A stretch of DNA of 64,000 nt from Candidatus Bathyarchaeota archaeon (GTDB taxonomy: Archaea > Thermoproteota > Bathyarchaeia > Bathyarchaeales > Bathycorpusculaceae), in contig OY970340.1 of assembly GCA_963717465.1 (NCBI GenBank), positions 800,001-864,000 of the forward strand. The letters are read 5' to 3'. Numbering within the stretch: position 1 is the stretch's first letter; every line of letters starts with the position of its first letter. The notes beneath the pieces were generated by a model, which did no database searches, was not told where the DNA came from, and saw only the letters and a program-made list of their open reading frames with translations. This document shows, one piece after another, positions 1 through 64,000 of the stretch. Made by a program: the position numbers and the translations under genes.

Positions 1-2025
1 GATCTAGTACGTGGGGCAGTTGAGCGCGCTAGGTTCCTTGAGCCATTGAACGTCAAGAGTATTCCCGTAAACAAGGAAGTGCTGGTTATTGGAGGCGGAA
101 TCGCAGGCATTAACACATCAATCGAATTGGCAGATAAAGGTTTCAAAGTACACTTGATCGAGAAGGGTCCAAGCATAGGTGGGCATATGGCTCAACTTAG
201 TAAGACATTTCCAACTCTGGATTGTTCTCAGTGTATTCTTACGCCTAGGATGGTTTATGCGGCACAGCATCCAAACATCGAGATAACAAGCATGGCTGAG
301 CTTGCAAGTGTTGAAGGTTCACCTGGCAACTATAAAGTTACGATTAAGAAGCATCCTCGATTTGTCACTGCCAACTGTACAGCATGCGGAGAATGTGAAA
401 CAAAGTGTCCTGTCAAAGTGCCCAAGTGAATTTGATGCTGGCTTATACCCGAGGAAGGCTATTTACACGTCGTTTAAGCAGGCAGTTCCGAAAACATACG
501 CTATTGACAAAGAACATTGCCTTTACTTCACTAAGGGAGTTTGTAAGGTTTGTGAAAAGTTTTGCAAGGGAAAGGCAATTGATTTTGACCAAAAAGAAGA
601 AGAGATAAAGTTAGATGTTGGCGCAATTGTTGCTTGCGTAGGCTTTGAGCTAGTTAATCCGCAAGCGCAAAGAGAGTACAGTTATGGTATGTCACCCTGA
701 CATCGTGACTATCTCTTCAGATGGAACGGTTAATAGGTCATGAAATGAGACGACCCTCTGATAACAACGTGGCTAAAAAAATCGCTTTCATACTATGTGC
801 TGGAAGTCGAATGAGCAAGGATAACGGTAACAATCTTGATGGCGGGGTTGAGCATTGTTGCAAGATTGGTTGTATGGCTTCAATTAAACAGGCAATGCTG
901 GTTCAAAAAGTAGTTCCAGATGCTGAACCCTGGATATTCTACACAGACATCAGGGCCGATGGAAAAGGCTACGAAGAATTCTACGCAAAAGCTCAAGATC
1001 ACAATGTACGCTTTGTCAGGGGTAGAGTTGCCTGCGTTACACCATTAAAGGATAAGTTGCAGGTTAGGGCTGAGAACACGCTTCTCGGCATGCAAGTAGA
1101 ACAGGATTTTGACCTTGTATCACTTTGCCTTGGAGTAGTTCCAGGTTCAGACACTAAAGATTTAGCCAAGACCCTTGGTATTCAGGTTGGGTCTGATGGC
1201 TTTCTATTGGAGAAGCACTTTAAACTGAGACCAGTTGACAGTCAACGAGAAGGAATATTCATCGCAGGATGCGATGTAAGCCCAAAGGATATACGTGAAA
1301 CAACTTTAGAATCGATGGCTGTTGCATCAAAAGTTGCAACGTTCCTCGGGAAAGGTGAGGTTGCGCTTTCGCCAGAGATTGCGCAGATTAATTTGGAAAA
1401 ATGTGATTCTTGCGGTATTTGCATAAATGTTTGTCCAGTTAAAGCCGTTGAAAAGACTTCCGCTGGGTTGCAGATTAATGCTATTTCCTGCATCGGTTGC
1501 GGAATTTGTGTTCCTAAGTGTCCAAAAGATGCGATTGAACTTAAAAATTGCACTGATGCACAATTGATCGGCCAGATTGAGGGTGTTGCATCTGGTGACA
1601 GGCATCCGAAGATCATTGCGTTCTTAGAGAAAGAGATCGCTTACGGTGCTGCTGATTTGGCGGGGCAATCAAGGGCTTCGTATACTCCGAACGTTGAAAT
1701 TATTCGAGTTCCCACTGTTGGTCGTGTTGGTGTGAAACATTTATTGCATGCTTTTGCTGCAGGTGCCGATGGTATTATTTTCGTTGAGGATCACGGTGGA
1801 GTCATGACTGAAGATGCTCTGAGACAGTTTGTCCGGGACTTGCAGAAGGAACTTGGCGCTTACGGTATTGAACCTATGCGTTTGGCTTCGTTTATGACGA
1901 CTTTGCCCGAATATAACAAGATTATTAACATTGCTGATACTTTAAATGCAAGGCTTCTAAAGATGAATCCAATATCTGAGGAAACGCGTTCAAAAATCAA
2001 AAAGAAACTTGAGGAGACTGGTTAA
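1..2025 (+). CDS. hdrA: Heterodisulfide reductase subunit A with fused C-terminal MvhD-like domain (5' truncated by window edge; frameshifts near 424 and ~696-715)
   Basis: Frame 1 open from base 1 (DLVRGAVERARFLEPL). GGGIAG FAD motif, FPTLDCSQCIL, CTACGEC..CP, CAGSR, CCKIGC, two ferredoxin motifs and YGAADLAG..RVP..GRV. ORFs 46-429, 302-700 and 721-2025 are consecutive pieces of one HdrA. Confidence 0.93.
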
Positions 2026-2027
2026 TT

Positions 2028-2627
2028 ATGGAAAGCAAGACGACTTGTTTGATTTCAGCTGAGAACACTGACCCATCCTTCCTCCAAGAGGTCTTGAAGC
2101 TTCCAGGAGGCAAGAAGATGCTTGACTGCATTAGATGCGGCATGTGCGGAGCCTCCTGTGACGTACGGTTCGCCACGGATTACAGTCCAATGCAGATTTT
2201 TGCTATGACTTCTTTAGGAATGAAGGAACAAGTATTGTCAAGTTTAGCGATATGGACTTGCGCATCATGCTACACTTGCGCCAGTAGATGCCCCAGAGGC
2301 ATAGAAATTCCGCTAGTGATGTCAGGGCTAAAAAATATTGCTATTAAGAGTAATGTAGCCTTGGGTGACAATCCGAAACTCAAGTTTCACAATAGTTTTA
2401 CCAAGTCAGTGAACAAGTACGGGCGATCATTTGAACTAGACATCATGATGAGTTTAATGTCCTTTAACGTACGTGACCCGAAAATTCGCAAAGAACTGTT
2501 CGAGAAAGCCGGCTTAGGAGTTAGAATGGTGCGCAAAGGCAAGATTAAGATGGTGCCGTCGAGAATCAAGCAGGTGGATCAGGTAAAGAAGATATATGAA
2601 AAAGCTTCAGGAGAGAAAAAGGCATGA
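2028..2627 (+). CDS. hdrC: Heterodisulfide reductase subunit C
   Basis: CIRCGMCGASC and CASCYTCASRCP 4Fe-4S motifs; lies between hdrA and hdrB. Confidence 0.92.
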   Translation: MESKTTCLISAENTDPSFLQEVLKLPGGKKMLDCIRCGMCGASCDVRFATDYSPMQIFAMTSLGMKEQVLSSLAIWTCASCYTCASRCPRGIEIPLVMSGLKNIAIKSNVALGDNPKLKFHNSFTKSVNKYGRSFELDIMMSLMSFNVRDPKIRKELFEKAGLGVRMVRKGKIKMVPSRIKQVDQVKKIYEKASGEKKA

Positions 2628-3502
2628 AGTACGCTTACTTCCCTGGGTGTTCACAGGAATCCACAAGTAAAGAGTACGAGATATCTAATTCTGCAGTAAG
2701 CAAAGTGTTAGGCGTCGAGTTGGAAGAGATTCCTGGATGGAACTGTTGCGGTTCAATCGATGGCATTTACGCTACTAACCCACTTTTATCATTATCTTTG
2801 TCAGCTCGCAACCTTGCACTCGCTGAAAAGATGAACATGGACGTCGTTACTCTCTGCAGCGGATGTTTTCTTACTCTCGCCCGAGCAAATCGGTTGCTAA
2901 GTGAGAATTCTGATTTAAAGGATCAAGTTAACGCTGTTCTTGCCGAAATCGGCTTGAAAGTTGATAAGCCTGTTAAGATCAGGCATGCTATCGACGTTTA
3001 CGTTAACGATGTTGGCTTAAAGAAAATCACAGAAACAGTAAAGTTTCCGTTGAAGGGCTTGAAAGTTGCTCCTTATTACGGTTGTATGCTTGTAAGGTCT
3101 AGGGATTCTGCTCGTGTTGACGACTATGAGCATCCAGTATTAATGGATAAGCTTGTTGAGGCTTTAGGTGGGACAAATGTAAATTATACCGCTAAAACAC
3201 GATGCTGCGGGGCTTCACTTATGGTAACCAAAGAAAAGATTGCAATGGAGATGTCCATGGTTCCGTTGACTGAGGCAAAGAATGCTGGCGCTGATTGCAT
3301 TGTTACCTTCTGTCCTTTCTGCCAGTTCAATCTTGATGCTAGACAAAAAGACATCATGGAAAAGTTTGAGACTGACCTGAATATTCCAGTGTTGCATATT
3401 ACACAGTTAATGGGACTTGCGTTCGGTATTAAGCCGCGAAAGTTAGGTCTACAAAAGAATTGTGTGTATCCAACAAAGTTAGTTGCAACACTGAAAGTTT
3501 AA
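2624..3502 (+). CDS. hdrB: Heterodisulfide reductase subunit B
   Basis: YAYFPGC, WNCCG, CSGC, YYGC, CCG, CPFC (two CCG domains); ATGA overlap with hdrC. Confidence 0.95.
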   Translation: MKYAYFPGCSQESTSKEYEISNSAVSKVLGVELEEIPGWNCCGSIDGIYATNPLLSLSLSARNLALAEKMNMDVVTLCSGCFLTLARANRLLSENSDLKDQVNAVLAEIGLKVDKPVKIRHAIDVYVNDVGLKKITETVKFPLKGLKVAPYYGCMLVRSRDSARVDDYEHPVLMDKLVEALGGTNVNYTAKTRCCGASLMVTKEKIAMEMSMVPLTEAKNAGADCIVTFCPFCQFNLDARQKDIMEKFETDLNIPVLHITQLMGLAFGIKPRKLGLQKNCVYPTKLVATLKV

Positions 3503-3703
3503 TCTAGCATCTTTTTTCTTTTCGTTTCGTTGCTCATGACTTTCCCTTTTCTAGTAGTTAAAGCCAGTTTTTAGAAAATTTGGGAAAAATAGCAATGTGT
3601 AAGGTTGCTTAGACTTTTTCATTTTAATGAAATTGATATTTTTGCAAAAAAGTAGGTTAATATAAACTGAAGAGTTAAGTGAATGATCTCGTTGTGTGAG
3701 TTT

Positions 3704-5702
3704 TTACTTTGCCATTATTGGTTTGCCTATGGCGGTTACGACAACTTCGGTTCCGCTTGAGACTGTTGTTTGTCTGGTATCTCCCATCATGTCTGCTGAG
3801 ATTCCTTTTCCAAGCTCGTAGAATAGGACCATGGCTTTTTCTCCGAGTGGTCTTATTACAGTTTTTATCTTGGGGTCTTGTATTCCTGCTTTTGCAGCTC
3901 TTTCTAATGCTAACTTTTCAGCCTCTGTTTTAGCAATATACAGCGCTCTATCTCCGGCTATGTAGATTGGTTCTTCGAGGCCAAAGATGGCGGCTATTCC
4001 TTCTTCTTTGGGTACTATCTGCACTATTACGGTTTCCATTACGACTCCGCTAATGGCTCCAACAGCGTTTCCTACTTCGTAATGTGGTGGAAGGACAAGT
4101 TTAGTGTTTAATCGTTCGCAAACTGGAGGCATGAGTAACGCAACAGGACCTCCAATAGCTACTATGGGATACTTAGTTGCGGCTTTGAAAGTGAAATATC
4201 CTTCTTTGCCTGTTGCAGCTTTATCGAGTAAGTATTGGCAGCTATCGCAGAGAGATTGCGAATCCATTTCATCGAAAAGCAGTTTTTTAGTTACTTCTTT
4301 GGTAACGTTGTGGTAGACAAAGTTTAATGCTCTATCGATAAGTTGTTCCTGAGTTATTTTCATGTTTGCAGGCTAAGGTGGTAACTCCCTTCTTGGCAGT
4401 TTCAACATCCCATTCAACATAAGTGCCTTGGCAGTGGAATAAGTCTGTGGGTGTTAATCCGACTCCTTCGATTATGTATTGTGCTTTAAAGTTTTTGACG
4501 TCAGTTAGAATAAGTGGTCCAGGTTTTACGAGGTCTCGAATTAACTCGTCGATAGTTACTGGCTGTAATTGTGTGATTGAGTCAAAGACTTCCTGTTCGG
4601 TTTTGTCAAGTTTTGCGTTTCTAGCGCTGTGTGCAATGAGGAAGTCTGTGCTTTTGTTCACTTCCATTTTCTTGATCAGGTTTGGATGTTTTTTAGCCGC
4701 CAGACTTAGCGGGATTACTCTTTCTGGTCCGACGCATAGGCAGCCGTTGTTTATCCAGATTCGGCTGTCTCCTGCTAGGCCGATGGTTCTCATGGATAAG
4801 GCTTTTACTCGGGTTATCCAGTTGCCTACCGAGGCTCCTTCTGGGTCTATTTGGCAGTTGCCGTCGTTTACTCTTCCTATGTCGGTGGATGTTCCTCCGA
4901 TGTCCACGACGATGTAATCTTTCAGTTTTGATAGAACTCCTGCTCCGACGGCGCTTGCTGCTGGTCCGGAGAGCATTGTTTCCACTGGTCTTTCTCGTGC
5001 TACTAGTTCGCTTGTTAATGAACCGTCGCTTTTTACGACCATTAACGGTGCGTTAATGCCTCTTTCTTGAAGGCTTGCCTTTATTCTGTCCAAAAATTCT
5101 TTGATTATTGGGAGTAATCGTGCGTTGAGGTAGGCTGTTGTGGTTCTTTCGAACATGCCTATTTTAGGAGACATTTCGTGACCGCAGACGACGGGTAGGC
5201 CTGTCATTTCTTTTATTATTTTTCTTGTTATTATTTCGTGTTCTGGGTTTCTGCAGCCGAAGTATGCTGAGACTGCGAACGCTTTCACTTTGCTTGCCAT
5301 GCTTTCTACGACTTTTCTGACTCCTTCTTCGTCTAATTCGTCTATTTCATCACCCAGGAGGTCGTGGCCACCCTGCACGAAGGCTTTTTCGATTTTTAAT
5401 TCTTCCATTGCTTCTGGCGTGTAACCAATTAGTATTGTGCCTACGTCCCAGCCTTTGTTTTGGAGTATTGAGTTTGTGGCTAGGGTTGTTGAAACGGAGA
5501 CAAGTTTTATGTCTTCGCCTTTTATTTTGCCTTGCTCAAACACTTTATCGATCGAATCGATTATGCCTATTGATAGGTCATAAGGTGTTGTGTGAGCTTT
5601 TGCAGTCGTGAAAAGTTCGCTGGTATCCATGTCCAAAATTGCGCAGTCGGTGTAAGATCCGCCTGTATCTATGCCCATTCCAAGGATTTTTGGCATCTCC
5701 AA
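3704..5702 (-). CDS. Hydantoinase/oxoprolinase family protein (one gene split by a 1-nt indel near 4370)
   Basis: GIDTGGSYTD, STTLATN, ERTTTAYLNA, SGPAAS, DIGGTSTD in 4332-5702; VAIGGP...GNAVGA C-terminal part in overlapping ORF 3704-4363. Confidence 0.85.
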
Positions 5703-6110
5703 ACCCTCTTTTTTTACAAAATAATCGTTATGGACGTTGTTAAACTTTGTGTCCTTATATGTAAAACAATTGATGTATAATTTGGAGGAAAACCAGACAC
5801 ATTTTTTAACTTTGCATACTGCTTTGGGGGTGCATCAAGCTATTTCTTGGCTTTTAGAGTAGTAAAAAAGAGGTTTTTTAGGTGTTGCGAGAGTTGCTTT
5901 GGCTTATTTGAAAATTATCGGTGGCGACTGAAACCTAATCTGCCACCCTTACTTAGCGAATAACGCCCGCTGCAAGGGCAAGGGGACAATCTAAAGAGGG
6001 GTGCACAGAAAAAAGCTGGGGTACTTGAATGTCCTAAACCTAAAGACGGGCTGAAAATTCTTATTAAAGACTACACCACCAATAATTTAATACAAACTGG
6101 ACCTGATTCT

Positions 6111-7760
6111 ATGAAAGAAATCGGAATTGCAATCGACTTAGGAACAAGCGGCTTCAGAGCACAAGCCATCAACATAAAAGACGACACAATTATCTCAACG
6201 GCCATAACATTAAGACATCCACTTCCGGGCGCAAACGTAATAGATCATCTCCAATTCGCCAACGAAGCAGGAGGCGGATTGGCGCATGGAATAATAATCG
6301 AAACAGTCAACAAAATGCTAAAGCACCTATCAGTGGATTTAACACAGGTTGAAAGAATGGCAGTTTCAGGCAATCCAGCACAACTATCACTATTTCAAAA
6401 CACAGAGATCAGAGACCTCGTCATAGCAGGCAAAAGATCCCAACAGTCACTGGGCATCGATAATGTGGATAGAAGCGCCAGAATCATCAAAGCCGCCCAA
6501 GTAGGGCTAAACCTGAACCCGGAAACGGACGTATACATACCTCCCGCGATCCAACATGAAGTAGGCGCCGATACCCTTGCAGTAATTCTGAAAGCCGGTT
6601 TGCTCGAAAAGAAGGGAAATTTAATGGTAACTGACTATGGCACAAACGCAGAGATCGCCCTAAAAGTGGGGGACGAAATCTATACCGGCTCAGCCGCCGC
6701 AGGACCCGCTATTGAGGGACAGGAGATCGAATGCGGAATGTTGGCTGCGCCTGGCGCCATCTCTGACATACAGCCATCAGGGTCTGGATGGGAACTCCAA
6801 GTACTTGACAGTGAACTTAAATCACGCCCTGGAAATCAAATCGACCCGAAAACCGGTACAATCCTCAAAAAAGGGAATATCGTCGCACGCGGCATCACTG
6901 GAACTGGGGTTGTTGCAGCAATCGCGACTGGAATGGATTCATCTCTTATCGATTTACCAAAGATAGTAACGCCCGATCAAAGAATTCATCTGCAGGACGG
7001 CTTCTTCATAACTCAAAAAGACCTTAACGAAGCTGGAAAAGCTTTCGGCGCTTTTACAGCGGGGCACATTGCAATGGCTGAAACAGCCGGAATCAGCGTC
7101 GCAGATATCGAAGAAATCTACATGGCAGGCGCCTCTGGAACCTACGTTGACCCGGTCAAAGCACAGAGAGTAGGATTAATCCCACCAGCAGTCAAGAAGG
7201 CTATCCAAATAGGAAACACTTCTCTTGCATTGGCTTGTGACATAGTAAAAAACCCGGCAATGCTCGACGATCTTCAAAAAACAGCTGAGCAACTTAAACG
7301 AAGCCACGTCATGTTTGCCACATCGAAACACTTTGAAAATGCGTATGTAGTTGCGCTAGGCCTATGGGGTTACATGAGCCACAATGCAATGCCCCTGGAA
7401 ATGGCCAACAAAGTTCTCGCAAAATTCAACATCAAACCCATACCGCCAATACGTGGAGGACTTGAAACAGTCAGGATTGCCATGCGTGATATACCAGTAT
7501 TGGGCAAGAAGGGACTAGCAATCGTGACAGACGTTGGAATGGAATTAACTGGCCTATTTGAAGACTGCGTAGGCTGCCAAACCTGTGAAAAAGAATGCCC
7601 AGAAAAAGTCTTAAAAGTGGTAGAAGAAGACAATTCCTACCGCATAATTATTCGCTCATCAGGCTGCCTTGGACTTGCATGCAGAAAATGCGAAACAGTA
7701 TGCCCTGAAAACGCTTTAAAAATAAACAAGCTTTCGCTACGTAGCTACAAAGAACAATAG
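6111..7760 (+). CDS. ramA: Corrinoid protein reductive activase (RamA family, ASKHA ATPase with C-terminal 2x[4Fe-4S])
   Basis: IAIDLGTSGFRAQ, HPLPGANVIDHL, DYGTNAE, GSAAAGPAIEGQ, GITGTG, C-terminal CVGCQTCEKECP and CLGLACRKCETVCP. Confidence 0.9.
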   Translation: MKEIGIAIDLGTSGFRAQAINIKDDTIISTAITLRHPLPGANVIDHLQFANEAGGGLAHGIIIETVNKMLKHLSVDLTQVERMAVSGNPAQLSLFQNTEIRDLVIAGKRSQQSLGIDNVDRSARIIKAAQVGLNLNPETDVYIPPAIQHEVGADTLAVILKAGLLEKKGNLMVTDYGTNAEIALKVGDEIYTGSAAAGPAIEGQEIECGMLAAPGAISDIQPSGSGWELQVLDSELKSRPGNQIDPKTGTILKKGNIVARGITGTGVVAAIATGMDSSLIDLPKIVTPDQRIHLQDGFFITQKDLNEAGKAFGAFTAGHIAMAETAGISVADIEEIYMAGASGTYVDPVKAQRVGLIPPAVKKAIQIGNTSLALACDIVKNPAMLDDLQKTAEQLKRSHVMFATSKHFENAYVVALGLWGYMSHNAMPLEMANKVLAKFNIKPIPPIRGGLETVRIAMRDIPVLGKKGLAIVTDVGMELTGLFEDCVGCQTCEKECPEKVLKVVEEDNSYRIIIRSSGCLGLACRKCETVCPENALKINKLSLRSYKEQ

Positions 7761-8224
7761 CCACAAACTTACACGTTGCTCAATGGTGAACCGAATCATT
7801 GAAACACGCGTGCGTTTCGGTATTGTCGTTAGATGGCAAAGTGGTTTTTGGTGTTGATTATTTATAGATATTTCTTCTGTTAGATGTCGAATTGAAAGAA
7901 AGTTGCAATTTTAGGGTTAACTTGGTTATGAAAAGGCTTGATTTGGAGAGGTTTTTCAAAATTTGGTTGAATTGGAGTTTTAAGTCTTCGCAAATTTGAA
8001 ATGGTGCCCAACAAAAAGCAATCATCATCAGATACGTTCAAAAACTCACTGAAATCGGCAACAAGGCGTTACGTGCATTTAGGACGATTAAGAAAATGTT
8101 GGGCAAGTTAATAGTAAAGTTGTGAGCAGTTAAACGGTATAACAAGTGGTTGCTAACTGGAACTCATGTGTACCAGAGTAGATTGAAGGGAGACATTAAT
8201 TTTGCTAAGTTGTTGTTTTTGCAG

Positions 8225-8551
8225 TTAAGGCAGATCCTTCACGGTTTTATTCAGTTCTGATTGCGCTTTCCTATAACGTGCAATCATCTCTTTTCCAAAA
8301 TCGCTGACTTGTGATGATCCGCCTTTAGCTCCGCCGTGAACTCTGTGGACTAATAGTTCCCCCAGTCTTTTCTCGGCTAAGGTGATCCTGTGCAAGGCAT
8401 AACGGTAAGACATGTCTAGAAACTCTGCAGCCTCAAAAATCGAGTTATGCCTGTCGATTTCTTCTAAAAGTTCTGCCAAACCATCTCCGAAAACTGCTTC
8501 GTGTTTCTCGTTAATTATCCAAAGTTTTATTTCATAAGATAAATTTTGCAT
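8225..8551 (-). CDS. ModE N-terminal-like winged-helix regulator
   Basis: VFGDGLAELLEEIDRHNSIFEAAEFLDMSYRYA...GGAKGGSS pattern of the ModE HTH domain; no molybdate-binding domain. Confidence 0.82.
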   Translation of the reverse strand: MQNLSYEIKLWIINEKHEAVFGDGLAELLEEIDRHNSIFEAAEFLDMSYRYALHRITLAEKRLGELLVHRVHGGAKGGSSQVSDFGKEMIARYRKAQSELNKTVKDLP

Positions 8552-8923
8552 GCAACACTTCTTCCTAAGCTGAGATATTTGAAAGCAATCAAGTTTAAGT
8601 TTTTCGGCTTGAATGCGCTTTGCTATGAGGCGCGGTGTAAAAAAGGTGCTTTATTAGTGACTTTTGCTTTTAGAATTAATGCGAGGGTTCAACAGTTGGT
8701 TTTGCAACGGTTTCATCTAATAGGAGATAAGAGATGAGGAACTTTTTTCGTTACTGGCCAACTGTTGCCCTATTTTCAGGTGTTTGCGGTTTCTATTCTT
8801 CTTTTCGAAGTTACAATCTTGTAATATCGGTGCTTTAGTATAAAAACTTTTTGACGTTGGCGTTGACTTGCGGTTCTCTGGCTTAAAATTAATATTGATG
8901 CGAGCACTTAAAGTTCAGTTTCA

Positions 8924-9742
8924 ATGAAGAGGCCTTTAATTATTTTGGCTGCAATTGTCGTCATTGTTTTAGCTGTGTCACTGTTGATTTTTATGGAAAT
9001 AAATGCTTCCGAAAACGCAGCAGTTACGTATTATGGTTATACAATAGTGAACACGTTTCCTCATAACACCAGCGTCTTTACAGAGGGGCTAGTGTATTCA
9101 AATGGTTTATTATATGAAAGTAATGGAAGCGGAATTAGCCCTAACGGGTTTTCAACTTTGCTTTGTGAAAACTTAACTACAAGCGTGGTTTTGCAGGAGT
9201 ATACTCTGCCAAGTCAGTACTTTGGTGAAGGCATCGCCATCGTTAACAATACCCTTATCCAGTTGACTTGGCAGTCGCATATCGGCTTCATATACGATAA
9301 GACCACGTTTGCTCTGCTGGGCAATTTCAGTTATCCCACGCAAGGTTGGGGTTTGACCTTTGATGGTAAAAACTTAATCATGAGCGATGGCACAAGCAAC
9401 CTCTACTTTCTTAATCCATCAACCTTTCAGCGGACAGGTGAAGTTCAAGTATATAACGGGGCAACTCCGGTTGAAAACATCAATTCGCTGGATTATATTG
9501 ACGGTTACATCTATGCGAACATTTGGCTGACAAATACGATTGCCATAATCAATCCGCAGACTGGACAAGTCAAAGGTTTAATTGATCTTACAGGGTTGCC
9601 GGCTTCATCTGCAAGTAGTATAAACCCTAATTATGTACTTAATGGCATCGCATGTGACCAGCAAAACAGTCGACTCTTCGTAACAGGAAAGGATTGGGCG
9701 AGCCTCTATCAAATAGAGTTAATTCCAAAATCTAAGAATTAA
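8924..9742 (+). CDS. Glutaminyl-peptide cyclotransferase (plant/bacterial type), membrane anchored
   Basis: FTEGL, YESNG, FGEGI, QLTWQ, GWGLT, SDGTS, VLNGIA, TGKDW motifs; N-terminal TM helix. Confidence 0.88.
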   Translation: MKRPLIILAAIVVIVLAVSLLIFMEINASENAAVTYYGYTIVNTFPHNTSVFTEGLVYSNGLLYESNGSGISPNGFSTLLCENLTTSVVLQEYTLPSQYFGEGIAIVNNTLIQLTWQSHIGFIYDKTTFALLGNFSYPTQGWGLTFDGKNLIMSDGTSNLYFLNPSTFQRTGEVQVYNGATPVENINSLDYIDGYIYANIWLTNTIAIINPQTGQVKGLIDLTGLPASSASSINPNYVLNGIACDQQNSRLFVTGKDWASLYQIELIPKSKN

Positions 9743-10162
9743 AAGGCCACAAATCGAATAATTAAGCCAAACTGTCAGGCAAGCGCAGCTTGCTGATTTT
9801 TGTTCATTTTTGCTAAGAAACCCTCGCTATTCTTTTGATTTTGTTTATCCTATAGTTTTGTTTTGATTTTTTTTCTATTTTTGTTTTTGTACACTTGTTG
9901 ATTAGGGTTCTTTTCGAGTAAAACATTACCTTTATTACCAATATTACCTGTATGTAATAACGAAAATTCGATGTTACATACTTGTAATGTCGACGGTGGC
10001 GAAAAAATGCTTTGGACCAAAACAATTGCAATAGGTTTGATAGAGTTACACTTCCATAACTCATTTCCTTCTGCATTTCTTCCTACAGTTATCGGTTACT
10101 TGTTAAACAAAAGGGGTTCTTCTTGTTTTGGAAGCAAACAGTTGAATTTTGGATGAGAACAG

Positions 10163-10714
10163 GTGCACAATTTGGGTAAGTTGCAAAAGAAATACAAATG
10201 GATGTATCTGCGTTTAATCCGTAAGCGGAGAAGAGGAACAGCAATAGTTGATACTTCTAAAGGAGTATTAGTTGTCAGTCATGATGGCAAAACATTTCAT
10301 TTACCTGGTGGCGCCGCAAAAGATAATGAAAGCCGAGAAGATGCTGCTATAAGAGAATTAGAAGAAGAGACGGGGTTAAAACCCACTGAATGGTCGTATC
10401 TTTTTGCGTGCAAGGGTCGAATCCATCGCGATATTAAAGGCGTTTTCTTCAGAGATGCCCACAAAGTATACCTAATAAAGGCTTCAGGTGTTCCCCAACC
10501 AAGAAGTGAAATCAAGCATATAGCTTACACGAACAGTAACGTGAAATTAACTCCCACTACAAAACGAATAATTGCAAAATTCTTCAAAGGCGAAACGAAG
10601 TCTGAAAACTCAAATCATATAATTGATCCTGAGTATCCCATAACTCAATTTGTTGAAAGTGGCGAATCCAATTATCTTACGCACTTTTCATCAAGTCCCT
10701 GGAAAACAAGTTGA
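10163..10714 (+). CDS. NUDIX hydrolase (start may be ~10199-10202)
   Basis: Nudix box PGGAAKDNESREDAAIRELEEETG. Confidence 0.88.
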   Translation: MHNLGKLQKKYKWMYLRLIRKRRRGTAIVDTSKGVLVVSHDGKTFHLPGGAAKDNESREDAAIRELEEETGLKPTEWSYLFACKGRIHRDIKGVFFRDAHKVYLIKASGVPQPRSEIKHIAYTNSNVKLTPTTKRIIAKFFKGETKSENSNHIIDPEYPITQFVESGESNYLTHFSSSPWKTS

Positions 10715-10721
10715 GATGTAG

Positions 10722-11123
10722 ATGAAAAGACGTACACTTTTTACTCCCAGGCAGCTTGAGGTTTTGCGATTGAGAAATCGTGGGTTTACACAGGAAAATG
10801 TGGCTAGAATGTTTGGCACCAGCAGGGAAAATGTAACTATCATCGAAAGAAATGCTTACAAAGCCATTAAAGTGGCTAAATCAACAATTGAAGCTTTCGA
10901 TTCGCTTAATGCGGACGGCATTTTTGTTATACCAGCGCGAACTTCAATTTACGATATTCCCCGAGTAATATTCTTGCGCGGCGATGTTCTTGGAGTGAAA
11001 ATAGCAAATGATGCTCACGGCATATTTACCATGGTTAAGTCAAAAGGAAAAATAAGAAACCATCATTTGGTATCTCCAATTGCAGTGGACATCAAGCCGG
11101 ATGGAAGACTAATAATTCGGTAG
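10722..11123 (+). CDS. tfx: Tfx family DNA-binding protein
   Basis: FTPRQLEVLRLRNRGFTQENVARMFGTSRENVTIIERNA HTH plus Tfx-like C-terminus; upstream of fmdE as in methanogens. Confidence 0.85.
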   Translation: MKRRTLFTPRQLEVLRLRNRGFTQENVARMFGTSRENVTIIERNAYKAIKVAKSTIEAFDSLNADGIFVIPARTSIYDIPRVIFLRGDVLGVKIANDAHGIFTMVKSKGKIRNHHLVSPIAVDIKPDGRLIIR

Positions 11124-11324
11124 CCTGCAATGCTGCCAATTGCTAACAAGAATTCTCCAACGCCGTGATTGCACTTGAAACCAAATTATTTCTGTCGACG
11201 GAAAGTAAACAGAATGATTTACGAAAACTAATAAATGATGAGGAAACCGAGAATAACCAGAGAAACAAAAAATAAACTCTCAAAATACTTCACGCCAAAA
11301 GTTATACTTTAACTGGTAATAACT

Positions 11325-11951
11325 ATGACTGAAAACAAGACTGAATTCGAAGAACTTCTACAAAGAGCTGCGGAACTTAGAGGGCACCTCTGCCTAGGTT
11401 TGCCCCTGGGCATAAAGATGGCGCAGATGGGGCTTAAGCTTCTCGATATGAACGAGGAAGAAAAGAGGGAAAACCTTGTAGTCTTTGTAGAGAATGACAA
11501 GTGTCCTGCAGATGCAATACAGATTGCTACAGGATGCAGTGCTGGAAGCAGAAAACTAAAAATGATGTACTACGGTAAGTCAGCCGCTACTTTCGTTGAT
11601 GGTTTAACTGGAAAAGCTTACCGGGTGATATCAAAAAAAGATTTAACGGCTCGCGCCATGGACTTAGCCATAAAAGATGGAATAATCAAGGCAGGAGAGA
11701 ATGTAGAAGAATTTTCAAAACTTGAAAGAACAGTGCTTATGAATGCTTTCATGAAGTTGACGGCTGAAGATCTTCTTGATTATCAAGAGGTTAAAATTAC
11801 TTGGAAGAGCCCGCTTCTTCCTTCAAGAATGGAGCAACGGCAATATTGTGCTGATTGTGGAGAAGAAATTATGGGTGGGCATGGCATTACTCGTGGGGAC
11901 GTCACGCTGTGTAAAGCATGTGTTGAAGGTTCATATTTTGAACGCCTATAA
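11325..11951 (+). CDS. fmdE: FmdE family protein with C-terminal zinc finger
   Basis: GHLCLGLPLG, ENDKCPADAIQIATGCSAG, YGKSAATF, CADCGE..CKAC. Confidence 0.9.
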   Translation: MTENKTEFEELLQRAAELRGHLCLGLPLGIKMAQMGLKLLDMNEEEKRENLVVFVENDKCPADAIQIATGCSAGSRKLKMMYYGKSAATFVDGLTGKAYRVISKKDLTARAMDLAIKDGIIKAGENVEEFSKLERTVLMNAFMKLTAEDLLDYQEVKITWKSPLLPSRMEQRQYCADCGEEIMGGHGITRGDVTLCKACVEGSYFERL

Positions 11952-12112
11952 TTTTGTTCAATGCTGAATTGCCCAAATTTTAAAAATTAAGTTTGTTGAC
12001 CTTAAAATTCAAAGTATTTTTGTTGAGCAGCTTCTGGATTAGTGTAAACAAGTTGGTTTACCAAGAGCTATATGGTGGCTAATTAAAACGACTATCAAGG
12101 TCGTGGAAATAC

Positions 12113-13210
12113 GTGAAAAAGCAACTGATTATTGTAATTGCAGTTGTCGTGATAATTGCGATATTGTTGGTGGGAACTCTTGTCCTTTATCCAATGTACT
12201 ATAAGCCTTCAACTTCATCAGCAACTACTAGGACAATCACTGACATGTACGGAAGAACTGTAACAGTGCCTACAACAATTAACCGAGTGTTGACTACGGG
12301 ACCAATAGAAAATGAGCTTGTCTATATGCTTGCACCTGACAAACTTGCCGGCTTAACTTTCTCACTAAATGGTAATCCAGTATTGGCAGAAACTCAATAT
12401 GCTAATCTAACAATTGTAGGTGGAACGTACGCGAGTTATCATTATAATGCTGAGACGTTCCTAGCGGACAACCCCGACGTAATTATTGACGGTGCTGACA
12501 CAACAAACACTTCCCTGAATACGGCACAACAGGAATTTAGTACAGTGCCAGTTGTAGGAGTTTATTGTGGCAGTGACGATTTGACTGGTTATGCCCAGGA
12601 GATCACATTCCTATGTAACCTACTTGGCGTACAATCTCAGGCACAGCTCTTACTGAACTACTATGACGAAGCAATGAACTACGTTCAACAAATCAACAAC
12701 GAAACTTGGCAAAACAGAACAACAGTGTATTATGCAGAAGGATCAGCTGGACTTAATACAGACCCCACTGGCTCAATGCATACCACTCTCCTATCATTTT
12801 GCGGCGGTGTAAACGTAGCTAACGTTGCGTTATTACCAGGTTATGGCATGGCTACTGTTAATCCAGAGGACCTTCCAATTTGGAACCCAGACATCATAAT
12901 TATCGGACGAGGTAGCGAAGCTTCACTTTACAGTCAAATAATGAACAGTTCTAATCCTGTTTGGAACTCTCTTACAGCGGTCGAAGCCGGTCGAGTATAC
13001 ATAAGACCAGATAATCCATGGTCATGGTTTGACGGGCCACCAGGACCAGGTCAAATTCTAGGCATGTACTGGATGGTGCATACACTTTACCCAACCCAAA
13101 CTGCAAACTTAAACCTCGCCAACGAAACAACGACTTTCTACACTGACTTCTACCACTACAACCTAACAACTACTCAGGTTCAAACACTATTAAGCGGTGG
13201 CAACCTTTAA
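12113..13210 (+). CDS. Type II ABC importer substrate-binding protein (BtuF/siderophore/MolA class)
   Basis: N-terminal TM anchor, ITDMYGRTVTVP, NPDVII, LTAVEAGRVY, WFDGPP. Confidence 0.88.
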   Translation: MKKQLIIVIAVVVIIAILLVGTLVLYPMYYKPSTSSATTRTITDMYGRTVTVPTTINRVLTTGPIENELVYMLAPDKLAGLTFSLNGNPVLAETQYANLTIVGGTYASYHYNAETFLADNPDVIIDGADTTNTSLNTAQQEFSTVPVVGVYCGSDDLTGYAQEITFLCNLLGVQSQAQLLLNYYDEAMNYVQQINNETWQNRTTVYYAEGSAGLNTDPTGSMHTTLLSFCGGVNVANVALLPGYGMATVNPEDLPIWNPDIIIIGRGSEASLYSQIMNSSNPVWNSLTAVEAGRVYIRPDNPWSWFDGPPGPGQILGMYWMVHTLYPTQTANLNLANETTTFYTDFYHYNLTTTQVQTLLSGGNL

Positions 13211-13455
13211 TAGCTGTCACTTCCCAACTTTTTCTTTTAACTCGATAATTTATCTCTTGAACTTATCCGTGAAAAAACCGCTCAACCAAAAAGTAAACCA
13301 TCCTGACACGAGTTGAGAACATTCAAGGACAACCAAATTACCCTGCAAAGCATAAAAACTGTGCTGAAAAACTCTTAAATACACTCAAAGCTTTACGCGG
13401 GCTTCCAGTAAGCATAATTTTACTTATCCTCCTTGTCATCCTCTTCATTGTTTCT

Positions 13456-14448
13456 TTGGGATTAGGAAGATACCCTGTAGCTCCTGCCGACGTTTTTCTG
13501 ATTCTGATGGGTAATTTAAGAATCTCAATCGCTGAATTGATAAACTTTTTAAGTCTTGGTTATGCGCAACTTACTACATTCATGCAACCTAGTATCCCTG
13601 ATACTGTGGTAATGCAAATTAGGTTGCCTAGAATAATCGCTGCTATGCTAATCGGTGGCACTCTATCTTTGGCAGGGGGCTCCTTCCAAGGGCTATTTCG
13701 CAATCCCTTAGTATCCCCAGATATTCTCGGCGTTTCTGCAGGCGCTGGCTTTGGGGCAGCACTTGCCATATTGCTTAATCAAAGTCAGGTTAACATAGAA
13801 ATATTTGCCTTCTCTTTTGCAATCTTGGCAGTAGGTATTGCTTACGCAGTTAGTAAGGTAGTTAAGGGTAGTCGCACTCTTAGTTTAATCTTAGCTGGAA
13901 TAGCAATCACCTCTTTTTTCAACGCTTGTCTTGCATTGGCTGAATATGTGGCTAATCCTAGCACTCAATTGCAAACAATAATCTTTTGGCTAATGGGAAG
14001 TTTAGCTAACGTTGTCACCTTCGATAATATTTCGATTGCAGCTATACCAATGATAGCCGGTATGGTTGTTCTCTTGCTTTTACGTTGGCGTTTTAATGTA
14101 TTGGCAATGGGCGAAGAAGAAGCTCAATCAATGGGAGTAAATACAGGTCGCATGAGAGTAATAATCGTCGTTTGTTGTACACTAATGAGTGCATCAGCAG
14201 TCTGCATTGCTGGTATAGTTGGTTGGGTTGGGCTAGTCATTCCCCACATCAGTCGTTTACTAGTAGGGCCTGACCATAAGCGTCTTTTGCCAGTATCGCT
14301 TCTATTGGGAGCATCATATCTTTTGATTATTGATGATGTAGCAAGAACCGCTTCAAGTTTGGAAATACCGCTGGGAATACTTACGGCAATGATTGGTGCG
14401 CCATTCTTTATCTATATGCTCAGTAGGCAAGGAAAGGGGTGGTCATGA
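13456..14448 (+). CDS. Type II ABC importer permease (FecCD/BtuC family); frame is open upstream to ~13297, so the true start is probably earlier
   Basis: RLPRI, QGLFRNPLVSPDILGVSAGA, GWVGLVIPH, GAPFF; a hydrophobic helix is encoded in frame at 13381-13455. Confidence 0.9.
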   Translation: MGLGRYPVAPADVFLILMGNLRISIAELINFLSLGYAQLTTFMQPSIPDTVVMQIRLPRIIAAMLIGGTLSLAGGSFQGLFRNPLVSPDILGVSAGAGFGAALAILLNQSQVNIEIFAFSFAILAVGIAYAVSKVVKGSRTLSLILAGIAITSFFNACLALAEYVANPSTQLQTIIFWLMGSLANVVTFDNISIAAIPMIAGMVVLLLLRWRFNVLAMGEEEAQSMGVNTGRMRVIIVVCCTLMSASAVCIAGIVGWVGLVIPHISRLLVGPDHKRLLPVSLLLGASYLLIIDDVARTASSLEIPLGILTAMIGAPFFIYMLSRQGKGWS

Positions 14449-15221
14449 GACTTTGCGTTAGCCACGCTGAATTCCATTATGACTTGGCGAAAGCTCATGG
14501 CTTTAGGGATATAAACTTCACAATAGATCAAGCAGGGATCCTTACCATACTTGGACCGAATGGATGCGGAAAAACCACACTTCTAAAGTGCCTGGACAGA
14601 CTGCTTAAACTAGAACGCGGAAGCATTTTGATTGATGGTAAAGACCTGTCCAGTATGTCAAGAGTTGAAATCGCAAAAGCTATTGGTTATGTTCCACAAT
14701 TTCACCAACCGAACTTTGCGTTTTCAGTAATGGATGCTGTCCTTGTGGGAAGATCCCCTCATATTGGTTATCTAGACTCTCCAGGTAAAGAGGATATCAA
14801 GATTGCCAAAGAAGCTTTAGAAACCATGGGCATATCCTATTTGAAGGATGTACCTTATACCCAGGTCAGCGGCGGGGAAAGACAGATGGTACTTTTAGCC
14901 CGAATCTTAACCCAGCAGCCTTCACTGCTATTACTTGATGAACCAACTTCTCATTTGGACTTTGGAAACCAAATAAGGCTGTTAAATACGCTTCAAAAAT
15001 TAGCAAACACAGGGTTGCCTATAATCATGACCTCTCATTTTCCAGACCACGCCTTCTTATCCAATAAAGTTGCTCTCATGAAAGACGGAGAACTAATCGA
15101 AATAGGCACTCCAGATGACATTATAACCGACCAAAACTTAGAAAAAGTTTACAAGATTAAAGTCAAAGTGATTAATGCGGAAGGCCTTAATCGCAAGATA
15201 TGCGTACCAATAGGTGAATAA
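14439..15221 (+). CDS. Type II ABC importer ATP-binding protein
   Basis: GPNGCGKTT, VSGGERQ, LLLDEPTSHLD. Confidence 0.92.
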   Translation: MVMRLCVSHAEFHYDLAKAHGFRDINFTIDQAGILTILGPNGCGKTTLLKCLDRLLKLERGSILIDGKDLSSMSRVEIAKAIGYVPQFHQPNFAFSVMDAVLVGRSPHIGYLDSPGKEDIKIAKEALETMGISYLKDVPYTQVSGGERQMVLLARILTQQPSLLLLDEPTSHLDFGNQIRLLNTLQKLANTGLPIIMTSHFPDHAFLSNKVALMKDGELIEIGTPDDIITDQNLEKVYKIKVKVINAEGLNRKICVPIGE

Positions 15222-15789
15222 ATTGAAAAAACAAAATGAAAACGAATTTAGAAAATATGTTAAGGAAGTCGGCGATTACCATGGACATATATGCTTTGGC
15301 ATCGCCATGGGTACAAAAATGGCTTTAGCGGCAATGAAATATTTTGAATTAGATCTACAGGCTAAAAATAAGAACTTAATTGTTTATGCTGAAATTGACC
15401 GATGCATGACAGATGCACTACAGGTAATTACTGGTTGCACGCTGGGTCATCGAACGCTAAAATACGTTGATTACGGTAAATTTGCTGCCACCTTTGTGAA
15501 CCTTACGAGCGGCAAAGCAATACGTATCACAATAAAAGAGAGTTTTGAAATAAAAGGTTCTCCAGATGAAGTGGTTGAAAAAATGGCTGTGACTCCTGAG
15601 ACCCAAATTGTAAATATCCAAAAAGTTGAAGTGAAAATTCCGGAAACGGATTTGCCTGGTCTTCCGAAAAAACGGGAAAATTGCTCAAAGTGCGGAGAAA
15701 GAATTATGGATGGTCGAGAAGTCTACCGCGAAAATAAAATACTCTGCCGAGCATGTGCTAACGGAAAATACTATATTGAATTAACCTAA
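15214..15789 (+). CDS. fmdE: FmdE family protein with C-terminal zinc finger (second copy)
   Basis: YHGHICFGIAMG, EIDRCMTDALQVITGCTLG, YGKFAATF, CSKCGE..CRAC. Confidence 0.9.
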   Translation: MNKLKKQNENEFRKYVKEVGDYHGHICFGIAMGTKMALAAMKYFELDLQAKNKNLIVYAEIDRCMTDALQVITGCTLGHRTLKYVDYGKFAATFVNLTSGKAIRITIKESFEIKGSPDEVVEKMAVTPETQIVNIQKVEVKIPETDLPGLPKKRENCSKCGERIMDGREVYRENKILCRACANGKYYIELT

Positions 15790-15837
15790 AAAGTGAAACA
15801 TTACTAAAATCATGCGAAAGTTCTGTGAACTAGCTCT

Positions 15838-16800
15838 TTAATAAACGATAATTTCGCTTAGCCATTTCATCCAGTAAGTGTCGATCCTGAACGGTGTAGC
15901 AGTTGTTGGGCAAAAAGACTTGAAAGGTCCACCTTGATCGACAGTAAGTGTTTTTCCATTTATCTGGTAACCAATCATCATTTTTCCAGAGTTAAGCTCG
16001 TCAAAAGTGAAATTTCCAGGAACACTTACGCCAAGGCAGGCTTTTCCGTCAATCCCAATCAGCGAGACTTGGTGAGCATAGGATGAAACATTCGCGTAAG
16101 CTAACGCGTCCGTTATTAGTATTCCTGTCCAGTTTGCTGTAACAGAATTAAAGCCTGAGTAGTAAGTTGTTGCGTTGATTGTTGTTGATTTTATGAGCGT
16201 TATGTTAGTTGCTGTTAATGTTATCGGATCTGCTACGTTGCCTTTGATTGTGATTGTCCATGGTTCTACGTTGATTTTTGAAACCTCACTTATTTGATAG
16301 CTATCGTTGAAGTTAGGTGTAATTAACTGGATACATCCGCCATCTGTCTGGTTGGTCATCCATGCACCGTTCTTAACGAATGCTAAGAGTATCACGTTGT
16401 ACTTGTAATAGTACCAAGCAGAGTTTGTACTGTTCCACGCCTGATAAAGATTCAGAGTCGTGGAATTTCCGCTTTCACCTGTGACTTGTATTCCTCCCGC
16501 ATCCCAGTTCAATCTTGATTGGTTACAGAAATCAAACAAAGAGACGCCGATGTAAGTTGTGCTGTTGTCTGCAGTTGTAACGGTTGATAAGGGCATTTGC
16601 GTTAAATCGCTCAGTGTAACTATTCTTTCTTGTTGAACGTCACCTGCTAACTGGATTTGCCATTGTGGCGCTTCTCCGGAAGGTAACTGAATTGATTTTA
16701 CTTTAGGATTGTTGCTGATTGTCTCGACATAAAGAATTGACGCCACAACAACCACAATTAGTATTGCAGCCACCATCGCCACAATTTTTTTCCTTTTCAT
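15838..16800 (-). CDS. Membrane-anchored protein with two sulfite-oxidase-type molybdopterin-binding (Oxidored_molyb-like) domains
   Basis: N-terminal TM; WQIQLAGDV..VTLSDLTQMP, YIGVSL, ILLAFVKNG; second domain WTITIKGNV, NWTGILI, GYQINGKTL..QGGPF, WMKWLSEI. Confidence 0.72.
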   Translation of the reverse strand: MKRKKIVAMVAAILIVVVVASILYVETISNNPKVKSIQLPSGEAPQWQIQLAGDVQQERIVTLSDLTQMPLSTVTTADNSTTYIGVSLFDFCNQSRLNWDAGGIQVTGESGNSTTLNLYQAWNSTNSAWYYYKYNVILLAFVKNGAWMTNQTDGGCIQLITPNFNDSYQISEVSKINVEPWTITIKGNVADPITLTATNITLIKSTTINATTYYSGFNSVTANWTGILITDALAYANVSSYAHQVSLIGIDGKACLGVSVPGNFTFDELNSGKMMIGYQINGKTLTVDQGGPFKSFCPTTATPFRIDTYWMKWLSEIIVY

Positions 16801-17007
16801 TTCTACTACTCCTCTCCGATGTATATGTGAACACTATTAACGATATGTTTTAATTCACACAACGAAAATCGTTATTTAAAGTTTTCCACATAAACCCAAG
16901 AGAGAGCGAAAAAAGACTGTTTGATAATGCTACGGTCAGTAATCATGTTTTTAGCGAAATATTTTTATTTGCACATCGCGGAGTTAGCGTTCAAGAAGGA
17001 GATAAGA

Positions 17008-18117
17008 ATGGCTTCAGAAACCAAAAAAATGGGAAAAATAAGCAGAAAAATCTTAGCAGTGATTCTAGTTGTTATAATTGCAGTGGCGGTAGCGGCTACA
17101 GCATTGTATGTTTTGTGGCCAAAGTCAACAACTAGTAACACAACGACTAGTAACACATTGCCAGCGATGTCCTTAACTCTTGTAGCTGCAAACGGCACTT
17201 CAATAACGATAAACCAAACAGAAATCGGTAAACTAACAACAGTTACAAGTGCTGGTGGATTAGAAAGTAGCGGTGGTGCAATCGAAGGAGTTGGCAACTA
17301 TACAGGTGTACCGATATTGACGCTTCTTGGTTTAGTCGGCGGCATGACAAGTGATGAAACATTAACCATAACTGCAACTGACGGCTACTCGATGGTTTTT
17401 ACTTATGATCAAGTCAACGGGCAAGGCTACCCAACATTTGATCCTGTAACTGGAAACGCAGTAGATTCAAATCAAACACTTACGTTGATTGCAGCTTACT
17501 ATTATAACGATGTACCATTAACAAAAGACATAGGCCCGATAAGAATTGCCTTAGTTGGTTCACAAGGGTTGCTCACCGAGGGGCACTTCTGGATATTTTA
17601 TGCGTCTACAATAGCCATCACAAGTGAAGTTAAAGATTGGAATTTAACAATTACGGCAATATCCGGCTTGGATGGCTCTACCCTTATGACTGATAATTTG
17701 ACGCGCCAAGCTTTCGCTGCAGACCAAAATCCAAGTCATTTCGAAGCAAATTATACTGACCAGAGCGGTAACAGTAATAATTGGACTGGCACTACACTTT
17801 ATCATTGGATATCGTGGGCAAACTATGACCATCCAACTCAGGTTTCTAACGCTTCACTTGCCAACGGCTACAAAGTTGTAATAATCTCTGGAGACGGCTC
17901 TAACGTTACATTAAATGATAGCCAAGTTTACACATTAACAAGTAACGGCACCGTAACTTACGAAAACAATAACATTATCGTTGCATCCGAGTTAAATGGC
18001 AATGTACTTAGCGATCCAATTTGGCCGTTAAACCTTGTCGGTTCCGATATCAATTCAACAAACACTATCGGTAACATCGTCGAAATAGAAATAATACTTG
18101 ATAACCCAGCAAGCTAA
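17008..18117 (+). CDS. Membrane-anchored protein with two Oxidored_molyb-like domains (start ATG 17008)
   Basis: AAGGAG before the ATG; TM anchor; NYTGVPILTLL, ATDGYSMVF, AAYYYNDVPL..GPIRI; second domain NWTGTTL, SGDGS, ASELNGNVL..WPLNL. Confidence 0.72.
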   Translation: MASETKKMGKISRKILAVILVVIIAVAVAATALYVLWPKSTTSNTTTSNTLPAMSLTLVAANGTSITINQTEIGKLTTVTSAGGLESSGGAIEGVGNYTGVPILTLLGLVGGMTSDETLTITATDGYSMVFTYDQVNGQGYPTFDPVTGNAVDSNQTLTLIAAYYYNDVPLTKDIGPIRIALVGSQGLLTEGHFWIFYASTIAITSEVKDWNLTITAISGLDGSTLMTDNLTRQAFAADQNPSHFEANYTDQSGNSNNWTGTTLYHWISWANYDHPTQVSNASLANGYKVVIISGDGSNVTLNDSQVYTLTSNGTVTYENNNIIVASELNGNVLSDPIWPLNLVGSDINSTNTIGNIVEIEIILDNPAS

Positions 18118-18232
18118 CAACGGAAAATCTCAACCTTTTCCTTATTTTTTGTAATTTAAGAACTGCATTGCTTGCCCAATACAAAATACTTTTATTTTCA
18201 TATTGGTGAATATCGTCCAAGAAGGGAACAGG

Positions 18233-18784
18233 ATGGCTTCAAAATACAAAACTGCAATAAGTAAAGTTTTGGCAATCGTTACGGCAGTAATAATTATTGT
18301 AGCAGCTGTCATCGGAATGGTCACATATTATAGTTGGTATCAAAATAGAGGTGAAACTAGCAATACTGTTGTTGCTAGTTGGAGTGTCGTTGTTAACGGC
18401 ACAAGTGTTAAAAATATGACTGAATCAGACTTCGAAACTTTGGCGGCTGGTAATCCACAATCCTACGTTTCTAATGGTGCCACTTGGGCTGGCACACCGC
18501 TTCATCGAGTAATCCAAATCTGGGCACTTGACAATGGCGTTATAAATAGTTCAGAGGTAGCTAACGGTTATCTTGTAAAAGTGATTGGTTCGGATGGAAG
18601 CAGCGCAGAATTTAATGTCAGCCAAATTTATATGAACACAAACATTATTCTCGCTAACACCGAAAACGGCTTAAAAATAAACAGCGGCCAACCATATTAC
18701 CCGTTGTACCTAACAGGTTCAGATTTAACTAGCGATGAACAGGTCAAAGGCGTGGCACAAATCCAGATTTTACCTTTGCAATGA
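18233..18784 (+). CDS. Membrane-anchored protein with one Oxidored_molyb-like domain (start ATG 18233)
   Basis: TM anchor; TWAGTPL, VIGSDGS, IILANTENG, YPLYLTG, VKGVAQI; resembles the second domain of 17008-18117. Confidence 0.68.
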   Translation: MASKYKTAISKVLAIVTAVIIIVAAVIGMVTYYSWYQNRGETSNTVVASWSVVVNGTSVKNMTESDFETLAAGNPQSYVSNGATWAGTPLHRVIQIWALDNGVINSSEVANGYLVKVIGSDGSSAEFNVSQIYMNTNIILANTENGLKINSGQPYYPLYLTGSDLTSDEQVKGVAQIQILPLQ

Positions 18785-18997
18785 CAAACTTGACTTTTGC
18801 CTTGCTGGTAAAAAAGGAATAAACAATTTCAAACTTTTGACGCTAAATTAGACCATGGCTCTTGAAAAAAATAACGCGACTAAGTAAACTAACGATTTCA
18901 AGGCTTTTTTGTTCCTCACTATGAACCAGTTTCCGTTAATAGCCGAAATATTTTTATTTACATATCGCAGAGTAAGCGTCCAGAAGGGAAATGAGAA

Positions 18998-20182
18998 ATG
19001 GCTTCAGAAACCAAAAAAACAGGAAAAATAAGCAGAAAAATCTTAGCAATAGTTCTGATCGTCATAATTGTAGTTGTAGCAATAGCGGCTATAGCATTAT
19101 ATTTAAATGGTCAAAAATCAACATCAACGACAACTAACTTGCCAGCAGCCACCTTAACTATTATAGGCGCAAACGGCACATCAGTAACACTAAACGCAAC
19201 ACAACTTGCAGCAATGGCACAAGCGTCTGGAAAAGGCGGAGAATTCAAAGGGTCGAAGGGCACTTTTGATTACGGAACTTATGCAGGCGTATCAATAATG
19301 ACCTTGCTCAATGAAGTTGGCGGCATGAACAGTTCACAGGCCCTTAACGTTACAGGTGCAGATGGCTGGGGAGAACAGTTTTCATATGGGTTAGTCACTT
19401 GCAACTCAGCAGATTTAACGATGTACAACCCGAGCACAAATGCAACAGCAACTCCAACTAACCCAGTAACAATGATTCTTGCATACACTTTGAACGGAAC
19501 TGCCACTAACATGAACACTTATGATAATGCATCATCTGCCAATAATGGAGCGTATCTGGGAATTGCTTTCGTTGGATCTGATGGGTTATCAACAACGGCT
19601 ATGTATTACTGCTCGTACGTGGTTACACTTCAAGTCGTTAATCCACCGTCAACAACAACGCTTAGTTTGCCAGCAGCCACCTTAACTATTATAGGAGCAA
19701 GCGGCACATCAGTAACGCTAAATGCCACACAACTTGCAGCAATGACACAAACCTCTGGGCTTGGCGGAGAATTCAAAGGGTCGAAGGGCACTTTTGATTA
19801 CGGAACTTATGCAGGCGTATCAATAATGACCTTGCTCAATGAAGTTGGCGGCATGAACAGTTCACAGGCCCTTAACGTTACAGGTGCAGATGGCTGGGGA
19901 GAACAGTTTTCATATGGGTTAGTCACTTGCAACTCAGCAGATTTAACGATGTACAACCCGAGCACAAATGCAACAGCAACTCCAACTAACCCAGTAACAA
20001 TGATTCTTGCATACACTTTGAACGGAACTGCCACTAACATGAACACTTATGATAATGCATCATCTGCCAATAATGGAGCGTATCTGGGAATTGCTTTCGT
20101 TGGATCTGATGGGCTATCAACAACGGCTATGTATTACTGCTCGTACGTGGTTACACTTCAAGTCGTTGATGCACAGACTTGA
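18998..20182 (+). CDS. Membrane-anchored protein with two near-identical Oxidored_molyb-like domains
   Basis: N-terminus MASETKK..KISRKILA shared with the 17008 gene; TYAGVSIMTLL, GADGW, ILAYTLNG each present twice. Confidence 0.7.
   Translation: MASETKKTGKISRKILAIVLIVIIVVVAIAAIALYLNGQKSTSTTTNLPAATLTIIGANGTSVTLNATQLAAMAQASGKGGEFKGSKGTFDYGTYAGVSIMTLLNEVGGMNSSQALNVTGADGWGEQFSYGLVTCNSADLTMYNPSTNATATPTNPVTMILAYTLNGTATNMNTYDNASSANNGAYLGIAFVGSDGLSTTAMYYCSYVVTLQVVNPPSTTTLSLPAATLTIIGASGTSVTLNATQLAAMTQTSGLGGEFKGSKGTFDYGTYAGVSIMTLLNEVGGMNSSQALNVTGADGWGEQFSYGLVTCNSADLTMYNPSTNATATPTNPVTMILAYTLNGTATNMNTYDNASSANNGAYLGIAFVGSDGLSTTAMYYCSYVVTLQVVDAQT
19139..20167 (+). repeat. Intragenic tandem duplication, ~500 bp unit, period 528 bp (19139-19639 / 19667-20167)
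   Basis: Direct comparison: the copies are almost identical after GGCGGAGAATTC; identical antisense ORFs at 19279 and 19807 are offset by 528. Confidence 0.97.
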
Positions 20183-20191
20183 GGATGACTC

Positions 20192-21277
20192 TTGAGACGA
20201 AGAAACATAGTGATTGCGGCAGTTCTTGTTGTAATCCTAATAGTATCCACCTATTTTTTTCTTGTAATTGATGTTTTACCTGAATCAAAACCAACTCTCA
20301 CGATATTTTGTGCTACTAGCCTCGAATACCCCCTGAGCAAGGTTGATGCGGATTTTGAAGCCGCCTATCCAAATGTAAATGTCGAAATGATGGGGCATGG
20401 TAGCATACAGGTTATTCGGCAAGTAACTGAGGAAAACATGAAGGTTGACTTGTTAATGGTGGCGGATTACTCGCTTATCCCAACGATGATGTATAACACC
20501 ATTGACGAGCAGACAAATCAAAGCTATGCGAACTATTACATTAGATTTGCCACAAACTCTCTTGTTCTAGCCTACACGAACAACAGCAAATATGCCAACG
20601 AAATTAATGCCACTAATTGGTACTCCATCCTAAGCCAACAAAATGTCAAAATTGGGCTTGTCAATCCAGAATTAGATGCACTTGGCTACCGCACTCTAAT
20701 GGCAATCCAGCTATCAGAGAATTATTATAATGCGACCGGTTTATTTGCCAACTTAATTAGTGACAATTTTAACCCTTCAATAAACTCCATTCAAGACGGC
20801 TCAAATTATACGATCATGGTTCCAGACACTCAAACACCTCAAGGCGACAAGATAATTTTACGCGCAAGCGAAGTGGACTTAATCCCCCTGCTTCAAGATG
20901 GTACCATTGACTACTGCTTCCTATATGAAAGCAACGCCAAACAGTACGGTTTCAACTATGTTGAACTGCCTGATCAAGTCAATTTAGGCAACCCAGCTTA
21001 CGCAAGCAATTACCAAACCGTCCAAATTGTTTACTCTCACCAAAGATTTTCAGACATAACCCTTGACCGCACAGGAGAACCCATCTACTACGGGTTAACC
21101 ATACCCTCAAACGCTCCCGATCCACAATTGGCAGAAGAATTCATCCAGTTCATGCTCAAAGATCAAGGAAAAACCGATTTTGCCCAAGCATACCAACCAG
21201 TTTTCGCCCCTTCATACACTGACAATCTACAAGCACTACCGTCTAGCCTGCAATCATTGGTTGTAAGCGAACCATAA
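20192..21277 (+). CDS. wtpA: Tungstate/molybdate ABC transporter substrate-binding protein
   Basis: IFCATSL, GHGSIQVIRQVTE, VADYSLIP, NPELDALGYR, DYCFLYESNAKQ, LPDQVNLG, GEPIYYGLTIP (archaeal WtpA motifs). Confidence 0.92.
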   Translation: MRRRNIVIAAVLVVILIVSTYFFLVIDVLPESKPTLTIFCATSLEYPLSKVDADFEAAYPNVNVEMMGHGSIQVIRQVTEENMKVDLLMVADYSLIPTMMYNTIDEQTNQSYANYYIRFATNSLVLAYTNNSKYANEINATNWYSILSQQNVKIGLVNPELDALGYRTLMAIQLSENYYNATGLFANLISDNFNPSINSIQDGSNYTIMVPDTQTPQGDKIILRASEVDLIPLLQDGTIDYCFLYESNAKQYGFNYVELPDQVNLGNPAYASNYQTVQIVYSHQRFSDITLDRTGEPIYYGLTIPSNAPDPQLAEEFIQFMLKDQGKTDFAQAYQPVFAPSYTDNLQALPSSLQSLVVSEP

Positions 21278-21340
21278 CGCTCATAACGAATTAGCGCTTA
21301 TCTTAACAGAAGAATTACTTGGGAGGCTAAAATTAAAGGA

Positions 21341-22138
21341 TTGACTTGGCTAAAAGAAAAGTCACCATTCATCTTAATCTCGTTTGTTCTAGGCGTAATA
21401 ATGGTTTTGTTTATTTTAGTTCCAATTGTTGGGTCTTTAGCGAACTCTGCCACAGGAGTCTATTCAGCTCTTGAGAGCATACAGACAATAAACGCGATTT
21501 TTACCAGTTTTTACTGCGCGTTCTTAGCAACTTTGCTCATGCTGATATTAGGTGTTCCATTTGCTTACCTGTTTGTCCGCAAGAATTTCAGGGGAAAAAA
21601 AGCCCTTGACGGTCTAATCGATCTTCCAATACTTATACCGCATAACACTGCAGGCATAGCATTGTTAAGTGTTGTCGCGCCAACTTTTCCTATTGGCGCA
21701 GCATTCGCAGCTTTAGGAATAAGTTTCATTGACACAGCTTGGGGCATTGTAATTGCTATGGCGTTCGTTAGCGCCCCCTTCATGATTCGAAGCGCTCAGG
21801 AAGCGTTCATGGCTGTTGATCCATCAATGGAAAAAATTGGCAGAGGCTTAGGGGCGACAAATTTTAAGCTTTTTAGGCATGTAACTCTTCCTTTAGCTTT
21901 AAGAGGAATATTAACTGGTTGCGTTTTAACCTGGGCAAGAGCAGTTAGCGAATTCGGCGCCGTAATAATCCTCGCCTATTATCCAGCTACGGCCCCAATC
22001 TACGTTCAAGACGTATTTACCAGCCAAGGCTTAAATGCTGCCCTTCCAATAAATGCGCTTTTAATAGTTCTCGCCATCGTAATTCTCGTAATATTCAAAA
22101 TAGCGATTTCCAAGCCGAAAGAAGCAGGCTCAAGGTGA
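21341..22138 (+). CDS. wtpB: Tungstate/molybdate ABC transporter permease
   Basis: DLPILIPHNTAGIALL, FVSAPF, WARAVSEFGA. Confidence 0.92.
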   Translation: MTWLKEKSPFILISFVLGVIMVLFILVPIVGSLANSATGVYSALESIQTINAIFTSFYCAFLATLLMLILGVPFAYLFVRKNFRGKKALDGLIDLPILIPHNTAGIALLSVVAPTFPIGAAFAALGISFIDTAWGIVIAMAFVSAPFMIRSAQEAFMAVDPSMEKIGRGLGATNFKLFRHVTLPLALRGILTGCVLTWARAVSEFGAVIILAYYPATAPIYVQDVFTSQGLNAALPINALLIVLAIVILVIFKIAISKPKEAGSR

Positions 22139-23253
22139 AAGCAGTGAGGCTTAAATTAGAAAATGTAACCAAAGAGTGGCGTGGATTTGCCCTAAAAAAC
22201 ATCAACCTTACAGTTGGTTCAGGCGAATATTGTGTTCTTTTAGGACCAACAGGGGCAGGAAAAACAATGCTTCTGGAAATAATCATGGGGTTTAACAAGC
22301 CTGACATGGGCAAAGTGTTCCTTGATGATGTTGATATAACAGAGTTAGCGCCTGAGAACAGGAATATAGGTTACGTTCCGCAATCGTCAATACTTTTTCC
22401 GCATATGACAGTTCGAGAAAATATTTCATTTGGTTTAAAGATGCGCAATAATTTCTCTTTTAATTCAAAGAAGCGTAAAGCATCTCAAGATACCCAAAAA
22501 CAAGTCGTTGACCAAGTAATTGAATTAACAAAACTTAAATCATTAGAAAATCGATTACCGGCAACATTAAGCGGCGGAGAAAAACAAAAGGTAGCACTAG
22601 CAAGAGTACTAGCAATTGACCCTAAAATAATTCTGCTTGATGAACCGTTGGCCTCCATTGACACATCCACAGCACGTGAACTTAGAGCCGAGTTAAAAAG
22701 AATACATAGAGAACAGGGCAAAACTATAATTCACGTAACCCACAGTTTAGTTGAAGGGCTAGGTTTAGCTGATAAAGTGGCAATAATAAATGCTGGTGAA
22801 ATATCTCAAGTTGGTAAAGCAAAAGAGTTGTTTGCCAAACCCAACAATGAATTTGTAGCCAAATTTTTGGGTTACGAGAATATTTTCAAAGCCAAAATAA
22901 TTCATTCTGAGCAAGAATTTTCACTTCTTGACGTTCAAGGTTTACAGGTAAAAGTTTCGGGAAATATTCATGCTGCTGAAATGATTGCTGTGCGCCCAGA
23001 AGACATAACTGTTGAATTGTTCAAACCTAAGAATGCTAGCTTAAACATTTTCAGCGGAACCGTTGTTGAATGTGAAGATACTGGCCCTCTTGTTTTGGTA
23101 ACAGTGGATGCAGGATTAATGTTTAAAGCATCAATAAATCGAAACATGTTTATAGAAAAGGAATTCGAAGTTGGCAAGAAAGTCTGGTTATATTTTTCTC
23201 AAATTGCTATATTAGCAGGTTCAACAAAAGAATTGGAAAAAACTAAGGAATAA
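22135..23253 (+). CDS. wtpC: Tungstate/molybdate ABC transporter ATP-binding protein with TOBE domain
   Basis: GPTGAGKT, LSGGEKQ, LLDEP, C-terminal VRPEDI/TOBE region. Confidence 0.9.
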   Translation: MKAVRLKLENVTKEWRGFALKNINLTVGSGEYCVLLGPTGAGKTMLLEIIMGFNKPDMGKVFLDDVDITELAPENRNIGYVPQSSILFPHMTVRENISFGLKMRNNFSFNSKKRKASQDTQKQVVDQVIELTKLKSLENRLPATLSGGEKQKVALARVLAIDPKIILLDEPLASIDTSTARELRAELKRIHREQGKTIIHVTHSLVEGLGLADKVAIINAGEISQVGKAKELFAKPNNEFVAKFLGYENIFKAKIIHSEQEFSLLDVQGLQVKVSGNIHAAEMIAVRPEDITVELFKPKNASLNIFSGTVVECEDTGPLVLVTVDAGLMFKASINRNMFIEKEFEVGKKVWLYFSQIAILAGSTKELEKTKE

Positions 23254-23505
23254 TTGAAGAGAAAATAAGTTTATTTTAAGAATTCGTCCATGCCCCGCAT
23301 TATATTTTAAGATTTTCCACTACCTCCAACTGTAACTTTCGGGCAGTGGAATATGTATGATTGGGTAAACTCGGCATCGATAAGCTTTACATCTACATTT
23401 TCATATACCGTTATAGCTTAGTTAAGCAAGAGGCATATAACCCTCAACTATCTTTTTGTAAGTCGTATTACAAAAAATTTCGAGAAGATTTAATAAAACT
23501 ATAGG

Positions 23506-24060
23506 GTGTGTTCAATAACGAAAAATGTTAGTCGCAAATCTATTGTTATCATTCTAGTCGCTACTTTATTATTGGCCGTTTGTTTTGAGATCTATGCTCA
23601 CATTTACATAAAGATAGCTAACTTACCAGTAGTATCCTCTGCAGATGTTCTTAAGCTTCCTTACATAAGTAACGATACGTACATTTTATCAGCTAATGGA
23701 GCTGAATGGCTACTGGCTTTAAAGCAATTTAACGTAACATCTGAACCTGCAGGATTGGTGCTCTTCATCTTTAAAATAAAGCAGAACACAAATTTTTATA
23801 TCCAAAGTATTGATCTTATTCCCGAAAATCTTCAAGTAAATCTTGGAATTAAGGATTCCAGCTTTTCAACTAATTTGACACCTTACTATACACAAAATAG
23901 TAATTGTACAATTCAACCAGCAACATATACTTTTTCTCCAGGAACATATAATTGCACTTTCAATTTCAAATTTAAAATATATGAATCAACGCTGCTTGGA
24001 ATCTCAACTGTGAATGAAACCACGGTTCAATTCTATGAAACCAAAACGTATCCAATCTAA
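23506..24060 (+). CDS. Hypothetical membrane-anchored beta-rich protein
   Basis: 184-aa ORF with an N-terminal TM helix and several N-x-S/T sequons; no recognised family. Confidence 0.55.
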   Translation: MCSITKNVSRKSIVIILVATLLLAVCFEIYAHIYIKIANLPVVSSADVLKLPYISNDTYILSANGAEWLLALKQFNVTSEPAGLVLFIFKIKQNTNFYIQSIDLIPENLQVNLGIKDSSFSTNLTPYYTQNSNCTIQPATYTFSPGTYNCTFNFKFKIYESTLLGISTVNETTVQFYETKTYPI

Positions 24061-24351
24061 AGGATTCCCAAATCCCAAGAAAGGTGCCCTATATAGAAGG
24101 ATTAACAAAATCAGGTTTGGGTTTATACTGCAACTAATTTCTTAAAAGTTAATATTTTGTCCAGCAGGCACGATGGCTTATTGCACTATGCAATGGATTG
24201 CCCCGCGTGCGGTATTTTGAATATTACGGTATGAGCAAAATAATTCTGTGCGAAGAAATAATCAAAAAAGGAACCTTTATAGAAATAGGCACGAGTCTTC
24301 TTACGTGCTCACTATATTGTTTTTTTATAAATTATCAAATATACAGAATTA

Positions 24352-25161
24352 CTATAACACATTCAATGAACTTCCATAAAGCCAAAAAAATATTCCACAA
24401 CTAATAGATGCAATTATCGTTACAATTATTAAAGCATAGTCAGTTTTTGTCATATGCATAGTGCGCATATAAGTCCGCTCGTTTTTCAAACGAAACGCGC
24501 GGGTTTCAATGGCAACTGCAGAGTTACGTGCCATTAACAAATAGTTAATTAGCAAAGGCGTCAACACCGGAATTAAGTTTTTCATTCTTTGAAGTAAACT
24601 GCCTTTTTCTAATTCTAATCCTCGAGCAGTTTGAGCTAACAAGATCTCGTTAGCCTTATCTCGGATGTCAGGTATGAATCGAAGAGCAATGTTAACCATG
24701 AAGGCTAATTCGAATGGCACTTTGATCTTGCGTAACGAGACTAAAAAATCTCTTGGAGCTGTAGTTAAGCTGAAAATAGTCGTGGCAATTAGCAATGCAA
24801 TAAGTCTTACGCCTAATATTAGACCATGCACAACGCCGTCTAGACTGAATATTATGTAGTTTGCAAATATCGGTGAATTTGAGGGAACCGTAAGCAACGG
24901 GTAGAGTATTTTATAGGGATAAAAAATTCCCTGAACTATCGCAAGCAAAAAAATTAGATATGAAAAAAAACTAATGTATTTCCACAGTCGGCGCATTGGA
25001 ATTTTAGCAATAAAAGTCATGACTAAACAGACTATGATTATACCAAGCATCAGATACAGGTTTACATATATTATTGCCAGTGTGGATATGCATATTACAA
25101 TAAGTAGTTTGGTTAATGGGTCAAGCCTGTGAAAAAATGATTGGGAATCAGCAGTTGTCAT
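24352..25161 (-). CDS. ecfT: ECF transporter transmembrane T component
   Basis: FHRLDPLTKL, ALRFIP, AQTARG, AIETRAF (two X-R-X motifs). Confidence 0.92.
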   Translation of the reverse strand: MTTADSQSFFHRLDPLTKLLIVICISTLAIIYVNLYLMLGIIIVCLVMTFIAKIPMRRLWKYISFFSYLIFLLAIVQGIFYPYKILYPLLTVPSNSPIFANYIIFSLDGVVHGLILGVRLIALLIATTIFSLTTAPRDFLVSLRKIKVPFELAFMVNIALRFIPDIRDKANEILLAQTARGLELEKGSLLQRMKNLIPVLTPLLINYLLMARNSAVAIETRAFRLKNERTYMRTMHMTKTDYALIIVTIIASISCGIFFWLYGSSLNVL

Positions 25162-25172
25162 AGCAGTTACGG

Positions 25173-26847
25173 TTAACCTCTCCTTACCAGTATACTTTGT
25201 ATAAAGGTTGCCATTTCATCAACTGTCAAGATGGTTTTTGGGCATCCATATGCCCCAAACAAATCCGCTAACTCCATTATCGGCATACGCTTAAAATTTA
25301 TTTTAGCTAATAAGTCCCAATCGCCTAGGATTTCCTCAGTTTTGCCATCAGCTGCTATCTGGCCTTCCTGCATAACAATAATTCGTTTGCAGCAAACTGC
25401 CACGTGCATTATGTCATGGCTTATCAGTATCACAAGTTTGCCTGCATTGTTAAGTTGGCGTACCAAATTCATTATTTCCAGCCGTCGAGGATAATCCTGT
25501 CCAGTTGTAGGTTCATCTAAGATAATCGCATTTGGCTGCATAGCTAAGATAGACGCAATAGCCACTCCTTGGCGTTGACCTAAACTCAAACACCTAGGAT
25601 GAACCTCTTTGTACTTATCCAACTCAAGCGATTTTAACGCATCATCCACACGACTTTGAATCTCTGCTTCATCTAAGCCCATATTTCTCAGGCCGAAAGC
25701 AACCTCTTTGTTAACGCTGTCCGCAAACAGTTGATTATCAGGATTCTGAAATGCATAACCAATTTTGCGTCCAAGTTCAGCTATAGTAAAAGAAGAGTAA
25801 TCTTTGTCTTCCACAAGTACTCTCCCACTAGCTGGCCGAAACATGCCTGTTAAAAGTTTAGCTAAAGTCGTTTTCCCCGAGCCATTGTTACCTATTAATG
25901 CAACAAATTCACCATGGCTAAACGAGACTGAAACATCTCTTATTGCTGAAGTTCCATCCCTATACTTGTAGCAGATATTTTCCGCTTGAATAAAATTAGG
26001 CGTCCAATCGCCTCTTAATTAGTTCAAACAATTCTGAAGCGGAAGAAGGATTTCTATCTAAATCAAGGCCGTTGTCTCGAAGTTTCATAATCAACTGAGT
26101 TAATTGGGGCGGAATCAAGCCAAACTTTTTAAAAATATCCTTGTTTGAGAACACTTCTGAAGGTAAGCCATTTGCTTGTATTTGTCCATCATTTAATATA
26201 ATGATGCGACTTGCGCAATTGGCTAATAGGTCGATTTCGTGTGTTGCTAAGACTATAGTGGTTCCTTCCTGATTCAATTGCTTAATAAGGCTGATTATTC
26301 TATCGCTGCTTTCGGAATCGAGATTAGATGTTGGCTCATCCAAAAGCAGAATTTTCGGTTTCATTGCAAGCACAGAAGCGATAGCTACCAGTTGCTTCTG
26401 TCCTTCCGACAAATTAGTAGGCGACTTGTATCTTAACGAATTTAAATTAACTTTTGTCAAGATTTCATTCACGATGCGAATAATTTCATCTGAAGGGATG
26501 CACAAGTTTTCAGGACCAAATGCAATATCGTCTTCAACATTTTGGAAAAAAAGTTGCGTGTCTGGCTCTTGAAAAACTGTGCCGATGTGAGTTGCAATTT
26601 CTCCTATTTTAAGCATTTTAGAATCTAACCCGTCGATTAGAACATCGCCTTCAAGGTCACCATTAAAATAATGAGGAATAAGTCCATTCATCAACCGAAA
26701 CAGCGTAGTTTTGCCCGTGCCTGTTAAACCTATTAAGCCTACAAACTCGCCGTAACCAATTTCCAGATTTAAGTTTCGAAGAGTTGGCGTATTCAAAAGT
26801 GGATATGTATATGTGACATTTTTTAGCTCAATAGCTTGCACACTCAT
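25173..26847 (-). CDS. ecfA: ECF transporter ATPase(s): two ABC domains, probably one fused A-A' gene with a 1-nt indel near 26004
   Basis: Domain 1 GLTGTGKTT/LSEGQKQ/LLDEP (25996-26847). The domain 2 frame is open upstream of ATG 25844 and contains Walker A GNNGSGKTT, with no ATG/GTG/TTG start ahead of it. Confidence 0.85.
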
Positions 26848-26855
26848 CTACCTGA

Positions 26856-27371
26856 TCAGCTGACATCCAAAACTGCAACTTCATAAACCCATCTTTCTGA
26901 ATTAGGATCGCTTGATATAATAAGCCATAATGGTCCAAAGCCTGATGCTAACAATTCACCATTTTTCTCGTAAGCTAGTATCATGTTTGCATTGTTCTTT
27001 ATCTCACTGATCTGAAGAATGATATAGTATTTATCTGAAGCTAAAACTGTCACTGATGTTGCGTTGCTCGGGATGCCTGCTTGCTGAAGTAGATACCAAA
27101 GATTTATACCAGTAAAGTTGAAGGTTCCGTCATCCTGTGGTTTCGAGGTGGAAGCAACTGTAGCAGTTACAGATGTCGACGGGAGAATCATTACTTCGTT
27201 TAGGGTCAAATTTAGTGTTTGGTTAACATTGCCTGTTACCAGTAGGTTCCCTTCAGTTGTATTGTTAACTAGGTTAACTGGACTTTTGACTTGAACAAGA
27301 GAATAAAGTGGTATGGTGGCTATAATGAGTGCGATTAAGATTGCAATTACGAGTATGTGTCTTTTTTGCAT
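26856..27371 (-). CDS. Membrane-anchored Oxidored_molyb-like protein inside the ECF operon
   Basis: TM anchor; LLVTGNVNQTLNLTLNEV, FTGINLWYLLQQAG, ASDKY, ILAYEKNGELL, GPLWLII, RWVYEV. Confidence 0.8.
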   Translation of the reverse strand: MQKRHILVIAILIALIIATIPLYSLVQVKSPVNLVNNTTEGNLLVTGNVNQTLNLTLNEVMILPSTSVTATVASTSKPQDDGTFNFTGINLWYLLQQAGIPSNATSVTVLASDKYYIILQISEIKNNANMILAYEKNGELLASGFGPLWLIISSDPNSERWVYEVAVLDVS

Positions 27372-27381
27372 TTTCTTCCTC

Positions 27382-28002
27382 TCAACTTTGCTTTAAAACG
27401 TTGGAATACGCTGAAGGAGGTTTCTTCTTGGGTACTCCGATTCCTATTTTCCTGACCTCAATCAGCAACGCATTGGCTATTATTCCACCAATCCCTCCGA
27501 ATATCAAAGCTATTATTAAGGAAAAAAGCAACGGAATGGTTGGTAGACCTAAATATATAGTCGATACCAAGTAAGTGCCAACGAAGTTTGCTGCAGCTGA
27601 AGCCGCGAAACACCCTATCAAACCGAAGCGGTGTTCTTGTTTCACCAATAAATAGATAACGTAGATACAATCTACAGCTATTCCTGGAAGAAGATAAATG
27701 ACAAAAGAGAATACTCCGAAGTTGCCGAATGCAAATATGAGGCTAAGAAATGATTCAATTGCTGAAGTCAAGGTTGCTGCTCCTGGAATTCGTACGATAC
27801 CGATCGCAAGGACGGACCACATCATGTATATTCCGCCGGCGACAGCTCCAGTGGGTATGCTAAAAGGTCCTGTTACTAATTGCAGGGTTGGAGCAATAAT
27901 TTGTTTTGTACCCATATCTAAGCCAGCTAAAAGTGACATGGTGACTAGGTCAACGGTTGCGGTTCTTGCAAGTCCTCGCTTTTGAGTGTTCTTATTTTGC
28001 AT
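27382..28002 (-). CDS. ECF transporter substrate-specific S component
   Basis: 206 aa with ~6 TM helices, GGIYMMW..IVRIPGAATL, PGIAVD; first gene of an operon with ecfA and ecfT. Confidence 0.8.
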   Translation of the reverse strand: MQNKNTQKRGLARTATVDLVTMSLLAGLDMGTKQIIAPTLQLVTGPFSIPTGAVAGGIYMMWSVLAIGIVRIPGAATLTSAIESFLSLIFAFGNFGVFSFVIYLLPGIAVDCIYVIYLLVKQEHRFGLIGCFAASAAANFVGTYLVSTIYLGLPTIPLLFSLIIALIFGGIGGIIANALLIEVRKIGIGVPKKKPPSAYSNVLKQS

Positions 28003-28801
28003 GGGGAAACTCAGATATTACCCTGTCGTCACATCGGTTAATAAATAGTTTGGTTACTCATATGACCATCATATGCGCAAGCTGAAATAGCAAATTTGCC
28101 GAAATTATTCTTATCTTTGTTGGTTTCACACGTGTCTAAGCAGATGCTGACAAATAACCAATCAAAACCCAAAATTAAATAGGATTACTGACGAGCGCAA
28201 TAACCTGTACGCTACAAAAAGAAACCGAAAAAGTAATAACTGGAAACGAGCAAAAAGGCACATTTGCCTTTGAAGAAGGTGCAGACGCACAAAACAATAC
28301 ATTTTTAAAAAGCAAGCCACACAGGGTTTTCCACAAGTTCTCGGTTTGCAAGAAGCCTCAACAACCTAATTATCAAAAATGCCTATCCCATGATTGTTTA
28401 TCCCCTGCTGGTTAACATGGAAGGGCATCCTATGAAGACTTAACAGAACTAAACTTGCGATAAAGAAGTAAAGTATCTGAATTGGATTTCCATTTAATTT
28501 GTCTTTTGGACTGCATCTCACACCATCCACATTATTCAACTAAACAATATAATGAACTTTATTTTATGCAAAAATTTATTATCTAAAATTTAGATTTTAT
28601 TCGAGAAAACAAAATAGCTCTTTAATTCATAAAATATTTAAACTAAAAGTTAGAGAAAGCTATCATGTCCACCGTCTTAGCATAGGACAAACAAAGCAAG
28701 GTCTAAGGTTGACGTTTAATCCAAGACTTATCCATAAACCAAACCCAAAACATTTAGCATCTTGGATTAAAACAGGGTCAACTTTAGAAAAAAGAAAGGA
28801 G

Positions 28802-28945
28802 CTATCTTTGTATGTCTCGTTTAATTTCATGGAGTTCTTTCTTTATCTCAACAAGAGACTCTGATATTTTGGAGAGTGTTTCTTGCATATCAGCAAGCAC
28901 ATTAACAAATTGTCCTAGCGCTTGAGCTATGTCATCATCGGTCAT
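28802..28945 (-). CDS. Small hypothetical coiled-coil protein (47 aa, not in ORF track)
   Basis: Manual translation MTDDDIAQALGQFVNVLADMQETLSKISESLVEIKKELHEIKRDIQR with a heptad pattern. Confidence 0.5.
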   Translation of the reverse strand: MTDDDIAQALGQFVNVLADMQETLSKISESLVEIKKELHEIKRDIQR

Positions 28946-29232
28946 TTTTTTCTTCCCCAATTCTTGTTAAAATCAATCACAAGATAAATTTTGTGCTTTG
29001 TCTCAGCATCATATAGAAATTAAAGTCAATCACCCGAAAATTAACATGGATAATTAAAACCCTCTTTTTGTCACCCGTTTCTTAACGGCCATCACCTACA
29101 AAGTTAACAGAGCCCAACAACAAAAACTTCAATAAGCACGAAACAGCTGAAAAACCCTTAAACTGAAGCGACCCACTCTACAATTAAAAATCATAATAAC
29201 CAACAAAACAATCAACATGAAGGAGCTACAAA

Positions 29233-29895
29233 TTGTATTTTCTTGGGCATATGACATGGGCTTACGTTTTCGCAATGCTTGCGTGGGCTTTCATCCCAGG
29301 GATAAAAAAAACCGGAAAACTCTTTGTACCCGCAATCCTAATATTAGGCATTTTGCCTGATTCTGACCTTCTACTGGGCAGTCTCGGAATAGTTCATCGA
29401 ACCGTCACGCACTCATTTTTTCTCTGGATTCTCCTGTTCATCCCCGTCTTCTACTTTCTCCGCCTAAAAGGAATCCCCTACTTCATAGCCGTAGTCCAAC
29501 ACTTCGCCTTCGGCGACTTCATAATGGGCAAAGTCATGATGTTCTGGCCATTCTACACAAAATTTATAGGCTTAGGTTTCGGGATGCCTTCGCTGATGGA
29601 TACTGTAATGGAAATAGCTGGCTTGATATTAGCCGCAGGAATCATCATATACACAGGCGACCTGAAGCGACTTCTATCAGTCGACAAACGCAACCTCTAC
29701 ATGATTTTCCCATTACTTGCACTCGTGGTATCAGCCATATTTTTCATTTCACACATGACCCTAAACCCATTCATCCAATACGTCCTATCAAGCCAAATGC
29801 TCATAACCATGGCTATAGCCAACTTTATCCTACTCGGCTTCATAGCAGCCTCCACACTTCAAGGATTAAGAGCACTAATGCGCAGGAAAAACTAA
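29233..29895 (+). CDS. Membrane-bound metal-dependent hydrolase (YdjM-like)
   Basis: GH..., LPDSDL, HRTVTHS, QHFAFGD, FWPF. Confidence 0.8.
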   Translation: MYFLGHMTWAYVFAMLAWAFIPGIKKTGKLFVPAILILGILPDSDLLLGSLGIVHRTVTHSFFLWILLFIPVFYFLRLKGIPYFIAVVQHFAFGDFIMGKVMMFWPFYTKFIGLGFGMPSLMDTVMEIAGLILAAGIIIYTGDLKRLLSVDKRNLYMIFPLLALVVSAIFFISHMTLNPFIQYVLSSQMLITMAIANFILLGFIAASTLQGLRALMRRKN

Positions 29896-30255
29896 ACCTG
29901 AAAACCAGCTAATTCTAAACCATAACTCACTTTTCTGCCGAGCACACGTGCAAGAGATCGCCTGCGGCGATTCCTTTGGTTTTGGCTTTCAAAAAGCGCG
30001 CTATTTTGGCTTTTTCTGCCCCAAAATCGCTCAGTAACTGTATATTTTTTCTCATTCAACCAATAGCTAATTTTTCTTTAAACCTAAATGTTACCATATA
30101 GAGTAAAACAGATTGCTAAACTGTCAGTTCTCCATACAAGCCTCCTATGTTAGAAGAGGTTATTGCTATTTTGAAATGTGCTTCGGTTGCAACCAGCCGT
30201 CACAAAAGCATTTATAAACCGTGCCCTCAAATAGCGTCTTAGCGGTTGATTTATT

Positions 30256-31677
30256 GTGAAAATGACGCAAAAAGCTCTATTTCTCCTAATGTCCACTCTC
30301 CTTGTCGTATCTTTAAGTTCACAAGTTTACACTGCCTCATCCAGTTCTTCCTCAGTTGACGACTGGACCATGTTTCACCATGACCTCAGCCACACAGGAG
30401 CCTCCACATCAACTGGGCCAAGCACAAATAGCATTGCATGGAAATATGCAACAGGCGGTGGACAATCTTCTCCTGCAATAGCAAACGGAATGCTATACGT
30501 AGGTGCTGACAACGGCAACATCTATTGTCTGAATGCTGCAAACGGAGCTCTCATCTGGAACTACTCAACAGGGTCAGATCCCGTGGTGACTTCTCCCGCA
30601 GTCGATAATGGCATGGTCTACATAGAATCATATTCTGGAGTAGTCTACTGCCTGAATGCTACAAACGGCGCACTAATCTGGAAGGAAGGAGAAGAAGAAG
30701 GAGTAGGCACATTGTCTTCTCCAGTAGTCGCTAACGGCTTAATTTACTTACAGACTGGCAATTATGGCTGGCTCGATTGTCTGAATGCTACAAACGGCAC
30801 CTTGGTCTGGGGGTACCTAATTGGAATGGGCGTTTATGCTGATTCCACTCCAGCTATCTCCGATGGAAATTTATACGTTGGCATAGACCAAAATAACCTG
30901 GTCTTTTGCTTTAACGCCGCAAACGGCGACCAAATCTGGAACCGCACAATGGATGTTGCTGCGGACCCTTCTACTACAGTCGCCAGCGACACGGTGTACA
31001 AAGTAGCCAACGGAATACAATATTCTTTGGACGCTGTAGCGGGCGGAGGAGCGCTGAAAAATGGGATGTCTTCTCCTGCAGTCTTTAACGGTATGTTATA
31101 CATTGAAGGTGCCAACGGAGTAGTTTATTGTCTGAATGCTGCAAACGGAGCCTCCGTCTGGAACTATACAACCACTTATTCGGGTGGGGATTGGGAGTCT
31201 TCACCCGCAGTCGCTAACGGCATGGTCTATGTAGGTTCCGATGATAACAATGTCTATTGTTTGAGCGCTGCCAGTGGCTCTCTTGTCTGGAAGTACACAA
31301 CAGGAAATATTGTGATTTCATCTCCAGCGGTTGCAGACGGGATGGTGTACGTGGGCTCCGAGGACAACAATACCTATTGCTTGAATGCTGCAAACGGAGA
31401 CCTTGTCTGGAAGTACCAAACGGGTTCTGTGTGGTCTTCTCCCGCTATCGCTAACGGCTTGGCCTACATAAACGGCGGAGATGGGAACGTTTACGCATTC
31501 GGACCTCTAACAAATACAACATCAACTTCGTCCCCATCTGCAACTCCACCATCTTCAAGCGCCCCATCACCATATATCATGATTATAATTGTTGTAATCA
31601 TAGTCCTGGTGATTATCATATTGATAGCAATCTTTGCCCGCAGGAAATCCGCTAAAGAAAAAAAGACAGCCAAGTAA
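30256..31677 (+). CDS. PQQ-like beta-propeller (BamB-type repeat) surface protein
   Basis: Signal peptide, WTMFHHDLSHTG, repeated SSPAVANGMVYVGS.DNNVYCLNAANG.LVW, S/T/P linker, C-terminal TM and basic tail. Confidence 0.9.
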   Translation: MKMTQKALFLLMSTLLVVSLSSQVYTASSSSSSVDDWTMFHHDLSHTGASTSTGPSTNSIAWKYATGGGQSSPAIANGMLYVGADNGNIYCLNAANGALIWNYSTGSDPVVTSPAVDNGMVYIESYSGVVYCLNATNGALIWKEGEEEGVGTLSSPVVANGLIYLQTGNYGWLDCLNATNGTLVWGYLIGMGVYADSTPAISDGNLYVGIDQNNLVFCFNAANGDQIWNRTMDVAADPSTTVASDTVYKVANGIQYSLDAVAGGGALKNGMSSPAVFNGMLYIEGANGVVYCLNAANGASVWNYTTTYSGGDWESSPAVANGMVYVGSDDNNVYCLSAASGSLVWKYTTGNIVISSPAVADGMVYVGSEDNNTYCLNAANGDLVWKYQTGSVWSSPAIANGLAYINGGDGNVYAFGPLTNTTSTSSPSATPPSSSAPSPYIMIIIVVIIVLVIIILIAIFARRKSAKEKKTAK

Positions 31678-31983
31678 ATTAGAAATCGCACAAGATATAC
31701 ACGATCCATTGGCGTGTAAACATCAAAGTGACAATCCCTAACACTTAAACCTTTTTTTGCCTGTCAGTCTGTCTTAAATGTACTAAAAGGGAGCTATCCA
31801 AAGGTAGCGCGCGCGGAGGTTGTTAGGGATCTAGTGACTATGACTGGGTTCGTGTACTATTTAGACCTCGATTTCCACCCCGTCACCCAAATAGCGGAAA
31901 TATTCAAACACGTGCATGAGACGCCAACAATATACTAGGAACCAAAAAAAATCAGCAACTCCTTTTTTCATTCAATTCATTCT

Positions 31984-32202
31984 TTACTTAGCGGCTCGTT
32001 GTGTCGTCTGGCTGGATGAGCTAATTTTTAATGATTTATACTCCAAGCTAGCAAGGTAAATTCCCAGTCCCATAAGCACCAAACCAACAATGAGCGCTGC
32101 AATGCTGTACGGGCTTGATTCGCCTAGGAAAAGAATGGCAGTTAAAAAGGCAAAAAATATGCCTAAGCCTGAACCGAATAATATTACTCCCCCATATTTC
32201 AT
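31984..32202 (-). CDS. Small 2-TM hypothetical protein
   Basis: 72 aa, two hydrophobic helices, purine-rich upstream sequence. Confidence 0.55.
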   Translation of the reverse strand: MKYGGVILFGSGLGIFFAFLTAILFLGESSPYSIAALIVGLVLMGLGIYLASLEYKSLKISSSSQTTQRAAK

Positions 32203-32331
32203 TGCCTGCCTGCCCTGTTCTCATGCTGATTTATCCAGTTGTGAGGCTTTCTTAAAGATTTTGGCTATTGCTCGCCTTTGAAAGCCGGTCTCTTAGGCGC
32301 ACACTGACCCTTAAGCAAAATCGCTAATACT

Positions 32332-32688
32332 TTATTCTGCCTCTTCTCTGACATATTTCTTACATCCCATTTTTTCAAGAAAATCCTTAAGACGCTTTAA
32401 GCCGCTTTCATCTTCAATAATATCCCCAAGGCTAACATATTCTATTACTAAATCAAGCAGTTTCCTGACAGAGCCATAACCATTCTTTACACTCACAACT
32501 TCCCCATTTTGAACGCCGAGCTCCTTCTGGTACTTATCCGCTAACGCCGCAAGCACCTCTTCGCTCCTTTTCAACATTAAAACCACGTCAGTCATGACTG
32601 ATTCCACTTCTTTCAATTTCTTATCGTCTTGCTTGGACGCACTAATACTAATCAAGTGCTCCCCTTCAACGCACATTTTCCTACCCAA
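32332..32688 (-). CDS. Hypothetical protein
   Basis: 118-aa charged helical ORF with upstream AGGTGGGTG; no family recognised. Confidence 0.5.
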   Translation of the reverse strand: MGRKMCVEGEHLISISASKQDDKKLKEVESVMTDVVLMLKRSEEVLAALADKYQKELGVQNGEVVSVKNGYGSVRKLLDLVIEYVSLGDIIEDESGLKRLKDFLEKMGCKKYVREEAE

Positions 32689-33291
32689 AAATCATCGACA
32701 CCCACCTAACCTGACCCAAACCAAACAAAAGCAACCTGGTACCAAACCTTCCAAACCCAACCACCAACACTCACACATCCTTCATCAGGCATAGCATCGC
32801 CTTCTCAAAACCACCAAAACTCCCCTAAGCACTCGAAGACTACGAACGCCTCTTCCACCCCAAACGAAACTACGAATGACCCACTCTACTCCAAACAAAA
32901 CAAACAAAACCAAAAACACCCTACAAAAAACCAAAACAAAAAACACTGACAAAAAACAACCAAAGCTTAAACCACAAAAGAACTAATTAGTGCTAATTAG
33001 CAACCGACAAACCATCCCAAAACACACCCTTAACCATGCAAAAAGTTCAAACCACACCACCAAAGACCATACAAAAAGTTCAAAACAAACAACCCCATCA
33101 AGACCAAAATAAGCACGCTTTTGCGAAAAACAAGCCCAAACCAACCGTCTTCAAACTAAAAAAATTTTCAAAATTGAACAAAAAAGTTCAAAAATCCCAC
33201 CTCCGCCACACCAAAAACAACCACCAACCACACAAGCACTATAGACTAAGATGACAAAATTATAATACGCTACCTACACAATAATAAGGAA

Positions 33292-33657
33292 GTGGCAAAC
33301 ATGTCAAAAATAGTCCCAGTCAAGAATCAAAATCTAGCAAAACAAAAAGAAAAAAACCTGCTAAGCAACGTCACCTACGAAAACGGCTTCCACTTCTACA
33401 CCGAAGTTGGAAAATACAGCGGAGTAACCGCAACCAGCCTAGCCGAGTTTGCCGATAAACTAAAAACAATACCCATCCAATCAGTAAACTTCCATTTTAA
33501 ACGACAAGACTTCCAAAAATGGCTCAAAACCACAATCGGCGACGAAGAACTAGCCAGACGCATCGACTCAATCAAAACAACCCTAACCGACGAGAACTTA
33601 AGAAAAGAACTCTTCAAAACAATCCAAAACCGAATCACCGAAATAACCAAACCATAA
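33292..33657 (+). CDS. DUF5752-like protein
   Basis: GFHFYTEVGKYSGVTATSLAEF..SVNFHFKRQDFQKWL..GDEELA pattern. Confidence 0.7.
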   Translation: MANMSKIVPVKNQNLAKQKEKNLLSNVTYENGFHFYTEVGKYSGVTATSLAEFADKLKTIPIQSVNFHFKRQDFQKWLKTTIGDEELARRIDSIKTTLTDENLRKELFKTIQNRITEITKP

Positions 33658-33843
33658 ACAAAAAACATCCCATTCAACTCCCAAAACCCCGTTATGCAAC
33701 AAACAAATTATAAACCTTAAAGCGACAGCACTAACAAAAAATAGCCTTTCCCAAACACTCACTCAACCCACAAAAACAACGACCGCATAACCAATTCTTA
33801 ATTAACAGCGACAATTAAGCCTAAGCGTAAAACAGGCGACTAC

Positions 33844-34434
33844 ATGTTTAACAGCATCCCCAAAGAAATCAAGGACAGAATGGCTTACCTGGAAAAACAG
33901 GATAAAAAAGACCGACAAAATGACACCCCCATGCTGCAAAGACTCAGGCAAGTGCCTCCTGAAACAGGAAAATTCATCGCTCTAATGCTCGCATACTCCC
34001 CCAAAGGAACCGCCCTAGAGATCGGCACAAGCGCTGGCTACTCAACACTCTGGCTCGCCTTAGCCTGCAGGACAAGAAAAAGACAAATCAACACGTTTGA
34101 AGTCTTAGATGAGAAAGCCAAGTTAGCTAAAGAAACCTTTAGGCTAGCAAACGTTGAAGATGTAGTTAAGCTTATTCAAGGAGATGCAAGAAAACTAATA
34201 AAAGAATACTCTGATGTAGCGTTTTGTTTTCTGGATTGCGAAAAAGAATACTACTTAGAATGCTACAACGCGCTAATTCCACGCATGATAAAAGGAGGCA
34301 TCCTAATAGCTGACAACGTCATCAGCCACAAGGAGGACTTGAAAGATTTTTTGGAAACGGTGGAAAAAGATCAACGTGTAGATTCAGTTATTATCCCTTT
34401 TAAAACTGGGGACTTAGTTTGTCGAAAAACTTAG
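33844..34434 (+). CDS. Class I SAM-dependent O-methyltransferase
   Basis: ALEIGTSAGYSTLWLA, GDA, FLDCEKEYY, GGILIADNV. Confidence 0.9.
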   Translation: MFNSIPKEIKDRMAYLEKQDKKDRQNDTPMLQRLRQVPPETGKFIALMLAYSPKGTALEIGTSAGYSTLWLALACRTRKRQINTFEVLDEKAKLAKETFRLANVEDVVKLIQGDARKLIKEYSDVAFCFLDCEKEYYLECYNALIPRMIKGGILIADNVISHKEDLKDFLETVEKDQRVDSVIIPFKTGDLVCRKT

Positions 34435-34789
34435 CTTTAATGAACTACTTACAGTGCAATAGGATATCCAATGGAAATCTGTCAAAATTCATGTATTACG
34501 CATTAGTATCCGGAATTCAGAAGGTTTAATTTCTTTGCAATTAACCTGCCTAAACTTGAGACAAACAATTAAAGTAGCGAAGGGTTCAACAAGGCGAGGT
34601 CATTGAGCAAGAATTATTGCAGAAGGGCATTCAACAAAATACCAGTTAATTATCTAGACCACACTCTCAAAAGCTTGGCAGAACACGTCAATCTAGGTTT
34701 TCACACAGATTCAACTTTTCGATTTTTCGAGACACTGAAGCATCACAACGAATATTAATGGAAAACTGGAAAAGTTGAGGTTAAAGTAA

Positions 34790-36411
34790 ATGATGAACAA
34801 AAACAATACTATTGCAGATTGCAACGAAATCGAGAGAGAATTGAAAGAAGCGGAAGAACGCTACCGTGCACTGTTTGAAGAAGCACCATTAGGCGTTGTA
34901 CTCATCGATCCTGAAACAATGGCCTTCATTGAATTCAACGACATAGCGCATCGTCAACTAGGATATTCAAGAGAAGACCTATCAAAACTAACGATTCTGC
35001 AACTTGTAGCCAAGGACCAAGGTGACGAAGTAAAGTCCCGTATGGCAAAAATAATGACGGATGGAGCTGCAGAGTTTGAATCCAAGCATTGCACAAAAAA
35101 CGGCGAAGTCAGAAATGTCTTAGTAACCGCAAGAACAGTCGATTTACCGGCAAAAAATCTATAATTGCCATTTTTCATGACATAACCGAAATCAGAAAAA
35201 TTCAGGATGCTCTCAAGAAAAGCGAAACAAAATATCGCCAACTAGTTGACCAAACGCAAGAAGGTGTTTGGATACTAGACAAAGAACATAAAACAACTTT
35301 TGTCAATAAGCGAATGGTCCAAATATTCGGTTACTCGGAAGAAGAAATGGTGACAAACAGTCCATACGAACTATTAAGCAAAGCCACTGCGATGCGAGCA
35401 CGATCATTCCTAAAGGAAACCGAGAACAGACTCAACGGAAATTTTGAATGTGAATTCGTACGAAAAGACGGCTCTACTGTGTACGCGATGGCTGCCGTGT
35501 CTGAAATCAAAGATGAGAAAGGCCAATTCTCAGGTTCTCTTGTCCTAATTGCTGACATAACTGAACGCAAAAAGATCGAAGACCAACTTGAAATGTACTC
35601 CAAAGGTCTCGAAGAACAAATCAAACAGAGAACCAAGCAATTAGCAGAAGCACAATCCCAACTAGTTAAATCTGAGAGATTCGCAGCGATAGGCGAACTT
35701 GCAGGAATGGTAGGTCACGACCTCAGAAATCCTTTGACAGCAATTAAGAATGCAGCATACTATTTGAGAAAGAAGAATAGCACTGCAATAAGTGATAAGA
35801 GCAATGAGATGCTAAACGTTATCGATAAATCAGTTGAATACTCCAACAAGATTGTCAACGACCTCCTCGAATTCAGTCGAGAAATAAAACTCCAACCAGA
35901 AGAATGTTCACCAAAGTCACTAATCACCTATGTTTTGCTCTCAACTAAATATGCAAGCAACATAGTAATTCTAAACCACACTGAGGACTCTCCAGCAATT
36001 TGGGTAGACGCAAACAAGATTGAACGCGTATTCCTAAACATCATCAAAAATGCTATCGATGCAATGCCAGGAGGCGGCACACTTGAAATACGTAGTCGCC
36101 AAAACGATGAGAATGTAGAGTTCACTTTTTTAGATACTGGCATCGGCATACCTTACGAGATCATCGGCAGGATATTCACACCTTTGTTCACGACTAAAGC
36201 TCAAGGAATGGGTTTCGGACTAGCAATTTGCAAACGAATCGTGGAAGCTCATCAAGGAAAAATTTCCGTTGAAAGCACACCTAACAAAGGAACAACCTTC
36301 ACTATATCCTTGCCAATAGAAAATCCAACAAGAATTGAAGCACCAGGGAACAGCAAACTAGAAGGAATCTCTATAATCGAAGACAACATAGAACGTTCAA
36401 CGCCAAATTGA
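34790..36411 (+). CDS. PAS-PAS sensor histidine kinase (one gene, 1-nt indel near 35146)
   Basis: PAS1 in 34790-35164 continues as GKKSIIAIFHDITE in the next frame; H-box GHDLRNPL, NAIDAM, DTGIGI, FTTKAQGMGFGL. Confidence 0.88.
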
Positions 36412-36585
36412 AAGAAGCCTCAAAAAAGATTGAAGAACAAACTCAAAAAGCAAAAGAACTTGCAGAAAAAATTTCCAAAGAAGCTAAAATCTAAGGGAGT
36501 TACTCTCAGGAACAAAAATTTCGGCGACAACAAACGCCTAATATTCTGAGGAAAGTGCTTGCTATTACTTCCTAATTTAATTTGT

Positions 36586-37023
36586 TTACGGATACCAATG
36601 GACAATGAGCAGGAATCCAAGAATAAGGAAAATAACAATCAATGCCAATCCAAGTATAACAAGCCAGTAAGAAGCTTTCAAAGACTCAGCAGTAATAGAC
36701 GTATCTGAGGTTTTAATCGTTGGTAAAACAAATATTAAGTGATAGTATCCGAGTAAAGTCAATATTGCACCGACCCAAAATCCGAAAACGCAAAATTTGA
36801 CTGTTGAAAAGTCGCTAAGAAATGCAATAAGTGCAGCAACAATCAGGAGCAAAGATAGAAGCATAAAACCAATAACATTCCTGTTTAGACTCTTGCCTGA
36901 AACGCTAAACTTGCTATCCTTTTTGTTTGTGTCGTTCTGTGTTTGGTTTTGGGTTCCATTTTTGTTTGTGTCGTTCTGTGTTTGGTTTTGGGTTCCATTT
37001 TTGTTTGTGTCGTTCTGAGTCAT
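36586..37023 (-). CDS. Hypothetical 3-TM protein with an N-terminal Asn/Gln/Thr repeat
   Basis: MTQNDTNKNGTQNQ repeats followed by three hydrophobic helices. Confidence 0.6.
   Translation of the reverse strand: MTQNDTNKNGTQNQTQNDTNKNGTQNQTQNDTNKKDSKFSVSGKSLNRNVIGFMLLSLLLIVAALIAFLSDFSTVKFCVFGFWVGAILTLLGYYHLIFVLPTIKTSDTSITAESLKASYWLVILGLALIVIFLILGFLLIVHWYP
36920..37017. repeat. 39-bp tandem repeat, ~2.5 copies
   Basis: TTTTTGTTTGTGTCGTTCTGTGTTTGGTTTTGGGTTCCA repeated; encodes TQNDTNKNGTQNQ. Confidence 0.95.
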
Positions 37024-37152
37024 AGTTTCTAATATTATTAATTGCATATTAAACTGTTGGTTATAGCTGACCAACATTCTTACTAAAATGGTGCATATTA
37101 GGCGTATCAGCAAGCAGAATTTGTTGTTTATTTATGAAATTTGATGGAAAAG

Positions 37153-37255
37153 TGCCGAGGGCAGGGTTTGAACCTGCGACGACTCGGTCTTCAGCTTCGC
37201 CCTCAGTCACAAGAGTAACTGGGTCGAGCGCTCTCCCAGGCTGAGCTACCTCGGC
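37153..37255 (-). tRNA. tRNA-Phe(GAA) with a 29-nt intron in the anticodon stem (about position 30/31; 37196-37224)
   Basis: GCCGAGG/CCTCGGC acceptor, GCTC/GAGC D stem, CTCG[intron]G-CTGAAGA-CCGAG, GCAGG-TTCAAAC-CCTGC. Confidence 0.9.
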
Positions 37256-37519
37256 AAGTTTTGGAATGATTTCGGATAGTGGAGAGGCTATTTAGTCAAT
37301 GTTTCTCACATTTATTTACGTTTTCGTAAGAACATTGATTATTTTTCTGGCAAACATATTCAAAGCAACATTGAGTAATGTTTTAACGTCTTGAGGGCAG
37401 CGTGACTTTTTTTCGGCTTCATCCATCTTCTGACATTCTAGCGTTTGAAAAAAGCTATTTAACACTTACACAGTATTAGCATTATTTAAGCTACTTGCGC
37501 ACAATATAGTAGCTATTAG

Positions 37520-38494
37520 GTGGGGTATTACCGTTTGGAGTCAATTACCCTAATTGAAGATTTAGCGAAAGAATTGTTTTTATCCACTGAATTGTTTCCA
37601 AAAGGAAAAAAATGCACTCTTGCCCTGAAATTGTTTCGTGAATATGCAATTAATGCATACTCAAAAAAGCCAGATCCACTCCCTACTTTATCAGCTATCA
37701 CAAACAAGAAGGAATTCAGTTATAGGGAGGTAATAGACTGCGTCCGAACATTTGTGGGAGCAGGCTTGGCTGCTTGGATAGAACTTCCGCTGATGAAAAA
37801 AAAGGAGATCAAAAACCAAAGAGGAAGACGATTCGACTTGCTTTTTCTTCCTCCAAGAGAAATGATTGATGTTCTAAAGATACGAAGTCATTCTTTCACA
37901 ATGGGCAAAGAAACTGACGATGCCTTAAACGAGTTGGAAGCTGACAACAAAGACGAATGGCTACTACCCTATGAGAGCGCCTATAACTTTCAAGGCATGA
38001 TTCCATTGCTTTCAGCTCCAAAATGGTTTGTATTCGCCCTTTCTAAATTCTTGATGAAAATAAGTTTATCTCAAGAAAAACTCTTAGAAGTCATCTTTGT
38101 AACCCAAAGGTCCACAGCAATAGAATTTCCACAACTGACGAGTTTCTTTAATGAAATCAGCAGCTCTAATTGCCAAATCAAGAATTACTTTGACAAAAAT
38201 GCCGTTGATCCACGTGCTTTCAAGGGTATGAAAGCGATTGGGAGAAACATTCAACTATTTTCAATCCCAAGTTCCGTAATCAGAGACGACCGTTACGTAC
38301 TAGTAGGAGAGTACTTCATAAGCTGCCACAAGAGACTTTCTCCATACAAGAGCTCAAAATTAAGTTACTACGAAGATTTTTACAATGTTGATGTAATAAA
38401 AAGAAGCCAAGCCGTACAAGACTTCAAAGAAAGAATAGCGGAATGGAACAAACTTGGACTATGCAAAGAAATTGAAATTTCAAACAATAATTAG
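37520..38494 (+). CDS. Hypothetical protein, possibly a TrmB-like regulator
   Basis: 324-aa ORF with a possible N-terminal winged helix; family uncertain. Confidence 0.55.
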   Translation: MGYYRLESITLIEDLAKELFLSTELFPKGKKCTLALKLFREYAINAYSKKPDPLPTLSAITNKKEFSYREVIDCVRTFVGAGLAAWIELPLMKKKEIKNQRGRRFDLLFLPPREMIDVLKIRSHSFTMGKETDDALNELEADNKDEWLLPYESAYNFQGMIPLLSAPKWFVFALSKFLMKISLSQEKLLEVIFVTQRSTAIEFPQLTSFFNEISSSNCQIKNYFDKNAVDPRAFKGMKAIGRNIQLFSIPSSVIRDDRYVLVGEYFISCHKRLSPYKSSKLSYYEDFYNVDVIKRSQAVQDFKERIAEWNKLGLCKEIEISNNN

Positions 38495-38979
38495 AAATAT
38501 TATAGTAATCACCAAGCATGACTAAACATCATCCATTTTTCCATGCATATTATGTAAATTTTACAAAATAGTCGAAATTCGATAAAATATGCATAAAAGA
38601 AACTTCAAGCAAATAAGCACTTACTCGGAAAAGGAGAAGGCTAAAAACGTCTAAACCATCAAAAAAGGGGGGAATAAAAAGGGAAGCTCTAGCCACAATC
38701 GGCGGAGCGGTTAGAGAAATCATATAAAGCCAGTAGGTTTTATCAACGCAACCTACTGGCTTAGTTGCTGAATGCTTGGTAAAGGCTGCAGACAAAAAAG
38801 AGTGAGTTGAAAAAATGATTGTATAATCCCCTCCTAAGAAACCCATTTTTTAATTGGAAATTATCAAAAAAACAGTATTTTTGTGCCAATTGATTATGAA
38901 AACACGCGAGAAGAAAAGTTGGAGAAACCCAAAAAGTTATCAGTTTATTCTCCGTTAACTTGTTACTAACTAAAGGAGG

Positions 38980-40188
38980 ATGAGGAAAATTTCATTTGAC
39001 ATGTTTGAGTTAGATCCTAAAACCAAGAGCCCTGATTGGTACTGGAAATTTGAAAAACCAACTTTTACAGATATAGACGAGCTGCTTTTCGAGCGTTTAG
39101 CTGACAGGCTTCGTGAAAACAACGAGAATAGAGCTGGAGGAGAAACTTTCGAAGCACTCGTCAATCCTGAAGAAGCCAAAAGAAACATGCTGACAACAAC
39201 AATTGAAAGGGACGTATTAACCCTCAGAGTGCTTGATTCATGGGCTGACATAATAAAAATACCTGACTTACACAAGTATCCAAAGCTAAATCTTATAGCT
39301 CAGTTAATGTGGGTTTCAAAATTTGATTTGGACGGCTTTAACCTTTACACGCCCTCTTATGGGGAGCCTGAAGTCGGCGGCACAGCCAACATGACAGCCC
39401 ACATGAGTCATGTCCCCAAAGAAAGAGCATTCGAATACATGGGTGGAATCGACAACGTTATTGTTCCAGACTTCAAGAATGTCGGTGCATACGCAAGGTA
39501 TCTTTGGGTTGTTAAAGAAATCAAGAATTTCCTGACTAAGAACGGCATTTCCTTAACAGTCGGCGCATCCTCTTGCCCTGACCCCGCTGGAGTTGGGATA
39601 GTAATTTTTGGTCCTGAAAGAATGAAAAGACTCGCTAAAGAAGACCCAGACCTCTTCCATAAAGCATTGAAAATCGGGTATCAATACTCGCTTAATTTCA
39701 CTAATGCCCTTTACGAAGCTGGAGCAGACTACGTTTGGCACTGCGCTCACCTCAACGATGTAGATTATGATTCTATAAAGCAATATGGATATGAAAAGTA
39801 CAGTGTAGACCTTTACAATGCGACAAAAATCTTTGCTGGACCAATCGGAACACTTACTCCGAGGCACGCGGAAATATTTGCAAGCTTCCCAACAACAGGA
39901 ATTTCACTGGAAGACAACGTGAATTTCGTTGAAGACATGAAGATACTCGTCAATCACGGTGTATACGCTACGTCGATTCTTGACACAAAAGTTGCTTCAA
40001 GCGGAACACCCGAGGAGATAAATAATGAAATTCGGTGGAAGTACAAGACAGCCCGAGAATTAGGACGCAACGAGTTCAACATGACTGCTGAATTTAAAGA
40101 ATTCATGGTTCCAATGGAAAGAGTCCAGTTGGTTCTTGAATCTTTACGTGAAGGAAGCAGAGCTTTCATCCAAAAAACTCTTCAATAA
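38980..40188 (+). CDS. Uroporphyrinogen decarboxylase-fold protein (divergent MtaA/CmuA methyltransferase-like)
   Basis: GASSCPDPAG, DPDLFHKAL..EAGADYV, SGTPEEINNE..VPMERVQLVLE barrel pattern; AAGGAGG RBS. Confidence 0.6.
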   Translation: MRKISFDMFELDPKTKSPDWYWKFEKPTFTDIDELLFERLADRLRENNENRAGGETFEALVNPEEAKRNMLTTTIERDVLTLRVLDSWADIIKIPDLHKYPKLNLIAQLMWVSKFDLDGFNLYTPSYGEPEVGGTANMTAHMSHVPKERAFEYMGGIDNVIVPDFKNVGAYARYLWVVKEIKNFLTKNGISLTVGASSCPDPAGVGIVIFGPERMKRLAKEDPDLFHKALKIGYQYSLNFTNALYEAGADYVWHCAHLNDVDYDSIKQYGYEKYSVDLYNATKIFAGPIGTLTPRHAEIFASFPTTGISLEDNVNFVEDMKILVNHGVYATSILDTKVASSGTPEEINNEIRWKYKTARELGRNEFNMTAEFKEFMVPMERVQLVLESLREGSRAFIQKTLQ

Positions 40189-40218
40189 CCTTTTTCATTC
40201 ATAGTATCGCGGTTATAA

Positions 40219-41390
40219 ATGGAAAGCAGGGATGCATCAACCGAAATTAAAGCGCGCTGTGGTAAGTGTACAACCTGTCTTCTAACAAAATGTAATCGTG
40301 TCTGCGCTAACTTCGGCCGATGCTACACCATTTGCCCATTTTTAAAATCCGTTAAACTCACACCAAAGGAAATAGCAAACAGTTTCAACCCTAAACAATC
40401 CAGTCGACATTCAAAGAATTTACAGTTGCATGCAATGCGGTTTATGTGAACAAGCATTATGCCCCCAAGGCCTAAGCCCTGAAGAAATGATTCTAAACTA
40501 TAGAGAAAAAGCAGTAGACCAAAACAAAGGTCCAATGCAGTATCATCGTTTCCAGTTCACAAACGAGAAAAACAACTTCTTCTCCATATACAAACAAGAA
40601 TATGGTGGCCTTGAACAGCCGACCCTTGAAGGAAAATACGACTATGTGTTCTTTCCAGGCTGCGCCTTATCCGCTTTTGCTCCTGGACTGGTTAAGGCAA
40701 CTCAGGATTTGCTTGTTGCAAAACTGGGAAATGTTGGGCTTTTGCTTGATTGCTGCTATCAACCCCTAAGAAACATTGGGCTGAAAGATGCGTTTAACAG
40801 CAGTCTGTCTCAACTAAAAGGTAAACTGAAAGAAATCGGCAATCCAAAACTCATTAGTCTCATGCCCCAACTGTTACCGTATCTTCGAAAAAAACTTGGA
40901 CAAAAACTTGGTATTATCCGTTTATGACGTGCTAAAAGATCAACCCTTAAAGTTCAAGCCGTCTGGAAACATTGCCATTCATGATTCATGCCCATTCAGG
41001 TACTACCCAAAAGAATTAGACATAATACGAAAAATATTTACCTCAAATGGCATAAATCCAATTGAATTCGACTACAACAGAGAGCATACCATGTGCTGTG
41101 GAGCAGGCGGCGGCGTTGCATACGCTAATTCGGAATTGTCTGCTAAAATGAGCGAGGATATTTTGGCCGAAGCAAAACAGAAAGGTGCCGATGTTCTTGT
41201 CGCTTATTGCTCCTCGTGCATTAACCAGTTTTCGGCAGCTTCAGAAAAATACGGCATTAAACTGTACCATATGCTTGACCTAATCACTGGAGCGCAAACT
41301 GATTATCAGAAAATTAGCCAAAACATTCAAGAATTATTCACTGAACCCAAATGGAGCTCAGTGCTTTCAAGACTTGGAATATCGCAGTAA
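40219..41390 (+). CDS. (Fe-S)-binding protein with CCG domains (HdrD/GlpC-like), two frameshifts near 40400 and 40856
   Basis: C..FGRC...CP, SCMQCGLCEQALCP, FFPGC, DCC, SCPNC (across the shift), HDSC, MCCGAGGG, YCSSC. Confidence 0.8.
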
Positions 41391-41398
41391 AAACCGGT

Positions 41399-41589
41399 TT
41401 ATGCTTTGAGCGATTTGATTTCGATGGCATTGTTTGGGCAGTATCCTTTGCATACGTCGCAGGTTACACAGGCCTTTGCGTTTACCACTCTTGCTTTTCC
41501 ATTAGTGACTTAAAGCAGTTCATTACGCACATGTCAACGCAGATGCCGCATCCATTGCATTTCTCCAAGTTAACTACCGGATGAGGCAC
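41399..41589 (-). CDS. 2x[4Fe-4S] ferredoxin (63 aa after restoring one base near 41510; not in ORF track)
   Basis: Manual translation MPHPVVNLEKCNGCGICVDMCVMNCF(K)VTNGKARVVNAKACVTCDVCKGYCPNNAIEIKSLKA. Confidence 0.8.
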
Positions 41590-41642
41590 CTAAGGTTTCC
41601 TTGTTCATTTGCTCGTCAAGGTTCCAGACTTTTCTTTTCTGG

Positions 41643-42313
41643 TCAACAATTAGCTTGTTTGGAAACGAACTTAGGCTCACCAAGTATTGATGGCAACATT
41701 TTCCATGGAATGCCGACAAGCAACTCGTTTTCCCCAAGATCGGTTGATCCTCTTGCGCCGTGACATCCGAAAGAAAAGTTGGGTTTCCCTGTCAAGTAAG
41801 GCGTCAAAGTAACATCGATGCACATGGCGTTGAATCCGCTCGTATTGAAGAAGGAACGTTCACCAGTGGAATAGGACATCGCACAAACAAACCACATAGC
41901 CTGCTCCGGATTAACAGTGAAAACAACAACATCAGGCGTAAACTCTGCCTCATCCAAAGGAGAAACCAACGTTGCCTTTATGCCGCCTTGCTTTTCAAGG
42001 CTGGGTCTCTCTTGAACCATACGTTTTGCTTCAGCAATCGTCTTGAACTTGCCAAAACCCATGTACAATTTACCATTTGCAAGTTTCTCAGGCATTTTAG
42101 TCATTCCAAGAAGAGCAGAACCGTCCGGGCAAGCATGCTTATCAGGAGTCATAAGCAATGTTTTCCCTTTTCGGCCAACATAACAGACTGGCAATGACGA
42201 AGCCTCCTGCTTAAGGATGGAATATTTTTCGGCAAAGGCTCACCATTTTTAATAAGCTTAACTGCCACAGGCTTCCACTTTAAACCCAAAATTTCGGAGA
42301 ATTTTTGAGACAT
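41643..42313 (-). CDS. DUF169 family protein (frameshift near 42175)
   Basis: ILGLKWKPVAVKL..RHCQSVML in an upstream frame joins KHACPDGSALLG, PDVVVF..PEQAM, MCID, SFGCHGAR, ELLVGIP. Confidence 0.85.
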
Positions 42314-42485
42314 TTCGACTATTACTTGGCATTAATCAAATCAACCTTACATTACCTTTACCTTGAAATGTCTAAACTATAACATTTTCCTTTGAAAAAA
42401 ACAAACTGAAGAACAATATTCGTCCTTTACCAGAAAAAACGGCATGCTTATTTTCTCTGGGAATTTTTTAAAGGCAATAAAAGGT

Positions 42486-43151
42486 CTATGATTCGCTGAA
42501 TACTGCAGTGAGCAAGCGAAGTTCCGCTTTTCTTATATGAGTTGCCAAAGCTGATTTGTGGAGACCAAGTTTCTCGGATAATTCTCTAGAACTTATTTTT
42601 CGTGGCAGGTTATAGTATCCTAACTTGTAAGCGGCAATCATAATTCGCCTCTGCTTTTCAGTTAAAACGTTAAGCGGTGAATTGAGCGAAAATTTTGCAT
42701 CCGTCAGTGACACTATTTTGTGGTGTATTTTTGCCTTTTCCAAGGCTTTGAGAGTCTCCTTAATTTGATGCACGCTTCCTAGAAAAGTCATTCTAAACTT
42801 TCCACCCCATATTTCTCTGGAGATAACATACCCACCTTTTTCCCAAACCGCTTGTGAACCAGTGCGAAGTTTCTGATCGTTTAGTCTGTGTTTGACGAGA
42901 ACTATGTAAGCGCCTCCGTTTTCCCGTTCAAGTAACTGTACCTGATAGATGTTGTCGCTGACTAGCTTAGCGTATTCCTCAATGTTAGAAATATCGGTTT
43001 CAAGTTCCACCCTGCAAATCATCGTTATCTCTTCATCAGTATGGCGAAGAAAAAACAGGACTTCCATAGTCTTTATTTTTTGAAGAATTTTCGAGTTTCC
43101 CTCGATTTTGCTAAATTCACTCTTTGGAAATTCTAATGCAAGTCTTCGCAT
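42486..43151 (-). CDS. HTH-10 (bacterio-opsin activator-type) transcriptional regulator
   Basis: LTEKQRRIMIAAYKLGYYNLPRKISSRELSEKLGLHKSALATHIRKAE. Confidence 0.88.
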   Translation of the reverse strand: MRRLALEFPKSEFSKIEGNSKILQKIKTMEVLFFLRHTDEEITMICRVELETDISNIEEYAKLVSDNIYQVQLLERENGGAYIVLVKHRLNDQKLRTGSQAVWEKGGYVISREIWGGKFRMTFLGSVHQIKETLKALEKAKIHHKIVSLTDAKFSLNSPLNVLTEKQRRIMIAAYKLGYYNLPRKISSRELSEKLGLHKSALATHIRKAELRLLTAVFSES

Positions 43152-43269
43152 AAACTAATTGCACCTATAAACATGGTATATACGTTTCGATATGCGGACA
43201 GGTCCGCTAAAAGTAAATTCGGTTGAAAACCCTTTGCTTTTTGCAAACTGAAAATACGGTCGTGAAAAA

Positions 43270-44283
43270 ATGACTGATGACATAATAGTCGTTGAAGGAT
43301 TAACAAAAATCTTCAACAGAGCCTTTATCGCCGTTGACCATGTAAGCTTCAGTGTGAAAAGCGGTGAAATTTTCGGATTTTTGGGGCCAAACGGAGCAGG
43401 GAAAACAACAACGATCAAAATGCTTACGACTGTACTTAAGCCAACTGAAGGCAAAGCATTGATACTTGGGCAGGATGTTACCAAAAGAGGCTCAAGTGTA
43501 AAAAACTCTATCGGTGTGCTACAACAGGTTTACACTGCTGACGATGATTTAACAGGCTACCAGAATATAATGTTATGCGGTGCTCTTTACGGAGTTCCAA
43601 AAGATATTTCAAAGAAGCGTAGTTTAGAACTCCTAAATCTAGTTGAGCTTACTTCATTTAAAGATAAGGAAGTGTCAACTTATTCAGGTGGCATGCGTAG
43701 AAGATTAGAACTGGTTTGTAGTTTAATCAACAATCCTAAAGTGCTCTTTTTAGATGAACCCACCTTAGGCTTGGACGTACAAACTAGAACGGCAACTTGG
43801 AATTACCTTAGAACACTGAAAAAAGAGTTCGGCATAACTCTTTTTCTAACAACACACAATATGGAAGAAGCTGACTCGCTTTGCGACCGAGTAGCAATCA
43901 TCGACCACGGTAAAATAGTTACAATTGGCACTCCGAATGACTTGAAAAAAGATCTCGGCGGAGACATCATAATGTTGAGCATACAAAACGACGCAACCGA
44001 CATCTCGAGCATAATTGAGCGCGTTCCAGAAGTAAAGGAAGTGCAACGACAGGATGGAACCTACAGAATAAAGGTTGCAGATGGAGAGGAAGCAGCCCCT
44101 AATATTATGGATGTAGTTAGAACGGAAGGGCATAAGGTTGCAAGGCTTTCATTAGCTAAACCAACACTCGACGAAGTCTATCTGGAATTTACTGGTGAGA
44201 GCCTCAGAGAAGAAGAGGGGTCAAAAATTGCGGCGTTCCGGCAGAGAGAAACCATACAAAGAGCTGAAAGAAGAAAAAAGTGA
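43270..44283 (+). CDS. ABC-2 exporter ATP-binding protein (DrrA-like)
   Basis: GPNGAGKTT, YSGGMRRRL, LFLDEPTLGLD, PTLDEVYL. Confidence 0.92.
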   Translation: MTDDIIVVEGLTKIFNRAFIAVDHVSFSVKSGEIFGFLGPNGAGKTTTIKMLTTVLKPTEGKALILGQDVTKRGSSVKNSIGVLQQVYTADDDLTGYQNIMLCGALYGVPKDISKKRSLELLNLVELTSFKDKEVSTYSGGMRRRLELVCSLINNPKVLFLDEPTLGLDVQTRTATWNYLRTLKKEFGITLFLTTHNMEEADSLCDRVAIIDHGKIVTIGTPNDLKKDLGGDIIMLSIQNDATDISSIIERVPEVKEVQRQDGTYRIKVADGEEAAPNIMDVVRTEGHKVARLSLAKPTLDEVYLEFTGESLREEEGSKIAAFRQRETIQRAERRKK

Positions 44284-44289
44284 TGAAAC

Positions 44290-45192
44290 ATGACTAACAA
44301 GAACGATAACATTAATCCTCTGCACGGTTTAGGCGCGCTAACTATTCGTGAACTCACTAAATGGTTTAAAAACCCTATTGTCTTCATTCTCACTATCGTA
44401 CAGCCAGTTATATGGCTTGGTCTTCTTGGGAAAGGCATGAACATTAGCGGGTTATTCACATCAAATAATTTTCCGCAACTATCACTCAGTCCACCGCCTA
44501 CACAAGGGCAACTTTTGCAAATAAACAATTATTTCGCAGGTTTACAATCGCAAATAATGACGAATTTGTTTGGTGTGACTGATTACTTTTCTTTCTTAGC
44601 ATGCGGCATCGTTATTTTTCTAACTCTAATGGCGACCACTTACAGTTCCCAAGCGGTTGTTTTGGATCGGCGTTTCGGCTTTATCGACAAACTCTTGACC
44701 ACATCAGTTTCAAAGTCCGCAATAGTTATATCCAAAATCCTATCCGGAACACTGCGAGCACTAACGCAATCCGTCATTTTATTGGGCATCGCTTTCCTGT
44801 TCGGGCTCACAACAGGCGCAAACTTCAACGTACTTAGTATTCTTGGAACGGTTGCGATTATATTCCTGTTCGGCGTGGGAATGAGTTCAATCTTTGTTGC
44901 CGTTAGCTTAAGGTCAACCCGAATGGAAACACAAAGCGCTTTCATAAACTTCATAAATATACCTTTAGTATTTGCTAGTAACGCGTTTTTCCCAATTAGT
45001 TTGATGCCTAGCTGGTTGCAGGCAGTGGCAAACGTTAATCCTGTCTCGTACGCAATCAACGCGGTCAGATTATTCTTAATTGATAGTGGTGGTCTCAGTA
45101 ACGTTGTGGTTGATTTCGCTTACGTTGGCGCTTTCGCTTTGATAATGTCCACAATAAGCATAGTGCTTGCATGGAGATTCCTAAACAAGTAA
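44290..45192 (+). CDS. ABC-2 exporter permease (DrrB-like)
   Basis: QPVIWL, DRRFG, SNAFFP..MPSWLQAVANVNPVSYA. Confidence 0.9.
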   Translation: MTNKNDNINPLHGLGALTIRELTKWFKNPIVFILTIVQPVIWLGLLGKGMNISGLFTSNNFPQLSLSPPPTQGQLLQINNYFAGLQSQIMTNLFGVTDYFSFLACGIVIFLTLMATTYSSQAVVLDRRFGFIDKLLTTSVSKSAIVISKILSGTLRALTQSVILLGIAFLFGLTTGANFNVLSILGTVAIIFLFGVGMSSIFVAVSLRSTRMETQSAFINFINIPLVFASNAFFPISLMPSWLQAVANVNPVSYAINAVRLFLIDSGGLSNVVVDFAYVGAFALIMSTISIVLAWRFLNK

Positions 45193-45295
45193 TCTCTAAA
45201 ATATGCTCTTCGTTTCAAAAATGATTACAAATGATTATTAATAATCGATCGATCACCATGTTCAAATATAATGTTGGGGGTGCTTGGATAGCCAT

Positions 45296-45538
45296 ATGTT
45301 TAGACGTAGAAGTCATAGGAATAGAAACACGAGTTTCATATCTTTGAATACTCATCTGTGCGCAGGCTGCTGGGCTTGTATTTCGGCTTGTCCAAATCAT
45401 GTCCTTGGAAAGGTTGATTTACCAATGCATAAGCACGCTCGCATAGAGCAAGCCAGTAATTGCAAAGGTTGCTTGCTGTGCGTAAAATCATGCTCCAAAA
45501 ATGCAATCATGGCAATAAAGCCTCTTTCAGGTTCCTAA
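45296..45538 (+). CDS. 2x[4Fe-4S] ferredoxin
   Basis: CAGCWACISACP and CKGCLLCVKSC. Confidence 0.8.
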   Translation: MFRRRSHRNRNTSFISLNTHLCAGCWACISACPNHVLGKVDLPMHKHARIEQASNCKGCLLCVKSCSKNAIMAIKPLSGS

Positions 45539-45692
45539 TGGCTAGTTTGTCTCTCGCCAGCCAAATCCCATGCTCATAAAGAGGTATGGTTCTAAAAATC
45601 AACCATCTACAACAGCAAAATAACAAACCCACATATTCAGCAATTAACTTATATACAATTTCAAAATCCAATTCTTAACCGTAAAAGCCGAT

Positions 45693-45783
45693 GGCGTCCT
45701 ACAGCTAGGTGGTCCTGGCATCGGACTTCAAATCCGATGAGTCCGGTAAGGTCTCGGGGTTCAATTCCCCTTGGACGCCGCCA
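45693..45783 (+). tRNA. selC: tRNA-Sec (anticodon UCA), 9/4 fold, CCA encoded
   Basis: Acceptor GGCGTCCTA/TTGGACGCC (9 bp, one T-T), D arm GCTAGG-TGGT-CCTGGC, anticodon arm ATCGGA-CTTCAAA-TCCGAT, variable arm GAGTCC-GGTAA-GGTCTC, T arm GGGG-TTCAATT-CCCC, G73, CCA. Confidence 0.96.
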
Positions 45784-47097
45784 TTACTCCACCGTTTTCA
45801 AAACCGTGTCTAAGCGTTCAACTGCCAGTGCAACGTCTTCTTTTTGCATTCCTATGCCAACATCAAAATTGATGTAAGAAGAATGGTATTTTGGGCAGCA
45901 TACTCCAAAATCAGTCGGGTCCAAAGCTCTTGCCCCTGTTACTCTTGACGCGAACAAGGCTTTGCCTATCTTTTTTGCGCTTCTACCATTCAGTGTCATT
46001 GCAACTGAAACTGGATTGTTAACGTTCAACACTCGCTGAGAGTGCTTTTTTGCAGTTTCCACCAAATATTCTTCTAAAAGTTTCCTGTTTTCTTCTTGTT
46101 CACTTCTTAGTTTTTCGTAGCCATCTAATCCCATGGATAATATCGCTGCCAAGAACTGGGCAATAGGAGCTGCAGACGCTCTGCCAGGATAAACGTTAGC
46201 AATTTCATTCATGAATTCTTCGTTGGGCGAAGCAACTATAGCTCCTCCCACTGGCGCAAGAAAATTCTTGTCAGTACTTTGCACTACTGCGTCTACTCGG
46301 CCAGCATCAATTGCGCCTCTGATAAGCTTCATTACTTCTCTGCTTTGCACACCGTAAGCATTGTTTATGATATGTGGAACATTTTTTTCTTTAGCGATCT
46401 TGGCAATTTCCTTTATTTTGTCAGGTTCTCTGGGAGTGAAAAACGTTGTTGTCGATAAAATAGCTGTGGTTTTTTCGGAAACCGCCTCTTCAATTTCCTG
46501 CTCGGGAACGTTAACTGCGTCTCCAAAGATTTTTCCTTCAATAATTTTTTCCTGAAGTCCTGCAAGCCTGATTGCTTTTATAGGAGTTTTATGGTCAACT
46601 CTTGGATACACAACTTCATTTCCACCTTTGCAGTTTCTAGCGGCGCATAAGGTCAGTCCCAGCGCCATTCCTGTTGCAACGGGGAAAACAACTGCCTTTT
46701 TGATGTTTGGAGCTCCAAACCTTCTCATCGCATCGGTTGCCAATTTGTTAGCTAGAAAATACAGCAGTGTTCCTCCTGCTGCCTTAGGCTGCGGCCCAAC
46801 TAAGTCGCCTGTTCTTCCGACACCATGGTGAAATCCAAAAGCAAGTTTGGAGATAAGAGGAGAAGCAACTCTTCCTTCCCTTTCACCTATCCGTGCAGCT
46901 TTGCTATCCTTATCCGAATCCATACCTGATAAGAAATTTAGCAAGCTTTGAATTTGATTGTCACTCCAGCCAGTCTGGGGTATTCTTCTTTGTTCAAAAA
47001 GCGTTTTTATCGGTTTGGACTCTGATTGAAGAACCATCAAACCTCGATCAAGAATTTCCTTAGGAATTGTATCCTTCAATTTTTCAGGCGGTATCAA
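45784..47097 (-). CDS. spcS: O-phosphoseryl-tRNA(Sec) selenium transferase (SepSecS)
   Basis: MDSD..GEREGRVAS, HGVGRTGDL..QPKAAG, PVATGM, HIINNAYG, QSTDKNFLAPVGGA (PLP lysine), YPGRAS; adjacent to tRNA-Sec. Confidence 0.95.
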   Translation of the reverse strand: MIPPEKLKDTIPKEILDRGLMVLQSESKPIKTLFEQRRIPQTGWSDNQIQSLLNFLSGMDSDKDSKAARIGEREGRVASPLISKLAFGFHHGVGRTGDLVGPQPKAAGGTLLYFLANKLATDAMRRFGAPNIKKAVVFPVATGMALGLTLCAARNCKGGNEVVYPRVDHKTPIKAIRLAGLQEKIIEGKIFGDAVNVPEQEIEEAVSEKTTAILSTTTFFTPREPDKIKEIAKIAKEKNVPHIINNAYGVQSREVMKLIRGAIDAGRVDAVVQSTDKNFLAPVGGAIVASPNEEFMNEIANVYPGRASAAPIAQFLAAILSMGLDGYEKLRSEQEENRKLLEEYLVETAKKHSQRVLNVNNPVSVAMTLNGRSAKKIGKALFASRVTGARALDPTDFGVCCPKYHSSYINFDVGIGMQKEDVALAVERLDTVLKTVE

Positions 47098-47153
47098 AAT
47101 CTCACGCTCATTTCCAAACCGTTTGCGCCAAACATTTTGGCTTAATCATATTC

Positions 47154-47235
47154 TTTTAGGCTTAATTGATTAGCTTGCCTGCCTATTTTAGGCTTAATTG
47201 ATTAGCTTGCCTGCCTATTTTAGGCTTAACTGATT
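47154..47235. repeat. 32-bp tandem repeat, ~2.5 copies, upstream of SepSecS
   Basis: TTTTAGGCTTAATTGATTAGCTTGCCTGCCTA at 47154 and 47186, partial third copy at 47218. Confidence 0.95.
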
Positions 47236-47289
47236 TCTGATTTCCTTTTGAAATAAGCTTTCCAGCGGGAAAGTTGATTGATGTAGGTT

Positions 47290-47763
47290 TTATCGTCGGT
47301 CGGGTCGGCTGGGCACACCAAATGGTGGCGCTCCAGGTTGGCCACGTTTTACTTGTGGTTTTCGAATCATCCATTCGTCTGCTGGTTTAACGCTTTGTTC
47401 AAGTTTTGTTTGGCTATCCAGTTTGTTAACGAAATCTCTTACTCGCGCGAACCATTTTTCGAATTCTGGTTCTATCTGATCTTTCGGGTAGTATCCTTTT
47501 ATGTAGTATTTTGTGTTGATGACATCTACGAAGATTTCAAACTCCGAGTTTATCCACGAGAGAAACTGGCTATCCTCTATGACTCCTTTTCTTCTTAGTG
47601 TCGTGTAAAGCATGCTGGCTATGTCTGCTGCACGATACATTGAACAATAAGCCGCTCTAACGTGTCCATCTTTTGCTATTGGATCAGATGTTTCTAGAGC
47701 TGTTTGTATTCTTTCCCTTGCTGTTTTAAGTGAATTGTGAGCATCCTGTATTTCCTTTGCCAT
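47290..47763 (-). CDS. Hypothetical protein
   Basis: 157-aa helical ORF with CAGGGG upstream; weak HEPN-like helical layout, not confirmed. Confidence 0.6.
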   Translation of the reverse strand: MAKEIQDAHNSLKTARERIQTALETSDPIAKDGHVRAAYCSMYRAADIASMLYTTLRRKGVIEDSQFLSWINSEFEIFVDVINTKYYIKGYYPKDQIEPEFEKWFARVRDFVNKLDSQTKLEQSVKPADEWMIRKPQVKRGQPGAPPFGVPSRPDRR

Positions 47764-47994
47764 AATGTTTCCCCTGAGTGTTTGTATTTAGTTTGTGTAG
47801 TTCAAGGGTTTTTTTGCAATTAAGGGTTTCTGTTATTACACGTTCTTTTTGTTTCTTGTTTAAAGTCCTACTATTTTTTGTGAAATTGCTTTTTTTGGAG
47901 GTTTTGCCTTGATTCCGGTTCTTGTTTTAGTTTGAATATTGGTATTTGACCGGCTATTTGTGCAAAAAAGACCATAGCAGCATTATTTTTCTCT

Positions 47995-48942
47995 TTATAT
48001 CTGTGCATTAGGCGCTTGTCTGCCAAGCCAAAACACTAACAGTACAAATGCTGATTGAATTGCTGTGATTAATACTTCAAGCCAAACGATGCTCCAGAAG
48101 CCGAAGATTAGTGCCGTGAGAACGTCAACGATATGAAAGCCGATGAATACTAAGAAGACTGGGTAGTCTTCTTTGAAGCTGAATTTTGACGTCATTCTTC
48201 CACGCCAGAAAACAGCCAGTAATATGACTGGTATGGTAACGTTTACTGCCAGCATTATCCATTCACCTATGCTGCCTTTGGACAAGAAAGGACCAAGCCA
48301 CATTAGAAACTGGCTCGTCGGCAAAAATAGTGCACCTAAGGCAGCAAACATAGTTACAAAGGGATAAACTATGCCAATTTTCTCGCTGTAATTTGATTTT
48401 TTGAACCACCAGCGACCAAGCAGAATGAAAAATGCGCCAACGCCGCAAATTAGTGCCCAACCTGAGAAATTGTAAACAGGTACATTGAAAATGTTAGCTG
48501 TTGGTGAAGGGTTGAACCAAGTCCAGCGTCCAATTCCTGCAGGGTACTGAAGGTCCGGACATATGAGTCTAACCGATACAGGATCTAATGTAAAATCAAA
48601 AAGTGTCCCTGACAATCCGACAATAAATGGTTTGCACCATGTAGGAATATTCATGTGTCTTAGCATTCGTAAAGCAGCATACACAACTAAGAACTCAATA
48701 ATTGGAACGGAAAGTGGGACATTTCCAATCATTAACAGTGATTTCCCGTAATCATAATAGCCAGCTAAAACGGCAAAATTCTCGTAAATCGCTGCATAAA
48801 AAACTGAAAAACAAAACATTTCCAGCAGTACGCTTGTGGGATGCTCTTCTTTCTTAAGTATATACATTACTGTTATGACCGCTACCGCTATAATAAGCAA
48901 GTCTGGGATAACCCAAGCCGGAACAAACGTTAAATCAGCCAT
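47995..48942 (-). CDS. CruF/DUF422-like membrane protein (carotenoid hydratase family)
   Basis: YDYG...GNVPLSVP, DFTLDPV, RWTW, IFNVPVYNFSGW; multiple TM helices. Confidence 0.72.
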   Translation of the reverse strand: MADLTFVPAWVIPDLLIIAVAVITVMYILKKEEHPTSVLLEMFCFSVFYAAIYENFAVLAGYYDYGKSLLMIGNVPLSVPIIEFLVVYAALRMLRHMNIPTWCKPFIVGLSGTLFDFTLDPVSVRLICPDLQYPAGIGRWTWFNPSPTANIFNVPVYNFSGWALICGVGAFFILLGRWWFKKSNYSEKIGIVYPFVTMFAALGALFLPTSQFLMWLGPFLSKGSIGEWIMLAVNVTIPVILLAVFWRGRMTSKFSFKEDYPVFLVFIGFHIVDVLTALIFGFWSIVWLEVLITAIQSAFVLLVFWLGRQAPNAQI

Positions 48943-49111
48943 ACACTATTCCCCTTTGCCCAAAGAGCAAATTCACTCTTCCACTTCGGCACCTAATTTT
49001 CCGCTTGCAGTTTTTCTGCAAACGCTATTTTCTCTTCACGCCAGCTTAACACAAAAATTTTATACCTCGCATACTAGGCTTTAACGCAAAACCAAAGGCT
49101 GATCCGCAAAA

Positions 49112-49759
49112 ATGCGAAGACTCATAATTGAAATTTCAAAAAGTGAACTTGAAAAAATAGGTGTATCCCAGTCTTCGATAAACAATATAAAATCATTAAA
49201 TCTGATAAACTTCCTAAGACAAGACCCCGTAGAACTTTCAGGAATATGGCGCATAGAATTCAAAAACAAGGAAACCAAGGTTGAAGAGCTCAAGGAAACT
49301 TTTCAAACAGAAATCCAGGTTCTCCAACAAGAAAAAAACGGTGCATACACGATTTTCATGAGAGTTGGACCCAACTTATCTTCAACTTTAAGCACAGTAG
49401 CAGGAGCAGGAGGCTACTTTTTCCAACCATTAGAAATTCAAGACGAAAAAATCAAAATTTCATTTATCGGAAGCATAAGGCAAGTCAAAAGTTTCATAGC
49501 AAGCTTAAAAAAGCTGGGTATCCGCTTCAAGATTGCGTCGCTCACTGACCAAAACTTTTCTCCAACTTCACCCTTAAACAAGCTAACAGAAAAGCAAAGA
49601 AAAGTACTGCTGCTAGCATACAAGCAGGGTTATTACGATGTGCCAAGAAAAATTACTTCCAAGCAACTTGCAAAAAAGATAGGTATCTCTGACGCCACAC
49701 TAATAGAACACTTAAGAAAAACACAACATCGCTTACTAATGACCCTTTTAGCACAGTAG
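49112..49759 (+). CDS. HTH-10 transcriptional regulator (paralog of 42486-43151)
   Basis: MRRL..E..KSE start shared with the paralog; LTEKQRKVLLLAYKQGYYDVPRKITSKQLAKKIGIS. Confidence 0.88.
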   Translation: MRRLIIEISKSELEKIGVSQSSINNIKSLNLINFLRQDPVELSGIWRIEFKNKETKVEELKETFQTEIQVLQQEKNGAYTIFMRVGPNLSSTLSTVAGAGGYFFQPLEIQDEKIKISFIGSIRQVKSFIASLKKLGIRFKIASLTDQNFSPTSPLNKLTEKQRKVLLLAYKQGYYDVPRKITSKQLAKKIGISDATLIEHLRKTQHRLLMTLLAQ

Positions 49760-49968
49760 ACCGCAACCAAAAATCCCCGACATGAATATGATGATTAGCT
49801 TGAAAAAGGCTTACATGAACTGTACTTCACTGAATTTAAGTTAGATTGCAAATCAGTTCGAGCTTTCGCGACAAAATCAGTCATCTTTATAATTTCTGTT
49901 AACGTAATTGCAAGTCTATAATTCCATCATCAAAAATGCTGTAATGTGTTAACGATGAATTCAGTTTC

Positions 49969-50008
49969 TTGGTGATCTGGACCGGATTCGGATCGGCAAC
50001 CTTCTGTG
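49969..50008 (-). repeat. Degenerate copy of the tRNA-Val 3' half (att-like site)
   Basis: 33/40 ungapped identity to 51621-51660 by manual alignment. Confidence 0.85.
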
Positions 50009-50034
50009 CCACTGAGTTGTAATTTGAGTGAATT

Positions 50035-50439
50035 TTAAGGGAGTGTTTGAAAGCCTGCTTCTCTAAAGTGGCTGTCAAACGTGAATGCTTCAAGAACTGA
50101 AAGATCTTTCATTAAGGCGAAACTAGTGCAATCAGTAAAACTCCATGGTTTTTGATCAGATTTTCGAAAACTGCTCAGTGCTTTTTCAAACAGGTTATCA
50201 TCAACCCAGAACACACGCATACTCCTGCTTTTTCTTATTTTATCGATGAAAGTGGAGGCTGTTAACAAGTTTTTTCTTATCCGTAGCAAAGTCAATGTTT
50301 CATCTAGAATGTAGTCGGTTGTTATTGGAACACCATATTCTCCGGAAGCTAACTTAGATAGAAACCCGTATGCTTTTTCGTGGTTTACATCATCTTCCAC
50401 TTCAATTGCGTACCATGCACTGGTGTCAACAAATATCAC
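50035..50439 (-). CDS. vapC: VapC PIN-domain toxin
   Basis: IFVDTSAW, DYILDET, SFTDCTSF, AFTFDSHF. Confidence 0.92.
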   Translation of the reverse strand: MIFVDTSAWYAIEVEDDVNHEKAYGFLSKLASGEYGVPITTDYILDETLTLLRIRKNLLTASTFIDKIRKSRSMRVFWVDDNLFEKALSSFRKSDQKPWSFTDCTSFALMKDLSVLEAFTFDSHFREAGFQTLP

Positions 50440-50684
50440 TATGCTTCCCCGTAAAGGTACTTGTCATGTTTTGTGGACCCATAATCTTTCTTTCCAGTTT
50501 TCTTGAAGCTGGGTGGGCTGGTGAAGATAGGATCGTTTTGGTCCACGTTGCCTTCCACCTTGGTTTTGATGGCTTCCCGAAGAACATCCTTGATGCTCAT
50601 TGCGTTCTTCTTGGCGTATTCCTCAAGAAGTTTATGTTCCGCTTCGGTCAGGGTTGTCTGAACAACTTTCATGTTGCATGTCAC
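50439..50684 (-). CDS. Ribbon-helix-helix antitoxin (VapB-like)
   Basis: VVQTTLTEAEHKLLEEYAKK..SIKDVLREAI; C-terminal STKHDKYLYG; overlaps the vapC start. Confidence 0.82.
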   Translation of the reverse strand: MTCNMKVVQTTLTEAEHKLLEEYAKKNAMSIKDVLREAIKTKVEGNVDQNDPIFTSPPSFKKTGKKDYGSTKHDKYLYGEA

Positions 50685-50900
50685 ATTCTGAATGAAACAT
50701 TAAGCAAAATGAGATTTAAGCATTACCTCAGGTTTTAAAAATTGATGTTACCTGTATGCAAGAAGGTCTTGTTTGAAAAATCAAAAGAACTTGGATTCAA
50801 CCTCAACGGAAAATTCGAAAATCACTTAAAACGATTAATTCACCAACCTTTCAAACAACCAAACTGCACAAAATAATATGTCATCACAGAATTCATGTTA

Positions 50901-50947
50901 TTGGTGGACTGAACCGGATTCGGAGCAGCAGTCTTTTGTACATCAAG
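50901..50947 (-). repeat. Degenerate copy of the tRNA-Val 3' half from anticodon loop to CCA (att-like site)
   Basis: 36/47 ungapped identity to 51621-51667; the adjacent ~30 nt of flank also align. Confidence 0.85.
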
Positions 50948-50961
50948 AAACCGTTCCTTAA

Positions 50962-51252
50962 TTATGTGTAGGCTTGGTCATGGTGTGCATATTTCAGAAC
51001 CCTAACGACCTTGGGATTTTCGAGCACTTCATAGATGAGAACAAACGATCCCACATGGACTCTTCTTAGCCCTTCTAAAGGGTGCCTTAAGGGTTTGAAT
51101 TGCAATGGATCAGTTAGTATCTGGTCAATTTTTTTATTTATTGCTTCCAATTGTGGCTTGTCTTTTTTGGCTAATTTCTTGAATGTCTTATAGACTTCTT
51201 CCTCGAGTTCTAAGCTATACAAGCAATCACTTTTGCTTGAACTCTTCTGCAA
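50962..51252 (-). CDS. RelE/ParE family toxin
   Basis: YSLELEEEVYKTFKKL..FKPLRHPLEGLRRVHVGSFVLIY..HHDQAY. Confidence 0.88.
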   Translation of the reverse strand: MQKSSSKSDCLYSLELEEEVYKTFKKLAKKDKPQLEAINKKIDQILTDPLQFKPLRHPLEGLRRVHVGSFVLIYEVLENPKVVRVLKYAHHDQAYT

Positions 51253-51463
51253 AATCCTTAACTTTGACGAATTTGCCGTGGTCTCGAGCTTCTTCTACCT
51301 CTTTAATGAATTCTGGTCGCAATTGGGGTTCAAGCTCGAATTCCTCATATCGTTTTATGATTATGCTGAGCGCTTGACTTTTGTCTTTAAGACCGTATTT
51401 CGCCTTAACGATATTAATTACCCTGCTTTCTCGTTCTCCCAATTCAATTATGTTCTTTACCAT
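51227..51463 (-). CDS. Antitoxin (DUF2683-like)
   Basis: RVINIVKAKYGLKDKSQALSIII..EPQLRPEFI; overlaps the toxin gene. Confidence 0.8.
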   Translation of the reverse strand: MVKNIIELGERESRVINIVKAKYGLKDKSQALSIIIKRYEEFELEPQLRPEFIKEVEEARDHGKFVKVKDFAEEFKQK

Positions 51464-51621
51464 CAGCCAAATCTCTTTAAATTATTCCGTATAATCTGAT
51501 ATAATTCAACATAATTTAAAGTTATGTATTTCCAGAAATCAATGACCTGCACTTGCGTTACTTTCAACAATTAATCAACCAACCTCCCAACAATAATGTG
51601 TCGTCAAAAAATTCGAGTTGT

Positions 51622-51699
51622 TGGTGGGCCGGACCGGATTCGGACCGGCGACCTTCTGCACGTCAAGCAGATGTCCTAACCAGGCTAGACGACCGGCCC
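51622..51699 (-). tRNA. tRNA-Val(GAC), CCA encoded, atypical T loop TCCGAAT
   Basis: GGGCCGG/CCGGCCC acceptor, TCTGC-TTGACGT-GCAGA anticodon arm, GCCGG-TCCGAAT-CCGGT. Confidence 0.92.
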
Positions 51700-51867
51700 A
51701 CGTTATTTTCTGTACATGTTCTCGGCGCTCGGAATATTTATGGATAAGGCTAGGAACATTCGGGAAATTTTAAAGAGCGTAAGGCTTTTAGCTTATTTCC
51801 TTCCATGCTTTTCTTTCCCCCCACATTAAGAGAACTTAGAATATTTATGTGTTTTTAAAACTTGATA

Positions 51868-52254
51868 TTATATTAAATGCAAACTTAGTAAAGTAATAAT
51901 TAATCCTATTATTGCTATTATTAAGCCAACTGTCAGGGAAGCAATTAAGGTAATTATTTTATCATGGAAATTCCATTGTCTAGTTAGCCATTTCTTAAAG
52001 TCAATAGCCATAATTGTGATTGGAGCATGTCCTTCTTTTCGTTTAAACCTGATACAGTTTTTACTATATACGTTCGAATCGTTTAGACTAGCTTTAGAAT
52101 AAGCACAAGTTAATTCAACTTTTTCTTTGGGAACACTGCCTACCGTTGTAGCATATACACTCAACACGGTTCTCTTTTCAATTAATCGAGAGCAATTAGA
52201 ACAGTTTCTATTTTTGTCAAGATAATCGTAGAGTCTATTCAGTAATAGAGACAT
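51868..52254 (-). CDS. Hypothetical Cys-containing protein with C-terminal TM
   Basis: CSNC...C...C and a C-terminal hydrophobic helix; AT-rich. Confidence 0.5.
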   Translation of the reverse strand: MSLLLNRLYDYLDKNRNCSNCSRLIEKRTVLSVYATTVGSVPKEKVELTCAYSKASLNDSNVYSKNCIRFKRKEGHAPITIMAIDFKKWLTRQWNFHDKIITLIASLTVGLIIAIIGLIITLLSLHLI

Positions 52255-52260
52255 AGCCTT

Positions 52261-52455
52261 CTAAAGTCTTCTGATATTTCTTATTAGAGTTAATACAATG
52301 AAAATGCCCCAAATAAAACCAAAGATTACCAATATCGGCAAAGCAGCATTTGATAGATTTGCATTATTTATGTAAATGCCATAATAATACGCCAATAAAG
52401 ATACTGCTACTACAAACGCTAATAGGCTATGGGCTGTATAGGTAACTCGTGACAT
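52261..52455 (-). CDS. Small 2-TM hypothetical protein
   Basis: 64 aa, two hydrophobic helices. Confidence 0.5.
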   Translation of the reverse strand: MSRVTYTAHSLLAFVVAVSLLAYYYGIYINNANLSNAALPILVIFGFIWGIFIVLTLIRNIRRL

Positions 52456-52529
52456 GTATGTGTTTTAATTGTTAAAGGATAAATAAATTTTTCTATTAAA
52501 AGCAAAGAGAAGAGTAAAAGAGATGTTTA

Positions 52530-52739
52530 TTATTCCACTTTTAACATAGAGATTAATCGGAATAAACTTAAAGCTACTACAATCAATATTCCTAGCTGTA
52601 CGGCAAGTCCAACTGAAAGTATTCTTCCTTCAATAATATCATTCATCAACACTTCATAAGCCACTTGAATAAAGAATGCAAAGAGAGCACCTATAATTAG
52701 TAAATACAAGTCTCTTTCTTTTACTTTTATTTTATTCAT
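52530..52739 (-). CDS. Small 2-TM hypothetical protein
   Basis: 69 aa, two hydrophobic helices, TTTAAA about 30 nt upstream. Confidence 0.55.
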   Translation of the reverse strand: MNKIKVKERDLYLLIIGALFAFFIQVAYEVLMNDIIEGRILSVGLAVQLGILIVVALSLFRLISMLKVE

Positions 52740-52789
52740 GTTAACGCTATTTCTACGCTTTACAGATTTAAAATCTGTGTTCTAAGGTC

Positions 52790-53119
52790 TCAAGTATCTT
52801 TCAGTTGTTTTTTTAATTCAATAAGTGATGGGAGAGTATCGCCTTTTTCTATCCTTTCTACTATTCTGTTGATTTTTTCTAATTGCATCTTTTGCTGTTT
52901 TCTCATGTAATCCAATATCCAGAACATAGCAATAAGAGTTAAAACAAAGGCTATAGAGCCAGCTATAAAATTTGTCTGGTAAATTCCAGCAGAAAAAAGC
53001 AGTAACCCAATTATGCCACCAGCAGCAAAAGCACTTAGAAAATTAAACCATGATTGATATTGATTATCTAGAATCTGAACTTTCTGGAGATCGACATCTC
53101 TGTTTGTCTTTTTAGCCAT
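52790..53119 (-). CDS. 2-TM hypothetical protein
   Basis: 109 aa, two TM helices and a charged tail, CTTAAA about 25 nt upstream. Confidence 0.6.
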   Translation of the reverse strand: MAKKTNRDVDLQKVQILDNQYQSWFNFLSAFAAGGIIGLLLFSAGIYQTNFIAGSIAFVLTLIAMFWILDYMRKQQKMQLEKINRIVERIEKGDTLPSLIELKKQLKDT

Positions 53120-53703
53120 GTAAGCTACTTCTGTTATGCAGATTTAAGACTTATTATTATGAAATGAATGCAAAAAGAATGGTAATTGCTACTAGTCTAA
53201 ACGAGTAAGTCTCTGTATCTGTTTCTATATGGAAAATTTTGAGAAAGATATTGGAAGCAATTCTATAATGCTATGTACTTTTTTACATAGCGTAGTAGTT
53301 TCTTTTCCAATAACCACTTCAAGCACACATATTTTATACTAGCTCCTTACGCTCTGCTCCACTCGCTAATAGTAAAAGCTAGAAGCTAGTGAGATATGGT
53401 TATTCTAGTTAAGAATATACTTGGTTTAAAATTGGCGACTTAGAGGGGTTAGGTACATGCGCACGTAGGAAAAAATAAAGGCTAAAACCGTTATCTTTCG
53501 TTTAGTCTTATTTTAACTAAATACTTAATATTTAAGCTTATTCATGTAAACTTGAGTATTTTCATAGTCGTTTATTATTGAAATAGGTAGTTTTGCTACC
53601 ATTCAGGCATAAGTAAATATTCTTAACAAAGATGGGGATATTCATTGGTTTTGCGCGAACTCTGGCGATAGTTTAATTCTCGATATATTGTTTTTTTCGC
53701 AAT

Positions 53704-54129
53704 TTGTCTCTTAAAGAGCCCTTAGTATCTTGTTTCTTAATACACGGTGATTGTGGAATGGCTTTCACATTTCGATTCACGTTGAACCCGTACCTGTTGA
53801 GTTCGGTTTTCGTTGTTCTTGGCACAATGGATTGCTTAACAACAGTCTTTGGGATCTTTTATCTTGGTGCCACCGAAGAGAATCCTGTTATCTCTGGCAT
53901 TGCAATGACTAATCTGCCCTTATTCGCCGTCATAAAGTTAGCTGCCACATTAGCTGTAGGCGTAATGGTTTATCAAGCGGAGAAGACTTTTCAAACAGTT
54001 GAAGACAAGACGAGCAAGTCATATAAATTTACCAGGGTAGGACTCAGAGTTGCCTATGTAGCTGCAATCGCATTCCTGTGTATTGTAGTATCGAATAACT
54101 TTACGGTTGTTTTCAAATTATTATCCTAA
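53704..54129 (+). CDS. DUF5658-like membrane protein (start probably ATG 53758)
   Basis: MDCLTTVFGI..GATEENPV..VIKL..VVSNN. Confidence 0.7.
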   Translation: MSLKEPLVSCFLIHGDCGMAFTFRFTLNPYLLSSVFVVLGTMDCLTTVFGIFYLGATEENPVISGIAMTNLPLFAVIKLAATLAVGVMVYQAEKTFQTVEDKTSKSYKFTRVGLRVAYVAAIAFLCIVVSNNFTVVFKLLS

Positions 54130-54148
54130 TTAATTAAGCACCAAAATA

Positions 54149-54520
54149 ATGTACTCTAAGAAGAGAGCAATGTCCAAGGAATTCTTTAAGCCACGAGTTG
54201 TTTGGCTAATACTTAACGGAAAAACTGAAGAAGCCCTCATCCTGCTTGCAGAAAACTATAAAGTAAGAACGCCAAGGCTGAAAGTGGGCCTTCCAAAAGG
54301 ACACAAGGCAAGAACGTATGGATGCTACACCTCCAAAAATGAGACTATTTCAGTGCTTAACAGCGACTTTTTTGCAAACCCCTTTGTAATACTTCACGAG
54401 TTCTACCATCATCTCCGCTCAAAATCCATCGATAAAGAACATAAGGGAACAGAAAAAAATGCTAACCAGTTCGCATTGGAATTCATAGAAGCATACAAAA
54501 AAGCAACTGCAATTTCCTAA
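54149..54520 (+). CDS. Small HExxH (zincin-like) protein
   Basis: ILHEFYHHL ... EKNANQFA. Confidence 0.7.
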   Translation: MYSKKRAMSKEFFKPRVVWLILNGKTEEALILLAENYKVRTPRLKVGLPKGHKARTYGCYTSKNETISVLNSDFFANPFVILHEFYHHLRSKSIDKEHKGTEKNANQFALEFIEAYKKATAIS

Positions 54521-54529
54521 GTGGGCAGT

Positions 54530-54997
54530 TTACGTTTGGGTTATTTGTACAGGAATTTTTTCTCCATGTGAATTGTAAGCTACTACATCATTGGGACTGT
54601 TGTAAGGGTACCCAACGATCATGAGAATTCGCCCAAAAAAATGATTAAAATCCACATCAGAAGGCGTCTTATTTCCAGACGGATGAGAATGCACCGTTCC
54701 AACCAATGAAAAATCCATTGGCAACATGTAAAAAGGATAATTAGCAAAACCGTGCCCATAAGTGGCAAGCGGCGGAACCAAGAGTTCAAGAACGCGAATC
54801 TCCTCCTTGCTTTTCTTGCCTCTAAGAAGTAAAATGGTTTCTTTAGGGTGAAGCATTTTTGCACCCTCAAAAATATTATCCAATAATTCCTGACTCATCG
54901 AAACAGCAGTTGTCTTAGCCAAACAAAACTCCCAACAATCATATAATAGCAGTTGCGAGATAAGTCTTTTATCAATAACAGAAATAAACAAGTGCAC
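54530..54997 (-). CDS. JAB/MPN (Mov34) metalloprotease; true start probably ~54922
   Basis: HPKE, GTVHSHPSGNKTPSDVD JAMM motif. Confidence 0.88.
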   Translation of the reverse strand: MHLFISVIDKRLISQLLLYDCWEFCLAKTTAVSMSQELLDNIFEGAKMLHPKETILLLRGKKSKEEIRVLELLVPPLATYGHGFANYPFYMLPMDFSLVGTVHSHPSGNKTPSDVDFNHFFGRILMIVGYPYNSPNDVVAYNSHGEKIPVQITQT

Positions 54998-55015
54998 TAA
55001 TTAAGTTAAAAAAGA

Positions 55016-55100
55016 GCCGGGATGGCAGAGTGGTTAACGCGCGGGCCTTGAGAGCCCGTGGATCTTCCGGTCCGCATGGGTTCGAATCCCATTCCCGGCG
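55016..55100 (+). tRNA. tRNA-Ser(UGA)
   Basis: GCCGGGA/TCCCGGC acceptor, CGGGC-CTTGAGA-GCCCG, long variable arm, ATGGG-TTCGAAT-CCCAT, G73. Confidence 0.95.
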
Positions 55101-55212
55101 CCTTCTGTTCACCAAAAGTTTAGTTGTTTTGTGTAGGTCTGCGAAGATCGGCAGGTTTATAAGATTTACTAACAATTAGTATAATTACAATTATGATAAT
55201 CGTAATTGTGAG

Positions 55213-55680
55213 ATGTGGCGATTGGTCTTCAAGGGTGAAATAGATAAACGAGTATTCGAGCTCATAACTGGCATCTACATCAGGTTTGAAAGGTTGGCAC
55301 AGCATCAGCTTCGGGAATTAAACATGACTTTCTCTCAGTTCAGAACCATGCTTATGTTATCTCAACGAGATAAAATGACTCAACGCGAGTTTGCCGACAT
55401 GATAGATACCGACACAACAACTGTCATGGTGCTATGCGATTCACTGGAGAAAAAGGGATGGTTGATAAGAATGCCCGATGCTACTGACCGCAGAGTAAAC
55501 AGACTGATCTTGACTGAAAACGGCCAGAAGGCTTTTTCTCAAGCTCTCCCTCTGATCCAGAAATTGTACAATGACTTTGCTTTGAATAACATCTCAAACA
55601 ATGAACTAGAAGCAGCTGTTGCAGCTTTAGAAAAACTGTTCCTAAACATCAACAACTGCTTAAAGCAAGCAAGAAACTAA
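55213..55680 (+). CDS. MarR family regulator
   Basis: MTFSQF, MTQREFA, SLEKKGWL.R..DATDRRVNRLILTENG. Confidence 0.9.
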   Translation: MWRLVFKGEIDKRVFELITGIYIRFERLAQHQLRELNMTFSQFRTMLMLSQRDKMTQREFADMIDTDTTTVMVLCDSLEKKGWLIRMPDATDRRVNRLILTENGQKAFSQALPLIQKLYNDFALNNISNNELEAAVAALEKLFLNINNCLKQARN

Positions 55681-55694
55681 CCGAGACGAATCAA

Positions 55695-55922
55695 GTGACG
55701 AGCAACATAAAGAAAGTCATCTCCGCCATAATTCTTCTGGCCGTCTTCGGTGGATGGATTTATGCTGCAATCCTTACAGCAACGCCGTCGGAAAAAACGA
55801 GCGAGGTCTGCCTTCTGGGATATCATGCGCATTGTCCGTTTACGCCGATAAGCACTATAATTTGCGTTATCGCTGCTTTAATCACAATTTACGCTGCTGT
55901 AAAAATTGTTCGGAGGGAGTAG
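55695..55922 (+). CDS. Small 2-TM protein with a C...H..HC loop
   Basis: SEVCLLGYHAHCPFTPIST between two TM helices. Confidence 0.65.
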   Translation: MTSNIKKVISAIILLAVFGGWIYAAILTATPSEKTSEVCLLGYHAHCPFTPISTIICVIAALITIYAAVKIVRRE

Positions 55923-55923
55923 A

Positions 55924-56061
55924 ATGATTGATAATCAAATCAGTTGTCCTTGTCCAAAAAAGAAGTGCCCAAGGCACGGAAAATGCCAAGAATGCCGAGA
56001 ATTTCATGGAAGAAAGAACAAGTTGCCTCGTTGCGAACGAAAATCCGTTAAGGTCTTTTAG
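55924..56061 (+). CDS. Small Cys-rich protein (45 aa, not in ORF track)
   Basis: MIDNQISCPCPKKKCPRHGKCQECREFHGRKNKLPRCERKSVKVF; GGAGGGAG RBS. Confidence 0.7.
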   Translation: MIDNQISCPCPKKKCPRHGKCQECREFHGRKNKLPRCERKSVKVF

Positions 56062-56442
56062 GTCGGCGCTTAAGAACTGATTAGCTTTTAGCTATAGCAT
56101 TTGTAAAAGTTGTGAATTGGAAAATTGAAATCATGATTAGGTGCATTGATCGGGCTTACTAAGTATGACTGAAATTTAGTAGGTCAAATCAGTATTGTGC
56201 ATAGTTAAGTGTTTTTGTCTTAAAATTCTTTTGGTTTTTTGGTTTTTAATGATTTTTTGATTTAAATTCATCATTATTAAGAGCTATTGTATATGATTCG
56301 CTACTGCTTTAATATGTATTGTCAATAAGTAATGCTTAATAGGTTGTCTGATAAGTATATTGAATAATAAGACTCAAGAAATAATATGAGAGTTTAATCG
56401 CGGAAAAAAAATAATAAAATAAACGGGAGGGAAAAAATAAAA

Positions 56443-56685
56443 ATGAGTGTAGCAGAACTGAACAGCCTCATCACCGCAACAATATCACTGCTAAACCAAG
56501 TCGGCCCCCTTGTAACCCAAGTCACCCAATCCTACGTCTACCTGAACGATTTTCTCGGCTTGCTCTGGAACGCAGTCAGCACAGTAACAGGAATCGTAGG
56601 ATCTGTAATGGGATTCGTTGGAACTGTAACTGGATTCGTAACTGGAACCGTACACACCGTTGTACAATTCTTCGCAGGACTTTAA
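56443..56685 (+). CDS. Small hydrophobic/amphipathic Thr-Val-Gly-rich protein (80 aa)
   Basis: GGGAGG RBS, distinct codon usage, downstream hairpin; no Lys/Arg. Confidence 0.7.
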   Translation: MSVAELNSLITATISLLNQVGPLVTQVTQSYVYLNDFLGLLWNAVSTVTGIVGSVMGFVGTVTGFVTGTVHTVVQFFAGL

Positions 56686-56710
56686 TTGCCACATAAATTA
56701 ATGTGGCAAT
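56685..56710. terminator. Perfect 10-bp hairpin between convergent genes
   Basis: ATTGCCACAT-AAATTA-ATGTGGCAAT. Confidence 0.6.
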
Positions 56711-56741
56711 CAATTTCTCCATAAAATAAAACATATTATCA

Positions 56742-58811
56742 TTAGCTCAGAAATGCTTCCATCTGTTCTGTACTATTTGTAGGAGGCAAACAAGTTTTGT
56801 CGCGACAAATATAAGCCGTTGCTTTCCCATCGATTTTCTTGTAACTTGTACCTATCACTTGCTTGCTTTCATGCATAAGAGAAATAATACTGTTGGGCTG
56901 AAAATTCTTTCGTAACACTCTAAGCATATCCAGTGTATCCACCTCGTTTATTTCACCTACTAAAACTACGCTAAATGCTGGCCCGACAGCAAAATCTACT
57001 CCGCAAAGGAAAAAAGTAAAAGCAGTAGGATGAGACTCAACATCTCTGAAAAAAACCTTTACGATTCTATCGGCATATCCTTCTAGATTGGATTCGTTGC
57101 TTATTCGTGCTAAACGGAGCAGGTTAAGCAGTGCAATCGAGGTGCCCGATGGAATAGCGTTATCGTAAGCTTGTTTCATTCGAGGAATCGTCTCTTTTGA
57201 GGTTTCAGGTGAAAAATAGAAGCCACCGTTAGTCTTATCCCAAAACTTTTCGATAAATGTCTTTGCTAAAACAAGCGATTTTTGCAGATATTTTTCTTCA
57301 AAACATGCTTCATAAACCTCGATTAGACCAAAGATTAAGAAGGCGTAGTCATCAAGAAAGCCTTCAACTGCCTTTTCACCTTTAGCAAAACGATGGAATA
57401 GCACGCCCTTATTGTCCGTCATGTTCTGCAGGATAAAATCTGAAGCTTTTATTGCTGCTTGAAGATACTTGGCTTCATTAAAAACTACGCTAGCTCTCGC
57501 TAAAGCTGCAATCATTAAACCGTTCCAATCAACAAGTATTTTATCGTCTTTTAAGGGGTGACCCCGTTTTTCCCTCGCCACAAAAAGCGCTTTTTTAATA
57601 TCTCCAAGCCTAGGCTCGTTTACCGTTAAATCAGCTTCTTTTACTAAACGTTCCAAAGGCAAAGTCAAGTGCAGGATATTCTTTCCAGTCCCCACTGCAT
57701 TTGGCTCATCATAATTTCCTTGGGCCTTAACATTAAAAAGCTGAATAGCTAAATCAGCATCTTCAGGCGGTAGAGCCTGGCGGATTTCATTTTCTGTCCA
57801 AAGATAGAATTTGCCTTCTTCACCCTCACTATCAGCATCTTCAGCAGAATAAAAACCCCCTTGAGGTGAAACCAATTCTCGGAAAACAAACTCAAAAATT
57901 TCTTCAGCAGCTTTCTTAAAGGCTATTTTGCCTGTGGCTTGGTAAGCTTCCGTGTAAGCTAAAGATAGCAATGCTTGATCATAAAGCATTTTTTCAAAGT
58001 GTGGGATAATCCATTGAGCGTCAGTGGAGTAACGGTGAACGCCGAAGCCGATTTGATCAAAAACTCCTCCAAAACGAATAGCCAGTAGCGTCTTTTCAAC
58101 CATGCTTAAAGCTTTTTTATCTCCCGTTCTCTTCCAATATCTTAAAAGAAAGAGCAACTGATGTGGCATTGGAAATTTCGGAGCACCACCAAACCCGCCA
58201 TTAATGGCATCAAAACGGCTGGCTAATTGTTCATAAGCTGCGGCAAGCACATTCTTGTCAAGTTCTTTTTCTGGAGCTCTAGCTTCTAACTCGATTAGTC
58301 TCTGGGCAACTTCTTCACCGATCTTTTCTAAATCTACTCTTTGTGTTTTCCATGCTTCCATAACCTGTGGGATAAGGTCAAGCATGCCTACTAAGTCATG
58401 ATGACTTTTCTTAGGAATGTAACTTGCGACGAAAAACGGTTGCTTATCCGGTGTCATCAGCACGTTTAGAGGCCAGCCACAGTTTCTCCCCATTGCTTGG
58501 CAAACTGCCATGTATGCACCATCAAGATCAGGCCTTTCTTCCCTGTCAACTTTTATGCATACAAACGCTTGATTCATCTTATCCGCTACTTCATCGTCGT
58601 TGAAGCATTCTTCTTCCATTACATGGCACCAATGGCATGTCGAGTAACCTATGGATACAAAAACAATCTTATCTTCAGCCTTTGCTTTCTCAAATGCTTC
58701 AACGCCCCACGGGTACCAGTCAACAGGGTTGTAAGCGTGTTGAAGCAAGTATGGACTTTTCTCATGGATAAGCCTGTTTGGCTTACGATCTTCTGATGGT
58801 TTATTTAACAC
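56742..58811 (-). CDS. Thioredoxin-domain / six-hairpin protein (YyaL/SSP411 family)
   Basis: [57 protein letters not shown]. Confidence 0.95.
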
Positions 58812-58924
58812 GAAAAAGTTTCTCCTAAATAATAATAGAAAATCGTTTTAATTAATACACTGTAATTTTACTGTAATGTTATTTGTCTTTAAAGTGTTGG
58901 TGTTAAAAGGGAAAAAATGTGGTT

Positions 58925-59377
58925 CTAATATTCAATGCTTAAGTAAAGCAGAACCATCAATGCTGCAAATTCAAATATGTCAGGTATTAACACGAATGGT
59001 CCAAGTCCGAAGGGACGAAATCCAAAGACCCCTATGAAGAAAGGATTTGAAACCAAATCCTTCAGAAGGAGAGCTCCAGCAAATATTAGAAGTCCTATTG
59101 TGAATTCGGAACGTGTTTTTACATATATGCTTGCGTAGTTAACAATCAAGATTACTAAGAGAACTATGTTAATAGTGGACAGTATGGTGTTGGCAAGGTA
59201 GAAAAACTCAAAGTCGCCTGGAATGTAGCCTGTTGCTGGATGTGGCCTTTCAGCGAATGGAGAGACAGGTCCATTATAATAGACATATGCTGCCCACACA
59301 ATTATAGCTAGGGACACAAGGATTAAAGTCAGAATTATTAATTCACTTTTTTTATTCAATTTCATGCCAATTTGCAT
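58925..59377 (-). CDS. Hypothetical 4-TM protein
   Basis: Four hydrophobic helices; co-oriented downstream of the HTH gene. Confidence 0.7.
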   Translation of the reverse strand: MQIGMKLNKKSELIILTLILVSLAIIVWAAYVYYNGPVSPFAERPHPATGYIPGDFEFFYLANTILSTINIVLLVILIVNYASIYVKTRSEFTIGLLIFAGALLLKDLVSNPFFIGVFGFRPFGLGPFVLIPDIFEFAALMVLLYLSIEY

Positions 59378-59395
59378 ACCATGATTCTTCCTTTT

Positions 59396-59719
59396 TTATT
59401 TTTTCCCGATTTTCTTCACAATCTCCTCAAACAGGGCATAATTGTCCTCCATAACTTGCGACAGAAAGTACGTAGCACCATACCTGTCACCTACAGAAGT
59501 GATAATTTTATTTTTCTCTAAAACATCTAAGTGATGCCTCATTGTCTTGTAATCCATTTTAAGACTTGTTGCGAGTTGATTGGCGTTTTGAGGAGTTTCC
59601 TTTAATATTTCAATCATTTTAGCACGAGTGGGTCCACCACGAGTACCTACAATTAACCATCCAAGTAGGTACTTTAATGAACGTGAAGGGCCAGACATTT
59701 TTTTGTTGCTCCATGCCAA
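59396..59719 (-). CDS. ArsR-like winged-helix regulator
   Basis: WLIVGTRGGPTRAKMI..PQNANQLA..MDYKTMRHHLDVL..YGATYFLS. Confidence 0.88.
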   Translation of the reverse strand: MAWSNKKMSGPSRSLKYLLGWLIVGTRGGPTRAKMIEILKETPQNANQLATSLKMDYKTMRHHLDVLEKNKIITSVGDRYGATYFLSQVMEDNYALFEEIVKKIGKK

Positions 59720-59885
59720 AGAGATTTGATGTTTTCAGTATGCAGACTTAAGTAATAAATAATTTCCCAAATGCAAAGCAAAATGGTAAAAATTAGGAGC
59801 CAAATTGGGTATAATTTTGAAAAATCGTTTAATAACTTTCCGCCTACACGTTTTAGAGGGAACCAAGGAGGTGAATGAACAAGCA

Positions 59886-60485
59886 ATGAACACAAAAAGT
59901 AAAGCTTTAATCTTGCTGTCAATCGTCACGATAGCTGCAGTTGCAGTTGGCTTAGTTCTAGCAACACAAGCGTCATCTAAATCTGAAACGAGCAGTTCTG
60001 CTAATTCAAACGTAGCAACCACGACATCAAGCTCAACTGATGAAAATTCAAGTTTCCTAGGCACCGGAAACCTGCCTTGCTTTGGCAATGGAAACATGCT
60101 TGGAGGTTTAGCTAATGATAACGGAAATATGCTTGGAGGTTTTGCTGACCAACAAATGATGGGGGGATTCAATGGTTATGGCAATATTACGGTTAGTGAC
60201 GCCTTTAAAGAAAACGTAACCAGCATAGCAGAGAACGATACAGACGTGCAAACCTTGCTTAACGACGGCTATAACATCACCTCAATACAGCCGATAATAA
60301 CGACAACAATTGATGGAAACGGTTATGTTGTATCCCAAGCTACGAGTGCAATAGTGACTTTGCAGGAAAATTCAACCAGTACATCTGGAACGAGCACAAT
60401 TGGAACAGCTTTAGTATGGGTTGACCTGACACAAGCAAAAGTAACACGAATAGAGATTACAACAAATACACTTATTGAAAAATAA
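59886..60485 (+). CDS. Secreted/anchored hypothetical protein (start ATG 59886)
   Basis: GGAGGTGA RBS; TM, Ser/Thr linker, NGNMLGG repeat, IAENDTDVQTLLNDGYNIT, VWVDLTQAKVTRI. Confidence 0.75.
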   Translation: MNTKSKALILLSIVTIAAVAVGLVLATQASSKSETSSSANSNVATTTSSSTDENSSFLGTGNLPCFGNGNMLGGLANDNGNMLGGFADQQMMGGFNGYGNITVSDAFKENVTSIAENDTDVQTLLNDGYNITSIQPIITTTIDGNGYVVSQATSAIVTLQENSTSTSGTSTIGTALVWVDLTQAKVTRIEITTNTLIEK

Positions 60486-60681
60486 TTGACCACTTCGTGA
60501 TGCATTTAGCTGCAAGCTAAACTCTTTTCTTTTTTGTTTTCTATTTTTTCAAAACCTACCTCCTTTTTTTGTTCTCACTTATTTTAACCTTTTTTTTATT
60601 CAAACTTAATTAAATTAGGGATAGATTTGGGTATTATTCTGCAAATTATTTAAAAGCTTTTTTCCAACACAGCAGTAGCAA

Positions 60682-60795
60682 GACAATCAAGAAGTGAAAA
60701 GAATGAAAAACAAAAATTCAGCTACCTTCCAGAAGCATCCTCTCAAGCATCCCCTTCTCTTCAATTCCTTCTTGATTGTCGATTTTTCTGATTAA
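60682..60795 (+). promoter_or_regulatory. Putative structured 5' leader with a short uORF
   Basis: 13-bp perfect inverted repeat GACAATCAAGAAG (60682-60694) / CTTCTTGATTGTC (60768-60780); ORF 60703-60795; TTTAAA about 30 nt upstream. Confidence 0.5.
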
Positions 60796-60807
60796 TGGTG
60801 AAAGAAA

Positions 60808-62208
60808 TTGGGTATTGTCACAAGAGCAGTTAGAAATATTTCAAGAAGAAAAACGCGCGCATTATTAGTAATTATTGCTTTAGGTTTTGCCTTAGCAATA
60901 ATGATTTCGATCCCAGCAGGAGTCATCGCCAATCAACAAACAGAAAGCAAAGTAGTATCCACGCTTACAAATGCAGAAGCGGCGCTCAACCTAACCTCAG
61001 ACCAAATAACTTGCACTCTAGCTTCAAGTTCAGGAAGCTCCAATTTTCCTAACTTCACCGGATTTGGAGGATACAGTGGCAGTGCTTCAGGCTCTCGCCC
61101 TTCCTTTGGATTCGGGGGCGGCTCAGCATTCGGCGGTGGTGAAGCAACCGCCTTCAACGAAACAGAATACAGCGACATTAACGATACAATCCTTCTGACG
61201 AACGTATCAGCCGTCCAAACAGTGTTAGCGGTAGAAGAAGGACAAAACGAAACCTTTACGTTTAATGGAAACTCATTCACCCGTCTAGTGCCAAACTACA
61301 TTATAGAAGGCGTATCATTAACCTCAGACCTAATCGACAATGGTTACTCGACCTTACCCACAAACATTACCGAGGGAACAACCCTTCAAGCAGGAGAAAC
61401 AAATGAAGTGCTTCTTAGCGAAAACAACTCAAAATACTTCGGCGTAGGCGTCGGGAACACAGTTGACATCTTAGGAACAAACTTTACTGTTGTCGGCGTC
61501 TACACCCCCTCGAACGTTGAAGACACACAAGTACTATACATGAGCCTCTTAGATGCACAATCAATAACAAATGAAACGGATTACATAACTAGCTTCGTAG
61601 TCTTCGCCGATTCACCCTCAGACGTAAACACAGTAGTAACAGAACTGCAAAATCTGTATCCAGCTCTCAACGTAAACACCGCGGAAAGCATGTTATCCGC
61701 TGAAAATACCGAATTGGCTAGTGCTGAGAGTTCCCTCAGCTCAACCACTACTACCGCTCTTGAAGAAATAGTCATCGTTGTTGTAGCAACAAGCCTAATA
61801 GTACTGTTCGTAATGCTTTACACGGTAAAAGAAAGAACTAAAGAAATCGGGACACTCAAAGCCATCGGCTTCAGCAATAAAACGGTAATGGGGCAATTCA
61901 TGCTAGAAGGTGTATTTCTCAGCGTTATTGCAGGTATAGTCGGGATAGCAATTGGTTTCGTGGCGGCGCCTACATTAGCTTCAGCATTGCTACCAAGCGT
62001 TAGCTCAAGCTTTAGCAGAGCTGCAGGGTTCGGCGAATCCTTTAGATCAAGCACAACCGCAAGCACAACTACTACAACAGCTACTTTGACTCCTGAGCTT
62101 GTACTCATAGGTTTAGCCGTAGCCATCCTACTTGGAATAGTAGGCAGTTTGTACCCAGCTTGGAGAGCAGCAAAAATAAAACCAGCGGAGGCAATGAGGT
62201 ATGAGTAA
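60808..62208 (+). CDS. ABC transporter permease, MacB/FtsX family
   Basis: RNISRRKTRALL, large extracellular domain, VKERTKEIGTLKAIGF, YPAWRAAKIKPAEAMRYE. Confidence 0.92.
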   Translation: MGIVTRAVRNISRRKTRALLVIIALGFALAIMISIPAGVIANQQTESKVVSTLTNAEAALNLTSDQITCTLASSSGSSNFPNFTGFGGYSGSASGSRPSFGFGGGSAFGGGEATAFNETEYSDINDTILLTNVSAVQTVLAVEEGQNETFTFNGNSFTRLVPNYIIEGVSLTSDLIDNGYSTLPTNITEGTTLQAGETNEVLLSENNSKYFGVGVGNTVDILGTNFTVVGVYTPSNVEDTQVLYMSLLDAQSITNETDYITSFVVFADSPSDVNTVVTELQNLYPALNVNTAESMLSAENTELASAESSLSSTTTTALEEIVIVVVATSLIVLFVMLYTVKERTKEIGTLKAIGFSNKTVMGQFMLEGVFLSVIAGIVGIAIGFVAAPTLASALLPSVSSSFSRAAGFGESFRSSTTASTTTTTATLTPELVLIGLAVAILLGIVGSLYPAWRAAKIKPAEAMRYE

Positions 62209-62950
62209 ACCAGTACTGCAACTTGAGAAGATAAACAAAACTTACATGCTCGGTAAACGACCAGTCACAGCTTTAATGAACCTCAACCTGACAGTAAACA
62301 GCGGCGAGTTTCTAGCGATCATGGGTCCTTCAGGCAGCGGCAAAACCACCCTATTAAACATCATAGGTTGCATTGACAAGCCAAGTACTGGAAAAATTGT
62401 GTTAGACGGCGCTGATATCACCAACACCCCTGAAAACCAGCTCTACAAGATCCGAAGAGACAAAATGGGATTCATTTTTCAAACCTTCAACCTGCTGCCA
62501 TACCTAAACGCAAGAGAAAACGTTGAGTTACCGATGGAGACGAGCATTAAATCTTCGGAAAGCCGAAAGAAGCGTGCCAGCGAACTGTTAGCAATGGTTG
62601 GTCTTTCAGGCAGAGAAGAACATAGACCACAGCGGCTTAGTGCTGGGGAACAGCAGAGAGTAGCAATAGCTCGTGCATTAGCAAACAACCCCGCCGTAAT
62701 TCTTGCAGACGAGCCTACTGGAAACTTGGACAGCCAGAACAAGAAAGATATCGTAAAATTACTTGCAAACCTGAACATTGACAGAGGAACCACAATAATT
62801 ATGGTTACCCATGATGGCCAAGTGGCTTCCCACACAGAGCGAATGCTGCTTCTAAAGGATGGAAAAATCTTGAAGGAAAAACAAGGATTACATTATGCAA
62901 AAAAAAGTGGTCAAGCTCCGACAAACACTTTGAATCAAACGAAAACGTAG
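62201..62950 (+). CDS. ABC transporter ATP-binding protein, LolD/MacB family
   Basis: GPSGSGKTT, FQTFNL, LSAGEQQRVAIARAL, ADEPTGNLD. Confidence 0.93.
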   Translation: MSKPVLQLEKINKTYMLGKRPVTALMNLNLTVNSGEFLAIMGPSGSGKTTLLNIIGCIDKPSTGKIVLDGADITNTPENQLYKIRRDKMGFIFQTFNLLPYLNARENVELPMETSIKSSESRKKRASELLAMVGLSGREEHRPQRLSAGEQQRVAIARALANNPAVILADEPTGNLDSQNKKDIVKLLANLNIDRGTTIIMVTHDGQVASHTERMLLLKDGKILKEKQGLHYAKKSGQAPTNTLNQTKT

Positions 62951-63115
62951 GTGCATTTAGGCTTCTTCAGTAAATTTCCTAGAAAAACTTCTTTTTTCTT
63001 TTTAAAATCAACGAAATTATTGAACTACGCAAGCTCAGCAATCTAGTAAGCATAAAACCTTAAATTTACACCAGTGAAGGAGCTTTAAACATCAATAAGC
63101 ACTTATATTCGATAG

Positions 63116-63313
63116 CTAAGGGATGCCGCGCTTTGAGCAGTAAAAGTTTCCGTTAATTCTCTCAAAATATGGACATTTTCCTCCATCGCAATGCTCAAGC
63201 CATTGACAAGGTGAACGAACTTCGTGTACTCTTGGCATGTACCCACGATAAGAAACTGAAAGGTTTTTAGGATCTAATTCTTCTAAAATCGTTCCCAAAT
63301 TTAAACACCTCAA
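63116..63313 (-). CDS. Possible small Cys-rich protein
   Basis: PCQWLEHCDGGKCPYF..FYC; start uncertain. Confidence 0.4.
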   Translation of the reverse strand: MRCLNLGTILEELDPKNLSVSYRGYMPRVHEVRSPCQWLEHCDGGKCPYFERINGNFYCSKRGIP

Positions 63314-63395
63314 AACTTTAACTTAATTTTTATAAAAATGAAAAGTTATTATTAAAATTGTGTTGCAAACACATAACAACAACAAAAACATATAA

Positions 63396-64000
<605 letters not shown>

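Follow-up and report, generated by a model that had tools for sequence, protein, structure and literature searches.

With moderate confidence, we propose that a Bathyarchaeia genome carries a third archaeal kind of UGA recoding, in which SepSecS and a PSTK-aSelB fusion would work together with position-locked hairpins inside the coding sequences, one per UGA, and with no SECIS in the untranslated regions (UTRs). The system would serve 14 genes, including two families that we did not find described: 11 Mo/W enzymes in which selenocysteine (Sec) would be the ligand, and an MtaA/UroD-like methyltransferase with two Sec residues. If true, an archaeal in-gene signal breaks the rule of "bacteria inside, archaea and eukaryotes outside". 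The genome is a single contig (OY970340.1, here C1) of 3.05 Mb and is 88% complete. Its tRNA-Sec and SepSecS genes lie in the window, the whole stretch of 64,000 nt analysed here (positions 800,001 to 864,000 of the contig), and, judging from sequence, very probably provide the tRNA and the last enzyme of a functional two-step route to Sec, of the kind known from Bathyarchaeota.

The tRNA-Sec gene (UCA anticodon; 45693..45783, + strand) was recognized by Rfam, by ARAGORN (tRNA-SeC, anticodon TCA) and in the sequence itself, and has the 9/4 archaeal/eukaryotic fold. The RF01852 match covered the whole model (45693-45779, +; 71.8 bits vs. a gathering threshold of 47, E 9.6e-13). This supports the complete UCA tRNA with a 9-bp acceptor and a 4-bp T stem proposed in the first-pass annotation, with one refinement: the nine acceptor positions comprise eight pairs and a U:U mismatch at the eighth (U6:U67 in Sec numbering). 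Alignment and sequence gave a D stem of 6 bp with a 4-nt loop, an anticodon stem of 6 bp, a long variable arm and a T stem of 4 bp. G73 is at 45780 and the CCA is encoded at 45781-45783. A putative TATA box, recognized by eye, lies ~40 nt upstream (45649..45656, +).

The gene for O-phosphoseryl-tRNA(Sec) selenium transferase, SepSecS (45784..47097, - strand; 437 aa, TTG start), is present in one copy in the whole genome. It scored 489 bits against TIGR03531 (cut-off 225) and E 1e-119 against PF05889. Residues 8-433 align to the M. maripaludis-type SepSecS (2Z67, E 8e-102), and the open reading frame is intact, as had been claimed; the protein also aligns to mammalian SEPSECS (3BC8). The lysine of the STDKNF motif, which we take to be the PLP lysine, is kept. 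With family membership given by the full-length match and the active-site region intact, the enzyme is predicted to turn Sep-tRNA into Sec-tRNA. The two genes converge tail-to-tail, with a 0-nt gap between the CCA and the SepSecS stop codon, so that the 3' trailer of SepSecS is antisense to the tRNA. The 3-nt spacing from stop to G73 was kept in 14 of 25 SepSecS-positive relatives (CCA in 13, a degenerate tRNA copy in one). Among the other 11, the genes were convergent at 7-553 nt in five and the tRNA was on the same strand in four; one had no tRNA in the flank and one ended at a contig edge. Upstream of SepSecS, 57 nt from its start codon, Tandem Repeats Finder gave a 32-bp tandem repeat with 2.6 copies (47154..47235) that may serve as an array of binding sites.

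PSTK, SelD and SelB, noted earlier as lying outside the window, were all found ~105 kb further on, and the locus is thus no orphan. SelD, at C1:951.7 kb, has one in-frame TGA at the Cys/Sec motif. It is followed after 60 nt by a PSTK-aSelB fusion of 732 aa in one ORF (PSTK at residues 9-241, SelB at 278-647). The selB match was above cut-off (271 bits); the PSTK domain had an E of 3e-43 but stayed below cut-off. In this copy the GTPase motifs are intact. The alignment to archaeal SelB (4AC9) runs up to residue 478 of 482, indicating an archaeal-type C-terminus; bacterial SelB matches end at residue 535-575 of the 732, and the bacterial winged-helix extension is absent. SerRS and CysRS are both encoded, and neither SepRS nor SepCysS was found over cut-off in this genome (88% complete). 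All machinery genes are intact, and the UGAs are at Cys-aligned catalytic positions. The conversion of Ser to Sep to Sec on tRNA-Sec is established chemistry for these families. Here, SerRS would load Ser onto tRNA-Sec, and the N-terminal PSTK half of the fusion would phosphorylate the Ser-tRNA-Sec. The PLP enzyme SepSecS would then exchange the phosphate for a selenol, with selenophosphate supplied by SelD, and the aSelB half of the fusion would bring the Sec-tRNA to the UGA.

At C1:2829.6 kb there is a second tRNA-Sec, with an extra base in the D stem (61.8 bits), followed by a second PSTK-aSelB (together C1:2827363-2829725, = L001:7364-9726, - strand), among hdrB/hdrC, corrinoid-protein and the two-UGA MtaA-like genes. 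The second fusion is 54% identical to the first, with altered G1, G2, G3 and G4 GTPase motifs. There was no obvious TATA box within 70 nt before the second tRNA-Sec. None of the 25 SepSecS-positive relatives had a second full fusion, and two had a second tRNA-Sec over cut-off. The genome also has a second CysRS-like gene (C1:3049309-3050547), below cut-off and with one internal TAA, and two tRNA-Cys calls.

The Sec trait of Bathyarchaeia is known yet overlooked. The novelty implied for this lineage in the first-pass annotation did not hold, as passages of Mukai et al. (Front Genet 2022, PMC8762117) describe Sec systems with a PSTK-aSelB fusion in "diverse Bathyarchaeota" and, for a wetland lineage, a tRNA-Sec with U6-U67. 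A first report of Sec in Bathyarchaeia is ruled out by that paper and by Meng et al. (2022, PMC9499178), an excerpt of which restates the Bathyarchaeota system. Bathyarchaeota SepSecS is listed in a table of PMC11602143; the excerpt of PMC5424206 has SepRS only. The term "Bathy" gave no match in the searchable text of a 2026 review (PMC13188914) and a 2024 archaeal survey (PMC11227280), and the same review, in its section on the subject, confines archaeal Sec to Methanococcales, Methanopyrales and Asgard. For this trait, reported in one earlier publication and passed over by recent reviews, the present locus contributes a further case from a near-complete genome in one contig. As in the Bathyarchaeota/Archaeoglobus system of the Mukai passages (PMC8762117), we found SepSecS, PSTK-aSelB in one ORF and a U6-U67 tRNA-Sec; unlike there, the cluster is split in this genome, and both the tRNA-Sec and the fusion are present in two copies. 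Those passages contain no recoding signal and no selenoprotein list, and they explain the fusion as protection from SepCysS. SepCysS was not found here or in 24 of 25 carriers, and this rationale therefore does not fit most carriers.

A coding-potential screen with alignments predicted 14 selenoprotein genes with 16 UGAs. Together with Sec-SelD, PSTK-aSelB and SerRS, they bear out the earlier inference that UGA is recoded and that selenoproteins are encoded elsewhere in the genome. Of 115,369 TGAs, the hexamer screen kept 95 as strict and 647 as loose candidates; it may miss selenoproteins below ~60 aa or with a terminal UGA. Three low-energy candidates outside the accepted 16 (C1:2430577, 947700 and 2510505) were set aside without a homology test because read-through lengthens their coding sequence little. 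Besides selD, the set comprises an HdrA-MvhD fusion gene with two UGAs, an MtaA/UroD-like gene with two UGAs (C1:2822987-2824225) and 11 paralogues of the molybdopterin family (MopB) with one UGA each. Of the first-pass candidates for UGA aligned to Cys, HdrA, MvhD and SelD carry it; three other full-length molybdopterin genes, including formate-dehydrogenase-like ones, had no TGA. Among the other MvhD domains, a TGA was found in 1 of 10. Sec in [NiFe] hydrogenase large subunits was ruled out, as the five matches had no in-frame stop. In genomes of this kind, standard annotation would cut short 14 or more genes of redox and C1 metabolism.

In the MtaA-like gene, the first UGA site was Cys in all eight covering paralogue alignments and the second in four of six. 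The read-through product gave no NCBIfam family, no plasmid match and no PF01208 match at its place, and was assigned to its family through weak links with the paralogues. One Cys paralogue, which served as a control, lies in the window outside the Sec locus (38980..40188, +; PF01208, weak MtaA match) and has Cys at both aligned positions (tblastn 23% identity, E 3e-4).

In the 11 MopB paralogues, all UGAs are on the same Cys-aligned codon. The closest solved structure was acetylene hydratase (2E7Z), matched over the full length (E 1.6e-104), and the UGA aligns to its ligand Cys. The Asp beside the [4Fe-4S] cluster Cys, presumably the catalytic Asp13 of acetylene hydratase, is replaced in all 10 paralogues compared (Ser in nine, Gly in one). 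Lacking this Asp, the paralogues are unlikely to catalyse acetylene hydration. In acetylene hydratase the ligand is Cys (PMC10100899). Three of the 11 genes are frameshifted, by decay or assembly error. At E 1e-30 we did not detect the expansion in 36 of 40 relatives; the other four had seven MopB matches, at 33-39% identity and without a stop. A Cys-form and a divergent Sec-form acetylene-hydratase-like member lie ~2 kb apart (C1:1817888-1820059 and 1822144-1824357). A term search in the available text of the 2026 selenoprotein catalogue gave no entry for acetylene, MtaA or uroporphyrinogen, and within the literature covered, which leaves out subscription journals and is partly excerpts, we found no paper on a Bathyarchaeia SECIS, a Bathyarchaeia selenoproteome or a Sec acetylene-hydratase-like family. 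Both the acetylene-hydratase-like paralogues and the two-Sec MtaA-like protein are apparently new selenoprotein families.

Behind the Sec UGAs we found an in-gene hairpin, defined as a fold of -15 kcal/mol or better with the main stem starting at +7 or +8. It was present at 14 of the 16 Sec UGAs, compared with 1 of 293 genes truly ending in TGA; -15 kcal/mol was reached by 1.1% of 1314 Cys codons. As the 11 paralogues are interdependent, the case for the hairpin rests on ~5 independent sites. In hdrA, both UGAs are followed by a hairpin of their own. At these two sites, the mean fold energies of hdrA-mvhD were -24.6 and -22.6 kcal/mol in 15 UGA forms, and -8.7 and -12.4 kcal/mol in 16 Cys forms, with no overlap. 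The synonymous identity of codons +3..+16 ranked 11 and 5 of 761 windows in the UGA forms and was average in the Cys forms. The Sec forms compared are close kin, and the hairpins show little true covariation. In the MopB family, the lower six hairpin pairs were held in 10-11 of the 11 genes with almost no covariation, and the hairpin window tied at rank 3 of 726, not a unique peak.

At the first MtaA-like UGA, no clear stem was found at +7. The selD of this genome has a weak fold (-3.2 to -5.4 kcal/mol), and fold energy failed to separate 13 UGA forms (mean -9.5) from 12 non-UGA forms (mean -9.9), one frameshifted locus being left out. Synonymous conservation did tell them apart: codons +3..+13 of selD ranked 1 of 326 windows in six close UGA forms (0.97 vs. 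a mean of 0.49), whereas in 11 Cys forms the rank was 310 of 326. The distant UGA forms G039, G223, G067 and G410 fold into a clear stem that starts at +7/+8, as does one Cys form, G233. Many Sec-positive genomes carry the Cys form of selD, including six of the seven genus members, the seventh being frameshifted at the site; the genome studied here keeps Sec-SelD. The selD loci of 11 close relatives are L075, L076 and L078-L086.

The loops lie ~19-24 nt from the UGA and share no motif between families, nor do they generally have a G at either of the first two positions. In most of the 14 genes an oligo-T run lies within ~35 nt of the stop; otherwise their 3' regions share nothing, and these ends seem too short for a SECIS. 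Two home-made UTR SECIS patterns matched none of the 14 3' regions, in a scan of the 3' side with no positive control; the Methanococcus-type pattern also matched 0 of 308 background regions and may be too strict. From these comparisons, the recoding mark is fairly probably a stem-loop of 30-40 nt that begins 6-7 nt after each UGA, in frame, and not a 3'-UTR SECIS. With the UGA in the A site, the base of such a hairpin would sit at the mRNA entrance of the ribosome. There the stem-loop might hold back release factors, bind an adaptor, or both, and the mark may recruit PSTK-aSelB either by direct contact or with an adaptor in between; aSelB, whose domain IV is of archaeal type, would offer no bacterial winged-helix reader. 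We moderately prefer such a structure-based mark, which would delay termination at the mRNA entrance and perhaps bring in the fusion, to an auxiliary hairpin acting with a UTR SECIS that went unseen.

The alternative of an accessory element takes the Sec pathway as real and the hairpin as a helper, with the required SECIS in the 5' or the distal UTR and missed by our patterns; we consider it unlikely, though it has points in its favour. The SRE of SELENON has a spacer of 6 nt. Eukaryotic SREs such as those of SELENON and SELENOT are described in the available text of PMC8704476 as stem-loops just 3' of the UGA-Sec, with a short spacer, which inhibit termination and act with a 3'-UTR SECIS, and the hairpins found here are like them in position. 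The missing bacterial SECIS-binding domain of aSelB, the family-specific loops and the uncontrolled UTR scan point the same way. On the other hand, SREs are accessory and occur at few codons (PMC8704476, same text), whereas here almost all Sec codons have a hairpin and no element turned up in the 3'-UTR scan; oligo-T runs are all that the 3' ends of the 14 genes have in common. The hdrA 3' regions look unalike among the 15 Sec forms, against a nearly frozen in-gene stretch, and one hairpin per hdrA UGA contrasts with the one archaeal SECIS that serves two UGAs in an excerpt of PMC9499178. It is very improbable that UGA is read as Cys through SepCysS cross-talk or the second tRNA/PSTK-aSelB copy. 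Archaeal SepCysS can take Sep-tRNA-Sec (PMC8762117, in the passages available), and the second tRNA-Sec adjoins a fusion with rewritten GTPase motifs; against this, SepCysS and SepRS are missing over cut-off from the 88% of the genome at hand, CysRS is present, and SelD and SepSecS are intact and occur together in 24 of 25 carriers. That the locus is a relic and the UGA genes are pseudogenes would agree with the frameshifted MopB genes and with the lack of the trait in most kin, and is practically ruled out by co-occurrence and UGA position: the UGA is on one Cys-aligned codon in all 11 paralogues and at both hdrA sites in 14 full-length relatives, hundreds of open codons follow downstream, and the Sec machinery is complete.

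The favoured arrangement, an in-gene hairpin read with SepSecS and PSTK-aSelB, shares parts with several known systems. According to the sections available of two reviews (PMC9499178, PMC13188914), archaeal SECIS elements are in UTRs and no archaeal SECIS-binding protein is known. Like Methanococcales and Methanopyrus, as excerpted in PMC9622424, PMC9499178 and PMC13188914, this genome has the SerRS-PSTK-SepSecS route, an aSelB with a short domain IV, and Sec in SelD, HdrA and MvhD/VhuD. Unlike there, PSTK is fused to aSelB, the D stem has 6 bp, and the [NiFe] large-subunit matches are without an in-frame stop. In contrast to the eaSECIS described for these groups in the excerpts, no UTR GAA_A element was found in the 14 3' regions (pattern without a positive control), and the methanococcal SECIS is distance-tolerant (PMC9622424, in part), whereas the hairpins found here are position-locked. 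Asgard archaea use the same biosynthetic route (PMC11227280, PMC13188914, both in part), and the 14 predicted genes are close to their selenoproteome size, within the archaeal range of 1-19 given in the available text of PMC13188914. Unlike the Asgard eSECIS-like 3'-UTR elements reported in those excerpts, no AUGA/GA-type element was found in the 14 3' regions (pattern without a positive control), and, again unlike the Asgard account excerpted, one expanded molybdopterin family dominates the selenoproteome. As in bacteria, the hairpin is in the coding sequence right behind the UGA, one per UGA, and the loop distance is within the 16-37 nt of the bacterial SECIS model (PMC13188914, in the part covered). 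Unlike in bacteria, there is no SelA, aSelB lacks the bacterial extension, and the loop G is not general.

Among sampled genomes, SepSecS was found in 21 of 300 of the family and 7 of 88 of the genus (overlapping draws), and in 11 of 400 of the class, with 1 of 40 in the first draw and 0 of 24 genus members there (again overlapping). All 25 SepSecS-positive relatives had the PSTK-aSelB fusion, 24 had SelD, 20 had an Rfam tRNA-Sec and one had SepCysS. Fourteen carriers had a full-length hdrA-mvhD with two TGAs and three more had split TGA pieces. In 15 chosen SepSecS-negative genomes there was neither a tRNA-Sec nor a TGA in the hdrA match. Close relatives have one cassette of Sec-hdrA-mvhD, tRNA-Sec, SepSecS and PSTK-aSelB, which is split into several pieces in this genome. 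The closest named SepSecS records were labelled Bathyarchaeia/Bathyarchaeota in five of six cases (71-74% identity), which points indirectly to a Bathyarchaeia host as the likely one.

Two observations speak against a spread of the cassette mainly by horizontal transfer: in the EF-2 tree as in the SepSecS tree, this genome is an early branch within its group of close relatives, and the GC content around SepSecS, 0.41-0.43, is close to the genome-wide mean of 0.40. Transfer as the main route is nonetheless a possibility to be taken seriously, if a doubtful one. The cassette is compact in relatives and patchy in presence, and deeper SepSecS pairs mix families. The relative G144 is placed outside the g1/g45 clade on EF-2 and inside it on SepSecS; EF-2 is a single marker, and its five deep rows are a different paralogue (45-48% identity). 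Descent with many losses and some transfer is the simplest reading of this one marker.

Further variants were seen in individual relatives. A 13 kb contig labelled Candidatus Limnocylindrales bacterium (L035:1-13308) has the whole cassette, with flanks, at 59-72% identity to this genome; it is most likely a mis-binned archaeal contig and not a transfer to bacteria. In L030:7869-8990 the tRNA-Sec is duplicated, with a changed D arm. G173 (L054) has a degenerate tRNA-Sec beside SepSecS and an intact copy near PSTK-aSelB on another contig.

Elsewhere in the window, a 39-bp tandem repeat with 2.5 copies (36920-37017) lies within a small membrane-protein ORF (36586-37113). It is followed by an intron-containing tRNA (37153-37255, - strand; Rfam 46 bits), identified as tRNA-Thr by whole-genome ARAGORN and missed by ARAGORN on the window. 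A Cys-rich (CCG) Fe-S oxidoreductase at 40430-41390 is present as two overlapping ORFs, with a frameshift by decay or assembly error. At 50035-51252, beside a tRNA-Val, a PIN-like gene with a small partner and a RelE-like gene, all labelled by eye, form toxin-antitoxin-like pairs.
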